Counted from the first letter of the stretch, positions 1 to 64,000 are shown. The stretch is 64,000 nucleotides of DNA from Candidatus Bathyarchaeota archaeon (GCA_963715865.1 OY970280.1:480001-544000), one strand, 5' to 3'. Notes: a model not told the origin generated them from the letters alone. A program made the numbers and translations.

Positions 1-165
1 GTACCCGTCCCAAGCTGTGAATTTGCCGCCGACCACTGCTTTGCCTGTGGCTTTGCTGCCCGTGAATTTGCCGTGTTTTTTCGCGTCAACGTAAGCCTCG
101 TAAACTTCTTTTGGAGAGGCTGGAATAACCACTTTCTGCTTTATGGTTGTAACTTCTGTTTTCAT
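1..165 (-). CDS. SRPBCC/AHSA1-like domain protein (5' part, runs off window)
   Basis: Manual translation MKTEVTTIKQKVVIPASPKEVYEAYVDAKKHGKFTG...GGKFTAWDGY, typical Aha1/SRPBCC N-terminus. Confidence 0.75.
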   Translation of the reverse strand, partial: MKTEVTTIKQKVVIPASPKEVYEAYVDAKKHGKFTGSKATGKAVVGGKFTAWDGY

Positions 166-249
166 AAAAAACGTCACCTATCTCTAGTAGCTGGAAGGGT
201 TTTTAACTCTGACGCTTAATTAGCAGTTATTGCGAAAGGAGCAAAACGT

Positions 250-456
250 ATGGTCACAAGAGGTCAACGCAGACTAGGCAAAACAATAAGGAAACTAGAA
301 GGAAGCGTAGAGCTCAGCACCAAAGAAAGCCACGCAAAGGAATCAGAGAAGAAATACAAACAAAAAGCTCAAGCATCCTTGGGTTACACGGATGATTCGC
401 CAATACAGAACTTACGTGACCCTTCAAAATGGAAAAAAGATAAGGCAGAAGCGTAA
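250..456 (+). CDS. small basic hypothetical protein
   Basis: 68 aa ORF, AT-rich promoter-like tract upstream, no recognisable motif. Confidence 0.45.
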   Translation: MVTRGQRRLGKTIRKLEGSVELSTKESHAKESEKKYKQKAQASLGYTDDSPIQNLRDPSKWKKDKAEA

Positions 457-621
457 GCGAGTTCTCAGCAGTAGAAAAAGGGGGTAGGCTATTTGCTTGG
501 TCGTTTAAGCAGCAAAAAGAGGACCCCTAAGGTTGACCAGGGAATGTATTTACGTCTAAATTGCGCCTATACCCTCCAAGTTTTTAAAGCTGGAAACATT
601 TAGTTTTATTGTGAAAGTTTT

Positions 622-981
622 ATGTCGGCTTCTTTAGATGTGGCAAGCGATTGGAATTTTAGGATTCTTGATAAACGGTTGGTTGTTGTTAAAACTAAAA
701 ATGATAGCGTGCGCAAGGTTGCTGTTTTAGACGTTTTAAGCAACTTGACATTTGCGGTTGAAGTGCCAGACACGATTTCAATGCAAGAGCTAAATGCTGA
801 GAAAGAATATTTGGCTAACTTGAAAGTTTACACATCAAAAAACCTAAAAGACGTAGATAAGGACTTCATCAATTTCTTCGAAGCCTTGGACGTGGACCAA
901 AGCATCGAAGACTTCATCAAAGCATATTGGATTTACCCAAGCAAAATACGCTTTGAACTAGTGGACGTAGAAGAGTCATAG
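622..981 (+). CDS. hypothetical protein
   Basis: 119 aa ORF converging on ftsY, normal globular composition. Confidence 0.6.
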   Translation: MSASLDVASDWNFRILDKRLVVVKTKNDSVRKVAVLDVLSNLTFAVEVPDTISMQELNAEKEYLANLKVYTSKNLKDVDKDFINFFEALDVDQSIEDFIKAYWIYPSKIRFELVDVEES

Positions 982-982
982 T

Positions 983-1888
983 TTATCTTAGTATCATGTT
1001 GACGAATTTTTCAGGGTTGAACAGTTCCAAATCCTTGTAAGTTTGCCCAACGCCAATGAACAAAATCGGCTTCTGAGTCACGTACGTTACGCTTAACGAG
1101 GAACCACCCTTCACGTCAGCATCCACCTTCGTCAAAATCGTAGCATCAATGCCAACAGCCTTATTGAATTCTTCCGCTTGCATAACCGCATCATTGCCAA
1201 TCAACGAATCAACGGTTAAAACAGTCAAGTCAGGACCAACAACACGCTTCACTTTAACAAGCTCATTCATCAAGTTCTGATTCGTCTGCATTCTACCAGC
1301 AGTATCAATCAAAACAACATTAATTCCATGCGCCTTAGCATGACTCACAGCGTCAAAAGCTACCGCTGCAGGGTCACCACCATAATTGCTCTTAATGACA
1401 CGAATGCCTAAACGCTTTCCATGCTCATCTAACTGCTCAATCGAGCCCGCACGGTAAGTGTCAGCGCCAGCAAGCACCACTGAATAGCCTTTATCCCCGA
1501 AAAACTGCGCAACCTTAGCGATTGTAGTGGTTTTTCCTGTGCCGTTAATGCCGACAAACATTAAAACAAATGGCTCCTTCTTCTTGCGTTTCTCATCTGC
1601 CAACTTGAGCAAATCAATTCTTTTGTTAGTAACCATAACTTCCAAGAGAACTTGTCGGAGGTTTTCCTCAACGATTTTTTTTCTGTCTTCCAAGCGCTTA
1701 ACCTGAACGCCAACTAAGCGCTTTTCAAGTTCATCACAGATTTTGTCTGCTACGGGAAAAGCCACATCGTTTTCTGCAAGGCTCATTTTGAAATCTGATA
1801 AAATAGGGTTTAAATTTTCTGCTTTAAGCTCTGTTATTGTAACTTTGTTTACTAAGCCTTTAAAACCTGACTTGAGCTTCTCAAACAT
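983..1888 (-). CDS. ftsY: signal recognition particle receptor FtsY
   Basis: GINGTGKTTT, DTYRAG, DTAGR, TKVD GTPase motifs; start taken at MFEKLK (1888) rather than 1933. Confidence 0.97.
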   Translation of the reverse strand: MFEKLKSGFKGLVNKVTITELKAENLNPILSDFKMSLAENDVAFPVADKICDELEKRLVGVQVKRLEDRKKIVEENLRQVLLEVMVTNKRIDLLKLADEKRKKKEPFVLMFVGINGTGKTTTIAKVAQFFGDKGYSVVLAGADTYRAGSIEQLDEHGKRLGIRVIKSNYGGDPAAVAFDAVSHAKAHGINVVLIDTAGRMQTNQNLMNELVKVKRVVGPDLTVLTVDSLIGNDAVMQAEEFNKAVGIDATILTKVDADVKGGSSLSVTYVTQKPILFIGVGQTYKDLELFNPEKFVNMILR

Positions 1889-1892
1889 TGCT

Positions 1893-2354
1893 TCAAGGTT
1901 TCCCTTCTCTTGCTGTGGCAAGCAGGGTTTCAAGTCTGTTTCTGCCCGTGTTTATTCTTTCAGCCACTTGGGTAAACTGTTGCTGAGCTGAGTTCATGGT
2001 TTTTTCCAGTTCATCCAACCGTTCTTTAAGGATGGTTTTTGCTTCCTGCAAGGTCTTTTCAACAGATACTCCTGCACCCATTCCAACAATTACCTTGTTT
2101 GAGTCGGCAAGTTTAACTTTCACGTAAGCACTACCGCCAATTGGAACTAAAAGTTCACCGTTTTCTTTTTCCTTTTCAATTCCATCCAACGTCATGTTAG
2201 CATAAGCTAAGTCTGTAATAGCAGCGTTCACCATGCCGATGCGTTGTTGCAAGGTTTCCGCAGTTTGCTCTAGATAACGCATTTCCAAGCTAAGTCTACG
2301 AAGTTCTTCCTCTGTTTTACCTCTTTCTGCCAAGTGCTTATTCTCCAGCCACAA
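1893..2354 (-). CDS. pfdA: prefoldin alpha subunit
   Basis: Coiled coils flanking LVPIGGSAYVK...VIVGMGAGVSVEK hairpins; conserved position before ftsY. Confidence 0.93.
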   Translation of the reverse strand: MWLENKHLAERGKTEEELRRLSLEMRYLEQTAETLQQRIGMVNAAITDLAYANMTLDGIEKEKENGELLVPIGGSAYVKVKLADSNKVIVGMGAGVSVEKTLQEAKTILKERLDELEKTMNSAQQQFTQVAERINTGRNRLETLLATAREGKP

Positions 2355-2565
2355 TTTTCTTTAAAAGGGGATTCTCAATTTCTTCCGCAGAAATTTCTTC
2401 AACATTGGCTATTCTAATGTGGCATCTTTTCACGCGGTGTTTGCTGCCTATTTCAGCGTAAACCTTCTCCACTGCATGCTCACTCTTGTAAGCTAACACT
2501 TCCTTTACAAAGGGAGTAGTCAATTTTGGCTTATCGATTTCGCCAGTTACTTTGAAAGCCTTCAT
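2338..2565 (-). CDS. rpl18a: 50S ribosomal protein L18Ae/LX
   Basis: EKVYAEIGSKHRVKRCHIRI motif; conserved synteny. Confidence 0.92.
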   Translation of the reverse strand: MKAFKVTGEIDKPKLTTPFVKEVLAYKSEHAVEKVYAEIGSKHRVKRCHIRIANVEEISAEEIENPLLKKIVAGE

Positions 2566-3245
2566 TTTTCATCTTCCCGCACAACATCCAGCGCATTCCC
2601 AATAATAAACATCTCGGGTCCAGTTGTCATAGAGCCAGCCACAGCAGCATGCGAATTAGCTAGTAAGCCAGTTCCAACATATGGGATTCCACAGTTAACT
2701 GTGCCCACATCGACTGGAACTTTGAAAACGTTTTCTAATGTTTTCTTCTCTTCGTCCTTTAGTAATGGGTGAGCTAGTAAGCCTTTGTTTGTTGCAGTGG
2801 CTAATGAGCCGACATAGGGTAACCCTGCGATTTCTGTTGGCAGTGCCTCTACGCCTAGGGTTTCGGAGATTTGTTTTATTTCAGACGCTTTAAAGCGTGG
2901 ATCAACCACTGCTCCCTTGTCGCTGGCTAAGACTAGGTTACCATAAGCTGTCTTTTTTGTTTCCATAATGGTAATGTTGCCTTCAAAGGCTGATTTGATT
3001 TGTGTTAATTCTTCCTCTCGGACGGAGTTTGGAAGCAGCATCCCGTTTGAATTTGCGCATGCTAATGCACCTGCAAGGACTGAGCCGCTGATTGAGGTGT
3101 AGATAAGTTTAACTTTTAGCCAATCGGCGAACTCTTGAGCTTTTTCCTTGGGAACCATTCTTGGAATAACCACTATGCTCTCATTGGCTAACGAGTATAC
3201 GCCTATGCTTGCGCTTCCAACTATACTGGATAAGTAAACGGTCAA
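2562..3245 (-). CDS. eif6: translation initiation factor 6 (aIF-6)
   Basis: Repeats GSVLAGAL, YGNLVLA, YVGSLA, GTVNCGIPYVG, TTGPE. Confidence 0.96.
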   Translation of the reverse strand: MTVYLSSIVGSASIGVYSLANESIVVIPRMVPKEKAQEFADWLKVKLIYTSISGSVLAGALACANSNGMLLPNSVREEELTQIKSAFEGNITIMETKKTAYGNLVLASDKGAVVDPRFKASEIKQISETLGVEALPTEIAGLPYVGSLATATNKGLLAHPLLKDEEKKTLENVFKVPVDVGTVNCGIPYVGTGLLANSHAAVAGSMTTGPEMFIIGNALDVVREDEK

Positions 3246-3335
3246 GAATTAATTTCTCCTGATGATGAACATTAATGGCGAAGTTTCACGCATACTCCTT
3301 TTTTTAGATTGCGGTGCTCTTTTAACAATTAAAAA

Positions 3336-3407
3336 TTACTTTCCTGCTTGGCCTATTGGTATTTTTACTATGAATGTGGTGCCTTTTCCAACTTGACTAT
3401 CAAAAGT
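3336..3407 (-). pseudogene. 3' remnant of a sensor histidine kinase (HATPase G2 box)
   Basis: Manual translation TFDSQVGKGTTFIVKIPIGQAGK*. Confidence 0.65.
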
Positions 3408-3465
3408 AGGTATAGTCTCTCTTACGAGCAATAGAATGAAAGAAAATAAAAAATTAAAGAAATAA

Positions 3466-3957
3466 TTATTGAGCTTCAGCTAAGTAAACGGTTACGTTGC
3501 CGTCTTTGTCTTTAGCTGCGCGTACCCGAATCTTGCGAGGAGGCTTTTCAATTCCCCTGCTCCAGATTTTCTCGTTAACTTCCTTGCTTATCAAAAGTTG
3601 AGGCAGTTCTTCCTCTTCCTCTTCTTCGGACACTTTAACTTCAAGTTTCATGTGTTTTGTTATGAAAGCTTTAATCATTTGGATTGCACGTGGAGCACGC
3701 TTCTTTGGGGGCCTAACCAGCGCTTTCTGCAGAGGAATCGTGTAGGTTCGTTCTTCAACAATCTCTTCTTCCTCTTTCTTTTTCTTGCGTGGTTTGGCTT
3801 TCTCCTCTTCTTCTGCTGGCTGCTCTTCAGCTGGAGCTTCCTCTTTTGCCGCTTCTTCTACAGGTTCTTCTTTCTCGATTTTTTCGTCTTCGTTAAGTTC
3901 TGGTAATTCTTTTGCTTCTTCAGTTTTCTGCTGTTCTTCTTTGTCTTCTTTAACCAT
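3466..3957 (-). CDS. rpl31e: 50S ribosomal protein L31e with acidic N-terminal extension
   Basis: ERTYTIPL, KKRAPRAI, IWSRGIEKPPRKIRV. Confidence 0.96.
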   Translation of the reverse strand: MVKEDKEEQQKTEEAKELPELNEDEKIEKEEPVEEAAKEEAPAEEQPAEEEEKAKPRKKKKEEEEIVEERTYTIPLQKALVRPPKKRAPRAIQMIKAFITKHMKLEVKVSEEEEEEELPQLLISKEVNEKIWSRGIEKPPRKIRVRAAKDKDGNVTVYLAEAQ

Positions 3958-3973
3958 GTAACTTCTACTTCTC

Positions 3974-4132
3974 CTATGCCTTTATTTTCCTGGTTCTCCA
4001 GTTTCGTCTTTGCTTAGGGTTATTTCTAACTTTACCATCAGTTCGGGCAATTACCCAAGTTGGAACAGACTCTGCCTCTTTGCCAGCTTTAGCTAGCCTA
4101 CGTTTTTTTGCTGTAGGTTTAACTCGTGCCAT
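3974..4132 (-). CDS. rpl39e: 50S ribosomal protein L39e (not in ORF track)
   Basis: Manual translation MARVKPTAKKRRLAKA...VPTWVIART...RRNWRTRKIKA, 52 aa; canonical position. Confidence 0.95.
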   Translation of the reverse strand: MARVKPTAKKRRLAKAGKEAESVPTWVIARTDGKVRNNPKQRRNWRTRKIKA

Positions 4133-4136
4133 GTTT

Positions 4137-4466
4137 TCATATCCTTCTTATTGTTGGTTCCCGCTTCCGTGATTGAAGCTGAATCAATATTTGCTTGAGC
4201 TGAGTATCTGACAATGGAATAGGCAACTTGCCAATTTGCGCCATCTCAATCAACTGCAGTTCTATTTGCTCTATGAATTCAGGCTTAACCATCTTCAGGT
4301 TATTTAGCCTTTGCCGAGCTTCAGGCGTCAATATTTTGCTTAGCAACGCCTGTTTTTGAGCGTCCAATTGCGATTCTGCTTGAGCTTGTCTTTGCTCGTC
4401 ACTTACTCTTTGCTGCATTGACAATAGTTTTCTTTTGCGGATCTGCTCAAGCTCTTCATCCGACAT
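4137..4466 (-). CDS. PDCD5-like DNA-binding protein
   Basis: ILTPEARQRLNNLKMVKPE...LIEMAQ motif; conserved next to rps19e. Confidence 0.92.
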   Translation of the reverse strand: MSDEELEQIRKRKLLSMQQRVSDEQRQAQAESQLDAQKQALLSKILTPEARQRLNNLKMVKPEFIEQIELQLIEMAQIGKLPIPLSDTQLKQILIQLQSRKREPTIRRI

Positions 4467-4471
4467 TGTTG

Positions 4472-4936
4472 CTATTCGCCTTGATACTTCTTGAGCTCTG
4501 GGATAGTTTTAACTATTTCCTTATGCAAGTCTCCAGCAACTTCCTGAAGAAGCTTGCGACCTTTAGGAGTCATTCTTCTGCCCTGAGGTCTTGTGGTTTG
4601 AACTAAACCAGCAGTCTCAAGTTGCTGCAGAATCTTGCGGATGCCACTTCCACCTGCTTTAACTACATGTGAACGTTTAACACCATTATTTTTTCTTCCG
4701 CCGTAATCAGCACGCAGTTTCTCCAATCCGATTGGACCATGAACGTAAACTTTGCGAAGTATGGATGCACTTCGAGTATACCACCAATTCGGATTCTGCG
4801 GCTGCTTTTCTACATGATTGCCTGTTTTAACAAAACTTGCCCAGGGAAGAGGCTGAACTTCATCAACATTTTCCCTAAGATACTTAGCTAACTTATCAAT
4901 GAATTTTGAAGCTGGAACGTCATAAGGAGTCGTCAA
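4472..4936 (-). CDS. rps19e: 30S ribosomal protein S19e
   Basis: WWYTRSASILRKVY, GGSGIRKILQQLE, GRRMT. Confidence 0.97.
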   Translation of the reverse strand: MTTPYDVPASKFIDKLAKYLRENVDEVQPLPWASFVKTGNHVEKQPQNPNWWYTRSASILRKVYVHGPIGLEKLRADYGGRKNNGVKRSHVVKAGGSGIRKILQQLETAGLVQTTRPQGRRMTPKGRKLLQEVAGDLHKEIVKTIPELKKYQGE

Positions 4937-5125
4937 GATGCTCTATCCTTTGTTTTTCCTTGCAGTAAAACAATGAAGCCTAATATAAATATTCTCTGAA
5001 CAACTAGTAAACTCTAGGTGCTCTTTTTTAATTAGCTTATATAAAAAGCAAGATATAGCTAATTACGTTTTTCTTGAATAGTAATGCTTATAGGTATATA
5101 CGTAATGTATATCTTTTTGATTCAT

Positions 5126-5353
5126 ATGGGGCAGATTGATGTTATTACGGTTAAGGTTCCGAGTGAATTAAAGAAGAAAATGAAGCAGATCAACATCAAC
5201 TGGAGCGAGTATATCAGGGAAAGCATCAAAAAAAAGATAGATGCGCAGAGATTAAAAGCCGCTTCTGTTAAGCTTGATGAAGTTCGGATGCGAGCTAAAC
5301 CTGTACCTACCGATGAGCTGATATCCTGGATTAGAGAGGACAGGGAGAGATAA
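5126..5353 (+). CDS. vapB: VapB-type antitoxin (RHH-like)
   Basis: VITVKVPSELKKKM...INWSEYIRESI; directly upstream of PIN gene; start at MGQID. Confidence 0.85.
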   Translation: MGQIDVITVKVPSELKKKMKQININWSEYIRESIKKKIDAQRLKAASVKLDEVRMRAKPVPTDELISWIREDRER

Positions 5354-5787
5354 ACACGGCTCGCTACGTTGTGGATGCTAGCATAGTCGCAAAATGGGTC
5401 CTGCCAGGTGAACCGCATCAAGAAAACGCAGTTAAATTAATGGAAGACCATGTCTCAGGAACTGCTGAATTATGTGCACCTTCTTTCATATCACAGGAGA
5501 TCGCTAATGCTCTTTGGAGAGCTGTAAAACTAAGAAGAATTTCCGATGAAGATGCCCAGATATCCTTGAAAGCCTTAAACGATATGCAAATAGAACTCTA
5601 TGAGTTAGATTGGGACCAGCTATCTCAAACACTAAAGATAGCATGCAAATTAAACTTGACAATTTATGATGCATCATACCTTTTTCTAACTCAAAAAGTC
5701 AAAAGCCGACTTATCACAGCCGACAACAAACTATACGAAATGGCAAAAGGGCACTTCGAAGTATTACATATCAAAGACTACTTGTGA
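5350..5787 (+). CDS. vapC: VapC PIN-domain toxin
   Basis: YVVDASIVAKW, EIANALW, TIYDASY, ITAD; frame open from ATA at 5350 (track start GTG 5371 lies inside the first motif). Confidence 0.9.
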   Translation: MNTARYVVDASIVAKWVLPGEPHQENAVKLMEDHVSGTAELCAPSFISQEIANALWRAVKLRRISDEDAQISLKALNDMQIELYELDWDQLSQTLKIACKLNLTIYDASYLFLTQKVKSRLITADNKLYEMAKGHFEVLHIKDYL

Positions 5788-5933
5788 TTCACTAACATAA
5801 GCTAATAGCCCTTGTTTTAAGACGCTAACTGCGTAGGCGCATTAGGTTTCATCTAGTTCTATCCCTACAGACTTCAAACATATTTTGAAAATTAAAGTGC
5901 AAAAATGGTTGCTAAAGCCGAAGGCAGGCGATT

Positions 5934-6233
5934 TTATTTTGGGGGCTCTACTGCTTTACGCTTTCTAAAAAGAATAAACACGTGACCTCTAACCTCAACC
6001 AAAGCAGCTCCAGTTTGCTCAGCAGCCTTAGCTGCTATCGCCTGAGCTGTGTTATCCCCCTGCAACGCGGCAGGCAAAATCTTTACCTTAACCATTTTGT
6101 TCTTCTGAAGTTGCTTCTCAATCTCACCTATCAACTGAGGAGTCAAGCCATCCTTGCCGACCCAAATGGTAGGATTCTCATCTTTCAACACGTGCCTAAC
6201 ATGACGCTTCATTCGAGTAGTTATTTTGCTCAA
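5934..6233 (-). CDS. yhbY: YhbY/CRM RNA-binding protein
   Basis: PTIWVGKDGLT...MVKVKIL...VRGHVFILFR. Confidence 0.92.
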   Translation of the reverse strand: MSKITTRMKRHVRHVLKDENPTIWVGKDGLTPQLIGEIEKQLQKNKMVKVKILPAALQGDNTAQAIAAKAAEQTGAALVEVRGHVFILFRKRKAVEPPK

Positions 6234-6555
6234 GTTCCATTTGCTCCTTTTTCTTCCTTAACGATATACGAGTCTGGTTGCCGCAGTTTAAACACGTTAT
6301 TACAACATGAGGCTCCCTTTTCTGCTTTATCCTAATGCGACAATTATAACCCTGCACAAGCAGCGCATTACAGTTTTTGCAAGTTTCACGCTTGAACTCA
6401 ACTGGCAAACGAATTTTTGCAGCCATAGCAATTCTCCTAGCGGACTTAATGTACTGCATGGCTAATTGGGGATTAGTCTTGCGAACCTGCTTTGCCTGCT
6501 CAAACAATATTTGAATCCGCTGTTTTGCTATTTGCTTAACACTGGTCGGTTTCAT
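6196..6555 (-). CDS. rnp4: RNase P protein component 4 (Rpp21)
   Basis: IAKQRIQILF, CKNC and CLNC zinc ligands. Confidence 0.93.
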   Translation of the reverse strand: MKPTSVKQIAKQRIQILFEQAKQVRKTNPQLAMQYIKSARRIAMAAKIRLPVEFKRETCKNCNALLVQGYNCRIRIKQKREPHVVITCLNCGNQTRISLRKKKEQMELEQNNYSNEASC

Positions 6556-6611
6556 CTATTTCCCAAACAACCCAAAAAATACTAGACTCACACATAACAC
6601 TTGCGTATAAG

Positions 6612-7502
6612 TTAACGTCTTTTCTTTGAAAGCTCAAATTTCAACCTTTTCAACGCTTCATCAATCTCAAGCGGCTTATTCCGCAATACTTGCTGAGCCT
6701 TTGAAGTATCAAGCGAAGAATCCATAGGCCGTTTTGCAGGCCACTTAAACTGTGAAGATAAAGCAGGGTCAATCAGGCTCTTATCCAAGGCAAAAGCCTC
6801 AGCGATTAATTCAGCAAACTGGTACCTGCTGACGCGTGTGGCGCCACAAAGATGAAACGTTCCTGTTAACCTGCGCTCAACAGCTTCCAAGGTCATCTCA
6901 GCCAAATTTGTGTTCAACGTAGGCGTGTTCCACTGGTCAGTCACAATCTTAACACGTTCACCCTTACCAAGCGCATCAATTAGCCAGAGAGCAAAATTGA
7001 CTTTTCCAGCGGCAGGAGTTGAACCGTAAATAACGCTTGGCCTTGCAATAAAGTATTCTGCTTGAGTTTTTATCAATTCTTCAGCTTTAAGTTTGGTTAC
7101 ACCGTAATAATTAATCGGGTCAGGCTTATCCGACTCCTTGTATTTACCCTTTTCACCGTTGAAAACGTAATCTGTTGAAATATAAATCAGGAATGAGCCC
7201 GTATGTTTGGCTGCTTCCGCGATGTTTTTTGTGCCTTCAACATTTATTTTCCAAGCAAGCTCCTTATTCAACTCACACTTATCCACATCAGTCAAAGTAG
7301 CAGCATGAACTACAACGTCAGGCTTAACTCGCTTAAACGCCTCATTAACCAACTCCTTATTTGAAACGTCAAATTTAACGAAGTTACCACAAACCGGCAA
7401 CTCCTGAACATCACATGAATAAACCTCAAAATTTCTTGCAACGGCAATTTCCGCTAGTTTTGAACCATAAAGACCACTGGCGCCAGTGATCAAAAGTTTC
7501 AA
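6612..7502 (-). CDS. rfbD: dTDP-4-dehydrorhamnose reductase
   Basis: ITGASGLYG, STDYVF, YGVTK; TTG start at 7502 overlapping rfbB stop. Confidence 0.93.
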   Translation of the reverse strand: MKLLITGASGLYGSKLAEIAVARNFEVYSCDVQELPVCGNFVKFDVSNKELVNEAFKRVKPDVVVHAATLTDVDKCELNKELAWKINVEGTKNIAEAAKHTGSFLIYISTDYVFNGEKGKYKESDKPDPINYYGVTKLKAEELIKTQAEYFIARPSVIYGSTPAAGKVNFALWLIDALGKGERVKIVTDQWNTPTLNTNLAEMTLEAVERRLTGTFHLCGATRVSRYQFAELIAEAFALDKSLIDPALSSQFKWPAKRPMDSSLDTSKAQQVLRNKPLEIDEALKRLKFELSKKRR

Positions 7503-8506
7503 TGAAAACCACCTAACTTCCAAGGCGTCGGATGAAGAATCACGTCCGTGGCAAACGGCGTCCACCAATGCTCATTTTCTAGATACCACCCAACAGTCGA
7601 CTCCAAAGATTCCTCGAAACTAAATTTTGGCTGCCAACCCAGCATGGATCTTATTTTTGAAGAATCCAAACTGTATCTTGTGTCATGCCCTGGACGGTCT
7701 TCCACAAAAGTAATCAAACTCTCAGGCTTATGCAACAAAGCAATAATTTTTTTCGCAATCTCAATGTTAGGAACTTCATTCCCAGCTGAAACATTGTATA
7801 TTTCTCCAGCATTTCCTTTTTCAAGAACCGTTGCAATTGCTTCGCAGTGGTCTTGAACGTAAATCCAATCGCGAATGTTTTGCCCAGACCCGTAAATCGG
7901 TATCGGAAGGTCCCTTAGCGCACGAATAACGATTTTAGGAATCAGCTTCTCCGGAAGTTGATAAGGACCAAAATTGTTCGTACAACGTGTGATGGACACG
8001 TTCAAACCATAAGTTTTATGGTAAGATAACACAAACATGTCAGCAGCCGCTTTAGAAGCTGAGTAAGGATTAGACGGCTTAGGCGGATTATTCTCCGTAA
8101 ATGACCCTTCAAGCGCTTCGCCGTAAACCTCGTCAGTGGACACCTGCAAAAGCCTAGCTTTATGATTATGCTTGCGTATGACCTCTAAAATAGTAAAGGT
8201 GCCAATCGTATTATTCTGCAAAAACACGTAGGGATCTGCAATGCTCCTGTCCACATGAGTCTCCGCCGCAATATTCACAACAGCATCCACTTGATGGATT
8301 AGCCTGTTCATAAGCTGCGGATTGCAAATGTCACCCTTAATGAAAGTATACCTTTTGTCATTTTCAATGTCATGAAGGTTAACTGGGTTAGCGCCTATGC
8401 CTATCTTGTCAACATTTATCAATTCGTAATCAGGATACTTCGCAAGCATGTGCCTGCAAAAATTGCTTCCGATAAAGCCTAAACCGCCAGTAACTAACAC
8501 TTTCAT
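7499..8506 (-). CDS. rfbB: dTDP-glucose 4,6-dehydratase
   Basis: VTGGLGFIGSN, AAETHVDRSI, STDEVYG, YSASK, DRPGHD. Confidence 0.96.
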   Translation of the reverse strand: MKVLVTGGLGFIGSNFCRHMLAKYPDYELINVDKIGIGANPVNLHDIENDKRYTFIKGDICNPQLMNRLIHQVDAVVNIAAETHVDRSIADPYVFLQNNTIGTFTILEVIRKHNHKARLLQVSTDEVYGEALEGSFTENNPPKPSNPYSASKAAADMFVLSYHKTYGLNVSITRCTNNFGPYQLPEKLIPKIVIRALRDLPIPIYGSGQNIRDWIYVQDHCEAIATVLEKGNAGEIYNVSAGNEVPNIEIAKKIIALLHKPESLITFVEDRPGHDTRYSLDSSKIRSMLGWQPKFSFEESLESTVGWYLENEHWWTPFATDVILHPTPWKLGGFH

Positions 8507-8512
8507 AATTCA

Positions 8513-9016
8513 TCACTTATGAGGGGGATAATTCCAATCCCAAGGTTTACCAACACGCGCATCATTCTTTTTGCCGTTGATAATTTTAGGAATAAGTGTC
8601 GGGTCATTCCAAGGTCTGCGCTCTTCATCCGGATTAGCTGGGTCATAAAGGTTAGTGGTGAAGTACAACAGCATAGCTGGTTCGTTACCGAGTGCTTTAA
8701 AGCCGTGCCAATAATGACCTGGAATACGCACTACTTGCAGGTCTAAGGCGCTGGAGATAATCTCGTTAATTTCTTCTGTTTTCTCATCAAACGCGCAAAT
8801 TTTTATTAATCCTTTTAGAGCCAAAAAATAGTCCGTTTGTCCTTTAAGGTGCCTATGCCACGCGCGAATAATGTTAGGATACGTTAATGAAAGATTTGCT
8901 TGTGCAATTGTGTCGTCTGCAAATAAGTCTTTCCAATCTTTACGCATAACTTCAGTAAAGAAGCCTCTCTCGTCTGGAAACCGGTCTATTGGTTTAATTC
9001 TTATTCCTTTTAACAT
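8513..9016 (-). CDS. rfbC: dTDP-4-dehydrorhamnose 3,5-epimerase
   Basis: DERGFFTE, RAWHRH, IPGHYWHGF cupin motifs. Confidence 0.92.
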   Translation of the reverse strand: MLKGIRIKPIDRFPDERGFFTEVMRKDWKDLFADDTIAQANLSLTYPNIIRAWHRHLKGQTDYFLALKGLIKICAFDEKTEEINEIISSALDLQVVRIPGHYWHGFKALGNEPAMLLYFTTNLYDPANPDEERRPWNDPTLIPKIINGKKNDARVGKPWDWNYPPHK

Positions 9017-9085
9017 GGATTATTCCTTGTCTTATTCCTAACATATTTTCTAAAAATATTTATAATAGTTGTCATGTTCTCGGGG

Positions 9086-10144
9086 TTAAACTTCCACTTC
9101 CGAGTAATCACCCACATGCAACTTGATGGTTCTGTTCCTTTGGTTTCTTGCCACCTTCGCATTTTTGCCAATTAAACTTTCCTCTAACCGTTCCACATCT
9201 TTAATGGTAACGTTTTCTTGTATAACACAATATTCAAGGTTAGAATTAAAAATTTTAGAACCATCACCCACGCTCGTGTACGGTCCAATGAAAGAGTTTT
9301 CAATCAACACGTTCTTTCCAATTACGCATGGTCCCCTGACTATACTATTTACTATTTTTGCTTCTGGTTCCATCTTGACCCTGCCGTCTATAGTGCTGTT
9401 TGTTACTGTTCCCTTAACATCACGCTGAATAAACGCATCCAGTATTTTCGCGTTAGCGGATAAAATATCATCTTTTTTGCCTGTGTCAAGCCACCAAGAG
9501 TTCAGGATTTCGGCTTTAACTGAAAATCCCATGTTAATCATTTCTTGGATTGCGTCGGTAATTTCCAATTCTCCCCGCCATGACGGCTTTATCCTTTCTA
9601 TAGCTTGATGGACTTTGTTGGAAAAGAGGTAAGTGCCAATAATGGCTAGATTCCCCATTGGCGTTTTAGGCTTTTCCACCAATTTGATAATGTTGCCCTT
9701 TTCATCAAGCTGAGCTATACCAAAACTCGACGGGTTCTCAACTTCTTTGAGAATAATAAGCGCATCAAGATGCCCACTCTTAAATTTCTTGACAAACGAG
9801 TTCAAACTTTGACCAGTAACGTTATCCCCCAAACACATGACAAAAGAATCCTGCCCTAAAAAACGCTTAGCAGTCTTAACCGCATGTGCCAAACCAAGCG
9901 GCTCCTGAGGAATATAGGTAACATTAAGGTTCCAGTTTGAGCCGTCATTAACATAGTCCTTAACAAACTGCCCAGTCTCTGGCGCAGTAATAATGCCCAC
10001 CTTTTTTATGCTTGTTGCCGCTACCTGGTCAAGAACATATCCCAATATAGGCTTGTTAGCTACTGGAATAAGCTGTTTAGCGCAAGTGAAAGTTAAAGGC
10101 CTAAGCCTAGTTCCTTTACCGCCGCTAAGAACAAGTGCTTTCAT
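9086..10144 (-). CDS. rfbA: glucose-1-phosphate thymidylyltransferase (long form)
   Basis: GGKGTRLRPLT, KQLIPVANKP, RGELEITDAI, C-terminal LbH domain. Confidence 0.95.
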   Translation of the reverse strand: MKALVLSGGKGTRLRPLTFTCAKQLIPVANKPILGYVLDQVAATSIKKVGIITAPETGQFVKDYVNDGSNWNLNVTYIPQEPLGLAHAVKTAKRFLGQDSFVMCLGDNVTGQSLNSFVKKFKSGHLDALIILKEVENPSSFGIAQLDEKGNIIKLVEKPKTPMGNLAIIGTYLFSNKVHQAIERIKPSWRGELEITDAIQEMINMGFSVKAEILNSWWLDTGKKDDILSANAKILDAFIQRDVKGTVTNSTIDGRVKMEPEAKIVNSIVRGPCVIGKNVLIENSFIGPYTSVGDGSKIFNSNLEYCVIQENVTIKDVERLEESLIGKNAKVARNQRNRTIKLHVGDYSEVEV

Positions 10145-10251
10145 GTCAATCCCTAATTATTAAGTACTGGTTTTTATTATGACTTGCTATATTACTTAAA
10201 TAAGTTTACGTTAAATCCTAACCGCGGTTTATCTTTCATTTAATTTATAAT

Positions 10252-11829
10252 CTATGCGTGAAGGATTGTCATCAATTTCTCGATGAGATTTAGCAGAAAA
10301 TGCAACGGTTTACGAAGAGGACCAAGCGCATTAATAATTTCCCGAAGAGTACTCACCTCAGCTTTGTTAACAGTTCGAATGACCAGCGCTGCAACAGTGA
10401 AAACAACCACGAAAACAATTACGCCAATGACTAATTGTATCGGACTTGAAAAAGCCAGTTGAGAAATGAGAACATATGTTAAGATGGCAGCTATTGCTGA
10501 CGAAAACAGAATCTTGGCGGAAGAAACCCAATCCACCGATACTCCAAATTGCTTTTTAATAAAACGTAAACTTATGAATAAGCCCGGAAGACTGACCGTT
10601 AACGTGGTAACAATTAAACCTATGACACCAAACTGAGAAATCAACACGAAACTCTCAGGAAAACCAATCACGGCTGTAAGAATAGCCACTTTCATGTTGA
10701 ATGTTGTGTAACCTTGTCCGTTTATCAAGGTGCCTGCACTCAAACTTCCAAAAGCAGTATAAAGATAAGTTATTGACAGTAAGGCCAAAAACAATGGCGC
10801 TTGAGCATAACTATCTTGGAATATAGTGCCAATAGCAGGTTGCGCAAGAGCAATAACCATAGCTGTAACCGGCACAACGACAAGCGCAGCATACTTCACA
10901 GAATACTGAAAAATATTCTTTAGAAGCTCCCCGTCTCTCTGAGAATCCAACTTAGAGAATGCGGGAAACAGCATGGTTGTTACGGGAGTAGCAAAGAAGG
11001 TGATCAAAACCACGAAATTTAAGGCTACGTTATAATTGCCGATAGTGGCGTTGTTTATGACATAAATTGCCAGTATGTAGCTGTAGAATTGAGTTACAAA
11101 TCCTGTAAGAATAGTGCCTATTGAAAGTGGTAAACCATACTTGAACATGGTTTTAGTAGTTGTTATAATTTCTAGTTTGCTGTGGGTTGGTTTAGGCAAA
11201 GTTTTGTACATAGTCCACATTAGAAGCACACCAGTTAACCCTGCAAATAGAACGGCAACTGTAAAACCTGTAACTGCTCCAAGAGTGCCTAAACCTAATA
11301 GTACAAGCCCAACTATCAGAACAGTTTTGATTGTTGATTGAATTATTAGCAAGACACTGTTGAGGTGCATTGTCTCCATACCCGTGAAAGCCGCAGATGC
11401 CGTATTAACCAGCGCACCGGTCAAGATGAAAAAGGAAGCGATTCGGATCAATGGAGCTATTGCGGGGCGGTTTAAGTTCATAGCTAAAAAGGGAGAGATA
11501 ACAAAAGAGAGAACGGAAAGCGATAAACCTAAAACAATCTCAAACAATAAGCCTGAAACAAAAACACTTCTTATTTTAGCCACATTGTTTTCACTGTTAT
11601 ACTGTGCAGAGTATTTTATCATGGCCGTGTTGATTCCCCAGTCCCGAAATGTGGAAATAAGGTTTGGCGCAGTAAGAGCAATTGCATATAAACCGTAGTT
11701 TTCTGGGCCTAGAAGCCGAGCGATAATTATTGTACCTACAGCTGAGATGACCGTAGAAAAAACTAAACCCCATAAGAGGTGAAAACCGCCTTTAGCTGAA
11801 ACCCTTGCCATCTCTGTAGCCTTGGTCAT
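10252..11829 (-). CDS. Wzx/MOP-family flippase
   Basis: Many hydrophobic segments, ARLLGPENYGLY motif, glycan locus context. Confidence 0.85.
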   Translation of the reverse strand: MTKATEMARVSAKGGFHLLWGLVFSTVISAVGTIIIARLLGPENYGLYAIALTAPNLISTFRDWGINTAMIKYSAQYNSENNVAKIRSVFVSGLLFEIVLGLSLSVLSFVISPFLAMNLNRPAIAPLIRIASFFILTGALVNTASAAFTGMETMHLNSVLLIIQSTIKTVLIVGLVLLGLGTLGAVTGFTVAVLFAGLTGVLLMWTMYKTLPKPTHSKLEIITTTKTMFKYGLPLSIGTILTGFVTQFYSYILAIYVINNATIGNYNVALNFVVLITFFATPVTTMLFPAFSKLDSQRDGELLKNIFQYSVKYAALVVVPVTAMVIALAQPAIGTIFQDSYAQAPLFLALLSITYLYTAFGSLSAGTLINGQGYTTFNMKVAILTAVIGFPESFVLISQFGVIGLIVTTLTVSLPGLFISLRFIKKQFGVSVDWVSSAKILFSSAIAAILTYVLISQLAFSSPIQLVIGVIVFVVVFTVAALVIRTVNKAEVSTLREIINALGPLRKPLHFLLNLIEKLMTILHA

Positions 11830-12678
11830 GTTTCTTTCCCATGTTTGCTGTTGACTTGTAAGTTAACTGTTGTTGGTGGAGTGATGTTTATCGCTTTTGG
11901 TTTTAATATATTGGAATTAGTGATAACTTTTGTGGTTGTCTTGTTTTTGGTTTTCTTGTACGTGAATGGTTGTGTTTTTGCCTAGGATGCAGGATGCTGC
12001 TTTGAAAGGGTTGATTGAGGAAGAGTTGAATAAGTCGGTTTCTTTGCAGAGATGATGGACACTGAAAAGTGTGTGTTTTGCGCTAGATTTTTTGGTTTCG
12101 GCGTGATAACGCATTTCCTAAGTAACGGTGACACCATTTAAGAATACTAAAAAGCACTCAGAAAAAGAACAAAGGGGTAAACTAAAAAATAACAAGTTAA
12201 ATTAACGTTTAATGGTAAGCATATGGCCCTTATGGTTGACCATCCTATGTATTCTTAGGTCTTCGGGATTAGAAAAATGGGCTGCGCATATTCTACATTT
12301 AAATGACTCACTAAACAGGTTTTTGTAAGGTAACATCAAATCTCACTTTCTAACTATTGACTTTGCAAAAAATCGCTTCTTACAAGTCTTAATTAAAGAC
12401 CGCTCCGCCACTTATAAACCAATGATTATTCTTTCCAAAATAGCTATTACATATTGCTCTTCAGATTCGTTTTTAACTCATCTGAATGAAGTCCTAAAGA
12501 CCTGCCAAAAAAGTTTAGGACCTATTAACATTCAGATTCCAACGTTTCCGCAAATAAACCAAATCAATGGAAGGTTTGTTAACAAGTTTATAGGCATACT
12601 CAAATAGTAATTGTTCATAATAAAAGCCATAAAACAGCAGTATATTCCTAGAAAAAAGAGCCAGAGAGGACTACACTA

Positions 12679-12828
12679 ATGAAAAAAACGAAATTGAAAG
12701 CTAAAGGAAAAAGATATTACAAAAACGCCCACGGAAACGTGTACAGAATAAGACCTAATTTTAAACTTAATAAAAAGATTCTGCTAAGAAAAAGACAAAG
12801 AGCACTAAAGGCACAAATTAGCGGCTAA
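12679..12828 (+). CDS. putative 49 aa basic microprotein
   Basis: MKKTKLKAKGKRYYK...; GAGAGGA upstream; 18 of 49 residues K/R. Confidence 0.3.
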   Translation: MKKTKLKAKGKRYYKNAHGNVYRIRPNFKLNKKILLRKRQRALKAQISG

Positions 12829-13028
12829 TTTTTACCATTTTAGTTTTAATTTGCTTATAAGTACGACGACACACTTCTAAGTAAAGAGCTTCTCCGTTCT
12901 CTGGGGCTAAAACCTACTGAGTGACCGACTCTTTTCAAATATAAAATAAAGACAAAAAGTTGAACATGCTAACAAGCAAGAGATATCAGATGGATAAAGC
13001 TACTGCCACTTTTGGTTAGGTGTAGCTT

Positions 13029-13145
13029 TTGAGTAGGCCCAGACAAAAGCGCTTTGAAAGAACAGAATGCAAAAATTGCATGTACAAAGCAAGCCCCTAC
13101 TGCTGGAACCAGTGTCCATTTAACATCTGGCAAAACCAAGCTTAA
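13029..13145 (+). CDS. putative 38 aa four-cysteine microprotein
   Basis: TTG start; MSRPRQKRFERTECKNCMYKASPYCWNQCPFNIWQNQA; AGGTG upstream. Confidence 0.4.
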   Translation: MSRPRQKRFERTECKNCMYKASPYCWNQCPFNIWQNQA

Positions 13146-13150
13146 GCTTT

Positions 13151-13396
13151 TTATTCAATCATTCCGTTTGGGTGTTTACCCATCCAGTTCAAGGCGAAAG
13201 CTTCAGCTTTAGTCTCCTTGGAGAACTCGGGCGAAATTTTTTTGCTTTCAGCTTTATTGGTTTGCTCTCCAATAAATAGCAATATATGATAGTTTTCGCT
13301 GAATTCTTTTTTTGCTACGATCAGAGTTTGTCCTGTATTTTCGTTAATATAGCCGCCTTGATTGCTTATTTTCTTCCATCCTTTAATGATCTTCAG
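13151..13396 (-). CDS. hypothetical 81 aa protein, probable CTG start
   Basis: Open frame (M)KIIKGWKKISNQGGYINENTGQTLIV...NWMGKHPNGMIE with no ATG/GTG/TTG start near its 5' end. Confidence 0.5.
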   Translation of the reverse strand: MKIIKGWKKISNQGGYINENTGQTLIVAKKEFSENYHILLFIGEQTNKAESKKISPEFSKETKAEAFALNWMGKHPNGMIE

Positions 13397-13480
13397 TTTT
13401 ATTTCGTCTTCTTGTAACTCTATTACAAGCTTTAATTGCCATTAGGAGTTAGAAGTTAAAGTAAATAAAAGACGCTTAGG

Positions 13481-13675
13481 CTATTTTCTTCGTCGTGCCC
13501 ACGCCTGTTTTGGCTCAAAATTATTGCTACTATTTGTCCTTAGGGGTTGACTGGTTAAGCGTTTGGAAAAGCAAGTTTTACAGTAAACTGGCTTGCCTGG
13601 AGTGGGCTTGAAGGGTACAATGGCGATTTGATTGCAAGAAGTGCATTTTACTTCGTAACTGTTTCTTTGAGACAT
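13481..13675 (-). CDS. CxxC-x17-CxxC domain protein
   Basis: CTSC...VPFKP..GKPVYCKTC; GAGGTG RBS upstream. Confidence 0.85.
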   Translation of the reverse strand: MSQRNSYEVKCTSCNQIAIVPFKPTPGKPVYCKTCFSKRLTSQPLRTNSSNNFEPKQAWARRRK

Positions 13676-14252
13676 TTTTTCACCTCGTTTAACCTATCGT
13701 TAAGGAGAAAATTCTCAGTGACTTTGGATTTGGAAATCTTAAATTGTTTATAAGTTAAGCTTTTTCGCCTCTTTTCTTATTATCTGTATAGCTTTTCTTT
13801 CCTGCTTTCTTTCTTAACACACAATTTAGCCGTACAGAAGATTTGCATCTGCGACAGCTTTTAACTAAACCTGCTCTTAACATACACATTTTCATTTACC
13901 TATGTCATTTTTTGAAAAGAATCAGTTATACGGAAGGGTAAGCCCAAGAGGATAAAAGAAACTCTTCAACTATGAGTGCTGCTACCATGCTTATAAAGGC
14001 ATATATGAGGAAATGCTTTTTTAGTATAATAAAAAGCTTTTTTGCAGATAAATTTAGCAAACGTAAAATAAACCATAGAAAAACGTTTTGTGTCTTAGCT
14101 ATGCTAATATAGTCCACTAAATACTTTATTGTACAACGGTTAGAATTCTTTAGAGGAAAAGTCAGATCGGCTGTTCGCACGTTTTTACTTTTTCTCCAGA
14201 TTGTTCTGATTATAAGGTTTCGGTATAAGCCAGAAAAAAGAGGTGTATAGAA

Positions 14253-14558
14253 ATGGGTAAAAGAAAAATTACAAATGAGGGCAACCTCGAAAGTATGATC
14301 TTGCCTTCCTCAAATGACGTATTAGGTATGGCCGTTAAGATGCTTGGGGCAGAAAGAATTATGGTTAAATGCCAAGACGGTAAAGAACGATTATGTCGAG
14401 TTCGCGGTAAACTCAAAAGGCGTGTATGGATCCGAGAAGGAGACATCGTTTTGGTTTCACCTTGGGATTTTCAAAAAGAAACGAGAGGAGACATTTTCTG
14501 GCGTTACCGTAAAAATCAGTCTGATTGGCTTAGAGACCACAATTACCTTAAAATGTAA
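14253..14558 (+). CDS. eif1a: translation initiation factor aIF-1A
   Basis: [38 protein letters not shown]. Confidence 0.95.
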
Positions 14559-14577
14559 AGAAAGAGGGGCTGAAAAT

Positions 14578-14748
14578 ATTATTCTAAAATGTTCAGAATG
14601 CGGAAATACTTTCAAACGGGATGGTCTTAAAGATGGCGAGATAGTGGCTTGTCCAATTTGCGAAGCTGACTATAAAATATTAGTTAAAGATGGGAAAGTG
14701 CATTTACAAGATTACGTTTATGAAAGTAAAGACTTAGGCGAACTATAA
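14578..14748 (+). CDS. LysW-like zinc-ribbon protein
   Basis: CSEC...[11 protein letters not shown]...ESKDLGEL; likely ATT start after GAGGGG. Confidence 0.6.
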
Positions 14749-14894
14749 AATGGCATGCTTTTAGCTCCTGTAGGATAGAAGGTTATATTAACTATAAACG
14801 ACGTATATATATAGGGAATGAACTGAAGTTTTTGGGCTTCCTCCCGAAGTCTGATGGCTTTTGAGATAGACTTGTCTACCTCTGCATTCTGAAG

Positions 14895-15446
14895 TTGATT
14901 AAAATGAGTGTTGAAGATAAAACTGAATTTATAATGGCTATTCGCAGCTATAAATGTACAAAAACAGAAAGACGCTTAGACCGTACTGATGTAACAGCGT
15001 CGAATGCGTCAAATGAGAAAATACTTTTGCGCTCAATAGAGTCGCAAGGAGCTGGATTTGTTGGAGTAGATGAAGTCAAGAATATGATTAAAGTGATGAA
15101 ACATGAAAATTACAACAGTGGCATTCTTATCAGTAAAAGATTCACTACCGCCGCAGTTCAAGAAATGAGACAAGAAAACATCCAGCAAGTTTCAGATGGA
15201 TATATGCCTCCGTTTGATACAGAAAAACTCTACTTGGCAATAACTAATTGCGTAAATGAGAATTGCAAAGTAAAATGTGGTAAAATTCCGTTGAAGAAAT
15301 CTGATTGCAAGGGGCATCTTAATGGTAGCTTTTGCAGAGTAAGGGCACTTAGCGATAATTCCTCGTTTCACTTTGAACATGGCTGGATAGACCTTATGAA
15401 AAACGATCTTAAGCAACTTTTGTCATTAAGTAAGTCTATCCAGTAA
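14895..15446 (+). CDS. Mrr-like restriction-endonuclease-fold protein with Cys-rich tail
   Basis: VGVDEVKNM...GILISKRFTTAA resembles the Mrr catalytic domain C-terminal half. Confidence 0.6.
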   Translation: MIKMSVEDKTEFIMAIRSYKCTKTERRLDRTDVTASNASNEKILLRSIESQGAGFVGVDEVKNMIKVMKHENYNSGILISKRFTTAAVQEMRQENIQQVSDGYMPPFDTEKLYLAITNCVNENCKVKCGKIPLKKSDCKGHLNGSFCRVRALSDNSSFHFEHGWIDLMKNDLKQLLSLSKSIQ

Positions 15447-15528
15447 AAATATTGGCTTAATAATAAGTTGCTTTTATTGAAATCGCATCATTTAGGAAGA
15501 AAAAGAATTAATTTTTTTGAAACAAAAA

Positions 15529-15798
15529 CTAACTCAACAATTCAACTATTGTACCTATCGCTTGACCTGGAACCCCATGCGCGAATTTTACTCGAACCAT
15601 ACCGTTTCTGCCATGTGCACCCATAATTTTTCCAACAAACTTATCGGTACCTTTTTTCCAGATTACCTTTTGCCCTACGAGTTGGCCTGCCAAAGATGCG
15701 GAATCAATCGTTTCAAATTCAATTAAGCATTCTCTTGATGCTTGTGCTTTTAAGCCTATTCTGTAATTAACTATTCTTCCATATACTGTTTGAGCCAA
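15529..15798 (-). CDS. rpl35ae: 50S ribosomal protein L35Ae
   Basis: GRIVNYRIG, GKIMGAHGRNGMVRVKF, PGQAIG. Confidence 0.93.
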   Translation of the reverse strand: MAQTVYGRIVNYRIGLKAQASRECLIEFETIDSASLAGQLVGQKVIWKKGTDKFVGKIMGAHGRNGMVRVKFAHGVPGQAIGTIVELLS

Positions 15799-16172
15799 AA
15801 ATATTCACCACTTAGCTTTCCCTGTTAAGGTACACTAGCTAATAAAGCTGTTCTACTTGGCTTGGAGGACGCTACCGATTTTTTTAACAGCTAATTCTAG
15901 CAAATCTATGGTTTCCTGAACTTTCATTGTTACTTTTTTTATTATTCCATCGCCATGGGAAAATACGTATCAGATTTTTTTTGAAAATTTTTTCCGGTTT
16001 TTACCTTGGAATTACTGCTAGGAACGGTTCTGGTTCAGTTTCTTTGCTAGCATAACACGCCAGCGCTAAGGCGAAAAAGTTGGTCGTCATGCCTACCTTT
16101 TGGATGGTGGAATTTGATGTATGCGTTTTCATTACTCAATTTAAAATGTCCATTGTGAGAGCTCTAATTGGT

Positions 16173-17513
16173 CTACTGTCCTAATCCTATAGCGACGAAT
16201 TTCATTTTTCTGCTGAAAATTTTAGGATCATAGATCCTTCTTCCGTCAATCAGTACAGGTTGCTTCATGTTTCTTGTGAAATCTTCGGGCATGAGCTTTT
16301 TAAATTCAGGCCATTCTGTCACGATTATGCAACAGTCCGCTTTTTTGAGGCAGCCTATTGCTGAGGTGGCATATTGGATTTTGTTGTTGAAGATGACTTT
16401 TGCAACGGGTATAGCGACTGGGTCGTAAGCGGTTACGTTTGCACCTTCTTCTAAGAGTTGGTTTATTATCGGTATGACTCGAGCTTCTCTCATGTCATCT
16501 GTGTCTGCTTTGAATGCTAAGCCTAGAATTGCTATGCGTTTACCTTCTAGGTTGCCGAGTTGTTCTTTGCAGAATTGGATTGCTTTTAGGGGTTGAGTTT
16601 TGTTTACGTCTTCGACGGCGTCTAGTAGTTTTAGTGGGTAGCCGAGGTTTTTTGAGTATGCCATGAGGGCTTTTACGTCTTTGGGAAAACATGAACCGCC
16701 GTAGCCTAGTCCAGCGTTTAGGAATAGTGGGCCGATTCTTTTGTCTAGTCCCATGGCGGTGGCTACAGTTTTTACGTCTGCGCCGGGGATTTTTTCGCAT
16801 ATGTTGGCGATGGTGTTGATGAAGCTGATTTTTGTGGCGAGTAAGGAGTTGCTGGCGTACTTGATCAGTTCGGCTGTTGAGAGTGTGGTTCTGATTGTTG
16901 GGGGCGCATTTTTGGCGTAGAAGTCTTTGTAAAGGTTTTCTAAGGTGTCACCAGATTTCTTGTCGTATTCGCCTATGACTATGCGGTCGGTGTGCATTGT
17001 GTCTTCGAAGGCGGAGCCTTGGCGTAGGAATTCTGGGCTCATGCATAAACCAAAGTCTGGGCCACATTTCTTTTTTGATTCTTTTTCAAGGATTGGTTTG
17101 ACCAGATCTTGTGTTGTTCCTGGGACAACGGTGCTTTTTATTACTACCACGTGGTATGTACTTTTTTTGTGGAGCGCCTTTCCCATGTCGCGTGATGATG
17201 TTTCTATGAATTGTAGGTCTATGCTGCCGTCTGGTCTGCTGGGGGTTCCCACGGCGTTAAAGGTTAGGTCTGTTTCGAGGACGGCTTTTTCTGTTTGATC
17301 AATTAAACATTTTAGATAGCCATTTTGGACGGTTTTTTCAAGCAGATTTTGAAGGCTGGGTTCGTGAAATGGTGGGATTCCTTGATTTATTTTGGCTGCT
17401 TTTTCGGCGTCATGAGTCGAAGCGATGACGTTGTAGCCTTTGCTGGCAAATCCAACGGCGGTGCACAAGCCTACGTAGCCTATGCCTAAAACAGATATGT
17501 TAGGTTTTTCCAT
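16173..17513 (-). CDS. ugd: UDP-glucose 6-dehydrogenase
   Basis: GIGYVGL, SPEFLRQG, GYGGSCFPKD, GLAFKADTDDMRE. Confidence 0.94.
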   Translation of the reverse strand: MEKPNISVLGIGYVGLCTAVGFASKGYNVIASTHDAEKAAKINQGIPPFHEPSLQNLLEKTVQNGYLKCLIDQTEKAVLETDLTFNAVGTPSRPDGSIDLQFIETSSRDMGKALHKKSTYHVVVIKSTVVPGTTQDLVKPILEKESKKKCGPDFGLCMSPEFLRQGSAFEDTMHTDRIVIGEYDKKSGDTLENLYKDFYAKNAPPTIRTTLSTAELIKYASNSLLATKISFINTIANICEKIPGADVKTVATAMGLDKRIGPLFLNAGLGYGGSCFPKDVKALMAYSKNLGYPLKLLDAVEDVNKTQPLKAIQFCKEQLGNLEGKRIAILGLAFKADTDDMREARVIPIINQLLEEGANVTAYDPVAIPVAKVIFNNKIQYATSAIGCLKKADCCIIVTEWPEFKKLMPEDFTRNMKQPVLIDGRRIYDPKIFSRKMKFVAIGLGQ

Positions 17514-17601
17514 GAGTTTGATTCCTCAATTTAGTGTAATGATTCGTTTTCAATCTTCATTGAGTATATATTAGTTATGGCGGAAAGGTTAGAAAAAAAT
17601 T

Positions 17602-17652
17602 TTGATAATTCGTAAAGTTGTTGTTCCGGCTGCAGGTTTGGGAACGCGTTTG
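17602..17652 (+). pseudogene. 5' fragment of a galU paralogue
   Basis: MIIRKVVVPAAGLGTRL versus MMIRKVIIPAAGLGTRL at 17977. Confidence 0.8.
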
Positions 17653-17891
17653 TGCTTTTTCTGTTTGGTTAACTAAGCATTTCAGATTGCCTTTTTGTAC
17701 ACTATCCTTAAGCTTTTCTTGGAGCCCAGGCTCATGGAATGGGGGAAAACCCTTGTTAATTTTTGCCGCTTTCTCAGCATCAACATCTGAAGTGATAACA
17801 TTATAGTTTGGCTTGCGAAGCCAACCGCAGTGCATAGGCCTACGTAGCCAGCGCCTATAACCGAGATTTTTGTTTGTTTTTTCAAAGGCAA
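17653..17891 (-). pseudogene. frameshifted 5' fragment of a ugd paralogue
   Basis: KISVIGAGYVGLCTAVGFAS, frameshift, YNVITSDVDAEKAAKINKGFPPFHEP...TEKA. Confidence 0.85.
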
Positions 17892-17976
17892 ACCCTCAAA
17901 TTAATTGTTAATTTGGATTAAATATTCATATTAAATATATATGGGTTAACATAAGAACAGAGAGGCAAGAGGACGT

Positions 17977-18849
17977 TTGATGATTCGCAAGGTTATAATT
18001 CCTGCTGCAGGCTTGGGAACGCGCTTGTTTCCAGCTACTAAGGAGCAGCCTAAAGAGATGCTTCCAATTTTCTCTAAAACAATGCATGGTGACATGTCAG
18101 TAAAACCCGTGGTGCAGCTGGTTTTTGAGCAACTGTATGATGCGGGTCTCCGAGAATTTTGCTACGTGGTGGGCAGAGGAAAACGAGGCATAGAAGACCA
18201 CTTTACTCCTGACGCAAATTGTGTTAGAAACCTTGAGGGCATGGGCAAAAACGGCCAAGCATCGGACCTTGAGGATTTTTACCAAAAACTCAATACGTCC
18301 ACCATCATGTACGTGAACCAGCCTGAGCCGAAGGGGTTTGGCAACGCGGTTTTGATGGCGCAACCCTTTGTGCAGAACGAGAGTTGCCTTGTTCACGCTG
18401 GAGATAGCTGCATTATATCAAAAGACATGGATTACATCAGAAAGCTGTTGGATGCGTACGAGAGGCTTAATGCGGATGCAGCGTTCATCGCGTTGGAAAT
18501 TGAGAAACCAAAGCAATATGGCATCATCGAAGGAAACGAAGTTGAAAACGGAGTATACAAAGTAAAAACTGTAGTTGAGAAGCCTGAGAAACCTAAGACG
18601 AACTTGGCAGTCATGGCTATGTACGTCTTTCACCCAGTCATCTTTAAGGCGTTAGAAGCAACTAAACCAGGCAAAAACGGGGAAATCCAGTTGACAGACG
18701 CGATACAGAAGCTCATAGATTGGGGATTAAGCGTGTACGCAGTCAAGCTCGACAAAAACTATGCGCACCTGGACATTGGCAGTCCAGAAAGGTACTGGGA
18801 AGCCCTAGAGCTATCGTACAGGCAATTTTGCAGGAGAACAAATGTATGA
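17977..18849 (+). CDS. galU: UTP-glucose-1-phosphate uridylyltransferase
   Basis: PAAGLGTRLFPATKEQPKEMLP, QPEPKGFGNAV, GEIQLTDAI. Confidence 0.92.
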   Translation: MMIRKVIIPAAGLGTRLFPATKEQPKEMLPIFSKTMHGDMSVKPVVQLVFEQLYDAGLREFCYVVGRGKRGIEDHFTPDANCVRNLEGMGKNGQASDLEDFYQKLNTSTIMYVNQPEPKGFGNAVLMAQPFVQNESCLVHAGDSCIISKDMDYIRKLLDAYERLNADAAFIALEIEKPKQYGIIEGNEVENGVYKVKTVVEKPEKPKTNLAVMAMYVFHPVIFKALEATKPGKNGEIQLTDAIQKLIDWGLSVYAVKLDKNYAHLDIGSPERYWEALELSYRQFCRRTNV

Positions 18850-19856
18850 TGGACGAAATAATCCGCGAAGACATCAAAAAAATAAAAAGCCACGTCAAAG
18901 GCGAATTCTTCTCAGAGAAGAAGATGCTGGTGACTGGAGGAGCGGGCTTCATCGGCAGCTGGCTCTGCGATGTTCTGCTTGACTTCGGCGCTCAAGTCAT
19001 GGTTCTTGATGATTTTTCAACAGGAAGAATGAAGAACATCGATCATCTGTTGCAAAACGCGAAGTTTAAGCTGATAAAATCAGATGTCTGTAAGTTTAAG
19101 AGTAAAGAAAAATTCGATATCATTCTTCACATGGCAGGGCATGCTTCTCCGGACGAGTATCAGGTTCACCCAATTGAAACGCTGCAGACTAGCGCTGTTG
19201 GCACCAAGAACATGGCGGAGCTAGCTCGAAAGAACGATGCCGCATTGCTGTTTGCTTCAACTTCAGAAGTTTACGGTGACGCGGAAGTTGTACCTACGCC
19301 TGAAAGTTACTGGGGAAAAGTTAACCCCGTTGGACCTAGGTCGTGTTATGATGAAGGAAAGCGTTTTGCTGAGGCTTTACTTATGGCTTATGTTAAGCAA
19401 TATGGGTTGGATGTTAGAGTTCCGAGAATCTTCAATTCCTATGGTCCGCGTTTGCGAGAGGATGGATTGTATGGTAGGGCTATGTCGCGTTTTATTTTGC
19501 AGGCGCTGTCTAATCAGCCCATAACTGTCTACGGCGATGGAAAGCAGACGCGGTCATTCTGTTACATAACAGACACGGTAACAGCGTTAATGTTGTTGAC
19601 GGCAAGCTCGAAGGCGAAGGGAGAAGTTGTAAACGTAGGCAATACCAGCGAAGTTACTATACTTGAGTTGGCGGAGAAAGTCAAAGAAACAACAAAATGC
19701 AAATCAACCATAGAATTTCACCCACTGCCCAAAGACGACCCGAAAAGGCGCTGCCCAGACACAAACAAGTTGGAGCGGCTTGTAGGGTGGAAACCAACCG
19801 TGAGCTTCGAAGAAGGGCTAAAGAGAACGATTGGGTGGTTTTCGCAAAAGAAGTAG
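18846..19856 (+). CDS. uxs: UDP-glucuronate decarboxylase (UDP-xylose synthase, SDR)
   Basis: TGGAGFIGS, ASTSEVYGD, CYDEGKR, RIFNSYGPR, DDPKRRCPD; ATGA overlap with galU. Confidence 0.9.
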   Translation: MMDEIIREDIKKIKSHVKGEFFSEKKMLVTGGAGFIGSWLCDVLLDFGAQVMVLDDFSTGRMKNIDHLLQNAKFKLIKSDVCKFKSKEKFDIILHMAGHASPDEYQVHPIETLQTSAVGTKNMAELARKNDAALLFASTSEVYGDAEVVPTPESYWGKVNPVGPRSCYDEGKRFAEALLMAYVKQYGLDVRVPRIFNSYGPRLREDGLYGRAMSRFILQALSNQPITVYGDGKQTRSFCYITDTVTALMLLTASSKAKGEVVNVGNTSEVTILELAEKVKETTKCKSTIEFHPLPKDDPKRRCPDTNKLERLVGWKPTVSFEEGLKRTIGWFSQKK

Positions 19857-19940
19857 TCGACACTTAACGTAGGATAAGTAACTTTGGTTAGCAGCTAGAT
19901 AAGTTTGTGTTTGGTGCTGCTATATTTTTATAATAGAATA

Positions 19941-19963
19941 GGTATTATTATTTTGGTAATACC
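19941..19963. promoter_or_regulatory. putative TA operator palindrome
   Basis: GGTATTA-N9-TAATACC just before the antitoxin start codon. Confidence 0.55.
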
Positions 19964-19965
19964 AA

Positions 19966-20196
19966 ATGGGTAATCAGGTTACTGTTACGGCTAAAATTCC
20001 TGCTGAACTTAAAAAGAAGCTCACCAAGCTGGGTGTAAACGTGAGTGAATTGACGCGGGAAGCTTTGCAAAGGGAAGTGGAACGTTTAGAGAGAGAAAGG
20101 CTTAGGAATCTAGCTGAAGAGGCAAGTAAAATTCTTCAAAAAGTTCCAGCTGAAGAGATCGTTGAAGCTGTGCGGGCGAGCAGGGAGAACCGTTAA
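19966..20196 (+). CDS. vapB: VapB-type antitoxin
   Basis: VTVTAKIPAELKKKL..LGVNVSELTREAL; coupled to PIN gene. Confidence 0.85.
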   Translation: MGNQVTVTAKIPAELKKKLTKLGVNVSELTREALQREVERLERERLRNLAEEASKILQKVPAEEIVEAVRASRENR

Positions 20197-20618
20197 TGAA
20201 GCGTCCGTTGCTTTTTGATGCTAGTAGCATCTTTGCGCTTGTTAGAGAACTCGGAGGCGAAGCTCCAAATAAGCTTCTGGAGGGCTCCACCATATCGTTG
20301 GCTTATTATGAGTTGGGCAACGCTTTGTGGAGAGAGTGTTCTTTGCTCAAACACATAAGTCAGGAAGAAGCAGAAAAACTGCTAAGGGCAATGTATGCAA
20401 TTCTTCAAGCAATGGACGTAGTTGGGTTGGAAAATGAAGATGAAGGCACCATAATCTTGGATAAGGCATGCAAATTTAACATTACTTATTATGATTCCGC
20501 GTATGTTGCTGAAGCGTGCAAATCCAAGAAAACCTTAGTAACAGATGATAAAAAACTTGCTAAAGCAGCAGAAAACGCAGGCATAAAAACCTTAACCAGC
20601 AGAGACCTTATTCGATAG
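20196..20618 (+). CDS. vapC: VapC PIN-domain toxin
   Basis: LFDASSI, YELGNALW, TYYDSAY, LVTDD. Confidence 0.9.
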   Translation: MKRPLLFDASSIFALVRELGGEAPNKLLEGSTISLAYYELGNALWRECSLLKHISQEEAEKLLRAMYAILQAMDVVGLENEDEGTIILDKACKFNITYYDSAYVAEACKSKKTLVTDDKKLAKAAENAGIKTLTSRDLIR

Positions 20619-20694
20619 GCATTTTTTATCACATGTTGAACTTATGTTTCTTATTCTAATTGTTTTTTTCTCAAACTGCAATTTTAAAATTCTT

Positions 20695-20772
20695 TGATAG
20701 AGTGGAAGCTAAATGTGAGTTTTGAATGAAGGGCTTAAGAGAACGATTGGGTGGTTTTCACAAAGGAATTAG
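20695..20772 (+). repeat. uxs 3'-end remnant R1
   Basis: gtgagttttgaatgaagggcttaagagaacgattgggtggttttcacaaag versus uxs gtgagcttcgaagaagggctaaagagaacgattgggtggttttcgcaaaag. Confidence 0.9.
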
Positions 20773-20882
20773 GCGCCGTTAAGGGGTTATCTTGTTTTCA
20801 GCTGTTCGTTTCCCTGGCTTGTTTTAGTGGTTTATGATTCGTCAGCGTGTAAAAGCGGGCGAGAAGAATTTTGAAGACTGAG

Positions 20883-21272
20883 TTATTTTATGAAAATTAC
20901 GTTTTTTAGTTTTTTGAAGTGTTCGTCGCCAGTCACTACTTCTGCCTTCTTGATTTGTCCAGTGGCGTAGACTATGGAGTCGGCTAATCCCCAGCCGTCG
21001 ATTTCCTTTTTCATTCTGTTCTGTATCTTGGCGGATTCCAGAGCGATGAGTTCGTCTAACGGCACTAAGGCGCTTTTTTCTTTTATGAAGGTTCTCTGCT
21101 TTTCTGCTAGTTCTTGGTTCTCCACTCTGAGGGTTTTAGCGTAGATTTCAGCTAGGCATATTGTCGGGGTAATTTTTTCTTCTTGGCCTTCGATGGTGGG
21201 TTTGACTTTTTCGCCTGTTTTGGTTCCCATGAAGTATTCTATCCACGCGTAGGAATCGATCACATATTTCAT
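20883..21272 (-). CDS. vapC: VapC PIN-domain toxin
   Basis: YVIDSYAWIEY, CLAEI, LADSIVYAT, VVTGDEHF. Confidence 0.92.
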   Translation of the reverse strand: MKYVIDSYAWIEYFMGTKTGEKVKPTIEGQEEKITPTICLAEIYAKTLRVENQELAEKQRTFIKEKSALVPLDELIALESAKIQNRMKKEIDGWGLADSIVYATGQIKKAEVVTGDEHFKKLKNVIFIK

Positions 21273-21713
21273 AGACAACGGTCCTTGTGGTCGCGGAGGT
21301 CGGTTAGGTCCGTTTGTTTCATAACGCCGAACATGCTGTCTTTTTTGGTGAAGTACTCGATGAGTATTTTGTTTATTTGGTTTGAGATGTTTCTGGCGCC
21401 CGCTTTCTCCTTTAAATTTTGGTAAACGTCGTCTCTTAGCGTTATTGTTGTTTTTTTGGTCGTGAACATCACCATAAACATGTATGTAAATGCCTTCATT
21501 AATAGTTTGCGAGTTGAAGTTGAGGGCAACTTTGATTTCAATTTTCGCATGGCTGGCATGGCGTCTTCTGATGAGAGAAACTGAACGTTGGGAATTATTA
21601 GGAAGTAACTATTTTTGAACTTGCAAAAAAGGTCAAAGAAGTATCCAAATGCAAATCGGCTATAGAGTTTCACCCGTTGTCAAAGCAGTACCCGAAAAGA
21701 CGCTACCCCGACA
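21172..21713. repeat. 542 bp inverted repeat, left copy (partner 32040-32581)
   Basis: Reverse complement matches 32040-32581; antitoxin translations identical in the ORF track. Confidence 0.95.
21269..21475 (-). CDS. vapB: VapB-type antitoxin
   Basis: KKTTITLRDDVYQNLK...SMFG; overlaps PIN start. Confidence 0.82.
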   Translation of the reverse strand: MVMFTTKKTTITLRDDVYQNLKEKAGARNISNQINKILIEYFTKKDSMFGVMKQTDLTDLRDHKDRCL

Positions 21714-21785
21714 TAAGCAAAATAGAGAAGCTTGTTGGGTGGATGCCGAATGTGAGCTTTGAAGAAGGACTTCGCAGAGTCTCTA
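21575..21785 (+). repeat. uxs 3'-end remnant R2
   Basis: Translates NVGNY*EVTIFELAKKVKEVSKCKSAIEFHPLSKQYPKRRYPDISKIEKLVGWMPNVSFEEGLRR, homologous to the uxs C-terminus. Confidence 0.92.
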
Positions 21786-22030
21786 TTCCCGTCGCAGTTT
21801 TCGAGCGTACTTGCCACAAGAAGTAGGAAGCATCTAGCACTTAACACGTTAAACATTCAGGGCATTCGAGAAAAAGCGGAAACGCAAATTTTGGGTGTCG
21901 TGTTTTGCTTTTTGGCGGGGAGTTGTTTGTTATCTTTCTTTGATTGTTTCGGTGGAAATGTTGAATATGGTGGTAAAGGGTGGTAAAGTATTAAAGTGTC
22001 TTTTTCTACTTTGTTTATTGGTGTAGTTTT

Positions 22031-22306
22031 GTGACTGTTACTGTAAAAATCGAGGAGGAGAAAAAGGCAAAAGTGGACCGTTTTTTAGCCTCCATTATGC
22101 TTCAGGAAGGTGTGAAGGTAACTCTGCAAGAAGCCATAGGTCTAATGATTGATTATGCGCTTGAAAATGAGGAAGAGGTCATTAAGAAGCTCAGGGAGTT
22201 GCCTGTTCTTGAGGAGGATCCGGCGTGGAAAGCGCTTAAAAATCCGAAGCATTGGGGAGTAAAAGATTCTTCGAAGAGGATAGATGAATTCGTGTACGGT
22301 TGCTGA
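22031..22306 (+). CDS. vapB: antitoxin (VapB-type, different family)
   Basis: TVKIEEEKKAKVDRF...LPVLEEDPAW...DSSKRIDEFVYG; overlaps PIN gene. Confidence 0.78.
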   Translation: MTVTVKIEEEKKAKVDRFLASIMLQEGVKVTLQEAIGLMIDYALENEEEVIKKLRELPVLEEDPAWKALKNPKHWGVKDSSKRIDEFVYGC

Positions 22307-22719
22307 ATGGCATGGCGGTTTTTGTGGATACTGGAATTTTTGTGGCTATGCACAATGCGGATGACGAGTTTCACTTAAGAAGCAAAGACCTTGTTGAGCG
22401 CGCTTTAAAGGGCGATTTTGGTCGGATATTTACTTCAGACTATGTGGTGGATGAGGCGATAACTACTGCTTTGGTGAGAACGAAGAGGCATGATTTGGCA
22501 TTAGACTTGGGAAGGTACATAATTGAGTCCCCGAGAATCACGAAGGTATGGGTTGGGGAAGATGCTTTTAAAAAGGCATGGGGAAAATTTAGGGTTTTTA
22601 AAGATAAGCCCTTAAGCTTTACAGATTGTACCTCAATAGCACTCGTTGAGATGAGTGGGATTAAGCAGATTATGAGTTTTGACTGCGGCTTTGACGGATT
22701 AGTCCCCAGAATTTGCTAG
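22300..22719 (+). CDS. vapC: VapC PIN-domain toxin
   Basis: VFVDTGIF, DYVVDEAIT, SFTDCTS, SFDCGFD; likely start ATG 22312. Confidence 0.92.
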   Translation: MLNGMAVFVDTGIFVAMHNADDEFHLRSKDLVERALKGDFGRIFTSDYVVDEAITTALVRTKRHDLALDLGRYIIESPRITKVWVGEDAFKKAWGKFRVFKDKPLSFTDCTSIALVEMSGIKQIMSFDCGFDGLVPRIC

Positions 22720-22725
22720 TTAGCC

Positions 22726-22922
22726 TTATAGAACTGGCTCTAAGAAAAATAAAAGAATCCCACAGTGCAAATCCACCAGAGCTTCATCCGTTGTCTTGAG
22801 ACGACCCGAAAAGACGCTGCCCAGACACAAGCAAACTAGAAAGGATTGTTGGGTGGAAGCCGAACGTGAGCTTTGAAGAAGGGTTGAAGAGGACTGTAGC
22901 TTGGTTCTCAAGAAAGCCGTAA
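22726..22922 (+). repeat. uxs 3'-end remnant R3
   Basis: HPLS*DDPKRRCPDTSKLERIVGWKPNVSFEEGLKRTVAWFSRKP*. Confidence 0.93.
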
Positions 22923-22993
22923 AGAACGGAAAACGGTCCCTTTTTATTTTTTGCAAGTTTTGAAGCTAATTCTTCAAAAACTTCTTATTTTTC

Positions 22994-23173
22994 AATAGGA
23001 AGGGGCTTGAAATGGGCTTGGAATTGCTAAAGCTTGAAGATAACGGCTTGCAGTGTTGGAAGTTTGTGAAGGAATTAGGTGTGAAACATGCGCTTACTTG
23101 TCATTATTTGCACAATTTTGATGCGTTTGTGCGCGATAAATGGCGTTTTGGGAAGCTTCCAAGAAAATGTTAA
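22994..23173 (+). pseudogene. degenerate copy of the TerS-like N-terminus
   Basis: NRKGLEMGLELLKLEDNGLQCWKFVKELGVKH versus NEKTLERRLELLRLEGNGFQPSEIVKELSVKY at 24979. Confidence 0.7.
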
Positions 23174-23378
23174 GGGTGACGTGATGCAGAAAACAATTCA
23201 TTCAGAAGACATGTAAACGCTAGCTTGTTTAAGGCTTAGGCTGCTGAAAAAATTATTGAAAAACGATAGGGGCACTCAGCGTAATCCGATTTCGTCAAAG
23301 CCCTCTATTGCATATTCCCAGCGTTTACATTCGAGATTCTCAAGCATTTTTTATGTTAAGCAAAGCATCATTATGAGT

Positions 23379-24596
23379 CTAGTGGGGCAGGAAGAAAGCA
23401 CCTATGCCTGGAGGTGGAGTTCGTTTTAGTTGCCAAGCAGCCAACGCTAAAGCTACAACGCAGTCATCGTGGTAGCCTTCAGGCGCCCCATACTGCACAT
23501 TTCCACTTGGCGTAGTCTTGTAACCGTACAGCTTAAGCTCATTGATCAACTCGGGAACCTGTGGTAACGTCAGCTGCTGATTCTCAATCATTATGCTCAA
23601 GTTCTCGATAAGGTCTTTTTTCGTTGCGTTCGTGAACTTGTAACCTTCAACACGGATGTTTTCACGGTGGAGCTCATCGCATATTGGATCACCAACACCT
23701 GTACTATCGATAAGCAAGCGAGCATCATATCGCTGGGCAAGTTGAACTATGCGTTTACGCTGCAAAACCCAGTCTAACTCGCTAAACCTGTCGAAAGCGC
23801 AGAGGTGCCCGTCCATATCTAAAACGCAAAGCACTGTGAAGTCTTCAAGCTTAGCAAGGTCAGCGCCCATAACGTACTGTTTATGTTGTTCAAAGGTTTG
23901 AAAGCTGCCTTTGACTATGCGGTCAACGCCTCGGAAAACACTGCCAACATCCTCAAGAAACTCAGCGAGAACCTCTTGACGGTAAGCCAGCTCAGGCATA
24001 TCCCTGGCGAAAGCCGCAATCTCTGCTGGATCCAAATATGGGTTGCTGGCGCTTGGGAAACTCCAGCTCTTATAATCAGTCTGCGACGGGTCTTGCCCGC
24101 GAGTCCAGAGCCGAAAATACCAGTTATGCCCTCTTGGCGTGCCCGTGAAAAAAGCTATTCCTTTCTCATCCATAAGCGCTGGTCTAAGCGCAAGAGTCCA
24201 AGCTTCCTCAGCAATCTGTGCACCCTCATCAACCCAGAGAACTTTTACGCCTTGGCTCCTAAGTGAATCAGGGTTATCTGCGCTCTTAAACCAGATATTG
24301 CGGTTACCCTTGAGGATAACATGGCGGTCAGCGCGATGAATTTCCTCTATCAGTTCAGCTGGGCAAAAATTGAAGAACTCACTCCATTGCCGCTGAGTAT
24401 GCCAATAAGTGGGAGCTACAGCGAAGCCTACTATGTTTGGGTCTTGTTTCCACATTTGCCTTATGAATTCGTTGGCGCCTGCAACAGTTTTACCCCAGCG
24501 ACGCCCACAGTTAAGCACCCTAAACCTTGCTGCGTGATAGTGGAATTCAACTTGCCCAGAGTGAGGCTTGTACCTAATCAGTATTCTTTTTTGCAA
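23379..24596 (-). CDS. phage terminase large subunit
   Basis: GRRWGKT Walker A, WVDEGA Walker B, GTP coupling motif, nuclease DLAKLED and HDDCV. Confidence 0.92.
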   Translation of the reverse strand: MQKRILIRYKPHSGQVEFHYHAARFRVLNCGRRWGKTVAGANEFIRQMWKQDPNIVGFAVAPTYWHTQRQWSEFFNFCPAELIEEIHRADRHVILKGNRNIWFKSADNPDSLRSQGVKVLWVDEGAQIAEEAWTLALRPALMDEKGIAFFTGTPRGHNWYFRLWTRGQDPSQTDYKSWSFPSASNPYLDPAEIAAFARDMPELAYRQEVLAEFLEDVGSVFRGVDRIVKGSFQTFEQHKQYVMGADLAKLEDFTVLCVLDMDGHLCAFDRFSELDWVLQRKRIVQLAQRYDARLLIDSTGVGDPICDELHRENIRVEGYKFTNATKKDLIENLSIMIENQQLTLPQVPELINELKLYGYKTTPSGNVQYGAPEGYHDDCVVALALAAWQLKRTPPPGIGAFFLPH

Positions 24597-24979
24597 ACCT
24601 TAGGGTCCTCCCATTTGATGACAGTTTCTTCAGGCTCAGCGGACTTTTGAGATTTAGCGCCTGTTAACTCAGCGAGGTCAAAGTTTATCTGCCGCAGAAG
24701 ATTCAAAGCAGTTATCCGAGCCCGGTCAGACTTAGCCTGCATATACGCGACTACAGCTTTCCGATACAGCTGCTCATGCCTATTGCGAACTTTAAGCAGA
24801 GCATCCTTCGTCTCTTGCAACAGAGGCTGCCAGCTCCTTCGAGTCTCAAAATCCAAGTAAACTGCACGCTGAGTAACTCCATACTTAACACTTAATTCCT
24901 TCACAATCTCAGAAGGCTGAAAACCGTTTCCTTCAAGCCTCAACAGTTCCAAGCGTCTTTCAAGCGTCTTCTCGTTCAT
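24578..24979 (-). CDS. putative terminase small subunit (HTH)
   Basis: HTH-like N-terminus, helical middle, EETVIKW tail; overlaps TerL start. Confidence 0.6.
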   Translation of the reverse strand: MNEKTLERRLELLRLEGNGFQPSEIVKELSVKYGVTQRAVYLDFETRRSWQPLLQETKDALLKVRNRHEQLYRKAVVAYMQAKSDRARITALNLLRQINFDLAELTGAKSQKSAEPEETVIKWEDPKVCKKEY

Positions 24980-24998
24980 AATTCAGCACCTTTTTCTC

Positions 24999-26097
24999 TT
25001 ACTCGGATGAATAGCCTCCGCATGTTCGTTTCTGAGGAATATATTCAAGGGAAACGGTAAGACGCCGCTTACTGCTAGACTTTAGCAATTCCCGATTTAT
25101 CCGAGTGTCCTCTCGCCCATGGCTGCCATGGCCAACACGCTTAACTCTCCAGTTACCCAGATTTCCGCGGACGAGCTGAGGATTGCTCGTAACCAGATAG
25201 AAGGGCAAATTCACCTGAGAAGTGTAAAGCTCAGCGATAAAATTTAGTAGCCTTTTGCCGATACCTATGCCCTGGTAATCAGGCAAGACAACTAAGCGGC
25301 TGACGCGATAATAATTTGCCCTCATACGAATGTGCACTACAGCCATGAATGCTACCGGCTTATCCTGATTGACCGCCGCGTAGCATCGGGCGGTTGAAGG
25401 AAGTGAACCGCTTAGATAGTGATAGTGCCGAAACATTTTCCAAAGGGAAGCGCCGCACCGATAAACTTTGAGTTCAACGGGCGGCCGAGCTCTTTTTTTC
25501 GGTCAAACTCCATCGTATCAGTGCAGAAGACCCAGTCTGGATCCAACCAATCAACTAACGTCATAATGGCAGGTTACGGCAATGAATTTCTTGTCTTTCT
25601 GGCGCCGAATTGCCTTGCTGATTGCGTAAGAAGCGATCTTTGCAACTTCTCGGTCCACAACTGACGTGAACTCATCGAAAACGATAACTTTCTGAGAAAG
25701 ACAGAGAGCACGAGCGATATCAACGCGCATCTTCTCCCCTTGGCTAAGGCAGCTGTAAGCTTTGAGCCAGTCTGGAGGACTAGCAAAGCCAACGCTGCAG
25801 AGCAGTCGTGTTATTTCGCTTGTTTCTATAGTCTTCAGGAAAATCATCCAGTATGCATTGGTGCGTGTACTCGAAGCCAGTGAAGTAGGAGTCTGGGAAG
25901 AGCTGTTTGGCTATGCTTGATTTGCCTGAGCCGCTGCGCCCCACGATTATGCCGATCTGCCAGTCGTCGCCTTCTATTGGCAGCGAGCCTTTGAAACGCT
26001 TCTGCAACTTAACATCGTTTAGCGTGAAGCTGCCCACGACGCTTTGGGCTCGGAAACTGTCTGGTTCACTCCAACTGTTTACAAAATCAAAATCCAA
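24999..26097 (-). pseudogene. phage ABC-ATPase + GNAT acetyltransferase gene, split over several frames
   Basis: GRSGSGKS, LSQGEKMR, VFDEF, VTCH; GNAT RLVVLPDYQGIGIG; shifts near 25830, 25555 and at the A7 run 25493-25499. Confidence 0.8.
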
Positions 26098-26110
26098 ACT
26101 GTCAAGCCTC

Positions 26111-26680
26111 CTAAAGATTCAGGACTCTTACCTTGTAGCCTTCAGCCTTGAGTTTCTCAAAGAAGCACTGCTGTTCCGCCTCATCCTTGCATTCTATAAT
26201 GAGCTCGTAGCTGCCAGGTATGATGCTTGAGCCTTCATGTTCACCACCAAGGTCTTCGGGAAGCTTCTCGCCAACAGACTCTAACAAGGCTTTGAGACAG
26301 TCTTTTTCGCCAGCCTCTATAATGCGCATGTACTCAGCGCCGTCAAGCTCCTTGTTATGCTTGCCCTTGAGCTTGTTCAGAATTTGCCGAAGCATCCTTC
26401 TGTCGACGTCAGAAACAGGCAGCCGAAGAACTGGAGCAAAAAACTCGCCATGCCCCTTGCAGACTTCCGCCCGTTGCTCGCCATCAGCAAAAACGCCATC
26501 CTTGTTAGTTATGATAGGGTAAGTCCAGCCGTACTTCTGAAGGCTAAGCCAAACCTGATCCTTCTGCTTTATCGTCATCTTATTAGGGTTATTTTCGTCG
26601 CTTCTTAAAAGCCGAAGATCTTCAATGAGGGACAGATAAGCGTCAGGAACCTTAATTGTTGTTTTCTTTTCAGCCAACAT
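26111..26680 (-). CDS. ParB/Srx-like nuclease-domain protein (phage type)
   Basis: ENNPNKM...LQKYGWTYPIIT...ADGEQR; C-terminal IIECKDEAEQ..FEKL..EGYKVR. Confidence 0.8.
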   Translation of the reverse strand: MLAEKKTTIKVPDAYLSLIEDLRLLRSDENNPNKMTIKQKDQVWLSLQKYGWTYPIITNKDGVFADGEQRAEVCKGHGEFFAPVLRLPVSDVDRRMLRQILNKLKGKHNKELDGAEYMRIIEAGEKDCLKALLESVGEKLPEDLGGEHEGSSIIPGSYELIIECKDEAEQQCFFEKLKAEGYKVRVLNL

Positions 26681-26917
26681 GACACCCTACCGTTATCTTC
26701 TTTGTTGTTCTTCTCTGGTCTTGAAAACTTTTTCAAGCAAGTCTTTTTGCGGTATTCTGATTTCAATCGTGTTGTTACACATTTTTTTATCATCGCAAAA
26801 TATATATTAGCACCTTGCTGTTATATATCTTTAAGATACATAGCTAAATGATGCGGTATATATCTGAAAGCGCCGAATAGCTGTATATCGTAAAAAACTT
26901 GCAAGAGGGGACTATAG

Positions 26918-27727
26918 ATGCCAAAAAGAATAACAAATCCACTGAGAGCAGGATTGCCTTCAAAAATCTACTATTTAGCGTACAGTGGCCCTATAACTGG
27001 TTATGAAATAGCACAAAGGATTTACGGAATAAAACCTCCAGCCATTCCGCCAACAGCTAAAACTTACGAATGGATCAAGAAGCTAAAAGATCAAAGAATA
27101 CTTTCAGAAACAGAACATGGATGTATGTCCAATGTTGAGCCATTGCTGAATGAAATTGAATTGACTCTTAAAAAGAAAGATAGCTCTGATTTTTCAAACT
27201 TTGAAAAGCATATGACGGGAAAGATTCTAGGCTGTAGGGAGTTTAGGGCTTTTATAGGTAGATTTAATCTCGAAAGTTTCTCGCAAGATCAAGATTTTGA
27301 TGCTGCGTTCAGAATGATGGATCTTCTAAGCTTTCAAGCTATCCGCATCTTTTCATCAGGTGTCTCTAAATACGAGGCTAAGACTCAAAAAGAATTTGAT
27401 AAATTGTTTGATGCGGCTATTACGTTGATTCATAATCCCGAATTTCAAAAGGAGTTACAAGAAGTAAACTTACTTAAAGATATAAAGGATCCCAAGCAAT
27501 TAAGCGAAACAAAGAAGCTAATAAGTAAAATGAAAAATTACCCTTTATTTGACATCGACAACTTAGGCATCTTCCTAGCAGTTCCCAACCGAACCCTAAA
27601 AAAACTGTGCAAACTCAACAAATATTACGAAATGATAGAATCCTTAAGCAGTAACCCGCTATATTTTAAGACATTCCAAGCATTTGCTCAAAAACTATAC
27701 ATCCAAAGACGAGAAAAGACTGACTGA
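26918..27727 (+). CDS. hypothetical protein with wHTH-like N-terminus
   Basis: SKIYYLAY..PITGYEIAQRIY; divergent from the ParB gene. Confidence 0.6.
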   Translation: MPKRITNPLRAGLPSKIYYLAYSGPITGYEIAQRIYGIKPPAIPPTAKTYEWIKKLKDQRILSETEHGCMSNVEPLLNEIELTLKKKDSSDFSNFEKHMTGKILGCREFRAFIGRFNLESFSQDQDFDAAFRMMDLLSFQAIRIFSSGVSKYEAKTQKEFDKLFDAAITLIHNPEFQKELQEVNLLKDIKDPKQLSETKKLISKMKNYPLFDIDNLGIFLAVPNRTLKKLCKLNKYYEMIESLSSNPLYFKTFQAFAQKLYIQRREKTD

Positions 27728-27754
27728 TTTTCTATCTCTATAGCAATGATTTAG
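27511..27754 (+). repeat. about 240 bp direct repeat, copy 1 (gene 3' end plus UTR)
   Basis: Matches 28362-28603 with substitutions and indels. Confidence 0.9.
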
Positions 27755-27774
27755 TCGATTCTCTTCAATCAGAG

Positions 27775-28035
27775 CTATTTCATTTTGTAGACGTTTTTAC
27801 GATGACCAACTGCCAAGAGGATAATTTTCCCGCCTTCGATTCGGTATAGGACGCGGTACTTTCCAACTCTTGTTGAAAATACGCCTTTGAATTCTCCATG
27901 CAACGGTTTATCTACTTTAGGGTTGTTTTCCCATGAATAGACTTCTTTGATTATTTGAACCTGAGCTTTCTGGTCAAGAGTTCTGATTTGTTTCGAAAAA
28001 CGATGAGTCAGCTCAACTGTGAACTTGTGTTTCAA
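27775..28035 (-). CDS. relE: RelE/ParE-family toxin
   Basis: KPLHGEFKGVFSTRVGKYRVLYRI...LAVGHRKNVY. Confidence 0.9.
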   Translation of the reverse strand: MKHKFTVELTHRFSKQIRTLDQKAQVQIIKEVYSWENNPKVDKPLHGEFKGVFSTRVGKYRVLYRIEGGKIILLAVGHRKNVYKMK

Positions 28036-28219
28036 GGTGCAAATCCCGCACTAGCTCATCTAGCGTCATGGTTTTTCCCTGTTTAGCTTCGCGCAAAGAA
28101 GCCCGTAGGTCTTTTACCAATTTCTTGTCCTGCATGACTTCAAGCGTCTCGAGCAGTTCTTCCATCAGGCTTGCTGCTTTCGTGAGCAGTTCTTTTTCGT
28201 CGGTTGTTAAGAGAGCCAT
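28013..28219 (-). CDS. RelB-like antitoxin
   Basis: ELLETLEVMQDKKLVKDLRASLREAKQGKTMTLDEL; overlaps toxin. Confidence 0.8.
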   Translation of the reverse strand: MALLTTDEKELLTKAASLMEELLETLEVMQDKKLVKDLRASLREAKQGKTMTLDELVRDLHLETQVHS

Positions 28220-28361
28220 AATTGTATGCGCCGTTGTTTAAGATATGAGCGATGGGGTTCTTATCTTTTGCTTTCCGGTAGGGAAAAATTGGGGAGAGCT
28301 TTAAAACTAAGCCTGAACGCTCGCATTGTCTGCTTCTTTGAATAAAACCAAAATTAAGAAA

Positions 28362-28603
28362 AAAGAAGCTAATAAGTGAAATGAGAAATGACCCTTTACT
28401 TTTCATCGGAAACTTGGGCATCTTCCTCGCAGTTCCCACCGAACCCTAAAAAAACTGCAAACTCAGCAAATATTACGAGTTTATAGCATACTTAATCGAT
28501 AGATCGCTAGATTTTTTTACATTCCAAGCATTCGCTCGAAAAACTATACACCCAAAGAGGAGAAAAGACTGACCGATTTTCTATCTCTAAAGCAATGATT
28601 TAG
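28362..28603 (+). repeat. about 240 bp direct repeat, copy 2 (decayed)
   Basis: aacttgggcatcttcctcgcagttccc...gagaaaagactgaccgattttctatctct...agcaatgatttag. Confidence 0.9.
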
Positions 28604-28660
28604 ACGCCGTTGCTTTAACTATTGAAAAAACTTCGACCCCTCGTTTATAAGGGAATGAAG

Positions 28661-28726
28661 AAACCGAATGTGAGTTTTGAGGAAGGGCTAAAGAGAACGG
28701 TAACGTGGTTTTCACAAAAAAGCTAA
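28661..28726 (+). repeat. uxs 3'-end remnant R4
   Basis: aaaccgaatgtgagttttgaggaagggctaaagagaacggtaacgtggttttcacaaaaaagctaa = KPNVSFEEGLKRTVTWFSQKS*. Confidence 0.92.
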
Positions 28727-28739
28727 AGGAAACACAAAG

Positions 28740-28900
28740 ATAATCAATAACTATTTCAATCATAACTCGTTTCGGGAAGAATTAGGGGAGAAAAAAGCAA
28801 AGGTGATAACCAGCGTCGCTATGTTCTACGATCTTGAAGATCCCAACTCGTTTGTAAAAGACATAAAAAAATGCCTTGACCCTAATGGCTTATGGATAAC
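28740..28900 (+). pseudogene. internal fragment of an NDP-hexose C-methyltransferase
   Basis: IINNYFNHNSF...KAKVITSVAMFYDLEDPNSFVKDIKKCLDPNGLW. Confidence 0.7.
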
Positions 28901-29395
28901 TGCCCCATGCGAACTTTGAAGCAGATAAGGGATAGGCTGTTCCAACCCTTGCATTTTCTGTTGGATAACCTTACAAGACCTATTTTTAGAAATTACTTCT
29001 TAAAACATTATCACGTTCATGGAGATCCAGCTAGGTTAAAAATTGCGAGAACGGCCGTTGTCAATAATGCAACCTTTAACTTATCGTCCGGAACCATCTC
29101 TATAGAGGATTATGTTTTTTTCGGTTCTAATGTGAGCGTAATTACTGGAACTCATGACATGAACAAACTGGGACTAGAAAGGCTGTCTGTTTTTCCTAGT
29201 TCTGGGAGAGACATAACTATAAAGAAGGGCGCTTGGATAGGAAGCAATGTCACCATCTTGGGGCCATGCACAATAGGAGAGAACGCCGTAGTTGGAGCCT
29301 GCTGTCTAATACGTCATGATGTACCGGCAAATACATTATGCTATACAGATAATAAAGTCATTTTGAAGCCTCTAAGCTTGCCACATTCGAATTAG
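28892..29395 (+). CDS. LbH hexapeptide O-acyltransferase
   Basis: VITGTHD, ITIKKGAWIGSNVTILGPCTIGENAVVGA. Confidence 0.88.
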   Translation: MDNCPMRTLKQIRDRLFQPLHFLLDNLTRPIFRNYFLKHYHVHGDPARLKIARTAVVNNATFNLSSGTISIEDYVFFGSNVSVITGTHDMNKLGLERLSVFPSSGRDITIKKGAWIGSNVTILGPCTIGENAVVGACCLIRHDVPANTLCYTDNKVILKPLSLPHSN

Positions 29396-29804
29396 CGCAC
29401 GCGCTACCACAAGCCGCCCTAAGCAGCGGGCTAACTGATACTCCTGCACGATATGAAAGTTTTAGAATTCTTAGAGTTTTATGTATGGAGCGCGCTGCCT
29501 TGTCCCTTTATTATGTGATGTGGAACTGATATTATACTTTTTCTAATGTAATTGATATATGGAAATTGTATCAAATGAAAAATAGGATAAAAACTTAAAG
29601 GAAACTTAGAGTTATTTCAATAAAGATTTACTGTGTACATCTTAACCCTTGAATGTACTCGGTAAAACTTTCTCAATGTTGAAATTCCATGTTTCCAGCC
29701 ATTATAAGAAATATAAAATATGGAGACCTACGACAACACAAGAATACGATGAGAAGCTAAAGAGAAAAGAGTGATGCGTCTTCTCAGCGCGAACAAAGGT
29801 CACA

Positions 29805-30491
29805 TTATACTTTTACGATTAAGCACTGGTTTCCAGATATAGAAATGATGGGTTCTGGTTTATCTTTGAAAAACTCGTGAAATGCCGTCCTAACGTCGTG
29901 TGCAAAGAAGTAATCATGTGAAATAATTATGCCACCTCGGCTCATACGTGGATAGAAGAATTTCAGACATTCCGAAGTACTCTTGTAAATGTCTACGTCT
30001 AGATGCACAAATGAAAATTTCTTATCTTTAACTGGGGTTGCGGTAGCTGGGAATAGTCCTTTATAGAAATACACGTTTTGGCATTCTCTAAGGCTATGTT
30101 TGACTTCTTCAAGCGGAGCAGCAAATTCCCCCTTGAAATATTGGTTATCAATTTCTTCAGCTTCAGGCAGCCCTTCATAAGTATCGAAAAGATGCAAAAC
30201 CTTATCGCCCTTTACTTTGCATATAAGTAAAGCTGAGCCACCTTTAAACACACCTACTTCAGCAATATCGCCTTCAATCTTTGAGGTATTTTGAACAGAC
30301 GTAACGATTTGGTATGCTTCATATGTTGCAAGCAGCATTACAGACTCTTTCTTACATTGACGAATTAAATTAACAATTTTGCTTCTTTCCGCGTCTCTTA
30401 GAGAGATGACAACCAAGTTTTGTCTTTCCATTTCATTAAACAAAAAGTTGACCAAGGTCCATTTTATTTTGTTTGCTGGGTTCATACGCAT
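29805..30491 (-). CDS. TylF/MycF/NovP-family O-methyltransferase
   Basis: GDIAEVGVFKGGS, FDTYEGLP, GLFPAT, VHLDVDIY, HDY. Confidence 0.88.
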   Translation of the reverse strand: MRMNPANKIKWTLVNFLFNEMERQNLVVISLRDAERSKIVNLIRQCKKESVMLLATYEAYQIVTSVQNTSKIEGDIAEVGVFKGGSALLICKVKGDKVLHLFDTYEGLPEAEEIDNQYFKGEFAAPLEEVKHSLRECQNVYFYKGLFPATATPVKDKKFSFVHLDVDIYKSTSECLKFFYPRMSRGGIIISHDYFFAHDVRTAFHEFFKDKPEPIISISGNQCLIVKV

Positions 30492-30543
30492 ACAGTTATG
30501 TTAAGGAAGCTACTAAGCAGTTAATATATTGATAGCACGCTTG

Positions 30544-30597
30544 AACGATTACACGGCACAATCAGGCAGAGAAACAAAAATCATGCGAGGTTTAGAC
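30544..30597 (+). mobile_element. IS6-like transposase C-terminal fragment
   Basis: ERLHGTIRQRNK, frameshift, IMRGLD. Confidence 0.55.
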
Positions 30598-30711
30598 TGT
30601 TTTGAGTGTGAGAAGTCCCTGAAAAGCCTCTGAGAAGTATTTGAGAAGTCTCTGAATGCTTGTTTTTTCGTTGTTAGAACCTATTTTTGAGTGCTGCACG
30701 CTACCTCTCTT

Positions 30712-30810
30712 TTGATTGCAGATTCAACGCCGCTGGTGGACCTCTACGATATGGAAGCAGGATGGGGTTACATGAGTAGAGGAAAGTTTAGAGGCTTTAA
30801 GCTTCACGCT
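30712..30810 (+). mobile_element. IS4/IS5-type DDE transposase fragment
   Basis: LIADSTPL...EAGWGYMSRGKFRGFKLH. Confidence 0.65.
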
Positions 30811-30903
30811 GGTCAGGTGGCAGTTCAAGATGGACGCGGAACAAGCTCTAAAAGTCGCCGTGGACGCTGTCAACGTGTGGAGCAGCGGACAAACCTCTAC
30901 GCA

Positions 30904-31044
30904 AAAATGGGCAAAACTCACGCAGTATGATGTCAAGAAGCAACAAAAACAATCACAGGAGTACCAGTAATCGGTTCATTGCCAGTCAACAAGGAAATCG
31001 AGTTGCCAGAAGAGGCATCTGGGTCTTATCCCGACAGAAGAAAA
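30904..31044 (+). pseudogene. internal fragment of cobyrinate a,c-diamide synthase (CbiA/CobB)
   Basis: KMGKTHAV*CQEATKTITGVPVIGSLPVNKEIELPE, +1 shift, RHLGLIPTEE. Confidence 0.65.
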
Positions 31045-31137
31045 AGAAACCTTAAATTCGTCCTTTCACCAATTGAGGATTTAGGACGCACTATCGTTCC
31101 ACTGTTGAGTCATAAAAATTCGTAAGGTCCTTTATGA

Positions 31138-31980
31138 GTGATATCGATAATTTCGGTAATAAATAATGAGCAACGTGCTAAAGAATACCTACTTCGAGCA
31201 CTCAACCGTCAAAATGCTAAATACCAGAGTTTGTTGATTGACAATACATCGGGTGTCTACAAAAATGCTGCCCAAGCTTATAATTATGCTGGCTCCAAAG
31301 CCAACGGTGATTATCTTGTATTCGTGCATCAGGACGTGTTTTTTCCTTTCAGAGAATGGCTAAAAGAAATTGAAGATTATCTCTCAACCCTATCAGATGT
31401 TGGTGTTGCAGGATTAGCTGGTATGGTGAAACCACGTTTCTTAAATGAATTTGAATTGTTTTCACGCTATTTTTTGCTTAACAAAATCGGAAATTACCGC
31501 TTATGGTTCTCTTTATATGGTCGAGGAAACTTGCTTCAAGAGATAGATGGTCAACCAGGTCCAGGTAGAATAATATCTGAACCCGTTCCAGTTCAAACGG
31601 TTGATGAACTAATGTTGATAGTTCCGGCCAAAGTTTTTGAGACCAACAAGTTTGATGAGAAAGTATGCGATAACTGGCACCTTTATGGCGTTGATTTTTC
31701 ATTGACTGTATCCAAGAAAGGCTTGAAAACCTATGTTCTGCCATCCTCAGCTATTCATCATTCAGGAGGTAAAATCGATAGTTTTTATGTCCAAACTCTT
31801 AAAAAACTAATCGAGAAACATGAAATGGAAAAGATAATAAATACTACGTGCGGATTAATTCCTACTAAAAAAGAGTTCATGGACTTCTTTTGGGAACGTT
31901 ACCCTTACCTTGTTCCCAACATGGCTAAAAATGGTCATAAGTTCGTTTTTACTTGTTTAAGCCTGTTATGGACTTTTTGA
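31138..31980 (+). CDS. GT-A glycosyltransferase
   Basis: YLVFVHQDV, VAGLAG, TVDELML, WHLYGVDFSL. Confidence 0.85.
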   Translation: MISIISVINNEQRAKEYLLRALNRQNAKYQSLLIDNTSGVYKNAAQAYNYAGSKANGDYLVFVHQDVFFPFREWLKEIEDYLSTLSDVGVAGLAGMVKPRFLNEFELFSRYFLLNKIGNYRLWFSLYGRGNLLQEIDGQPGPGRIISEPVPVQTVDELMLIVPAKVFETNKFDEKVCDNWHLYGVDFSLTVSKKGLKTYVLPSSAIHHSGGKIDSFYVQTLKKLIEKHEMEKIINTTCGLIPTKKEFMDFFWERYPYLVPNMAKNGHKFVFTCLSLLWTF

Positions 31981-32277
31981 CGAACCCTTTTAGCCTGCGC
32001 TTAAGGACGACGAACCCAGAGGCTTCACTAGCTTGTTCGTGTCGGGGCAGCGTCTTTTCGGGTACTGCTTTGACAACGGGTGAAACTCTATAGCCGATTT
32101 GCATTTGGATACTTCTCTGATCTTTTTTGCAGGTTCAAAAATAGTTACTTCCTAATAATTCCCAACGTTCAGTTTCTCTCATCAGAAGACGCCATGCCAG
32201 CCATGCGAAAATTGAAATCAAAGTTGCCCTCAACTTCAACTCGCAAACTATTAATGAAGGCATTTACATACATGTTT

Positions 32278-32484
32278 ATGGTGATGTTCACGACCAAAAA
32301 AACAACAATAACGCTAAGAGACGACGTTTACCAAAATTTAAAGGAGAAAGCGGGCGCCAGAAACATCTCAAACCAAATAAACAAAATACTCATCGAGTAC
32401 TTCACCAAAAAAGACAGCATGTTCGGCGTTATGAAACAAACGGACCTAACCGACCTCCGCGACCACAAGGACCGTTGTCTATGA
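32278..32484 (+). CDS. vapB: duplicate VapB antitoxin
   Basis: Same translation as 21269-21475. Confidence 0.8.
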   Translation: MVMFTTKKTTITLRDDVYQNLKEKAGARNISNQINKILIEYFTKKDSMFGVMKQTDLTDLRDHKDRCL

Positions 32485-32581
32485 AATATGTGATCGATTC
32501 CTACGCGTGGATAGAATACTTCATGGGAACCAAAACAGGCGAAAAAGTCAAACCCACCATCGAAGGCCAAGAAGAAAAAAT
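32481..32581 (+). pseudogene. truncated VapC (first 33 codons)
   Basis: MKYVIDSYAWIEYFMGTKTGEKVKPTIEGQEEK, then homology ends. Confidence 0.85.
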
Positions 32582-32593
32582 GGGAAGTTTTTA

Positions 32594-33220
32594 ATGATGC
32601 TGCAAATTGTATCTGGGTTTGACGAAACTCAAGCTGAATTCTTGGCGGGTTTTGCGAGACAAAATCTAAGCGGAAAAATCGTACTAGATCTTGGATGCGG
32701 ACCCGGTGAAAAAACAAGACTTTTCTGTGATGTAAGCGAAGTAGTCGGAATTGATATAACGACTAGAATTAGTAAGGAGCAAAAACACAAGTTTACTTTT
32801 TTATTGGCTGATGCTACAAGACTACCGTTCAAAGATGATTATTTTGATGCTGCGGTGTCATTTGACGTCGTTGAGCATATAGCAGATGATAAGAAGTTTG
32901 TTGCTGAAGCATTTCGAGTATGCAAGAAGAACGGCTATATCATTATGGGAACACCTAATCTACTAAGGTTGTCGAACAGGCTAAGAATTTTGCTTGGGCA
33001 ACAGATAGTCTTTCCATGTTACATAGCAGCTGATGCAATTCATTTTAGGGAATATACATCAGAACAACTTATCTCATTAGCGGCAGGAGCGGGTTTTTTG
33101 GGTAAATGTACGTTTATGTGGGTAGGACTATTCGGTAAATTCGATAAAGGTCTTGGAGTATTCCCAACCTTTCTTAATCCCTTTGCACAGCATCTTTTTT
33201 TCATCGGTCGCAAACCCTAA
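32594..33220 (+). CDS. class I SAM methyltransferase
   Basis: VLDLGCGPG, LADATRLPF, FDVVEH, GTPN; native 5' end may be lost. Confidence 0.85.
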   Translation: MMLQIVSGFDETQAEFLAGFARQNLSGKIVLDLGCGPGEKTRLFCDVSEVVGIDITTRISKEQKHKFTFLLADATRLPFKDDYFDAAVSFDVVEHIADDKKFVAEAFRVCKKNGYIIMGTPNLLRLSNRLRILLGQQIVFPCYIAADAIHFREYTSEQLISLAAGAGFLGKCTFMWVGLFGKFDKGLGVFPTFLNPFAQHLFFIGRKP

Positions 33221-33629
33221 TTCAAAATAATTAATGTTGTGTAGTTAGCTGCCCGTCTTTATTCTTATCAATAGCTAAATCTATCAATCCTAAATGTATT
33301 GTTATTCTGGTCTTTTTTTAAAAAAAGAAACTTCAAAGCGGCAATTGTCAGCTATTTGTTAAGTTGGTGAAAGGTATTGCTTTGGGTTGTCGTAGCGCGC
33401 TGCCTTGTCCCGATATTACGTGTTGAAGAATGTTGGTGAGACTGCTTTGTCTGGTCTTCCAAAGTTTTCGGCTGCCTCTCTATTCAGAACCAAGCACAAC
33501 AAGCTGTAGAGCGCATAGGAAGCGCGCGCTCAAATGTTTTCTGCTTTATCTTCAAGCGGTCAGGCTCTCCTAATATAAGTCACAATTATTTAATCAGCCT
33601 GCGCGCCTGCCAGAAGCAAGGTTGTATCC

Positions 33630-34661
33630 CTACTTGTTAAGGTGTTGGGACCCGATTCGCCGCCAAAGTTCTATAGGGTTAATCTTCACCATATGACTTA
33701 TGATTTCCTTATCTGAGACTTTTCTTATGTAGTACTTAATCTTTAGATGTTGAGCCCACATATACCTGAAATGCTTCATGTTCCACATTAAAGCCCGCCC
33801 TATTGCCGAAAACATAGAGAAATTATTGGTAAATGCAAACCATAGTAACTGCGATAAATCAAACGACAAAATAAGAGGTAAAAATCGGAATTGATAGGGG
33901 ATGCTATAATTTTTAATTGTCGTCATTATCCTATTCTTTTCTCGGTGAAAAAGAACATGTACCAACTTTCGAGTGGTACCCGAAACTTTGTGGTACATAG
34001 TACATCTCGACACACAGACTACCTTGTACCCACTCAGCCATACCCGCCAGCATAGATCAACATCGTCAAAGCCGAAATCGTAGTTTGAATCAAGCAGCCC
34101 TATTTGCCTAAGGAGATCTGTTCTAATAAACAATGCAGTTGTTCCAGCGGCGAAAATTTCCGATGTGTCACCGTCGTATTGACCAGTATCAATTTCATAT
34201 TCTCCAAGTTGGTAGTTAAACCCACATGGATCGATGAATGAACCAACTCCTTGAAGCCGTGTGCGGTCATCCATCAGCAATTGTTTAGAACCAGCAGCGC
34301 CAATTTTTGGGTCACTCTCCATCGCATTGATCATACAATATAACCAGTTCACGGTTAGTTCAGTATCATTATTTAGGAGAACAATATATGGTGTCCGCCG
34401 ATTTACAAGCCGAATACCAACGTTATTTCCTTCTATAGGTCCAGAGTTTCCTTTGTTTTCAACAATTTTAAGGCGAGTATCATGACCGAAGCGTGTTTTA
34501 ACATAGTCGACACTTCCATCAATTGATGTGTTATCAACAAACACGATTTCAAAATTAGAAAAACTTTGGTTAAAAATCGAAGTTAGACATCTATCGAGAA
34601 ACTGCTTACCATTGTAATTTAAAATCACTATTGAAACTAATGGATATCTTGCATCAGCCAT
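33630..34661 (-). CDS. GT2 glycosyltransferase (rhamnosyltransferase-like)
   Basis: SIVILNYNG, VDNTSIDGS, LLNNDT, DDVDLCWR. Confidence 0.9.
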   Translation of the reverse strand: MADARYPLVSIVILNYNGKQFLDRCLTSIFNQSFSNFEIVFVDNTSIDGSVDYVKTRFGHDTRLKIVENKGNSGPIEGNNVGIRLVNRRTPYIVLLNNDTELTVNWLYCMINAMESDPKIGAAGSKQLLMDDRTRLQGVGSFIDPCGFNYQLGEYEIDTGQYDGDTSEIFAAGTTALFIRTDLLRQIGLLDSNYDFGFDDVDLCWRVWLSGYKVVCVSRCTMYHKVSGTTRKLVHVLFHREKNRIMTTIKNYSIPYQFRFLPLILSFDLSQLLWFAFTNNFSMFSAIGRALMWNMKHFRYMWAQHLKIKYYIRKVSDKEIISHMVKINPIELWRRIGSQHLNK

Positions 34662-34683
34662 ATCATATCTTCCTTAGACCCTA

Positions 34684-36930
34684 TTATATCAAATGACGAG
34701 AATAAACTAAACCTTGGTCCGTATTAATTTTATGTAAACATGCTTGATTGTTTTTCACTTTGTGATTCCGCCTTACTTTTCTCACGGTTGCAAGAATTAC
34801 ATAAAGAGAAACCGAAAGTATCACTACAATTGAAACAGTCAGGGCGGCGATGTAAGTTGTCTGCGGCTCATAGTATATGTCAACTGTCATGGTTCCTGTG
34901 TAATTTATGTACCAACTGTTAAACCCGTTGCTGTCTTCGATGTGAGTTGCTAATTTGGTTCCGTTAACTGAGGCTGTCCAACCTGTAGCGTAGACTTGAT
35001 TAAGTACAAGGAAATATGGCGAAGTAGAAGTAGCTTGAACTTTGTACATGGTTGGGTCATGATATGTGATTTCCACGGTAGCGTTCGAGCTGTCCGCATA
35101 AACAACTGGCTTTGCGTATTCGTCCTGGTAAACAACTACGTCAGAAAAGCTCGCAACTTTCATTATACCCGACTGTGTAGAGAGGTGGCTCAATATGTCA
35201 GTCACATTGTACGGAGCTCCCACATTGGTGTAAACTACAATGTACTTTATACTGAAGGAACCCCAAATTTCTCCCACTTGCGAGTTGCCGTCAAGAAGCT
35301 CATTCAGAAGCAAGCTGCTGTTCGACGACGAAACGCAAGGCAGATTATTGACCTCAGAATAGATGACTCCATTAACCTGTCCATAGGGCCCATAGGACGG
35401 TGAGAAATAGCCGGTATTCCCGATGAACGCGCTTCCTCCACCAGGTAGACAAAGCACAAAGTGTTCGTTATCCCCCGCGACCACATTGCTCCATTCCGTG
35501 TAGCCAGAAGGAATCTGGTAAAGGTTCAGCTTCAGTGCCGGGCCAAAAATTGGCTTGCCCGAAGTCTGCCCTGTCCACCATGGAATGCTCGCTGAAATTA
35601 CTAGAATCAAAATTATGATAAAACACACATTGCGGACTAGATGCTTGGACACTCCTTTACCAAATTTGGTAAATGCGCGAGAAATGCCTTGGTTCGCGTA
35701 TCCTATTAGTAAGGCTAAACCAAGACTTGCTGGAACTAGGAAGATGCTTGGCGCCTCGAATATAGATCCGTATGGTAAGTTGGAGACGAGGTAATGTAAA
35801 TTAATGTATGACAGATATGAAACTAACACAAAAAGGTAAGCAAGTGAGCAAAAAAGAACGCGCCTATCACGTGGTCTTAATAATAGACCTATTGCAGCCA
35901 ACAGAAGTGGTAAGAAAGAAAGCAATATTAGCTCTTTGGGAAAGTAGGTTTCAAACTGGTAATTAAATGTACTTCCCCATAACCTGATGGGATCTATTAG
36001 AGACGAAAAATGATAGAATTGGCTCACCATTACATTAAAATAGTTACCTTGATAAAAGGACAATGCGGCTGTACGTGATGTGAAAAAGCTTAGCGCGGTC
36101 AAGACCCAAATAGATAAAGAGATTGCAGTAAGGATTAGTCCTCTTCGAATGATTTTTAGACAACCTCTGGACTCAAATAAAACAAACAGAAAGCCCAACA
36201 AAGGATAAATTAGAATAGATGCCGGTTGTGCCATAGCAATGGATAGTATAATACCATTGATTAACGCATACCGTAAATCATTTGTTTCTAAGAACTTCTT
36301 GGTGGTTAAAATCATAAGCGGTAGAAGATCATAAGCAATTAAATAAAATATATAACCCTGCATGAGCCAATTGAATACGACACCTGTAGTCATGAAAAAT
36401 AGTCCAGATAAAAAAGAAGAGAGGAAACCCAGACCAAATGATCTAGCGAGAAGGTACATAGTTATTCCCGCTATAGCAACAAGTGAAATCGATAACAACT
36501 TTATTTCAGCCCCACCGACAAAACCAAAGGGAGCCAAAGCGGCATTTAGAAGTGGGAAGAAGGGAAAACCATAATTCCCAATATTTACGTAGCCGAAGCC
36601 GTTATATGACCAAACAAACAGGAGGGAGTGAAAACCGTTTAGCGCCGCGCTGGCTGTCAGAGGTATACTCCAGTCGGCTTCTGCTACGTTCCCACGACTA
36701 GTAACCACTCCAAAGAGAAAGAAGACTGAAAGAACCACATAGGTAATTGCAGCTATGAAAAACCCACGAATTCCATCAACAATGGTTAATGCTTTCTTTG
36801 GGCTTTCTTGTCTCCAATGCGAATCTAACTTTGCATGAAGCCTTATTGGCAAAGACTTTAGAGTAAATGATATGGCATCGCATCTTCGCCGGACTGTTTC
36901 AAGTGGGAATATTGTTGTTATATTAACCAT
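34684..36930 (-). CDS. large polytopic membrane protein, GT-C/YfhO-like
   Basis: Many hydrophobic segments, EADW loop motif, C-terminal LVLNQVYATGWTA extracellular domain plus anchor helix. Confidence 0.6.
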   Translation of the reverse strand: MVNITTIFPLETVRRRCDAISFTLKSLPIRLHAKLDSHWRQESPKKALTIVDGIRGFFIAAITYVVLSVFFLFGVVTSRGNVAEADWSIPLTASAALNGFHSLLFVWSYNGFGYVNIGNYGFPFFPLLNAALAPFGFVGGAEIKLLSISLVAIAGITMYLLARSFGLGFLSSFLSGLFFMTTGVVFNWLMQGYIFYLIAYDLLPLMILTTKKFLETNDLRYALINGIILSIAMAQPASILIYPLLGFLFVLFESRGCLKIIRRGLILTAISLSIWVLTALSFFTSRTAALSFYQGNYFNVMVSQFYHFSSLIDPIRLWGSTFNYQFETYFPKELILLSFLPLLLAAIGLLLRPRDRRVLFCSLAYLFVLVSYLSYINLHYLVSNLPYGSIFEAPSIFLVPASLGLALLIGYANQGISRAFTKFGKGVSKHLVRNVCFIIILILVISASIPWWTGQTSGKPIFGPALKLNLYQIPSGYTEWSNVVAGDNEHFVLCLPGGGSAFIGNTGYFSPSYGPYGQVNGVIYSEVNNLPCVSSSNSSLLLNELLDGNSQVGEIWGSFSIKYIVVYTNVGAPYNVTDILSHLSTQSGIMKVASFSDVVVYQDEYAKPVVYADSSNATVEITYHDPTMYKVQATSTSPYFLVLNQVYATGWTASVNGTKLATHIEDSNGFNSWYINYTGTMTVDIYYEPQTTYIAALTVSIVVILSVSLYVILATVRKVRRNHKVKNNQACLHKINTDQGLVYSRHLI

Positions 36931-37078
36931 TTTTTAGATTCAACCGATTCTGTCAAAAACGGTTCTTCTCCAAGGATGAACTAGCTTGTAGTACATTAAA
37001 GTATAAATGAATTATACAATATCCCTCTAACATAAGATCAAGATATGGATTAGTAGAGTCATGTTACAAATTTAGGTC

Positions 37079-37693
37079 TCAATGCGCGTTTTGTGAAATC
37101 TTCCGTGCTTTGACTATTAATTGATGGGCAAATAGACCTTTCCAAATTCTCCCGAACTTCTTCATAAGCCTATTATAGCTGCCAATGTAAACTATTTCAA
37201 AACCCGATTGTTGAACGAATTTCTTTGCAGTGGCTAATGTGAAGAAGTGAAGATGAGTTTTATCTAGTATACCTGATTCTTGGTAATCGAACTTTCCAAA
37301 CAGAAGCTTTAGCCTAATCATCCAATTCGCTATATTTGGCAAAGAAATGAGAAAATAACCATCAGCATTGAGGTAATTGCTCAACCGCTGCAATGTGGTC
37401 ATAGGATATCGTAGATGTTCCAAAGAATCTGCAAAAATTATCGCGTCAAAGTGCCCATAACGTGCAAGGTCGTCAATAAGTTCTATATCTGAATTAATTA
37501 CGCCATCAAGCTTCTCTCGCGCTTGATTAGCTTTATCTTTGTCTATTTCGACACCTATAACGAAGCAATGTTTATCAGACTTTAATCGTTCGCCAAGGTG
37601 ACCTGCACCACATCCAACATCTAAAACTCTCCAACCATCCTCCACTAAACGGTATATCTCCTCGTTATAAGAAACCATCTTGTCGGAGTTCAT
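37079..37693 (-). CDS. class I SAM methyltransferase
   Basis: VLDVGCGAG, ADSLEHL, SLPNIA, THLHFFT. Confidence 0.88.
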   Translation of the reverse strand: MNSDKMVSYNEEIYRLVEDGWRVLDVGCGAGHLGERLKSDKHCFVIGVEIDKDKANQAREKLDGVINSDIELIDDLARYGHFDAIIFADSLEHLRYPMTTLQRLSNYLNADGYFLISLPNIANWMIRLKLLFGKFDYQESGILDKTHLHFFTLATAKKFVQQSGFEIVYIGSYNRLMKKFGRIWKGLFAHQLIVKARKISQNAH

Positions 37694-37788
37694 GTTTTAT
37701 TTGTCCCCCAATTTATTCCCAAACTGTTCTGTTGTATAGTTACAAACGATCTTGCTAGACTTGGCTACTTTGGTCCATTCGCGCGCGC

Positions 37789-38472
37789 TCATTTTATTCT
37801 TTTCAGGTAGCCTTTCGGATTAAAGGTCAGGTAGAATTTCTCTCTACTTGTATCCACCACAAAGTTTGCGTTTTCAACTAAAAATTCATCAATGGCTTCC
37901 ATAGGACCTGGCCCGAAAACTTTTAGAACGGGATGACCGTTTATGTTTGAGTCTTCCACGATAAGATAGTAGCCTTTACTTACATATCTGCTGTAAATTC
38001 TTAGCTCTTTTATGACGTGGTTTTTGTGATGGTCAGAATCTAGGATCACCATTACTTTGTCTTTATCGTCTATGAATTTTTCAATGCATTCCACAGTTTC
38101 TTTTGATGTTGATGAACCGATTACGTAGTTAATTCTTTTGTGTTTGGGTCTACCTTTCACGTCAGCTATGTCGATAGTGATGATCTTTCCATTGCCGAGC
38201 AAATCGCAAATTGAAGCCAGAAACAGAGCACTTCCTCCACTTGCAGTCCCGCATTCAATTATCGTATCAGGTTTGGTTTCAAAAATAATTTCTTGATAAA
38301 TCATAAGGTCTAACGGGCACTTTTGGATAGGAACCCCTAGCCAACTGTTTTTTTTCCAAACCAACGAGTTATAGTAGAATTGGTGAAATTGTGCGACTAT
38401 GTTTTTCCGGAAGACTATCTCATAATTGAGAAAATTGATCTCAGCATTTGCCAGAGTCTTTAATGGATTCAA
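37789..38472 (-). CDS. CmcI-family (rhamnosyl O-methyltransferase-like) protein
   Basis: WLGVPIQKCPLDL, KPDTIIECGTASGGS, VILDSDH, YLIVED. Confidence 0.85.
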   Translation of the reverse strand: MNPLKTLANAEINFLNYEIVFRKNIVAQFHQFYYNSLVWKKNSWLGVPIQKCPLDLMIYQEIIFETKPDTIIECGTASGGSALFLASICDLLGNGKIITIDIADVKGRPKHKRINYVIGSSTSKETVECIEKFIDDKDKVMVILDSDHHKNHVIKELRIYSRYVSKGYYLIVEDSNINGHPVLKVFGPGPMEAIDEFLVENANFVVDTSREKFYLTFNPKGYLKRIK

Positions 38473-38827
38473 AGGTTTTCTTACCTATATTAGTGAATAG
38501 TTTTATTTAGTGTATCCGCATTGCTATTAACGCTTTTGGCAGGTTAGCCCCACGGTGCCCGCATGCTCGTAGTAATCAACAGAAAAATGTTGACTCAAAA
38601 AACTGACATGGTATACTTGTAGTATCCGCTGAGTTATAGGCATTTTTCTGGTCAGTCTAAGTATGAGTACGTTCCAATTTAAAACCATCGAAGAGCCATC
38701 AACCGAAAGTTGACATGAACCATCATCAACCGAAGACTTGAAAGAACTGCACTCAGAAAGAAATGAAAAAGAGGTAACAGACAAAATTCACCAATCCTTC
38801 CCTAATTGTTACTGTCCATTTTTTTCA

Positions 38828-39862
38828 TCATATTATAAACCTACCCATAAACCATTGCCTAAGAATAGTAATCTTTAAACTTTTCTTAATCATCTCTTTT
38901 TGAATGACATCATCACTCGCAACTCGTATTTTCTGAATCCTAACGCGTAGATATAAAGCGCTTTTAATGTGCGTAATGTTCCATATGACCGACTTTACTA
39001 GCGCTAAAGCCATATCAACTCTTCTTATGGCCAAGTAAAAAACCATTTCACCCGACAAAATTGCAATATATTGAGGAAGTATTCTGATCAGTGTTGAGGT
39101 TGAATAATTCTTCAGCAGAGTCCTCAGAATATTCTTTTCAGCCAAGAATCTTATACCCCCTCGATCAAAAATAGATCTGACGGTTGCCGAACCTTTATGA
39201 TAACTGATAGCAGATGGATTAACTGCTATTTTATACCCGGTCAATTTAACCCGCCAACAAAGGTCTACGTCCTCATAAAGTGCAAAGTATTCAGGATCGA
39301 AACCGCCTACCTTGTCAAAAACTTCATGCTTTATCAGAGATGGGCAACCATAGGCAAAAAAAACAGTTGTCTCAAAATCCCATTGCGTTTTATCTACCTC
39401 ATTTGCGCCTCTCGGTATGCCAAAGCCTAGTATATCTAGTTCGCCACCTACATTATCAATGATTTTAGTTCTCCTATTGTTAACACCAAGTTTCAAGGTT
39501 TTAGACGCGCAGACGCCAATAGCAGGATCAGACTCCACCATTTTCACCATCTCCTTGATTAAGTTGGAGTCAACCTCCATGTCGTTGGCCAAGAAGAGGA
39601 GATAATCGCCAGATGCGTGCTGTGCCCCGATGTTACACCCTTTAGAAAATCCCACATTCGTCTCATTTTTGAAAATGGTAAATTCAGGAAAATGGTTTTT
39701 CACGAAATCAACACTTCCATCAGTAGAGCCATTATCTAGAATAATCACTTCATAGTTACTGTAATCTAATTTCTTAACTGATGACAAGAATTGCTCCAGA
39801 AGTCTCTTGCCATTATAGGTCAAAATAATTACACTTACCTTTTTTACCTGTGAACTGGCCAT
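38828..39862 (-). CDS. GT2 glycosyltransferase
   Basis: ILTYNG, DNGSTDGS, LANDM, EDVDLCWR. Confidence 0.9.
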   Translation of the reverse strand: MASSQVKKVSVIILTYNGKRLLEQFLSSVKKLDYSNYEVIILDNGSTDGSVDFVKNHFPEFTIFKNETNVGFSKGCNIGAQHASGDYLLFLANDMEVDSNLIKEMVKMVESDPAIGVCASKTLKLGVNNRRTKIIDNVGGELDILGFGIPRGANEVDKTQWDFETTVFFAYGCPSLIKHEVFDKVGGFDPEYFALYEDVDLCWRVKLTGYKIAVNPSAISYHKGSATVRSIFDRGGIRFLAEKNILRTLLKNYSTSTLIRILPQYIAILSGEMVFYLAIRRVDMALALVKSVIWNITHIKSALYLRVRIQKIRVASDDVIQKEMIKKSLKITILRQWFMGRFII

Positions 39863-40124
39863 TTAAACCACCGTTTTTTTTTAGCGCACGCTTACCAACG
39901 AAGATCTCAGTACCAGAAGAACACTTGAACGGGTCAAATCTAACTATGAATAGGATATGCATAAGAGATTAGCTTCATTTCTTTATGGGCGGTAATTGCA
40001 ATTTGTAAGATATAAGGTCTTATCAGAGAATTGAGGGAGGGGAGAGCACACACTTGTTGATTGTTCAAATTGGCAGTTACTTGATTGAAATTCCTGTTTT
40101 GCAAACATTTATCGTACAACACAT

Positions 40125-41327
40125 TCATTTTTGTAAGCCTTCTATCAGCAGTATTTCTTGTTTTGCAACTTTGTCCCAATCATATCTTTCCATGAATTTC
40201 TGACCTGCAAGGCCAAAAATTCGTCTCAACTCGTCATTAGTGAGAAAATTCATGATGGCATCTGCGAATTGCTTCAGATCGCCTAAAGGAACCTTCGAAA
40301 TATTTTCCCCGTATAAGTCTTTGTATATGGGCAGATCATAGGCGACTACAGGTAGTCCACAAGCCATCGCTTCAGCTATGACAATTGCAAAACTTTCATA
40401 GTGACTTGGGCATAAGAAAATGCCGCTCGATTTTAGCAATAGAAACTTCTCATCGCCAGTTTGGGAGCCAACTAGGACTACATTATCGGAAAGACTGTTT
40501 TCTGTTATTGCCGCCGTGACTTTTTCTGTTATCGATGCTGAACCACTTCCTATTATGCATAATTTGGCGTTTGGCTTCTTTTCACAGATCAATTTCCATA
40601 TTCTTATTAAATCAAAAATGCCTTTTTGCGGATGAAAACGTCCAAGAAAAACTCCATCGTATAGCTTGACATCAGTTTTTAAACTGTTTATGTGATCATA
40701 ATCTACGCCGCCATTAACCACGCTCACTTTAGACTCATCAACGCCTTTGTTGTATACTAGATATTCTTTGTCCATCTTGTTCAGAACCAACATTTGATCA
40801 GCCCAACGTTTTCCCCAGGATATAGTGAACTGTTGACTTAAGAAATAAAGCAACCGCCGAGGTGTTGGCACCGAAAGTCGATTATTTTTGTCAAAACTTT
40901 GGGTGTAATCTCTAAATAGATTTGGAACAACCAAAAAGATACAGGTAATCCATTTCATTTTTCTTTTTCTCAACTTCCAAACGAAAGCAGGAAAAGCATC
41001 CCACAAAAAGTCCGAAGGAGAATATAAAATACCCTTTTCAGTTGGTAAGCTGGAAAGACTTACCCGAATAGTACGAAAAACAGAATCAAGAAAAGAACTG
41101 AAATAGCTTGATGTCCTTTTTAGAAAAAACGGTGAAACTTTGTAGTTCGCGTTTATACCATTTTTCATAAAAGTGTTGCATACGCCTTTTGATGAAATCA
41201 CATATAGATTAACACCTTTTTCTCTACTGATCCTTTTCATAATCTCAATCAGACGAATAGTTCCACCACTTAAATACACAGTATCTGGCGGTTCTGGACC
41301 TTGACCATTAATTATTATGTTTAACAT
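40125..41327 (-). CDS. GT4 glycosyltransferase
   Basis: FLGRFHPQKG, PSHYESFAIVIAEAMACGLPVV. Confidence 0.9.
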   Translation of the reverse strand: MLNIIINGQGPEPPDTVYLSGGTIRLIEIMKRISREKGVNLYVISSKGVCNTFMKNGINANYKVSPFFLKRTSSYFSSFLDSVFRTIRVSLSSLPTEKGILYSPSDFLWDAFPAFVWKLRKRKMKWITCIFLVVPNLFRDYTQSFDKNNRLSVPTPRRLLYFLSQQFTISWGKRWADQMLVLNKMDKEYLVYNKGVDESKVSVVNGGVDYDHINSLKTDVKLYDGVFLGRFHPQKGIFDLIRIWKLICEKKPNAKLCIIGSGSASITEKVTAAITENSLSDNVVLVGSQTGDEKFLLLKSSGIFLCPSHYESFAIVIAEAMACGLPVVAYDLPIYKDLYGENISKVPLGDLKQFADAIMNFLTNDELRRIFGLAGQKFMERYDWDKVAKQEILLIEGLQK

Positions 41328-42106
41328 TATAAAATCCCATTATCTTGAGTTTTAATTACGGGATATTCAAACTTTAAGAGTAATTTCGTTGCAACCATAA
41401 GATCTGAAGAAGTGTTTACGTTAATATTCATCCCATTGATTAAAGCGGCATAGGCCCGTCCTTTTTTTGCAATCAGTCCTATAGTATCGGTAATTTCTTT
41501 TTCGTTACGTTTACTCGAAGCGGGGGTTATTTCAATAAAATCAAAAACTTTGGGATCAAACAGATACACTCCTACGCCGCGTAGATTAGATTTTGGAGCC
41601 GAAGGCTTTTCAATGATTTCCTTTATTTTGCCGGCATTACCCAAAGCAATACAACAAGCTCTCTTAATTGCCTCAACATTATTTTCAGGTACAGCACCCT
41701 CTACAACCCACGCATTTTTTTCCCAAAAAGTCTCAACAAGATTGCTAAGAGAACTTGTAATTGTTAGGTCGTCGCCTAAAATTACCGAAAAAGGCTCGCT
41801 AACGAAATTCTTTGCCAAGCTAATTGCATGCGCGATTCCTCTCAGAGGGTTCTGCTCTATATATGTTATATGTAAACTAAAATCCTCGCCGTTGCCAAAG
41901 TACTCTTGGATTATTTCTTTCTTGAATCCTACAATCACATATACGTCCTCAACGCCCATTCGTTGCATATTCTCTATTACATACTCCAAAATTGGCTTAT
42001 TCAGAATGGGCAGCAAACACTTAGGAAGCACGCGCGTTAGGGGAAGACTGTTTAAACGACGACCATACCCTGCAGCGGGAATAACTCCTACCTTAATTTT
42101 TTTCAT
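41327..42106 (-). CDS. sugar-1-phosphate nucleotidyltransferase (short RfbA-like)
   Basis: PAAGYGRRL, PKCLLPI, LGDD, EKEITDTI. Confidence 0.85.
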   Translation of the reverse strand: MKKIKVGVIPAAGYGRRLNSLPLTRVLPKCLLPILNKPILEYVIENMQRMGVEDVYVIVGFKKEIIQEYFGNGEDFSLHITYIEQNPLRGIAHAISLAKNFVSEPFSVILGDDLTITSSLSNLVETFWEKNAWVVEGAVPENNVEAIKRACCIALGNAGKIKEIIEKPSAPKSNLRGVGVYLFDPKVFDFIEITPASSKRNEKEITDTIGLIAKKGRAYAALINGMNINVNTSSDLMVATKLLLKFEYPVIKTQDNGIL

Positions 42107-42123
42107 CTAATCAGGCCTCACCT

Positions 42124-43181
42124 TTATTGGAGGATTAGAATGTAATACGAGTCGCTCCGCCTTAGATTGTTTTTCAAGAAACAGCCGGAGAAGCCAAGGA
42201 TTAAATGGATGCATAACCTGAAGGATTTCTTTATCAGAAACGGTCCTAAAACTTGAAGTTTCCGACCTTTTTCTGTAAAATAACCCTGAGATCTGTCATA
42301 ACTTGCAGAATACCCTTTAATGCTGCATATGATATTTTCAAGTTTTTCTTTACTGTTAGCTAAATAAACGATTTTTATCATCTCTACCGTTAAGATTATT
42401 GGCGAAAGTTTAAGCAGAGTTTCTATTTCATAATTTTTTATGAGGGTAACAAGGTGATTTCTAGTATACCACGTAACATTGTTAATTCTTTGAAAGTATG
42501 TAGCTCCGACAGTGCCTCCTCTGGCATGATAAACTATTGCTTTTGGAACGAAAAACACTTTATAACCGCCCAAACGGGCTCGCCAAGAAAGATCCATATC
42601 ATCATATTCCATAAAGAAATAGTCGTCAAATACGCCTACTTTGTTAATAACTTCCCTCTTGATCGCGAACGCCATTCCTTCTGCAAAGAACACTTCATAA
42701 TTTATTTTTGAGGAAGCATAACTATAGGAATAGCCAAACCTGTCTAGATAATTCATTCCAGAGTCGGGAGTTCTTCGATCCCACATAGAGAGAGAGTTAC
42801 ACTGAACCATACCAATATGTTTGTCTGCTTTCATGACCTTGGCAATTTCTTTGATCCAATTGGATCTCGACTATCATGTCATTGCTTACGCATACAATTA
42901 TTTCGCCCTTCGCAATTCTCATGCCCTGATTGTTGGCAGGAGACCAGCCTAAATTCGCAGTATTCTGAATTATCTTTAAACGTGCATCGTTTGTAAACAT
43001 GCCTTTGACGAATCCAACACTCCCATCAGTGGAACCGTTATCCACAAAAATTATCTCCAATTTGTCTCTCAGGATAATTACTCGCCAAAATAGACTCAAA
43101 CAACTGTTTAAGCCACTTTTTCCCATTTAAACTAACGGTTATTACAGAGATTGTTGGCCATTCCGTCTTGATTTCTTGCAC
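42124..43181 (-). pseudogene. GT2 glycosyltransferase split by at least three frameshifts
   Basis: N-terminus PTISVITVSLNGKKWL from GTG 43181; shifts near 43075, 42865 and 42350. Confidence 0.8.
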
Positions 43182-43315
43182 GGTTCACCAGTCCAGTTGT
43201 TTTTTAAGTACTTCTTTTTCATCAAATAATAAGTTATTGCCTTGAAGAAGGAAATAACTGGCAGATTTGGCCAGAAAATTCAATTCTTTATGAGATATGT
43301 ATGGTAACTGCAAAA

Positions 43316-44185
43316 TCATGGTAAGTGCCGTACAAAAGCTCCCAATGCGACAGAAACCGTTTGCACAATTTTCATGACGAAAATTCCAACGTAATGCAAT
43401 GGGTCGGTAATAAAGTAATTACGATGTCTGAAAAAAGAAGGTCGAATTATTGATATTTGCTTCAATCCGCTTAAACCATGCTTTTTGGTGAACAAACCCA
43501 GCGAACCAGTTTTCCCATAGCTAAACATTCTTATTACAACTTCGCCCAGAGAAGAAGGCTCACCAAGATGCCATAGGGCAGAATCCTGCAACGAAGACAC
43601 CCGACACCCTGATTCAAGCAGCCTATTATGGAGATCATAATCTTCCCAAGCAACAATAGTTTCATCATAGCCACCTACCGCCAAGAAAACACTTCGATCA
43701 ATGAATCGTGGGGCAACATTAACCATATCATCCAACAACATTTTCTGTTCCAACATCCTACAGGATACCCAAAAATTATTCGGCCCATTCGGATGTGGCA
43801 AAACTGGAACCACAATAGCCTCAGCCCCCTTATGGCAGAGCTTGAGACATTTTTCTATAAGGTCCTTGTCCAAAACCATGTCTGAGTCGACGCGAAGAAT
43901 GTATTTCCCACTCGCGTAGGATACACCGTGATTCATTTGAGCTGATCTTTCTGGTCCTTTCGTTAAAGTTTTCACTCCGAGACTTTCAGCCATTCTTTTT
44001 GTTCCGTCTGAACTATAGTTGTCAATGACGATTATCTCAATATTCTGATAAGTTTGCGCCTTAACTGATTCAATGCATTTCTCTATTGTGCTACCTGAGT
44101 TATATGTTGGAATTAAAACGGAAACTAACGGTTTATCCTCCGGAAGGTTGACTTGATTTCTCAGAGAATTATTTGTTTTTTCCAA
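43316..44185 (-). CDS. GT2 glycosyltransferase
   Basis: SVLIPTYN, IDNYSSDGT, RVDSDM, EDYDL. Confidence 0.9.
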   Translation of the reverse strand: MEKTNNSLRNQVNLPEDKPLVSVLIPTYNSGSTIEKCIESVKAQTYQNIEIIVIDNYSSDGTKRMAESLGVKTLTKGPERSAQMNHGVSYASGKYILRVDSDMVLDKDLIEKCLKLCHKGAEAIVVPVLPHPNGPNNFWVSCRMLEQKMLLDDMVNVAPRFIDRSVFLAVGGYDETIVAWEDYDLHNRLLESGCRVSSLQDSALWHLGEPSSLGEVVIRMFSYGKTGSLGLFTKKHGLSGLKQISIIRPSFFRHRNYFITDPLHYVGIFVMKIVQTVSVALGAFVRHLP

Positions 44186-45641
44186 AATCTTTCACGTGCC
44201 CTAAGACTTTTGCTGCACCCTTAACTGAATATTTAACATCTCTGAGTGAGCGTATTCTAACAAGTTGTTTGAGCATGTATTGTGGTGTTAAGAATACTTT
44301 GTATATTTCGTCGCAGAGTTTCATTACTTCTTCAGGCGTCATATCAGGCGTAGTCATGACAGGTTCTTTCATGTCGAAACGTTCATAATCCTTCGGGTCA
44401 ACTCGGAACCACCCATTCTTCAAGGCTTCAGCGTACAATTTACTACCTGGATAAGGAATAACAACGGTAGACTGCAGGGTAACAGCCCAGCCTTTCTGCA
44501 TCATCGTTTTTGCAACATTCAAAGTACTTAAGGCGTCTTGGCGTGTTTCCCATGGATAACCCACCATAATCGTTATGTGCGGTTCTAACCCTTCTTCTCG
44601 GGGTATTCTGCACTCGTTCATGATATCGTCGATTCGTGTTCCTTTGTTAAGCCTGTCAAGTGTAGCTTGGCTTCCAGATTCCACACCGAAAAGAAGCATT
44701 CGGAAACCCGCCTTCTTCATTAACCGATAATCATCCCGTGTTAATGCTCCAAATCGCATGTTGCAGCTAAACTGGACTTTTTTGTTATATCCTCGTTCGA
44801 TCATCAGGTTGGCGAAGCGTCTAAGCCATTCTCCCGCTGGAAAACAGCCAGTGTCATCAAACACTGACTTAACGCCGTAATTTTCAATTAACAATCCAAT
44901 CTCGTCTGCTAATCGTTCAGGCTTCATCGCTCGGAAAGTGGGATACAAGGTTGGCCAGGAGCAGAAGGTGCAGCCACCGTCTTTCCTCCACCAACAGTCG
45001 CGACCTGCCATAGTGTAGGCGCCTGGAGTAACCTTGAAGTTGCCGTTTCGCTCGTTGTAAAGCTGCCACTTCGTCAAGTCACGATTAATATGTGGTAAAT
45101 CGTCCAAACTATGATTTAATTTGAACTGCCCAGTATTTTTTATGTTTCCATTTTCTCGATACCAAACTCCAGACTCAAGCTGCTTCACCTTGCCACATAG
45201 AAAGTTAACCAAGTTCAGCAGCAGAAAGTCATAGTCGCCACCTGTGAGAACAAAATCAACTTGACTTTGCTCCATTGATTCCTGAGGCAATGCAGTAACA
45301 TGATCGCCAACCAAAACAACTTTTGAAGCGGAAAGAACCTTTTTCACATCACTAATCATAGCCCAGTGCTTTTTAACCACAGGAGTTTTGGTCTCAATCA
45401 TGATGACATCGGGACTACTATGCTCAAGGTCGTTTAGCCACTGGTTGTAACTTTTCTCTTCGGCAATACCGTCATCCCATATAACTTCATAACCTGAGTT
45501 ATCCAACATCGTTGCGGCATATGCGGGAACAACAGGGTAAATGTAGGTTGGTGATTTGAAGTATTGAAATTGCCTGTTTTGTGATAGGAGCGGAACTCCT
45601 TTATCTGAATTTATTGGGGGATAAGAGATGCTGATTTTCAT
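44169..45641 (-). CDS. B12-binding radical SAM protein
   Basis: N-terminal cobalamin-binding-like domain; CWWRKDGGCTFC; FGVESG; IMVGYPWET. Confidence 0.88.
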   Translation of the reverse strand: MKISISYPPINSDKGVPLLSQNRQFQYFKSPTYIYPVVPAYAATMLDNSGYEVIWDDGIAEEKSYNQWLNDLEHSSPDVIMIETKTPVVKKHWAMISDVKKVLSASKVVLVGDHVTALPQESMEQSQVDFVLTGGDYDFLLLNLVNFLCGKVKQLESGVWYRENGNIKNTGQFKLNHSLDDLPHINRDLTKWQLYNERNGNFKVTPGAYTMAGRDCWWRKDGGCTFCSWPTLYPTFRAMKPERLADEIGLLIENYGVKSVFDDTGCFPAGEWLRRFANLMIERGYNKKVQFSCNMRFGALTRDDYRLMKKAGFRMLLFGVESGSQATLDRLNKGTRIDDIMNECRIPREEGLEPHITIMVGYPWETRQDALSTLNVAKTMMQKGWAVTLQSTVVIPYPGSKLYAEALKNGWFRVDPKDYERFDMKEPVMTTPDMTPEEVMKLCDEIYKVFLTPQYMLKQLVRIRSLRDVKYSVKGAAKVLGHVKDFGKNK

Positions 45642-46594
45642 CGTTTCAAATCACGCTTCGCTAGGCCAGATAAAAAGAAGGATCCGTAGACTAAGTGTGT
45701 TGCGATTATGCCTAACCATACTGAAAGGAGAAGCTTCATGCCCTTCACCTGCAACGCCGCTGCAGTTAAACTCAATACAAGGTACAGTGCTACACCTAAT
45801 AGTACAACATATGCAAAGAGCGGAAAAAATACTGAAAGGACTATTCCTACGATAAGAGAGGAGACAAGCAGGGACGGAAAGAAATAAGTGAGCTTCGCGG
45901 AGTTCTCTGGGAACCTTTTGGCAAAGAATCCTCTGTGTTCCCCAAATCTTGAAACTTGCCTGAGGTGTGGTTTAAAAAGTGAACGCCGATGATGATAGAC
46001 CGCTACATCAGATGATTCAATCAATTTTCTGCCTATTTTTCTTATTGCCAAGCACATGAGCGTGTCTTCACCTGGCCAGTATTTTTCATTCCATCCACCA
46101 GCCTCTTTTATTATCGCTTTTCGAGCTATGAAATTGCATGAGTGTATGTCGTCTGATTCGAAACAGCTTTTAGTTTTGTACCTACTCGATAAATTGCCGA
46201 CCATAAATGACGAAAGAACGTAACCGCCAGCCTTTTGAAGCAAACCATCTGTTTCAGGTGTTAATCCAGGCCCCCCGACACCACCAACCTGTGGATCTTC
46301 AAGATGCTTTAAAGCGTTGGTTAACCAGTCACTTCGGGGATAAGCGTCGTTATCGATGAAAGCACAGAACTCGCCATTTGAGCTTTTAACGCCCATGTTA
46401 CGTTTGACTCCTGGAGCTACCGGTCCAGTGGCTATGACTCTAACGCCATCAATCGCTTCGGTGGGATAATCAGGTAACAATATTATCTCAAAATTTGGGT
46501 AATCCAAGCGTCTACAATATTCAATACATTCTCTCGTGTAATCGTCCACGTCTTTGCAAGGAATAATAATTGAAACAAGTGCCTTTGAGGACAT
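45638..46594 (-). CDS. GT2 glycosyltransferase with C-terminal membrane helices
   Basis: SIIIPC, FIDNDAYP, PGEDT. Confidence 0.9.
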   Translation of the reverse strand: MSSKALVSIIIPCKDVDDYTRECIEYCRRLDYPNFEIILLPDYPTEAIDGVRVIATGPVAPGVKRNMGVKSSNGEFCAFIDNDAYPRSDWLTNALKHLEDPQVGGVGGPGLTPETDGLLQKAGGYVLSSFMVGNLSSRYKTKSCFESDDIHSCNFIARKAIIKEAGGWNEKYWPGEDTLMCLAIRKIGRKLIESSDVAVYHHRRSLFKPHLRQVSRFGEHRGFFAKRFPENSAKLTYFFPSLLVSSLIVGIVLSVFFPLFAYVVLLGVALYLVLSLTAAALQVKGMKLLLSVWLGIIATHLVYGSFFLSGLAKRDLKR

Positions 46595-47367
46595 TAAGGT
46601 TCACGAAGAACAAATGAAACCATGTTTTGAAAACCGTTTTTCTTAGAAAGCGGACGCTGATACCAATGTATGATCCGAAGTCTGTACGCTATTCCAAGCA
46701 AATCAACAAACATGTGCAACATCTCCTTTGGCTTAAACGAAGCATCTAACTTGATATTTACAGGCATCTCTACCACTTTTAAGCCATAAAGATGCGCCAC
46801 AGATAACAACTCAACATCGAAAGCATAACGCTTCACAGCCAATCTGGGGAAAATGTCAATGAACGCACTCTTTTTCATTGCTTTAAGCCCGGACTGGGTA
46901 TCTTTGAGAGGCACGCCGGTGAGAAGACGAACTAAACCATTGAAGCCTTCACTCAAAATTCTCCTAGACACAGGCACCTTCACATGCGAATCCCTATGCC
47001 TTTTAGAAGCGATAACGATGTCACAATGCTTCAAAGCCTCAAGATATTCTGAGATTGCGCTAAAATCAATTTCCATGTCACTATCCGCAAAAACCACGAT
47101 GCTCCCATTAGCCTTCGTAAAACCAGTCTTAACCGCAAACCCTTTCCCCACATTCTTGGTGTAGCTTACCACCCTGACATGCCCATTTTTCCCAGCGTAC
47201 CTCCTCGCTTTTGCTAAAGTGCCATCTCTGCTCCCGTCATCCACAACAACAATTTCATACGGCAAATTCTTATCCGCAATAACCGCCTCTATTGACTCAA
47301 GCATGTCCTCAATGAAGTCTTCCTCATTGTATGCTGGAATAACAAAAGATAATTCTACTTGCTCCAT
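46594..47367 (-). CDS. polyprenol-phosphate glycosyltransferase (DPM/DPG synthase-like GT2)
   Basis: VDDGSRDGT, NVGKGFAVKTG, FADSD, DTQSGLK, FDVELL. Confidence 0.88.
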   Translation of the reverse strand: MEQVELSFVIPAYNEEDFIEDMLESIEAVIADKNLPYEIVVVDDGSRDGTLAKARRYAGKNGHVRVVSYTKNVGKGFAVKTGFTKANGSIVVFADSDMEIDFSAISEYLEALKHCDIVIASKRHRDSHVKVPVSRRILSEGFNGLVRLLTGVPLKDTQSGLKAMKKSAFIDIFPRLAVKRYAFDVELLSVAHLYGLKVVEMPVNIKLDASFKPKEMLHMFVDLLGIAYRLRIIHWYQRPLSKKNGFQNMVSFVLREP

Positions 47368-47618
47368 TAAACAGCCACCTCATCATCGCTTTTTCCGCGA
47401 TATTTCAGAAAGCAAGAAAGTTGGAGAAAAACTCCAGCGATCAGGGCATAATACGCGTAAACGGCTACAGTGTCAGCTAAGGAAGACAAGCCTGCAGATA
47501 AGGAAACAGCCGCACTGAGCAAAAGCAGCATAAACCCAACTATAAAGGGAGAGCCCCAATTCTCCTTAACGTACCCTTTAACTTTAACCGTAATCTTGTT
47601 GAAGCCAATTTGAGTCAT
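47367..47618 (-). CDS. small membrane protein
   Basis: Two hydrophobic helices; stop/start overlap with next gene. Confidence 0.65.
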   Translation of the reverse strand: MTQIGFNKITVKVKGYVKENWGSPFIVGFMLLLLSAAVSLSAGLSSLADTVAVYAYYALIAGVFLQLSCFLKYRGKSDDEVAV

Positions 47619-47758
47619 GTTATAGAGGCACTGTTCTTCTAGTTTAAAAGCGAAGCTCAGAATTTAACATTTGCTATAATCTCGGAGCACCGTTAAACGA
47701 AAAACCTCTAAAGATCCAGATAAAATAGGATCATGGCATAAAAATTTTAGAAACATTG

Positions 47759-48154
47759 CTATCTTTTGAATATTTTAACATTATTAATATGCATAACAGC
47801 TAAAAAGACTGCGAACGAAGAATCAAATACCCAACCACCAGCAGAAATATTTCCTAACTTCTGAGCCGTGAAACTTATTTTTTGAGCCAGAGGCAAACCA
47901 ATTTCCCTCAAACGACTTGAAAAGCTGCTTTTTATAGCATCTTCCAGCTTCCTTGTGAGCACAGCGATACTTTTTGCTAACTTTGCACTTCGGACGGTAT
48001 CTACAACTCTTATTGTTAAATCAAAGAGTACTCTGTCTATTCTCTGCAATGCTTTGAACCATGCGCCAGAACGCATAGCTTTAGTTTTCAGATTTACCAA
48101 TTGTTTTTTATCAAGGAAGCGAAAAACACCACCATTTTGTGCAACTTTAGACAT
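47759..48154 (-). CDS. hypothetical protein
   Basis: 131 aa ORF co-oriented in the glycan operon. Confidence 0.6.
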   Translation of the reverse strand: MSKVAQNGGVFRFLDKKQLVNLKTKAMRSGAWFKALQRIDRVLFDLTIRVVDTVRSAKLAKSIAVLTRKLEDAIKSSFSSRLREIGLPLAQKISFTAQKLGNISAGGWVFDSSFAVFLAVMHINNVKIFKR

Positions 48155-48337
48155 CGTTTGTTTCCTTTCTCATACGGTTATTTTTAGCAACACTCTTTGT
48201 GAGTATTTATGAATTATGCATGTTAAATGAAATTTAACCTTTCAGTATTTAGGCTCAGAATATTATTTAAGTCTTGATTTACGCAATTTTTCGTAAGCTA
48301 AACCATATCTTGAAATTTCGTCATATTCGAAGCTAAT

Positions 48338-49869
48338 TCACGTAACTACATTGGTCATATTGTAACTGTAGACTGCAATTTTTCCACTATGATAGACTTC
48401 GTGAAATGACGGTGACACAGTTGGTTGCCCATACCATCCTTGTCCATTTACCCACCATAAAAGGTATATTTGTGTATGTCCTTCTTGAGCAGCTGTCATT
48501 GCCGCCTTCGCAGAGTCGTCAAATCCGTAGTTCCTGACCTGATTATTATTGAGCGTTAACAATGCCCAACTATAAAACACTGTATGCGTAAGCAAAAGCG
48601 CACTGCTATTCACGTTATCTTTGAACCATTGGAGAACGTTGACTGTGTCTTGACAGTCGGTAATTGAAATCGTATTCTGCAACATTGAAGATGGCATTTG
48701 GTATATGTATTTGTTGCATTGCTCTGGATTAAAGTACAAGAAGGGTTTTTCCGAAGTCATAAATATGAAGCCAAAACTTAGAATAGCTGTTGATAAAACG
48801 AGGTATAATACCGCAATTCTACGCACAGTAAACTTGAAACGTTTCCATTTAATTGACTTGAGCCTGCTTAGAGCGTCCGTCGCGTAAAATGCAAGCGGAT
48901 ACGTAAGCATTAATACCCAACGATAAGGGCTCACAGAAGCGATTGGAAGCAACAACAAAATCAAGCTCAAGAGAAGCCAAGACCTAAGTTGAAGATTTCC
49001 AAGTCGCCACAGACTTACCAGCACCAAGGGCAGTATAGGCAAGAAACAATACAAGAAGAAACCCCCTGCGCTTATCAACATAGATTGATAGGAAGTAAAG
49101 CCAGTCCAGCTAGCCAAGGGCGACCCAACATTCGTTGAGTAATTAAGAAAGCCAGACTGCGCCACACCACTTAAATAAACGATGACAAAATAAAGCGCCG
49201 CAGGCAAAGAAACCACAATCAGATCAATTGACCCAATAAAATCTTTACGGAACAAGTTATAGGCAACTGTAAAAACAATAACTCCAAACATAAGTACCGA
49301 TACAAGTTGATGAGATAACACCACGGTCATCATCGCTAAAGAAAGAACAACATAACGTTTCCACGAACTGTCCTTTCGGTTGATAAGCAGAACATAAGGA
49401 CAACAAAAAAGAAAACCAAACCAAGCTCTTCTCGAAGTTGATCCCAAGAAGCTCTTAAAGCCACAAAATAAACCGTCCCTAAAAGAGCAACAAACGTACT
49501 TTTAGATGGCGACCAGCCCAAGCCTCTCTTGGCATACGCAAATATTGATAGCCCTAAGAAACCGAGAAGCAACGGCGAAATTATCTTAAGCACTAAAACC
49601 GGTGATCCGCCAGCAGCAACTATTGACATGAAGATGGTGTAGAATAGCGGAGCAGTTTCAAGGTAGCCCCATAGGTTTATGCCACCATGTAGCCACAACA
49701 GAGTGTTTGGAACATAAAAGCCCATGGTATCGAAGCCGACGACGTAGGGTCCCATTAAAATCTCAGGTATAGCCCTCACAATTAACGGTACGACAAATGC
49801 CAGAAAGGGAAAAATAATATTCCGATTTCGGGTAATCCAACCTTTTACAGGATTACGAGCTTTAGTCAC
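48338..49869 (-). pseudogene. polytopic GT-C-like membrane protein with one frameshift
   Basis: VGFDTMGFY loop; frame changes near 49395 (VVLM to LLINRKD). Confidence 0.7.
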
Positions 49870-50023
49870 TTTTTATTCTCCAACGTTACGAGCAAATTAT
49901 AGATTTATTAAACTGTTGATTGCCATCCTAAATGCCTTGCGCTTGTAAAAAGATAGATATGGAAAAATTCCAGAATTATAAAGATAGGAATTCACTGACT
50001 GCTCAATCTACGATAACCATGCG

Positions 50024-51438
50024 TTATGGATTATTCTGTATAGCGTACAGTGCGGCATCTAAGATTAAACCATTCGTATTACTGCCAACCTGATGAAACC
50101 AAATTCCCACTATTATCGCACCGTCAGAGTAACCATTTGTAGGGTCAGGAAGACTTTGCTCAAGATAAACAACCATATTGCGGGCAAACGTCGTGTTGTA
50201 AAGAGCCAAGAAACTAAATGCCACCTTATTATAAACAACAGGATTCATATCCAAATATGAACTGCTCCCAGATTGAGTTATTTTCCATGTATCGCCGCTG
50301 CCTGTAGTCACCCACTCCCATACGAAACCGTTTGGACTATTTCCTTCGCTAAAAGCTACATATTGTCCTGTCGCATTATAATAGGCTTCATGAGCCAAAT
50401 AAACTTGCTTCGACAAAGCCAGCAACCTAGAATCATTATTATTAAGCTCAAAAACAGAACAAAGCAACGGGTCACCAGTAATCGCAGCATTAGGCAATGA
50501 AACATTACCATAAGGTGTGTAACATTTCCAGAATTAACAATGTTACTCAATATTGTACTAGGAACATTTGCAAGTTGTTGGGCCAAAAACTTGCAAAACC
50601 GCTATCAAAATAGTAAGCATAAATACTATTCGAACTCAGCACCATTGGCGATGCTAGGCACTAAAGCAGTATAGTTAGATCTCCCATAAAGCTGCCCATT
50701 AAGAGCTATGTTATTTATACGCGGCGCCAAACTACTATTGAAAGCTCTAAGATTGTTAAGAGCAACAAACAATCTCCCAGTATCAACAACATCAACAGTG
50801 TCCGTTGACAAATCTGATAGTGCATGATAGTCTAATCCAGTTGTCGCATCGTAGAACCAGAACGGATAACCAGTAGTAGCATTAACCTCGCGGGTTTCTA
50901 GAAACCTAACAACCTTCTCCAAACGTGCACTAGAACCCCAAGCGCCGTCATTGCCTATCAAACCTGTTTTATTTGCATCAATGACAGCTTGAATATAAAC
51001 ACCTAAATCCCAATCAGTAAAATAGTGAAAACCTGTAGCACCTCCGGCGTAAGGAAGCCCAGTATTAGAATCCACGCCCACACCAGGTTGAAAATATTGC
51101 CAAGCATTCGCCGCCACCTGCATCCAGACAGTACTATTGATGGTTTGAGCCGACTCTATTAAGCCGGGAGGCGTGCTATTGTTCAGTTTTGGCAAAATTG
51201 CAAAAATAGAAACTAACATAACAGTTATAATCGCGAACACTATCAGACACTTCGCCTTTTTGCTAAATCGCCACCGATTCTGCCTGAAAAAGCCTTTTTT
51301 ACGCTCAGCCTCAAGAGAAGCCTCTAAAGCAACAAGCCTAAGGCATAGAAGAGAGCGAATTTTTTTGTAATTAACCAACCTTTGCGTCACCGTGACAGGA
51401 TTGTTTCGTTTTAAGTAAGTGGTAATTCCTCTCTCCAT
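50024..51438 (-). pseudogene. membrane-anchored DUF3131/glycoamylase-like protein, frameshifted
   Basis: AWQYF...TGLPY...TDWDLGVYIQAVIDA; shifts near 50640, 50580, 50520. Confidence 0.65.
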
Positions 51439-51574
51439 AGAGAGCCAACCACCCTATCGGTGGGAACAATGAATGAATATGCGAAAGTTTAATTTAAAAT
51501 TATGTTAAAAGAAATCCAATCCTATTGAATTATTTTTTAATGTACTTAATCAATTTTTATGCATGTAAAGCAGG

Positions 51575-52807
51575 CTAGTTAGCCAAGTTTGAAGTTATGA
51601 ATCCCTTTTTAACTGTTTTACTCCAAACCCTTTTTCGTCTAAATATTAATTTTAGAAATGCCCAGCCAGCAATAAACATCTGAATAAGCCAATAAAGGTA
51701 AATTGAAGGTACCCAGAGAAGGTTTCGAAGTTTAATAGGCTTTTCAGATGCAGTTAACGCAATGCCGATTGAAAATAAAGAAACAGCCGTTAAAGCTATT
51801 ACTAGCCCTGTGAAGTCTAATATGGGGTTGCTTTGGGAGAGGAATAACGTGACAAAGAACCAGTTCAAATAGCTGAGCAATGATACAACCATCATAAATG
51901 GTCCAACAAGAGAGATTTCTGCATCCACAGTTTTTCTATTAAGGCTATCAAGAAGACGCCCATATTTTAGAGCCGTCTCCATGTACCCCCTATACCAACG
52001 GACCCGTTGCTTGACTAGGTCTCCTAAACCGTTCGGTGTTTCCTGTCCTGAGCAAACGTCAGGAGCATATTTTATCAGATGATTTTTTTCAACGAGCCGT
52101 AGTGCTAATTCCACATCTTCTGTAAGGGAAGTTTCATCCCAACCGCCTAACTCTTCTAGCACGTTGCGCCTTATGAACTGGCAAGTTCCATTTAATGGAA
52201 CGAATAATTGGAGCTTTTCTCTTCCGCTAAGTAAAGCTTGGAACCAAGCTTTCTCTTCCATCGCGATAACCCTTGTTAAAACGTTCGTTTTCTCATTTAG
52301 CGAAGTAGTTCTGCCTTGCACAGCCATTAATTGTTTATCGTTAAGGTATGATGCAACTTTTCTTAGCACTTCCTTTTCAGGAACACTATCAGCATCGAAA
52401 ACTCCCACGATTTCTCCCGTTACGTAAGGCAGGGCAAGGTTGAGAGCCGCTGGCTTGCCTTTGGATTCTTTTTCATTAATAACCTTGAAAATCTGAGGGT
52501 ATTTCGCTGAAAATTCCGAGCATATTTTGCATGTGGAGTCAGTTGAATTTCCATCTACGACTATTATTTCCATTTTATCCTTTGGATAATCTACATTTAG
52601 GAGACCGTTTAAACAGCGACCAATAACTGCTTCTTCGTCCTTAGTTGGCACTATAATTGAAAACTTTGGAAATTCCTCGTTTTTACCATCATTTAGAGAA
52701 CGCTTATGTTTACTTCTTATACCGACGTATATAATTGAGCCATTGTACACTGCCCAAAAGAGCAAAACTGCAAGCAGAAAAATTGAAAAGATATCAAAAA
52801 TTATCAT
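51575..52807 (-). CDS. processive GT2 (cellulose synthase/IcaA-like)
   Basis: KDEE, FDAD, TED and QRVRW motifs with flanking membrane helices. Confidence 0.9.
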   Translation of the reverse strand: MIIFDIFSIFLLAVLLFWAVYNGSIIYVGIRSKHKRSLNDGKNEEFPKFSIIVPTKDEEAVIGRCLNGLLNVDYPKDKMEIIVVDGNSTDSTCKICSEFSAKYPQIFKVINEKESKGKPAALNLALPYVTGEIVGVFDADSVPEKEVLRKVASYLNDKQLMAVQGRTTSLNEKTNVLTRVIAMEEKAWFQALLSGREKLQLFVPLNGTCQFIRRNVLEELGGWDETSLTEDVELALRLVEKNHLIKYAPDVCSGQETPNGLGDLVKQRVRWYRGYMETALKYGRLLDSLNRKTVDAEISLVGPFMMVVSLLSYLNWFFVTLFLSQSNPILDFTGLVIALTAVSLFSIGIALTASEKPIKLRNLLWVPSIYLYWLIQMFIAGWAFLKLIFRRKRVWSKTVKKGFITSNLAN

Positions 52808-53182
52808 TCATGTTCCAGCTCAATTAACCTTCTACTAGATATTAAGAGTATGTTTTTGAGTAATTGGGCTGCTATATTTATCTCTGACAAGGCTCTGAAC
52901 CACGCGCCAACACTAATAGCTTTAAACTTTACCACTATATTTTTACTGAGAGGAAACGGAAGCATTTTTCACTACAGCTCGAATATTTGTTTTTAACCTT
53001 TTAAGTTTTGTTCATCTGTTACTAATTTATAGTTATTAAGCTATAGTTTAGAACCCAAGCAATAAAAAAGTATCTGAATAAACCCTATTTGCCTAACATT
53101 ACTCAACCAAGCGTTTACCAAGAAAATCCAATAAACTGCTGGCTTACTCACGAAACAAACAAATTTAGCTACTTAGCAATAA

Positions 53183-54145
53183 TTGCTAACGCTCGTGAGA
53201 AAACTTAAAAGGGGTCAAACACATTTTTTTCTAATAGGAAAAGGCATGCATAAGTTTTTTTTATTGTTTTTATTATTCTCAAGTTTATTTTTAACGGCAG
53301 GTATTTCTGCAATAAGTCAAGTGCAAGGGCAGAATCAAAACAATTATTCTTTGCAGATTCAGGGGCTTGCTTGGAACCGAACAACACTAAACGTTCTTCT
53401 CGTCACCCCAAATAACGTTTCATGGTGGAACCCCATCTATGTGAATTCGACGTTGCGAGCCATAGGCCAATGGAATGACGCGATTCGTTATTTTGCATCT
53501 AATTACTCCAACTTTGGATACCTTTCAAGCTTGAAATTTGAGCCGGCAGTTACGAATGAAACAAAAACAGGTTTTGATATCTGCCTTAATTGGACGGAGA
53601 CTACGCTAGACAATACCGCCGATGAAGTAGGGCTAACATCAACAACTGACCTCGTCAACGCCATAATAAACTGTACCATTAATCTTGCTGCACATACAAG
53701 CCATGGTGATGCTTTAAGCGATGGTGACATGCAAAATATTGCTCTTCACGAGTTGGGGCATAGTTTAGGTTTAGGGCATAGCAATTACACTGGCGATGTA
53801 ATGTATCCAGCGTATACTTTGCTAGGTTCTGCTGAATCAATCTCTACGCTTGATGTTTATGGAGTAGCCACTGTCTTTGCATGGATGTTAAATCCACCCA
53901 AGTTTTATCCAGTTAACGAGTGGCTGCAAAGTAATTCCGTGATTTTACCGTCAAATCAATATGAATATTTACCAGTGTCTCCTCAAAACGCTCGCCCCCA
54001 AACGCTCGCCAATAATCCTATTGTTCAAACTTTGATTTTAATGTTCGAGATTCTTATCCATCCTGAAATCCTAGCTATCGTGTTATTGTTTATCATAGTC
54101 CTGATTATTATCGCCTTAATTCCAAGCAAAAAGAAAAAGACCTAA
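53183..54145 (+). CDS. membrane-anchored matrixin-like zinc metalloprotease
   Basis: HELGHSLGLGH, Met-turn VMYP, N- and C-terminal hydrophobic segments. Confidence 0.85.
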   Translation: MLTLVRKLKRGQTHFFLIGKGMHKFFLLFLLFSSLFLTAGISAISQVQGQNQNNYSLQIQGLAWNRTTLNVLLVTPNNVSWWNPIYVNSTLRAIGQWNDAIRYFASNYSNFGYLSSLKFEPAVTNETKTGFDICLNWTETTLDNTADEVGLTSTTDLVNAIINCTINLAAHTSHGDALSDGDMQNIALHELGHSLGLGHSNYTGDVMYPAYTLLGSAESISTLDVYGVATVFAWMLNPPKFYPVNEWLQSNSVILPSNQYEYLPVSPQNARPQTLANNPIVQTLILMFEILIHPEILAIVLLFIIVLIIIALIPSKKKKT

Positions 54146-54756
54146 GGCTGCTTCATAAATTCGATAAAATCTTCAAGGCTTCTCGGCTGCAACGTATAGT
54201 TTGACTTTTTTTCTTCGCCAATAGTTGATGAAGGCTTCGGTCCATAGTCATGTCCGGGGTAAACTTCCACGTCATCGTTTAGTTTTAAGAGCTTAATGAA
54301 TAAGCTATCGTACATGCTTTTGGAGTTGCCGCCTGGCATGTCTGTTCTTCCGCATTCGCCAACAAATAAGGTGTCACCTGTCAACAGTTTCTTGTTATCA
54401 ACTAGCAGGCAGATACTGTCCATGGTGTGTCCTGGCGTATAAATTATCTTTATTGAGACTTTGCCAACAGTCAATACGTCGCCATCTTCAACTGCAATAT
54501 CAAAGTTAACTTTTGATAGTTTATAAGCAATTATTTTCGCTCCAAAAATAGAACCCAACTCAATGTTGCCAGCCGTATGGTCGGAGTGCCCGTGTGTATT
54601 TATGATAAATTTTAGATTCAGGTTTTTAGCTTTAAGGATATGAATTATTTCGCTTGCGTTAAAGCTTGAGTCAACAACGGCTGCTTCTTTAGTATTTTCG
54701 TCTGCTATGATGTACGAAAAGTTATCGCCATGCTGTTGGATTTGCTTAAAAAACAC
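54142..54756 (-). CDS. MBL-fold hydrolase (glyoxalase II/ETHE1-like)
   Basis: THGHSDH, TPGHT, TGDTLF, PGHDY. Confidence 0.9.
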   Translation of the reverse strand: MFFKQIQQHGDNFSYIIADENTKEAAVVDSSFNASEIIHILKAKNLNLKFIINTHGHSDHTAGNIELGSIFGAKIIAYKLSKVNFDIAVEDGDVLTVGKVSIKIIYTPGHTMDSICLLVDNKKLLTGDTLFVGECGRTDMPGGNSKSMYDSLFIKLLKLNDDVEVYPGHDYGPKPSSTIGEEKKSNYTLQPRSLEDFIEFMKQP

Positions 54757-54847
54757 AAGTTTTACCCATTTTGTTCTTTTCTTCTTTGTCTACTTGCGTT
54801 TTTCTCGCCAAGCGCTCATCCAAGTAGTATTGAAACTTTTCTATCAT
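54746..54847 (-). pseudogene. truncated probable HEPN partner gene
   Basis: ATGA overlap with the MNT stop; MIEKFQYYLDERLARKTQVDKEE, then unrelated sequence and stop. Confidence 0.5.
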
Positions 54848-55371
54848 TGCAACACCTTCAAGAATCCGGAAACAACGGTTCCGTTTGCCAAGTTGTTTAA
54901 AAATTCCTTTTCAGCGTTACCTATTTGGATTTCGTATATGCTGATTTTCCTTTTTAAGTATTTTTCGAATTCCTTAAGGTTCAATTGAGCCTCCTTTTTT
55001 GTCACAACTGCAATATCTATGTCGCTTTGTGAAATGTCTTCACCTTTTGAATAGCTGCCAAAGACCACTATTGCTTCGGGTTCTTCATACTCGTCTCTTA
55101 GAAACTTTATTAATCCAGACTCAAAGAGAGAAAGGTTGTTGTAAGCTTTCTTAAGGATGAAGAACTTTTCGTTTCTCGAAGCCTTTACGTTTATTACCAC
55201 GTTTTTCTTTTCGGATACCAGCAGAGTTTTTTCTTTAAGTTTTTTAAGTATCTTAAGAACCCCAGGCGCAGATAAACCGGTTTGCCTAGCGATTTCTCGC
55301 ACATGGAATTTCTTGTCTGGGTTGTCGAAAAACAACTTCATAACTTTGTAATTGTTATCTTTAGTTAACAT
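54844..55371 (-). CDS. HTH + minimal nucleotidyltransferase (MNT) protein
   Basis: REIARQTGLSAPGV HTH; VFGSYSKGED...SDIDIAV. Confidence 0.88.
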   Translation of the reverse strand: MLTKDNNYKVMKLFFDNPDKKFHVREIARQTGLSAPGVLKILKKLKEKTLLVSEKKNVVINVKASRNEKFFILKKAYNNLSLFESGLIKFLRDEYEEPEAIVVFGSYSKGEDISQSDIDIAVVTKKEAQLNLKEFEKYLKRKISIYEIQIGNAEKEFLNNLANGTVVSGFLKVLQ

Positions 55372-55410
55372 CTGTAAATAATGGTTAACAACTGTTATTT
55401 AAAGTTAACA
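55364..55410. promoter_or_regulatory. three GTTAACA boxes at exact 20 bp spacing
   Basis: GTTAACA at 55364, 55384, 55404, spanning the start and promoter of the MNT gene. Confidence 0.6.
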
Positions 55411-55475
55411 AGATTTTTTCCTATGACGAGGTAGTGGACTAAATACACACCTTTTTGGTTATGGCTAAAATAATC

Positions 55476-56219
55476 TTACGCTAAGAGACTTAAAAGTAAA
55501 TTTACATCTGAAGGAGGATAACCTGAGTAATACTTGCCGAAATAGCCGAAAACCTCCATTTGCTTGCTTACGAAAGGCTTTATTTTGTCCGCCCATAACT
55601 TTAGGTCTCCTCCTCTATCAGCTTCTATCTTGCCCAAGGTGCCTTTGACTTTTCTTCGGTCTCCTTCCCACCTAACGTAAATAAAATCAGAGGTTACCTC
55701 GTCGATTTGCGGCATTTGAGAGCTATCCACCCATGCCAAAACAACATTGTATTCCTTGAGAAGCGAATAAAAATCGTTGTTCAGTAACTTTTTAGTTCTA
55801 ACTTCCACCACATAACGGTGCTCCCTCGGCAAGTCCCTGAGAAAAACCTTCAAAAGAGGAAGAACCCCGTTTCCAAAAGCAGGCGGAAACTGAAGCAGCA
55901 GGCAACCGAGCTTCTCCTTTAACAACGCAACCTTGCCGAGAAAAGCGTTTGTTTCATCTTGGCAGTCTCTTAACATTTTAATGTGAGTTATAACTTGCGG
56001 AAACTTTAACGAGAACAAGAAGCCATTGGGCGTTTGCTTTTTCCAGTTGGTTATGGTTTGCTGGTTTGGGATTCGATAAAATGTGTTATCAACCTCAACC
56101 GTATTGAACTTTGTTGAGTAGTAAGCCAAAAAATCTTTAGAAGCAGTTTTATCTGGGTAAAAGTTTCCTTTCCAGAAATTGTAGCTCCAGCCTATCGTGC
56201 CAACATGAAGGTTATGCAT
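55476..56219 (-). CDS. DUF72 family protein
   Basis: GTIGWSY..WKGNFYP, TVEVDNTFYRIP, FSLKFPQVITH, LLQFPP. Confidence 0.9.
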   Translation of the reverse strand: MHNLHVGTIGWSYNFWKGNFYPDKTASKDFLAYYSTKFNTVEVDNTFYRIPNQQTITNWKKQTPNGFLFSLKFPQVITHIKMLRDCQDETNAFLGKVALLKEKLGCLLLQFPPAFGNGVLPLLKVFLRDLPREHRYVVEVRTKKLLNNDFYSLLKEYNVVLAWVDSSQMPQIDEVTSDFIYVRWEGDRRKVKGTLGKIEADRGGDLKLWADKIKPFVSKQMEVFGYFGKYYSGYPPSDVNLLLSLLA

Positions 56220-56220
56220 T

Positions 56221-57645
56221 TTATTCTTTCCCTTTTAGCAGTAGCCAATCCTTATCTCCAGCCTTCTTCAAACGCACCAGAATATAGCGTCCTTTGAGCC
56301 TTTGACCGTTAAGCGCGAACTCGATTTTGTTTTCATCCCAAACTTTAGCTTCATAATGTCCTTTATCCCAGATTTTAACTGTTCCAGCGCCATATTGCCC
56401 CTCAGGGATTGAACCTTCAAAATTAGCGTACTCGATAGGGTGATCCTCCGTTTCCACCGCCAAACGCCGCTGGCGAGTGCTTTCAGGCATTCCTTTCGGA
56501 ACAGCCCAACTTTTCAAAACACCACCATTTTCTAGTCTTAGGTCATAGTGAAGTCTTCTTGCATGGTGTTCTTGGATTACAAAAATTAAGTTGCCGCCCT
56601 TTTTCTCTCCACCCGTAGGTTCGGTGGTAACTTCAAAATTGCGTTTTGAGGCGTATTCTGAAAGTTTATCCTCAACATCTGTAACCTGTCTTTTACCTTC
56701 GATTATTTGGTCAAGAGTGCATTCAGCGGGCGATTTATCGTCTCTTAAACGTTGGAAACGTGCCATTCTCAGTTTGATATCACGTGTTACTACTTGATAA
56801 ATGACTTCGCAAACCAGCTTAGGCTCAAGCCAAGTTACCACGTCACCGACTTCTGGCTTAAAGAGAGCAACATCTGTTTTTAACTTTTCAAATTTATCAG
56901 TTAAAATTCCAAGCATCTCTTGTGAAAAACCCGTTCCAACCTTGCCAACATAAACAGGTTTACCATCTTTATCATAAAGCCCCAAAAGTAATGCCCCGAA
57001 AGTTTTTTCTCTAGAATCTGCCCCTTTTGTGTAACCAAAAATTACGCAGTCACAAGTCCGAAGTTTTTTAATTTTCAACCAATTCCCAGTCCGTAAACCT
57101 TCTTCATAATAACTATCCTTCTTCTTCGCCATTACCCCCTCTAAGCCTTTATCCAAAGCCAGTTGGTAATAGGCTTCGCCCTTCTCTTCTATAAAATCAG
57201 ATAACAAAACATTATTGCCTTCTTTTAATGAATCCTTCAAAATTTTTTTCCTCTTCATCAACGACAACTTAGTAAGCGGGTTCCCATCCTTCTCTAAAAC
57301 ATCAAAAACAACATAGATTGCTGGTGCTCGCCGAGCCTGCCTTTGAATTTCATTTGGCGAGACAGCTTGACCCCGCTCAAGCAAAGCTTGAAAGTCAGGT
57401 TTACCTTCGCGCATAACGACGATTTCGCCATCAAACACTACATTGCTGCTTAACCTGTTTAGTTCCTCTAACTCGGGAAAATTATGCTTGAGCTCTTTTC
57501 CGTTTCGGCTCTTTAAACTGTACGGTTCCTCTACGTAGGCGATTGCTCTAAAGCCGTCCCATTTTATCTCAAAAATCCAGTCCTTATCGGAAAAAGGTTT
57601 AGGGGCAACCCTTGCAAGCATAGGCCTGTAAATGTGGCGGCTCAT
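56221..57645 (-). CDS. ligD: NHEJ ATP-dependent ligase fused to a C-terminal 3'-phosphoesterase domain
   Basis: EIKWDG, FDGE, EGVMAK, WLKIK; PE domain QEHHARRLHYDLRLE, EDHPIEY, GAGTV. Confidence 0.94.
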   Translation of the reverse strand: MSRHIYRPMLARVAPKPFSDKDWIFEIKWDGFRAIAYVEEPYSLKSRNGKELKHNFPELEELNRLSSNVVFDGEIVVMREGKPDFQALLERGQAVSPNEIQRQARRAPAIYVVFDVLEKDGNPLTKLSLMKRKKILKDSLKEGNNVLLSDFIEEKGEAYYQLALDKGLEGVMAKKKDSYYEEGLRTGNWLKIKKLRTCDCVIFGYTKGADSREKTFGALLLGLYDKDGKPVYVGKVGTGFSQEMLGILTDKFEKLKTDVALFKPEVGDVVTWLEPKLVCEVIYQVVTRDIKLRMARFQRLRDDKSPAECTLDQIIEGKRQVTDVEDKLSEYASKRNFEVTTEPTGGEKKGGNLIFVIQEHHARRLHYDLRLENGGVLKSWAVPKGMPESTRQRRLAVETEDHPIEYANFEGSIPEGQYGAGTVKIWDKGHYEAKVWDENKIEFALNGQRLKGRYILVRLKKAGDKDWLLLKGKE

Positions 57646-58463
57646 TGCTGCTTTTCCAACTGTTTGAGGGTTTCTCGCAGGGCAACCATGAGACTTTTAG
57701 CTTCAACTTCTGGAGGCTTCTCAACGCGGATTTTTTCGCCTTTTAGCTTCTGTTCTATGATTTCTTCAACTTTTTTCTTGTAGCTATCCTCAAATTCGGT
57801 AATATCAAACTCGCCTGAAAGGTCAGTGACAATTTTTATAGCCAGATCTAACTCCGTTTTGCTTGGCTCCTTCAGCTTCTTTAGGTCTTCAAAATACTGA
57901 GGATTCACAACATCGTAGGCATAACGTAATATTGTTAAAACGAGTGCGCCTCTATACGCGTGCAATAAGGCAGGATATTCTTTAGTACGTAAAGTTATTC
58001 GTCCAGCACCAGCTTTGTTCTTTCTCTCAAGCGCCGTTAACAATAAACTGTAGGCTTCTTTGCTTTTATCAGGCATCAAAGCGTAGGTTTTATCAAAATA
58101 AATAGGGTCAACGGAGAAATAATCAACAAACTTGCTGATTCGGATTTGCCTGTCGGATTCTGGTTTGATTGCATCAAGTTCTTTCTTGTCAAACGTGACA
58201 TACTCGTTTTTAGCAACCTCATAACCTCTCACGACCTCGTCCCAAGGCACAATCTTGTCATCTTTAGTGCACACTTTCACGTATTTTAACGGTTGACCGT
58301 CAACCTTATGCAGAAAGCGAAATGATACTCCTTTGTCGTAAATCATAGGGTATAGTTTAACAGGAAGGTTAACTAAGCCTATAGTGACGCTTCCCGACCA
58401 AATTGGTCTCCTAGGGACGCTAGCACTTACGCGTTCTTCTTTCTCTAAATTTTCTTGAGCCAT
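57642..58463 (-). CDS. ku: Ku protein (core only)
   Basis: IWSGSVTIGLVNLPVKLY, RGYEV, DPIYFDKTY; no basic C-terminal tail. Confidence 0.95.
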   Translation of the reverse strand: MAQENLEKEERVSASVPRRPIWSGSVTIGLVNLPVKLYPMIYDKGVSFRFLHKVDGQPLKYVKVCTKDDKIVPWDEVVRGYEVAKNEYVTFDKKELDAIKPESDRQIRISKFVDYFSVDPIYFDKTYALMPDKSKEAYSLLLTALERKNKAGAGRITLRTKEYPALLHAYRGALVLTILRYAYDVVNPQYFEDLKKLKEPSKTELDLAIKIVTDLSGEFDITEFEDSYKKKVEEIIEQKLKGEKIRVEKPPEVEAKSLMVALRETLKQLEKQQ

Positions 58464-58465
58464 GA

Positions 58466-59353
58466 TTACACCTCAAGTTTGCATCTTTTTTCAAAAATGT
58501 CCTTCCACGGATTGCTTTTCCGTTTAACTACATTAAAGATAGTGAAATCCGAGGGGTTTATGCCTTTCTTTACTTCAGCCCACTCTAACGGCGTAGAAAC
58601 CGTCGCATCAGGCGTAGACCTTAAACTGTAAGGAACAACCATTGTCCGTAAAGGCGAATTCTGAAGGTAATCAGCGAAAACTTTGCCGGGCTTTTTTGTA
58701 TCCTTAAACTCTGAAACTACCATGTCACTTTCTTTAGCTAAGTTTATTCCGATTTTATGCACAAAAGCCCTTGTTTTCTCAAACGTATGTTCCGGAACAA
58801 TTGGAATTATGACGTGGAGGCCTTTTTTGCCTGAAGTTTTAACGAAAGGCGTAAGCCCTAAATCGTAAAGTTTGTCTTTAAGCAAAAGCGCAACCTCTGC
58901 GGCATCGCTTAACGTGGCTGGCGGTTCAGGGTCAATATCAAAAAATAGAAAATCAGGCTTGTCTAGAGTGTTAACTTTTGAGAATGGCATGTGGATTTCT
59001 ATGGCTGCCAAGTTTGCAAGCCAAATGAGCGTGTCCAAGTCATTGCAAATGACATAATCGATGTCTCGCTTGGTTGTTTCAGAATAAATCGTTTTTGTCT
59101 TAACCCATGGAGGTGTGCCTTCGGGGGCGTTCTTTTCAAAAAAACTTACTTTTTCTTTGTCCACACCATCAGGGTATCTGGTTAAAACTAACGGTCTGTC
59201 TGCTATAATCGGGAGCATTTTGGGAGCCATTTTAATGTAGTATTCGACAACTTGCCCTTTAGTAACGTTAATTTTAGGGTAAAAAATCTTGCCTAAGTTT
59301 TTTAGTTCAACTTTGGTTAATTCTTTAAGCTCTTCCACCATAATTTGCACCAA
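58466..59353 (-). CDS. stand-alone LigD polymerase/primase domain
   Basis: RYPDG, FFEKN, FDIDP, KTSGKKGLHV, DYLQN, PYSLR. Confidence 0.93.
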   Translation of the reverse strand: MVQIMVEELKELTKVELKNLGKIFYPKINVTKGQVVEYYIKMAPKMLPIIADRPLVLTRYPDGVDKEKVSFFEKNAPEGTPPWVKTKTIYSETTKRDIDYVICNDLDTLIWLANLAAIEIHMPFSKVNTLDKPDFLFFDIDPEPPATLSDAAEVALLLKDKLYDLGLTPFVKTSGKKGLHVIIPIVPEHTFEKTRAFVHKIGINLAKESDMVVSEFKDTKKPGKVFADYLQNSPLRTMVVPYSLRSTPDATVSTPLEWAEVKKGINPSDFTIFNVVKRKSNPWKDIFEKRCKLEV

Positions 59354-59621
59354 AAATTGTTCAAGTTCAAACTTAACTCACTTAAATGTAATGTTTGTGA
59401 AGTCTAGCATTTTTCTTTTTTGGAAAAAAGACACAACCATGTAAACTAAACGTCTATATTTGCATGGCAAAAATACGATTTTTGGCAGCTACACCTATAT
59501 AGTCAACGTAGCATTAATAAATTGTCGAATTAATCTAGAGAAAGTAAATTTTGAAAGAACCATCACAGTTTGCTTTTTTCAAGATAATTCGCTAGGTAAA
59601 GAAGGAGAAAAAAAGAGTAGC

Positions 59622-60254
59622 ATGAGAACAAAAAAGCCCACACTAGAAGACCAACTTGCTTTTCTTTCGGCAAAACATAGCGTTTACCCTGCAGAACTCT
59701 TTCAGGCTTTGATCCAAGCAAAAGAACAGGGCAAATCAGTATGCGAAGATTTAACGGTTGAATACCGAGGAAACGTAAATGACCAGGCGATCTTTCTGAT
59801 TAAAAAAGACGATAAGGTAGTGGCACAGTTCCGGGTTCCCGAAGAAACGCTCTTAAAAAGGGACGTTTCATTCGACAATTGGATGGATACCACCAAAGTC
59901 CGCAAAGAGATAGCCAAGCAAAACCCCTCACCTGCACACATCAAGATAGAGGATTTACGTGTAGGCATGAAAAAAGTGAATGTGATTGCGGAGGTGTTGG
60001 AAACTTCTGAGCCATCCAAAGTTCACACTCAATTTAGAGATAACGCTCTTGTTTCTAACGCATGGATAGGGGATAAAACGGGAAAAATTATGCTTTGCCT
60101 CTGGGACCAACAAGTAAACGCTGTCTCTGTAGGGGACTGCATAGAAGTGAAAAATGCTCATGTAGCTACGTTTAAAGGAGAAAAACAGCTGCGCCTTGGA
60201 AAAAACGGAACAACCAAAATACTGGAAAAGTCCCTTCCAAGCGAAACAGCATAA
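59622..60254 (+). CDS. OB-fold single-stranded DNA-binding protein with N-terminal extension
   Basis: IEDLRVGMKKVNV...GDKTGKIMLCLWD...NAHVATFKGEKQLRLG; start at MRTKKP. Confidence 0.8.
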   Translation: MRTKKPTLEDQLAFLSAKHSVYPAELFQALIQAKEQGKSVCEDLTVEYRGNVNDQAIFLIKKDDKVVAQFRVPEETLLKRDVSFDNWMDTTKVRKEIAKQNPSPAHIKIEDLRVGMKKVNVIAEVLETSEPSKVHTQFRDNALVSNAWIGDKTGKIMLCLWDQQVNAVSVGDCIEVKNAHVATFKGEKQLRLGKNGTTKILEKSLPSETA

Positions 60255-60298
60255 AAATTAAAAAAAAATAAAAACGTTTGATGATATTTTATCTTTTG

Positions 60299-60745
60299 TT
60301 AAACGTATTTCTTGTCGTTGTAGCAGTACCATCTTTTGTATTGCGGAATCCATGTGAGAGGTTGATTGCATGTTGGGCAAAGTGGCTGAGTGGATTGTTG
60401 CTTGGGCTCTGTTTGATAAGTTTGTTGCGTTTGTTGTTGGGGTTGCGCTTGATAGGCGCTTTGTGGAACTGGCTTTAGGATTATGAAGTCTGATGCTGCT
60501 TGAACGTCTTCCCATCCGATGTTTTGGATTTCCCCATCCTCATTCTCCACTGACAGTGAAATGCCAATCTTTCCAACGGCGAAAGCGACATCTTTTACCT
60601 TTCCAATTAATCGTCCTTTTGCGTCTATGACTTGCATTGAGACTAGTGCATCTCTGGTTAGAGGTTTATCGGTTTTTTCCATCTTAATACAACTCTGATT
60701 CTGAATAGGGGCAACTTGTTTAAAGAATTTTCGTTTCTTACTCAA
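60299..60745 (-). CDS. PRC-barrel protein with Gln-rich linker and C-terminal zinc-ribbon-like motif
   Basis: MQVIDAKGRLIGKVKDV; CPTC...WYCYND. Confidence 0.75.
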   Translation of the reverse strand: MSKKRKFFKQVAPIQNQSCIKMEKTDKPLTRDALVSMQVIDAKGRLIGKVKDVAFAVGKIGISLSVENEDGEIQNIGWEDVQAASDFIILKPVPQSAYQAQPQQQTQQTYQTEPKQQSTQPLCPTCNQPLTWIPQYKRWYCYNDKKYV

Positions 60746-60760
60746 AGCAGTTTATCAACC

Positions 60761-61285
60761 CTATTGCAGTGGGATTTCCCAGTAACTGATAATGTCGCCT
60801 TTCACCCATTTGCCGCCTAAACTTCGGACAACCTCATTGATATCTTCCCATTCAGCCTTCAAAAATTGAATTGGCTTTACCACAACGTAATCTCCCTTAA
60901 CTGTGAAACTGAGCAGTTTGCGCTGTTCCGGACTGAATTCATTTTCCATTTTGATTGCGGTTTTGCTTGGTTGAGTTGGCTTTGCACTTGTAGGTTTAGG
61001 TTCGGGCTTGGATTCTGGTTTAACGGTTGCAGTTGGCTTAGGTGCTGTTATAGACCCTGCAGTTTTTGTTAGGTTAAATTCTGGGATTGGATAGGATTCG
61101 GCAATGTCCTCGAAACTGTCGCTTCTAACTATTGCGAGCACTTGCTTGGAAAACAAGTCAAGCTTTAAGTCTAATAGTTCAATGTCGCTGGGCAGGTTGG
61201 AAGTGAAAGAGGATGCTTTACCTTGCAATAATTCAACGAGAAATTCAGGCGTTAGTTTTATTATTCTTATTTTCATATTTGGCAC
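60761..61285 (-). CDS. hypothetical protein
   Basis: Two-domain appearance with Pro/Lys/Thr linker. Confidence 0.6.
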   Translation of the reverse strand: MPNMKIRIIKLTPEFLVELLQGKASSFTSNLPSDIELLDLKLDLFSKQVLAIVRSDSFEDIAESYPIPEFNLTKTAGSITAPKPTATVKPESKPEPKPTSAKPTQPSKTAIKMENEFSPEQRKLLSFTVKGDYVVVKPIQFLKAEWEDINEVVRSLGGKWVKGDIISYWEIPLQ

Positions 61286-61416
61286 ACAGAACTGCCTTTA
61301 GGTGACAGATAACTTAAAAGCATTGCCTATCACTCAGGCGCAAACCTTTTTGCTATTGTTACAGTAGAGTTCAAGTTAACCGATTAATTTTGGTAAAAGA
61401 GAGGGTTAAAGAAGGT

Positions 61417-62043
61417 TTATGCTTTCTTTACTTGGGAGTTGGCTCTGAGGCTTCTCCATTCCGCAAAGTTGCCAGAGTACACTCCCCAGCTCTTCAGCCT
61501 CGGTGTCACCGTCCTAAGCAAAGCCGGGCATACGGCAAATTGGATAACCAAGTTCAGACCATATGTTGCAAGAAGAACAATCCCGAAAGAGAACCCGCCG
61601 AGAATATTTGTTGTGAGAACTCCAAGGCTAAAGAGGTATGTATATTGCCACAAGATATAGGCAGTTCCTACGAAAAGAGTGACAGCATAGACAATCATAA
61701 GCAGAACAAGATTTCTTTTTGCCCTACCTTCTGCAGCGTTCCGAGGTATGAGCAGCCAATTTAAGGTGAAGATAATTAACGCGGTAACAGATTCCACCCA
61801 TGCAGCATAAGGAGGCACCTGCTCGACGTAAACTCCTCCAATAAAAGCGCCAATCATAGAGCCTACAAGTCCGCTCCATCCGAACCATAGAGGAAGGGTG
61901 CCTAGCAGAATAACTGGAAGGTAAAGGAGCGTAAATCCTGGTAACATACTTGCTGATGAACCATAGAATAATATGGCATAAAGTGCTGCTACCATCGCCA
62001 TTATTGAGACTTGCTTAGCTTTACTTTGTTTTGGCATTGTCAT
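61417..62043 (-). CDS. membrane protein, ECF S-component/QueT-like
   Basis: AALYAIL start, about six helices, GSMIGAFIG. Confidence 0.55.
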   Translation of the reverse strand: MTMPKQSKAKQVSIMAMVAALYAILFYGSSASMLPGFTLLYLPVILLGTLPLWFGWSGLVGSMIGAFIGGVYVEQVPPYAAWVESVTALIIFTLNWLLIPRNAAEGRAKRNLVLLMIVYAVTLFVGTAYILWQYTYLFSLGVLTTNILGGFSFGIVLLATYGLNLVIQFAVCPALLRTVTPRLKSWGVYSGNFAEWRSLRANSQVKKA

Positions 62044-62253
62044 TTATCATTCAATCCTTATTTTTGAGCATTTAACGGCTTCAAGCCAGAAATCCAATAA
62101 AAGCATTGTCCCTTGTATTACAATAGTAATACAACGACCTAAAACCAGCCCATTAGGGCATAACGAGCAAAAGTGTGACGCGACAATACAGCTAAAGTTT
62201 AAAAGTTCCACCAAAATGAGTATTAAAATAAAACTTGCCAATCGCGGATAAAG

Positions 62254-63180
62254 ATGACTGCCAAACCACCATTAACCAAAATCATTTTCATTATAGGAAT
62301 CGCCGTGATTATCGCGTTGAATTTGTACACTTTCATAATAGCTTATCCAGAGACTTACGCGATCGACGGGGGCATTACTTCAGGCACCATACTGGCAAAA
62401 GATTTCTCAGCCTATTACATTGGCGCTTGGAGACTCTGGAATAATCCATTGCACATTTACACTTTCGGAGCATTAGCCGGCGGAGAACCAGTCATCCTTC
62501 CTCATCCTGAAGCCTACAAGTACCTGCCGTCTTTCCTGCTAATTATCTCGCCTTTACTTTCGTTGAATTATCAGCAGGCACTGTTAGCCTTCGACATAGT
62601 CCAGTTTATGCTTCTTCCCGCAATGGCGTATCTGCTCTACAGGCTCTTAGATAACAAGCATCTTGCAGTAACCTTCGTGGTTATGACTATCGCTTTGCTA
62701 CTGCCTTTCCCCACCTTGCAGTGGGGCTTCTCGCCAAGCTACTATTGGCAGTGGGGCGAAGGACAAGCCAAAGTGTTCGTCACCTTTCTGCTTCTCCTCA
62801 GCTTCTACTTCGGCAAGCGAGGCAGACTAATCCCGTCTGGAATTGCCTTGGCATTTGGGTTTTTTGACCCAAGGTTCGGACTGTTGGCGCTGCCTCTCTT
62901 CATAATGTACAACCGCAAAAACCTCAAAGCTGCAACGGCAAGTGCAATCAGTGCGTTGGTCTTTTCAAATCTGATGCTTCTTTATCCGGGCATGGGCTCT
63001 GGGTTCATAGGCATGGTTTTTGCCTCTGGTGTCACCACGCCTCTTTACTATTATTCTCTCATACCCTTCTTCACTTTACTGTCTCTTATCGTTGTTAACT
63101 TCAAAGAATTGGTTGCCGCATTCGATTACAAAGAAATCTTTGCCAGCTTCACAGGTGCATCAAAACGGCAAGAAAAGTAA
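62254..63180 (+). CDS. GT87-like (GT-C) membrane glycosyltransferase
   Basis: DFSAYY, YKYLPSF, multiple helices. Confidence 0.7.
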   Translation: MTAKPPLTKIIFIIGIAVIIALNLYTFIIAYPETYAIDGGITSGTILAKDFSAYYIGAWRLWNNPLHIYTFGALAGGEPVILPHPEAYKYLPSFLLIISPLLSLNYQQALLAFDIVQFMLLPAMAYLLYRLLDNKHLAVTFVVMTIALLLPFPTLQWGFSPSYYWQWGEGQAKVFVTFLLLLSFYFGKRGRLIPSGIALAFGFFDPRFGLLALPLFIMYNRKNLKAATASAISALVFSNLMLLYPGMGSGFIGMVFASGVTTPLYYYSLIPFFTLLSLIVVNFKELVAAFDYKEIFASFTGASKRQEK

Positions 63181-63252
63181 CCCAATGTTTTCCTAAGCAT
63201 TTCTTTTTAGCAGTATGCTAAAATACACTATATTGGCTACTACCGCGCTTTT

Positions 63253-63615
63253 TCATGTTTTGTTGACCTGTTCAAGCATCAATTGTTTCCTGACCTGGCG
63301 CTTGGACAAGACTAAGACTATGATGATTATTGCAGCCCCAGAAATGATGGCACAATAGGCAAGCCAGTAGTTTGAACCAATTCGATCCAGAATATCCACT
63401 GTGGCTTCGTTGAACCCCAAGATTATGGTAACGATCCCTAAAGCTAATCCGAGAATTTCTAGTGCCAGAGATACTCTTCGTCCAAACCTCATAGTCCCAG
63501 TGTTCTCCTTTGATTGGCCATTTTCAATGTGATCTAAGTCGAGATTCTTAAAATATAAGTATTTTTTTCTATTTCGGAGGTTATTGCAGTCTGTTAGCGC
63601 GATAGCTTGTTGCAA
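63253..63615 (-). CDS. small membrane protein
   Basis: Two hydrophobic helices; true start probably MRFGRR. Confidence 0.5.
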   Translation of the reverse strand: MQQAIALTDCNNLRNRKKYLYFKNLDLDHIENGQSKENTGTMRFGRRVSLALEILGLALGIVTIILGFNEATVDILDRIGSNYWLAYCAIISGAAIIIIVLVLSKRQVRKQLMLEQVNKT

Positions 63616-63818
63616 AATTGTTTTAAGTGGTATTTTTTTCGCCTTTTAGGATTTGTGGGAGTTTTGAGCAGCCAAGACGGTGGTTCTTCAACTGGGAAAA
63701 CGTTCCGTCTCAATATAGAATACAAACTCAAATGTTAAATCCACGGAATGCAATACCTATAGATGGGCTTTTATGGATGGGCTTGGCTGGCATCTAGAAG
63801 AATAAGCATGGTGAGGAA

Positions 63819-64000
63819 ATGGAGACACCCGCAAGTACTAAGGAGAAAAGTCAAGAATCCCTCTCTGGCAAGACAAAGGCAATTACCATTGGATTAGTTC
63901 TAGCTATCATTGGCTCCATAATATCTAGTTCTTACGCGAAAGACACAATAACAAATTACACAGGCTTCTTCATGCTACTTGCAGGAATAGCCACCTTCGT
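63819..64000 (+). CDS. membrane protein (5' part, runs off window)
   Basis: Manual translation METPASTKEK...ITIGLVLAIIGSII...FFMLLAGIATF. Confidence 0.55.
   Translation, partial: METPASTKEKSQESLSGKTKAITIGLVLAIIGSIISSSYAKDTITNYTGFFMLLAGIATF

Follow-up and report, generated by a model that had tools for sequence, protein, structure and literature searches.

The 3' end of uxs in the chromosome of this Candidatus Bathyarchaeota archaeon from peat is an accretion site that borders the conserved nucleotide-sugar genes ugd, galU and uxs and a variable surface-glycan region. In the window, by which we mean the whole 64-kb stretch of DNA that was analyzed, copies of the uxs tail recur downstream of the live gene and delimit units that mostly hold a single toxin–antitoxin (TA) pair. 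Judged by their substitution pattern, the displaced tails are shown to have once been the working 3' ends of diverged uxs alleles. By what route did the units enter? We propose serial, homology-anchored insertion with tail replacement by the cell's own recombination, a reading to which we give an even chance of being correct.

Anatomy of the uxs array

The initial annotation reported a recurring uxs core, and our searches reproduced its five positions and their spacings. The tail copies lie at 19800 (live gene), 20715, 21752, 22866 and 28670, all on the + strand, at intervals of 915, 1037, 1114 and 5804 bp. Exact matches to GTGAGYTTYGARGAAGG occur at 19800, 21752, 22866 and 28670 (4/4 on the + strand; chance expectation 0.00 in 100 shuffles), and the copy at 20715 has a 1-nt insertion in the motif. 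Remnant limits were set by blastn, tblastn and nhmmer. The last ~60 nt of uxs form the current working tail, R0, and genus orthologues of uxs share 72–88% aa identity. The features are as follows.

18846-19856, + strand: live uxs (UDP-glucuronate decarboxylase-type SDR; Pfam Epimerase/GDP_Man_Dehyd, E 1e-52 to 1e-56)
19778-19820, + strand: junction hot spot in the uxs tail (profile positions ~225-267), with the initially annotated motif (19800-19816) inside
19966-20618, + strand: unit TA1, 76-aa RHH/CcdA-like antitoxin (19966-20196) and 140-aa PIN-like toxin (20196-20618), by Pfam
20698-20775, + strand: R1, displaced uxs tail, 78 nt, 83% identical to uxs
20883-21478, - strand: unit TA2, PIN toxin (20883-21278) and VapB antitoxin (21269 to ~21478)
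21575-21830, + strand: R2, displaced uxs tail, uxs residues 261-328, one in-frame stop
22031-22719, + strand: unit TA3, 91-aa antitoxin candidate (22031-22306) and PIN toxin (22300-22719)
22719-22921, + strand: R3, displaced uxs tail, one stop plus an indel
23379-26680, - strand: truncated tailed-virus segment (Pfam and PHROGs), comprising the next five features
23379-24596, - strand: TerL (large terminase)
24578-24979, - strand: small ORF
24999-25436, - strand: GNAT
25551-26097, - strand: broken ABC-ATPase (fragments)
26111-26680, - strand: ParB-like (N-terminal domain)
26918-27727, + strand: 269-aa ORF, family unknown, no Pfam or PHROGs match
27775-28219, - strand: RelE/ParE toxin (27775-28035; Pfam ParE_toxin 7.5e-10) and antitoxin (28013-28219)
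28352-28606, + strand: displaced copy of the 3'-terminal ~75 codons of the 269-aa ORF, 85% identical to 27498-27757
28660-28723, + strand: R4, most distal uxs tail (blastn, tblastn, nhmmer)
32178-32014, - strand: R5, newly found sixth uxs tail copy, inverted
32014-32581, - strand: inverted copy, 98% identical, of the VapB gene and the left arm of R2 (R5)

As initially annotated, each of the first three intervals holds one antitoxin and PIN pair (Pfam); the fourth holds the truncated tailed-virus piece and RelE/ParE. The predicted layout is that of type II TA modules (VapBC, RelBE/ParDE), in which a small antitoxin abuts a PIN or RelE/ParE toxin (Pfam), with gene overlaps of 1–23 nt. The PIN match of the TA1 toxin is weak. 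TA2, which is inverted relative to uxs, scores 3.6e-14 for PIN and 2.4e-5 for VapB, and TA3 combines a PIN toxin (Pfam 5.4e-12) with a 91-aa partner of no known family. The virus segment shows 72–76% nucleotide identity to one end of 13–20 kb IMG/VR contigs and also occurs in genome G070, where it lies directly 3' of uxs. The 269-aa ORF is itself the target of a nested RelBE cassette insertion. The inverted VapB and R2 copy extends over 560 bp (98.2%, 21172-21731 versus 32581-32022).

Upstream, a 375-bp diverged tandem duplication (68%, 17284-18028) spans the 5' ends of both ugd and galU together with the promoter region that they share. It is the kind of scar that would be expected from imprecise allele replacement.

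Displaced tails and variation among relatives

The differences of R2 and R3 by codon position are 15/9/31 and 13/5/22, which bears out the original remark on third positions. pN/pS is 0.165/0.741 for R2 and 0.102/0.750 for R3, compared with a median of 0.149/0.736 for live orthologues; the remnants' ratios of 0.14–0.22 at saturated synonymous sites are thus on par with those of genes in use. This purifying signature upholds the view that the copies are former working 3' ends and not slippage copies. Stops and indels are confined to the displaced copies, and the live uxs is intact. The R2 stop recurs in the copies of genomes G018, G003 and G045. Direct repeats of the uxs 3' end border every unit, and the target gene is restored. 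The right part of R1 is the tail that travels with TA2, and this same tail forms the live uxs end of G018 (93% identity). An alternative functional tail, an old tail reduced to a pseudogene and mainly synonymous differences are the hallmarks of tail replacement of the icd/e14 type. These observations support a process in which insertions regenerate the uxs end and displace the old end downstream.

The array varies in both content and order, as the initial annotation anticipated for relatives. Among ~70 uxs loci in the genus, ~15 carry 1–9 remnants and 52 carry none. Units of ~1 kb reappear at 90–97% identity in orders that differ between genomes. At this identity, TA2 occupies four contexts in four genomes (the window's, G018, G003 and G045), being second in the window, first in G018, where it supplies the live uxs end, and fifth in G003. 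TA1 and TA3 recur in G045 (TA1 on L034) at 97% and 96% identity, respectively, and the JGI peat contigs L246-L248 are ~100% identical to the window through TA1-TA2-TA3. A UPF0175/DUF3368 unit occurs both before and after TA2, in six contexts altogether; therefore, a single fixed ancestral order cannot explain the arrays. G045 also has a gene-less 245-bp unit between uxs and TA1, which hardly looks like a mobile element, and G012, a genome without a live uxs, has three remnants that all stop at profile positions 225–230. The comparison supports the site downstream of uxs as an accretion site of variable content and order.

The same architecture occurs at other genes. At least six other cassettes in the genome lie between diverged copies of another gene's tail:

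4124-5073: VapBC cassette
1725971-1727311 and 1756315-1757734: PIN/AbrB cassettes
1100559-1101382: RelB cassette
1670753-1673634: ATPase cassette
in the window's 269-aa ORF: RelBE cassette

pN/pS is 0.06–0.47 in the tail copies of four of these non-uxs cassettes. In another Bathyarchaeon, a tail array at a different gene contains homologues of the same vapBC (L118, L119). The repeated architecture at unrelated genes argues against a uxs-specific enzyme and for either homology-driven recombination or many different recombinases.

Candidate routes of insertion

From these patterns, we infer an engine, an order of events and a role for addiction. Foreign segments, mostly a single TA pair of ~1 kb, would be added serially at the uxs 3' end. 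Each would arrive with a tail from a diverged uxs allele, this tail would become the new working end, and the previous tail would be pushed downstream to decay. The uxs tails would then act as portable recombination sites through which units are inserted, lost and swapped between strains, with exchange in the tail homology mostly 25–65 nt before the stop codon and also deeper in the tail. One join would fall in the uxs tail, and the far join would be a second tail or an illegitimate joint, as in homology-facilitated illegitimate recombination; Campbell-type crossover of a circularized fragment may be an alternative route. An array-encoded integrase would not be needed. TA pairs would dominate because they are addictive and so outlast deletions that strip other cargo.

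Homologous recombination is indicated by mosaics among the JGI contigs and by change-points at several places in the tail (profile positions 120–171, also 226–229 and 264–267). L246-L248 change to a different unit at window position ~22790, which is inside R3 and precedes the motif by 90 nt; in L248, divergence is limited to a patch in the live uxs tail (19483-19883), and L246 has an allele switch upstream of 19283. The left edges of remnants span profile positions 1 to 252 in a clustered manner, and no individual event could be traced to the base. However, the tails are mutually only 61–83% identical and are thus a poor substrate for classical homologous recombination. Moreover, the tail has stretches that are better conserved than the motif (mean pairwise identity ~0.67 in the motif, versus 0.83 at positions 184–203), and plain homology does not explain the hot spot.

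The main rival, which we hold to be possible rather than probable, is that the units are integrase-less, att-flanked mini-elements, comparable to CIMEs or integron cassettes. They would be inserted and excised in trans, at a core in the uxs tail about 25–65 nt before the stop codon, by a recombinase of the tyrosine or another type whose gene lies at a different place in the genome or comes in with a virus or plasmid; homologous recombination between the repeats would merely rearrange the arrays later. Breakpoints do cluster 25–65 nt upstream of the stop codon, with others deeper in the tail, and the hot spot at positions 224–267 holds for left- and right-truncated remnants alike: 9 of 55 remnants start at 224–252, and 7 of the 12 that end short of the tail's end stop at 225–235, to which the three truncated G012 remnants conform. 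In different contexts and genomes, several unit boundaries fall within about 20 nt of one another, including the end of TA1 beside two different right-hand tails and the left boundary of TA2 at about position 262 in four contexts. Such an uneven spread with coinciding boundaries is what a site-specific enzyme would give. The same genome also has TA-only units between tRNA-Gly 3' remnants of 17–21 nt, a length that would not suffice for insertion by homology and that points to integrases; nine tyrosine-recombinase matches lie elsewhere in the genome; and integration at gene 3' ends and the formation of arrays are known for archaeal integrative elements (PMC6563490).

Against a recombinase in trans stands the lack of such a gene in or near any of the ~15 arrays. 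No tyrosine, SSV-type or serine recombinase matched inside the window, in agreement with the initial annotation for these families; tyrosine recombinases (PF00589) gave no match near the arrays of 11 genomes (the window's and 10 others), the SSV-type and serine families having been searched in the window's genome only. In the aligned tails, no core of more than a few bases is invariant, and well-conserved columns form runs of 5 nt at most. Several breakpoints fall 90–135 nt upstream of the proposed core; the only recent one, found between almost identical strains, is among those at positions 120–171. The same three observations weigh against the earlier proposal of small circles in its form with a site-specific recombinase. 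In addition, the gene-less 245-bp unit is an awkward fit, six or more unrelated target genes would call for as many specificities, and no uxs-tail attP was found on IMG/VR viral contigs, nor any match among plasmid and phage records.

It is unlikely that the units never moved and are each the leftover of a separate full-size virus or plasmid that integrated at uxs with an integrase of its own and then lost all but the TA pair. Unit 4 is visibly a truncated virus, and TA pairs, as addiction modules, are expected to persist when other cargo is lost. However, the same ~1-kb units with the same two boundaries occur in four to six neighborhoods and orders, identical ends are not expected from independent erosion, and no integrase-bearing intermediate was found at the ~70 uxs loci.

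Strain-variant misassembly, which the initial annotation named as a risk, or in-place tandem duplication followed by neutral decay is very improbable: the sample is a multi-strain peat community and the tail copy of the 269-aa ORF, with a pN/pS of 1.45, lacks a purifying signature, but the genome is one closed 2.35-Mb contig, the R1 and R2 junctions are bridged by peat metagenome contigs from other samples as well as by the near-identical JGI contigs, the uxs remnants bear the selection signature of separate alleles, and arrays recur in ~15 genomes. In one peat contig, position 20654 is linked to 28660 through 31 other nucleotides. A single backward joint (21657 to 19706), at a depth of 2.6 in assembled contigs only, is not evidence for a circle.

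How chromosomal TA modules move is an open question; they rarely adjoin recombinases, for example in Photorhabdus (PMC13617665). The uxs locus provides a testable footprint, with defined units, displaced tails that record each event, and comparison material in a polymorphic peat metagenome population and ~15 arrays in related genomes. We tentatively suggest that gene-tail accretion is a general route of TA colonization without an array-encoded recombinase, or else that an unrecognized recombinase uses a uxs-tail site in trans; either would be undescribed for archaea. In the general route, a conserved gene's tail may be a portable homology arm that is replaced at each capture, the old one being left behind, and the stack would both archive small selfish or defence modules and preserve a legible history of past gene transfers, an "integron without an integrase." If serial homology-anchored insertion by the cell's own recombination is the engine, conserved genes that edge variable regions can gather foreign modules with no enzyme devoted to the task; if there is a hidden recombinase, its target site is given by the uxs tail. 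Annotation pipelines will list such remnants as pseudogenes and overlook the array structure.

Comparison with known systems

Stacks with repeated gene ends in the literature are integrase products (PMC6563490; e14 at icd, PMC13626634). The integrated-element arrays of Thaumarchaeota, at tRNA genes and gene 3' ends, resemble the uxs array in that the host is archaeal, the target is 3'-distal in a gene and one site is used repeatedly, but their elements are multigene, encode integrases or casposases and have att sites of 8–26 bp (PMC6563490). ICESt1/ICESt3 and CIMEs at fda are likewise tandem att-flanked units at a conserved gene 3' end (PMC5704250, PMC7563491), as are tandem islands such as the Dehalococcoides ssrA islands (PMC3146451), and in both some units lack an integrase, as here. 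These arrays, however, have a cognate integrase in or beside the array and a short exact core, neither of which was found at uxs, where the units are far smaller and almost only TA pairs.

Homology-facilitated illegitimate recombination, which is documented in bacteria and not in archaea, would, from one homologous anchor and one non-homologous joint, produce a hybrid gene end, foreign DNA and a remnant of the resident tail whose left edge varies; it was shown under transformation or conjugation, and serial stacking and a hot spot are not described for it (PMC3240628).

Sedentary chromosomal integrons and archaeal integrons resemble the uxs array as variable arrays of small cassettes with many TA pairs, which stabilize the integron array (bioRxiv 10.1101/2022.02.06.479319). 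Nevertheless, the "integron-like" label of the initial annotation is not sustained, and integron identity was rejected: no IntI-type recombinase (PF00589) was found in the window or near the arrays of 10 other genomes, there is no attI, the folding of R0-R4 DNA on both strands revealed no attC-like hairpins (z -0.3 to +1.6 versus shuffles), and the cassettes are not co-oriented, TA2 and RelBE lying opposite to uxs. The repeats are instead the coding tails of a housekeeping gene.

Phage 21 at the E. coli icd 3' end brings about the same kind of tail replacement as that seen at uxs. The integrase product e14 likewise leaves a repeated gene end at icd, where the incoming alternative tail becomes the working end and the old tail becomes a C-terminal pseudogene, icdC, with largely conservative or synonymous differences, like those of the uxs remnants (PMC13626634). 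Whereas e14 is one 15-kb element that encodes its integrase and excises upon SOS induction, the uxs arrays stack 4–9 units of ~1 kb without an integrase and reuse them in other orders.

Displaced tails as former working ends of uxs

The stack of cassettes behind uxs, a sugar-nucleotide gene of the UDP-glucuronate decarboxylase type, is well supported as the product of serial insertion with tail replacement. Two features of the region are as follows.

18846-19856, live uxs, NAD-dependent epimerase/dehydratase family, located after ugd and galU
32014-32178, inverted, sixth copy of the uxs tail (R5), part of an inverted second copy of VapB and the displaced tail R2 (560 bp, 98.2% identical)

The initial annotation had reported five occurrences of a motif from the end of uxs. 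Exact matches lie at 19800, 21752, 22866 and 28670, where chance would produce none, and the copy at 20715 is present but contains a one-base insertion and is not exact. The repeats extend beyond the motif: the displaced tails R2 and R3 comprise the last 65-75 codons of uxs, and R1 and R4 only the last ~20. The intervals hold what had been described for them, three differing antitoxin-PIN pairs (TA1, TA2 and TA3) and then a truncated tailed-virus piece (terminase, GNAT, a broken ABC ATPase and a ParB-like domain), which is followed by a 269-aa ORF without an assigned family and by RelE/ParE with its antitoxin.

What were the displaced tails before they were displaced? Their differences from the live tail fall by codon position as 15/9/31 in R2 and 13/5/22 in R3, in agreement with the reported excess at third positions. 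The pN values of 0.10-0.17 and the saturated pS values of 0.74-0.75 equal those of live uxs against 64 orthologues (median pN 0.149, pS 0.736), and each long remnant carries one stop and small indels. Therefore, the tails derive from diverged, once functional uxs alleles, as the initial annotation had proposed, and the orthologue-like pN/pS rules out slippage or in-place duplication as their origin.

Other repeats and gene remnants occur in the neighbourhood. In a 375-bp tandem duplication (17284-18028, 68% identity), the 5' end of ugd on the minus strand, that of galU on the plus strand and the promoter region common to both are copied, and the decayed copy sits between the two live genes. 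The 560-bp inverted repeat (21172-21731 and 32022-32581, 98.2%) covers the VapB gene, the first ~35 PIN codons and the left arm of R2. It flanks a 10.3-kb segment, whose inversion it could mediate, and its second copy adjoins a methyltransferase gene. A further inverted repeat of 100 bp (22999-23098 and 24872-24971) is 74% identical; it pairs the N-terminus of a small ORF adjoining the terminase gene with a decayed copy across that gene. Just past R4, 28760-28900 resembles a C-terminal methyltransferase fragment without a start and is probably another gene remnant.

Arrays in relatives and at other genes

The last 80 residues of uxs are matched in 106 of 120 genus genomes, a count that includes paralogous dehydratases. 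We retrieved ~70 uxs loci, each with as much as 18 kb of sequence beyond the gene, and looked for remnants using a profile of its final 300 nt; ~15 loci hold 1-9 remnants and 52 hold none. The window shares TA2, including the long left arm and the in-frame stop, with relatives G018, G003 and G045 at 90-97% identity; the unit ranks second in the window, first in G018 and fifth in G003. The tail that travels with TA2 is the live uxs end in G018. TA1 and TA3 recur in G045 at 96-97% identity, separated by a 95-nt piece of another tail, and no clean TA2-less site was found there. The virus unit lies directly 3' of uxs in G070, and a UPF0175/DUF3368 pair occupies six contexts and can precede or follow TA2. 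Cassette number and order thus vary among relatives, as anticipated. Since the UPF0175 unit is found on both sides of TA2, the idea that all arrays descend from a single fixed order by differential loss was rejected; units have been inserted or exchanged repeatedly.

The cargo of arrays elsewhere consists mostly of toxin-antitoxin pairs (PIN with VapB, MazE/AbrB or unassigned partners; RelBE; an AbiE-like pair), together with AAA_14/DUF4143 ATPases, a large secreted protein and sugar genes. Toxin-antitoxin modules are addictive, and the pairs may persist for this reason.

The architecture is not confined to uxs. At least six other cassettes in the window's genome, carrying VapBC, PIN/AbrB (twice), RelB, an ATPase and the RelBE pair nested in the virus-bearing unit, are flanked by diverged direct copies of an unrelated neighbouring gene's tail, and four of these tail-flanked cassettes show a purifying signature. 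The tail copies of the 269-aa ORF have a pN/pS of 1.45 and therefore no such signature.

Window 27498-27757 and 28352-28606, intact and decayed (85%) tails of the 269-aa ORF, with the RelE/ParE pair nested between them
Genome 4124-5073; 1100559-1101382; 1670753-1673634; 1725971-1727311; 1756315-1757734, tail-flanked toxin-antitoxin or ATPase cassettes, flanking 3'-end copies 80-85% identical
Genome 2009502-2016146 and 1731489-1740367, integrase-less unit stacks between 3'-end remnants of tRNA-Gly(tcc) and tRNA-Ala(tgc), respectively

In other Bathyarchaeota (loci L119, 807-4743, and L118, 3451-4757), a TA2 vapBC homologue, a second PIN pair and a RelBE pair lie between tail copies of another gene, a ~290-aa dehydrogenase-like gene of a different sugar cluster. 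Flanking repeats were detectable at only 6/57 other vapBC homologue loci, and the footprint is thus often absent or erased. In the window's genome, units that contain only toxin-antitoxin genes also lie between tRNA-Gly remnants of 17-21 nt.

One 815-bp unit of the tRNA-remnant stacks contains just two small ORFs (113 and 102 aa). Related secreted proteins of ~900 aa with the same N-terminal motif (window's genome, 2010731-2013430; L043, 15722-18478; L015, 9694-12384) are cargo in the tRNA-Gly stack and in the uxs stacks of two relatives (G097 and G022).

Homologous exchange or a fixed site

The evidence for ordinary homologous recombination is direct. Three JGI metagenome contigs equal the window until ~22790, a point in the left arm of R3 that lies 90 nt 5' of the motif; past it, they carry a different unit, which also occurs in G094, followed by a tail type frequent in the genus. 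One JGI contig has a diverged patch confined to the live uxs tail, and another switches allele inside uxs. Change-point analysis places breaks in shared units at profile positions 120-171 and also at 226-229 and 264-267. A 245-bp gene-less unit ahead of TA1 in G045 was likewise counted for homologous recombination. We favour homology-anchored recombination by host functions as the engine, at about even chances.

A recombinase supplied in trans and acting at a site in the uxs tail is a possible engine that we hold less probable. In its favour, remnant starts cluster (9/55 at profile positions 224-252), as do the ends of remnants that stop before the tail's end (7/12 at 225-235), and this junction-rich region is not among the best-conserved tail blocks (184-203, 4-23 and 70-89), so that the core is not simply the best-conserved block. 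Furthermore, homology cannot explain the toxin-antitoxin units between the short tRNA-Gly remnants. Relative G012 (L094, G012:C13, 9650-12000) has three consecutive remnants that all end at 225-230, immediately ahead of the motif. In this genome, with a completeness rating of 100%, a live uxs was not found. The search for tyrosine recombinases gave no match in the window, nor any close to the arrays in ten further genomes, and SSV-type and serine recombinases, sought within the window's genome, had none in the window, consistent with the initial report of no recombinase gene there. Elsewhere in that genome, tyrosine recombinases occur, for example at genome positions 563985, 933737, 936235, 230516 and 896560. 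The scanned unit proteins include no integrase family. The proposed integron-like character was abandoned, given no IntI and no attC-like folding of the uxs repeats.

A viral source of a uxs attP was rejected: no uxs tail occurs on 80 terminase-related IMG/VR contigs, and an IMG/VR scan with the uxs C-terminus returned only full-length paralogous dehydratase genes. The DNA of TA1-TA3 had no match in plasmid and phage collections. Erosion of full elements ranks below a recombinase in trans and is improbable.

In the metagenome contig comparison, only window parts with contig cover were interpreted. The runs that contain this DNA point to peat and bog as its habitat. Four peat and wetland runs, each from a different study, yielded short contigs that match TA1, TA2 and TA3 at 98-99% identity and span R1 and R2, and the identity of the three JGI contigs to the window across uxs-TA1-TA2-TA3 is essentially 100%. 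The joints 19767->22846, 21657->19706 and 22848->32149, with a depth of 2-2.6 and short sides, were not counted. The stack is no assembly artefact: the misassembly considered initially is extremely improbable, given the same junctions on independent contigs from different studies and a closed, single-contig genome of 2.35 Mb, of which the window covers 480001-544000.

Comparison with known systems

Phage 21 at icd, with its icdC pseudogene, is a comparable case. Integrons with toxin-antitoxin cassettes resemble the uxs locus, although the latter fails the integron tests. The e14 element at icd, also with an icdC pseudogene, has tail replacement in common with the uxs locus, where the recombinase is absent (PMC13626634). 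The closest known cases also include the accretion of ICEs and CIMEs (PMC5704250, PMC7563491), the ssrA islands of Dehalococcoides (PMC3146451) and archaeal arrays of integrated elements at gene 3' ends (PMC6563490). Without the recombinase and the exact core of these systems, the uxs locus shares with them both tail replacement and stacking.
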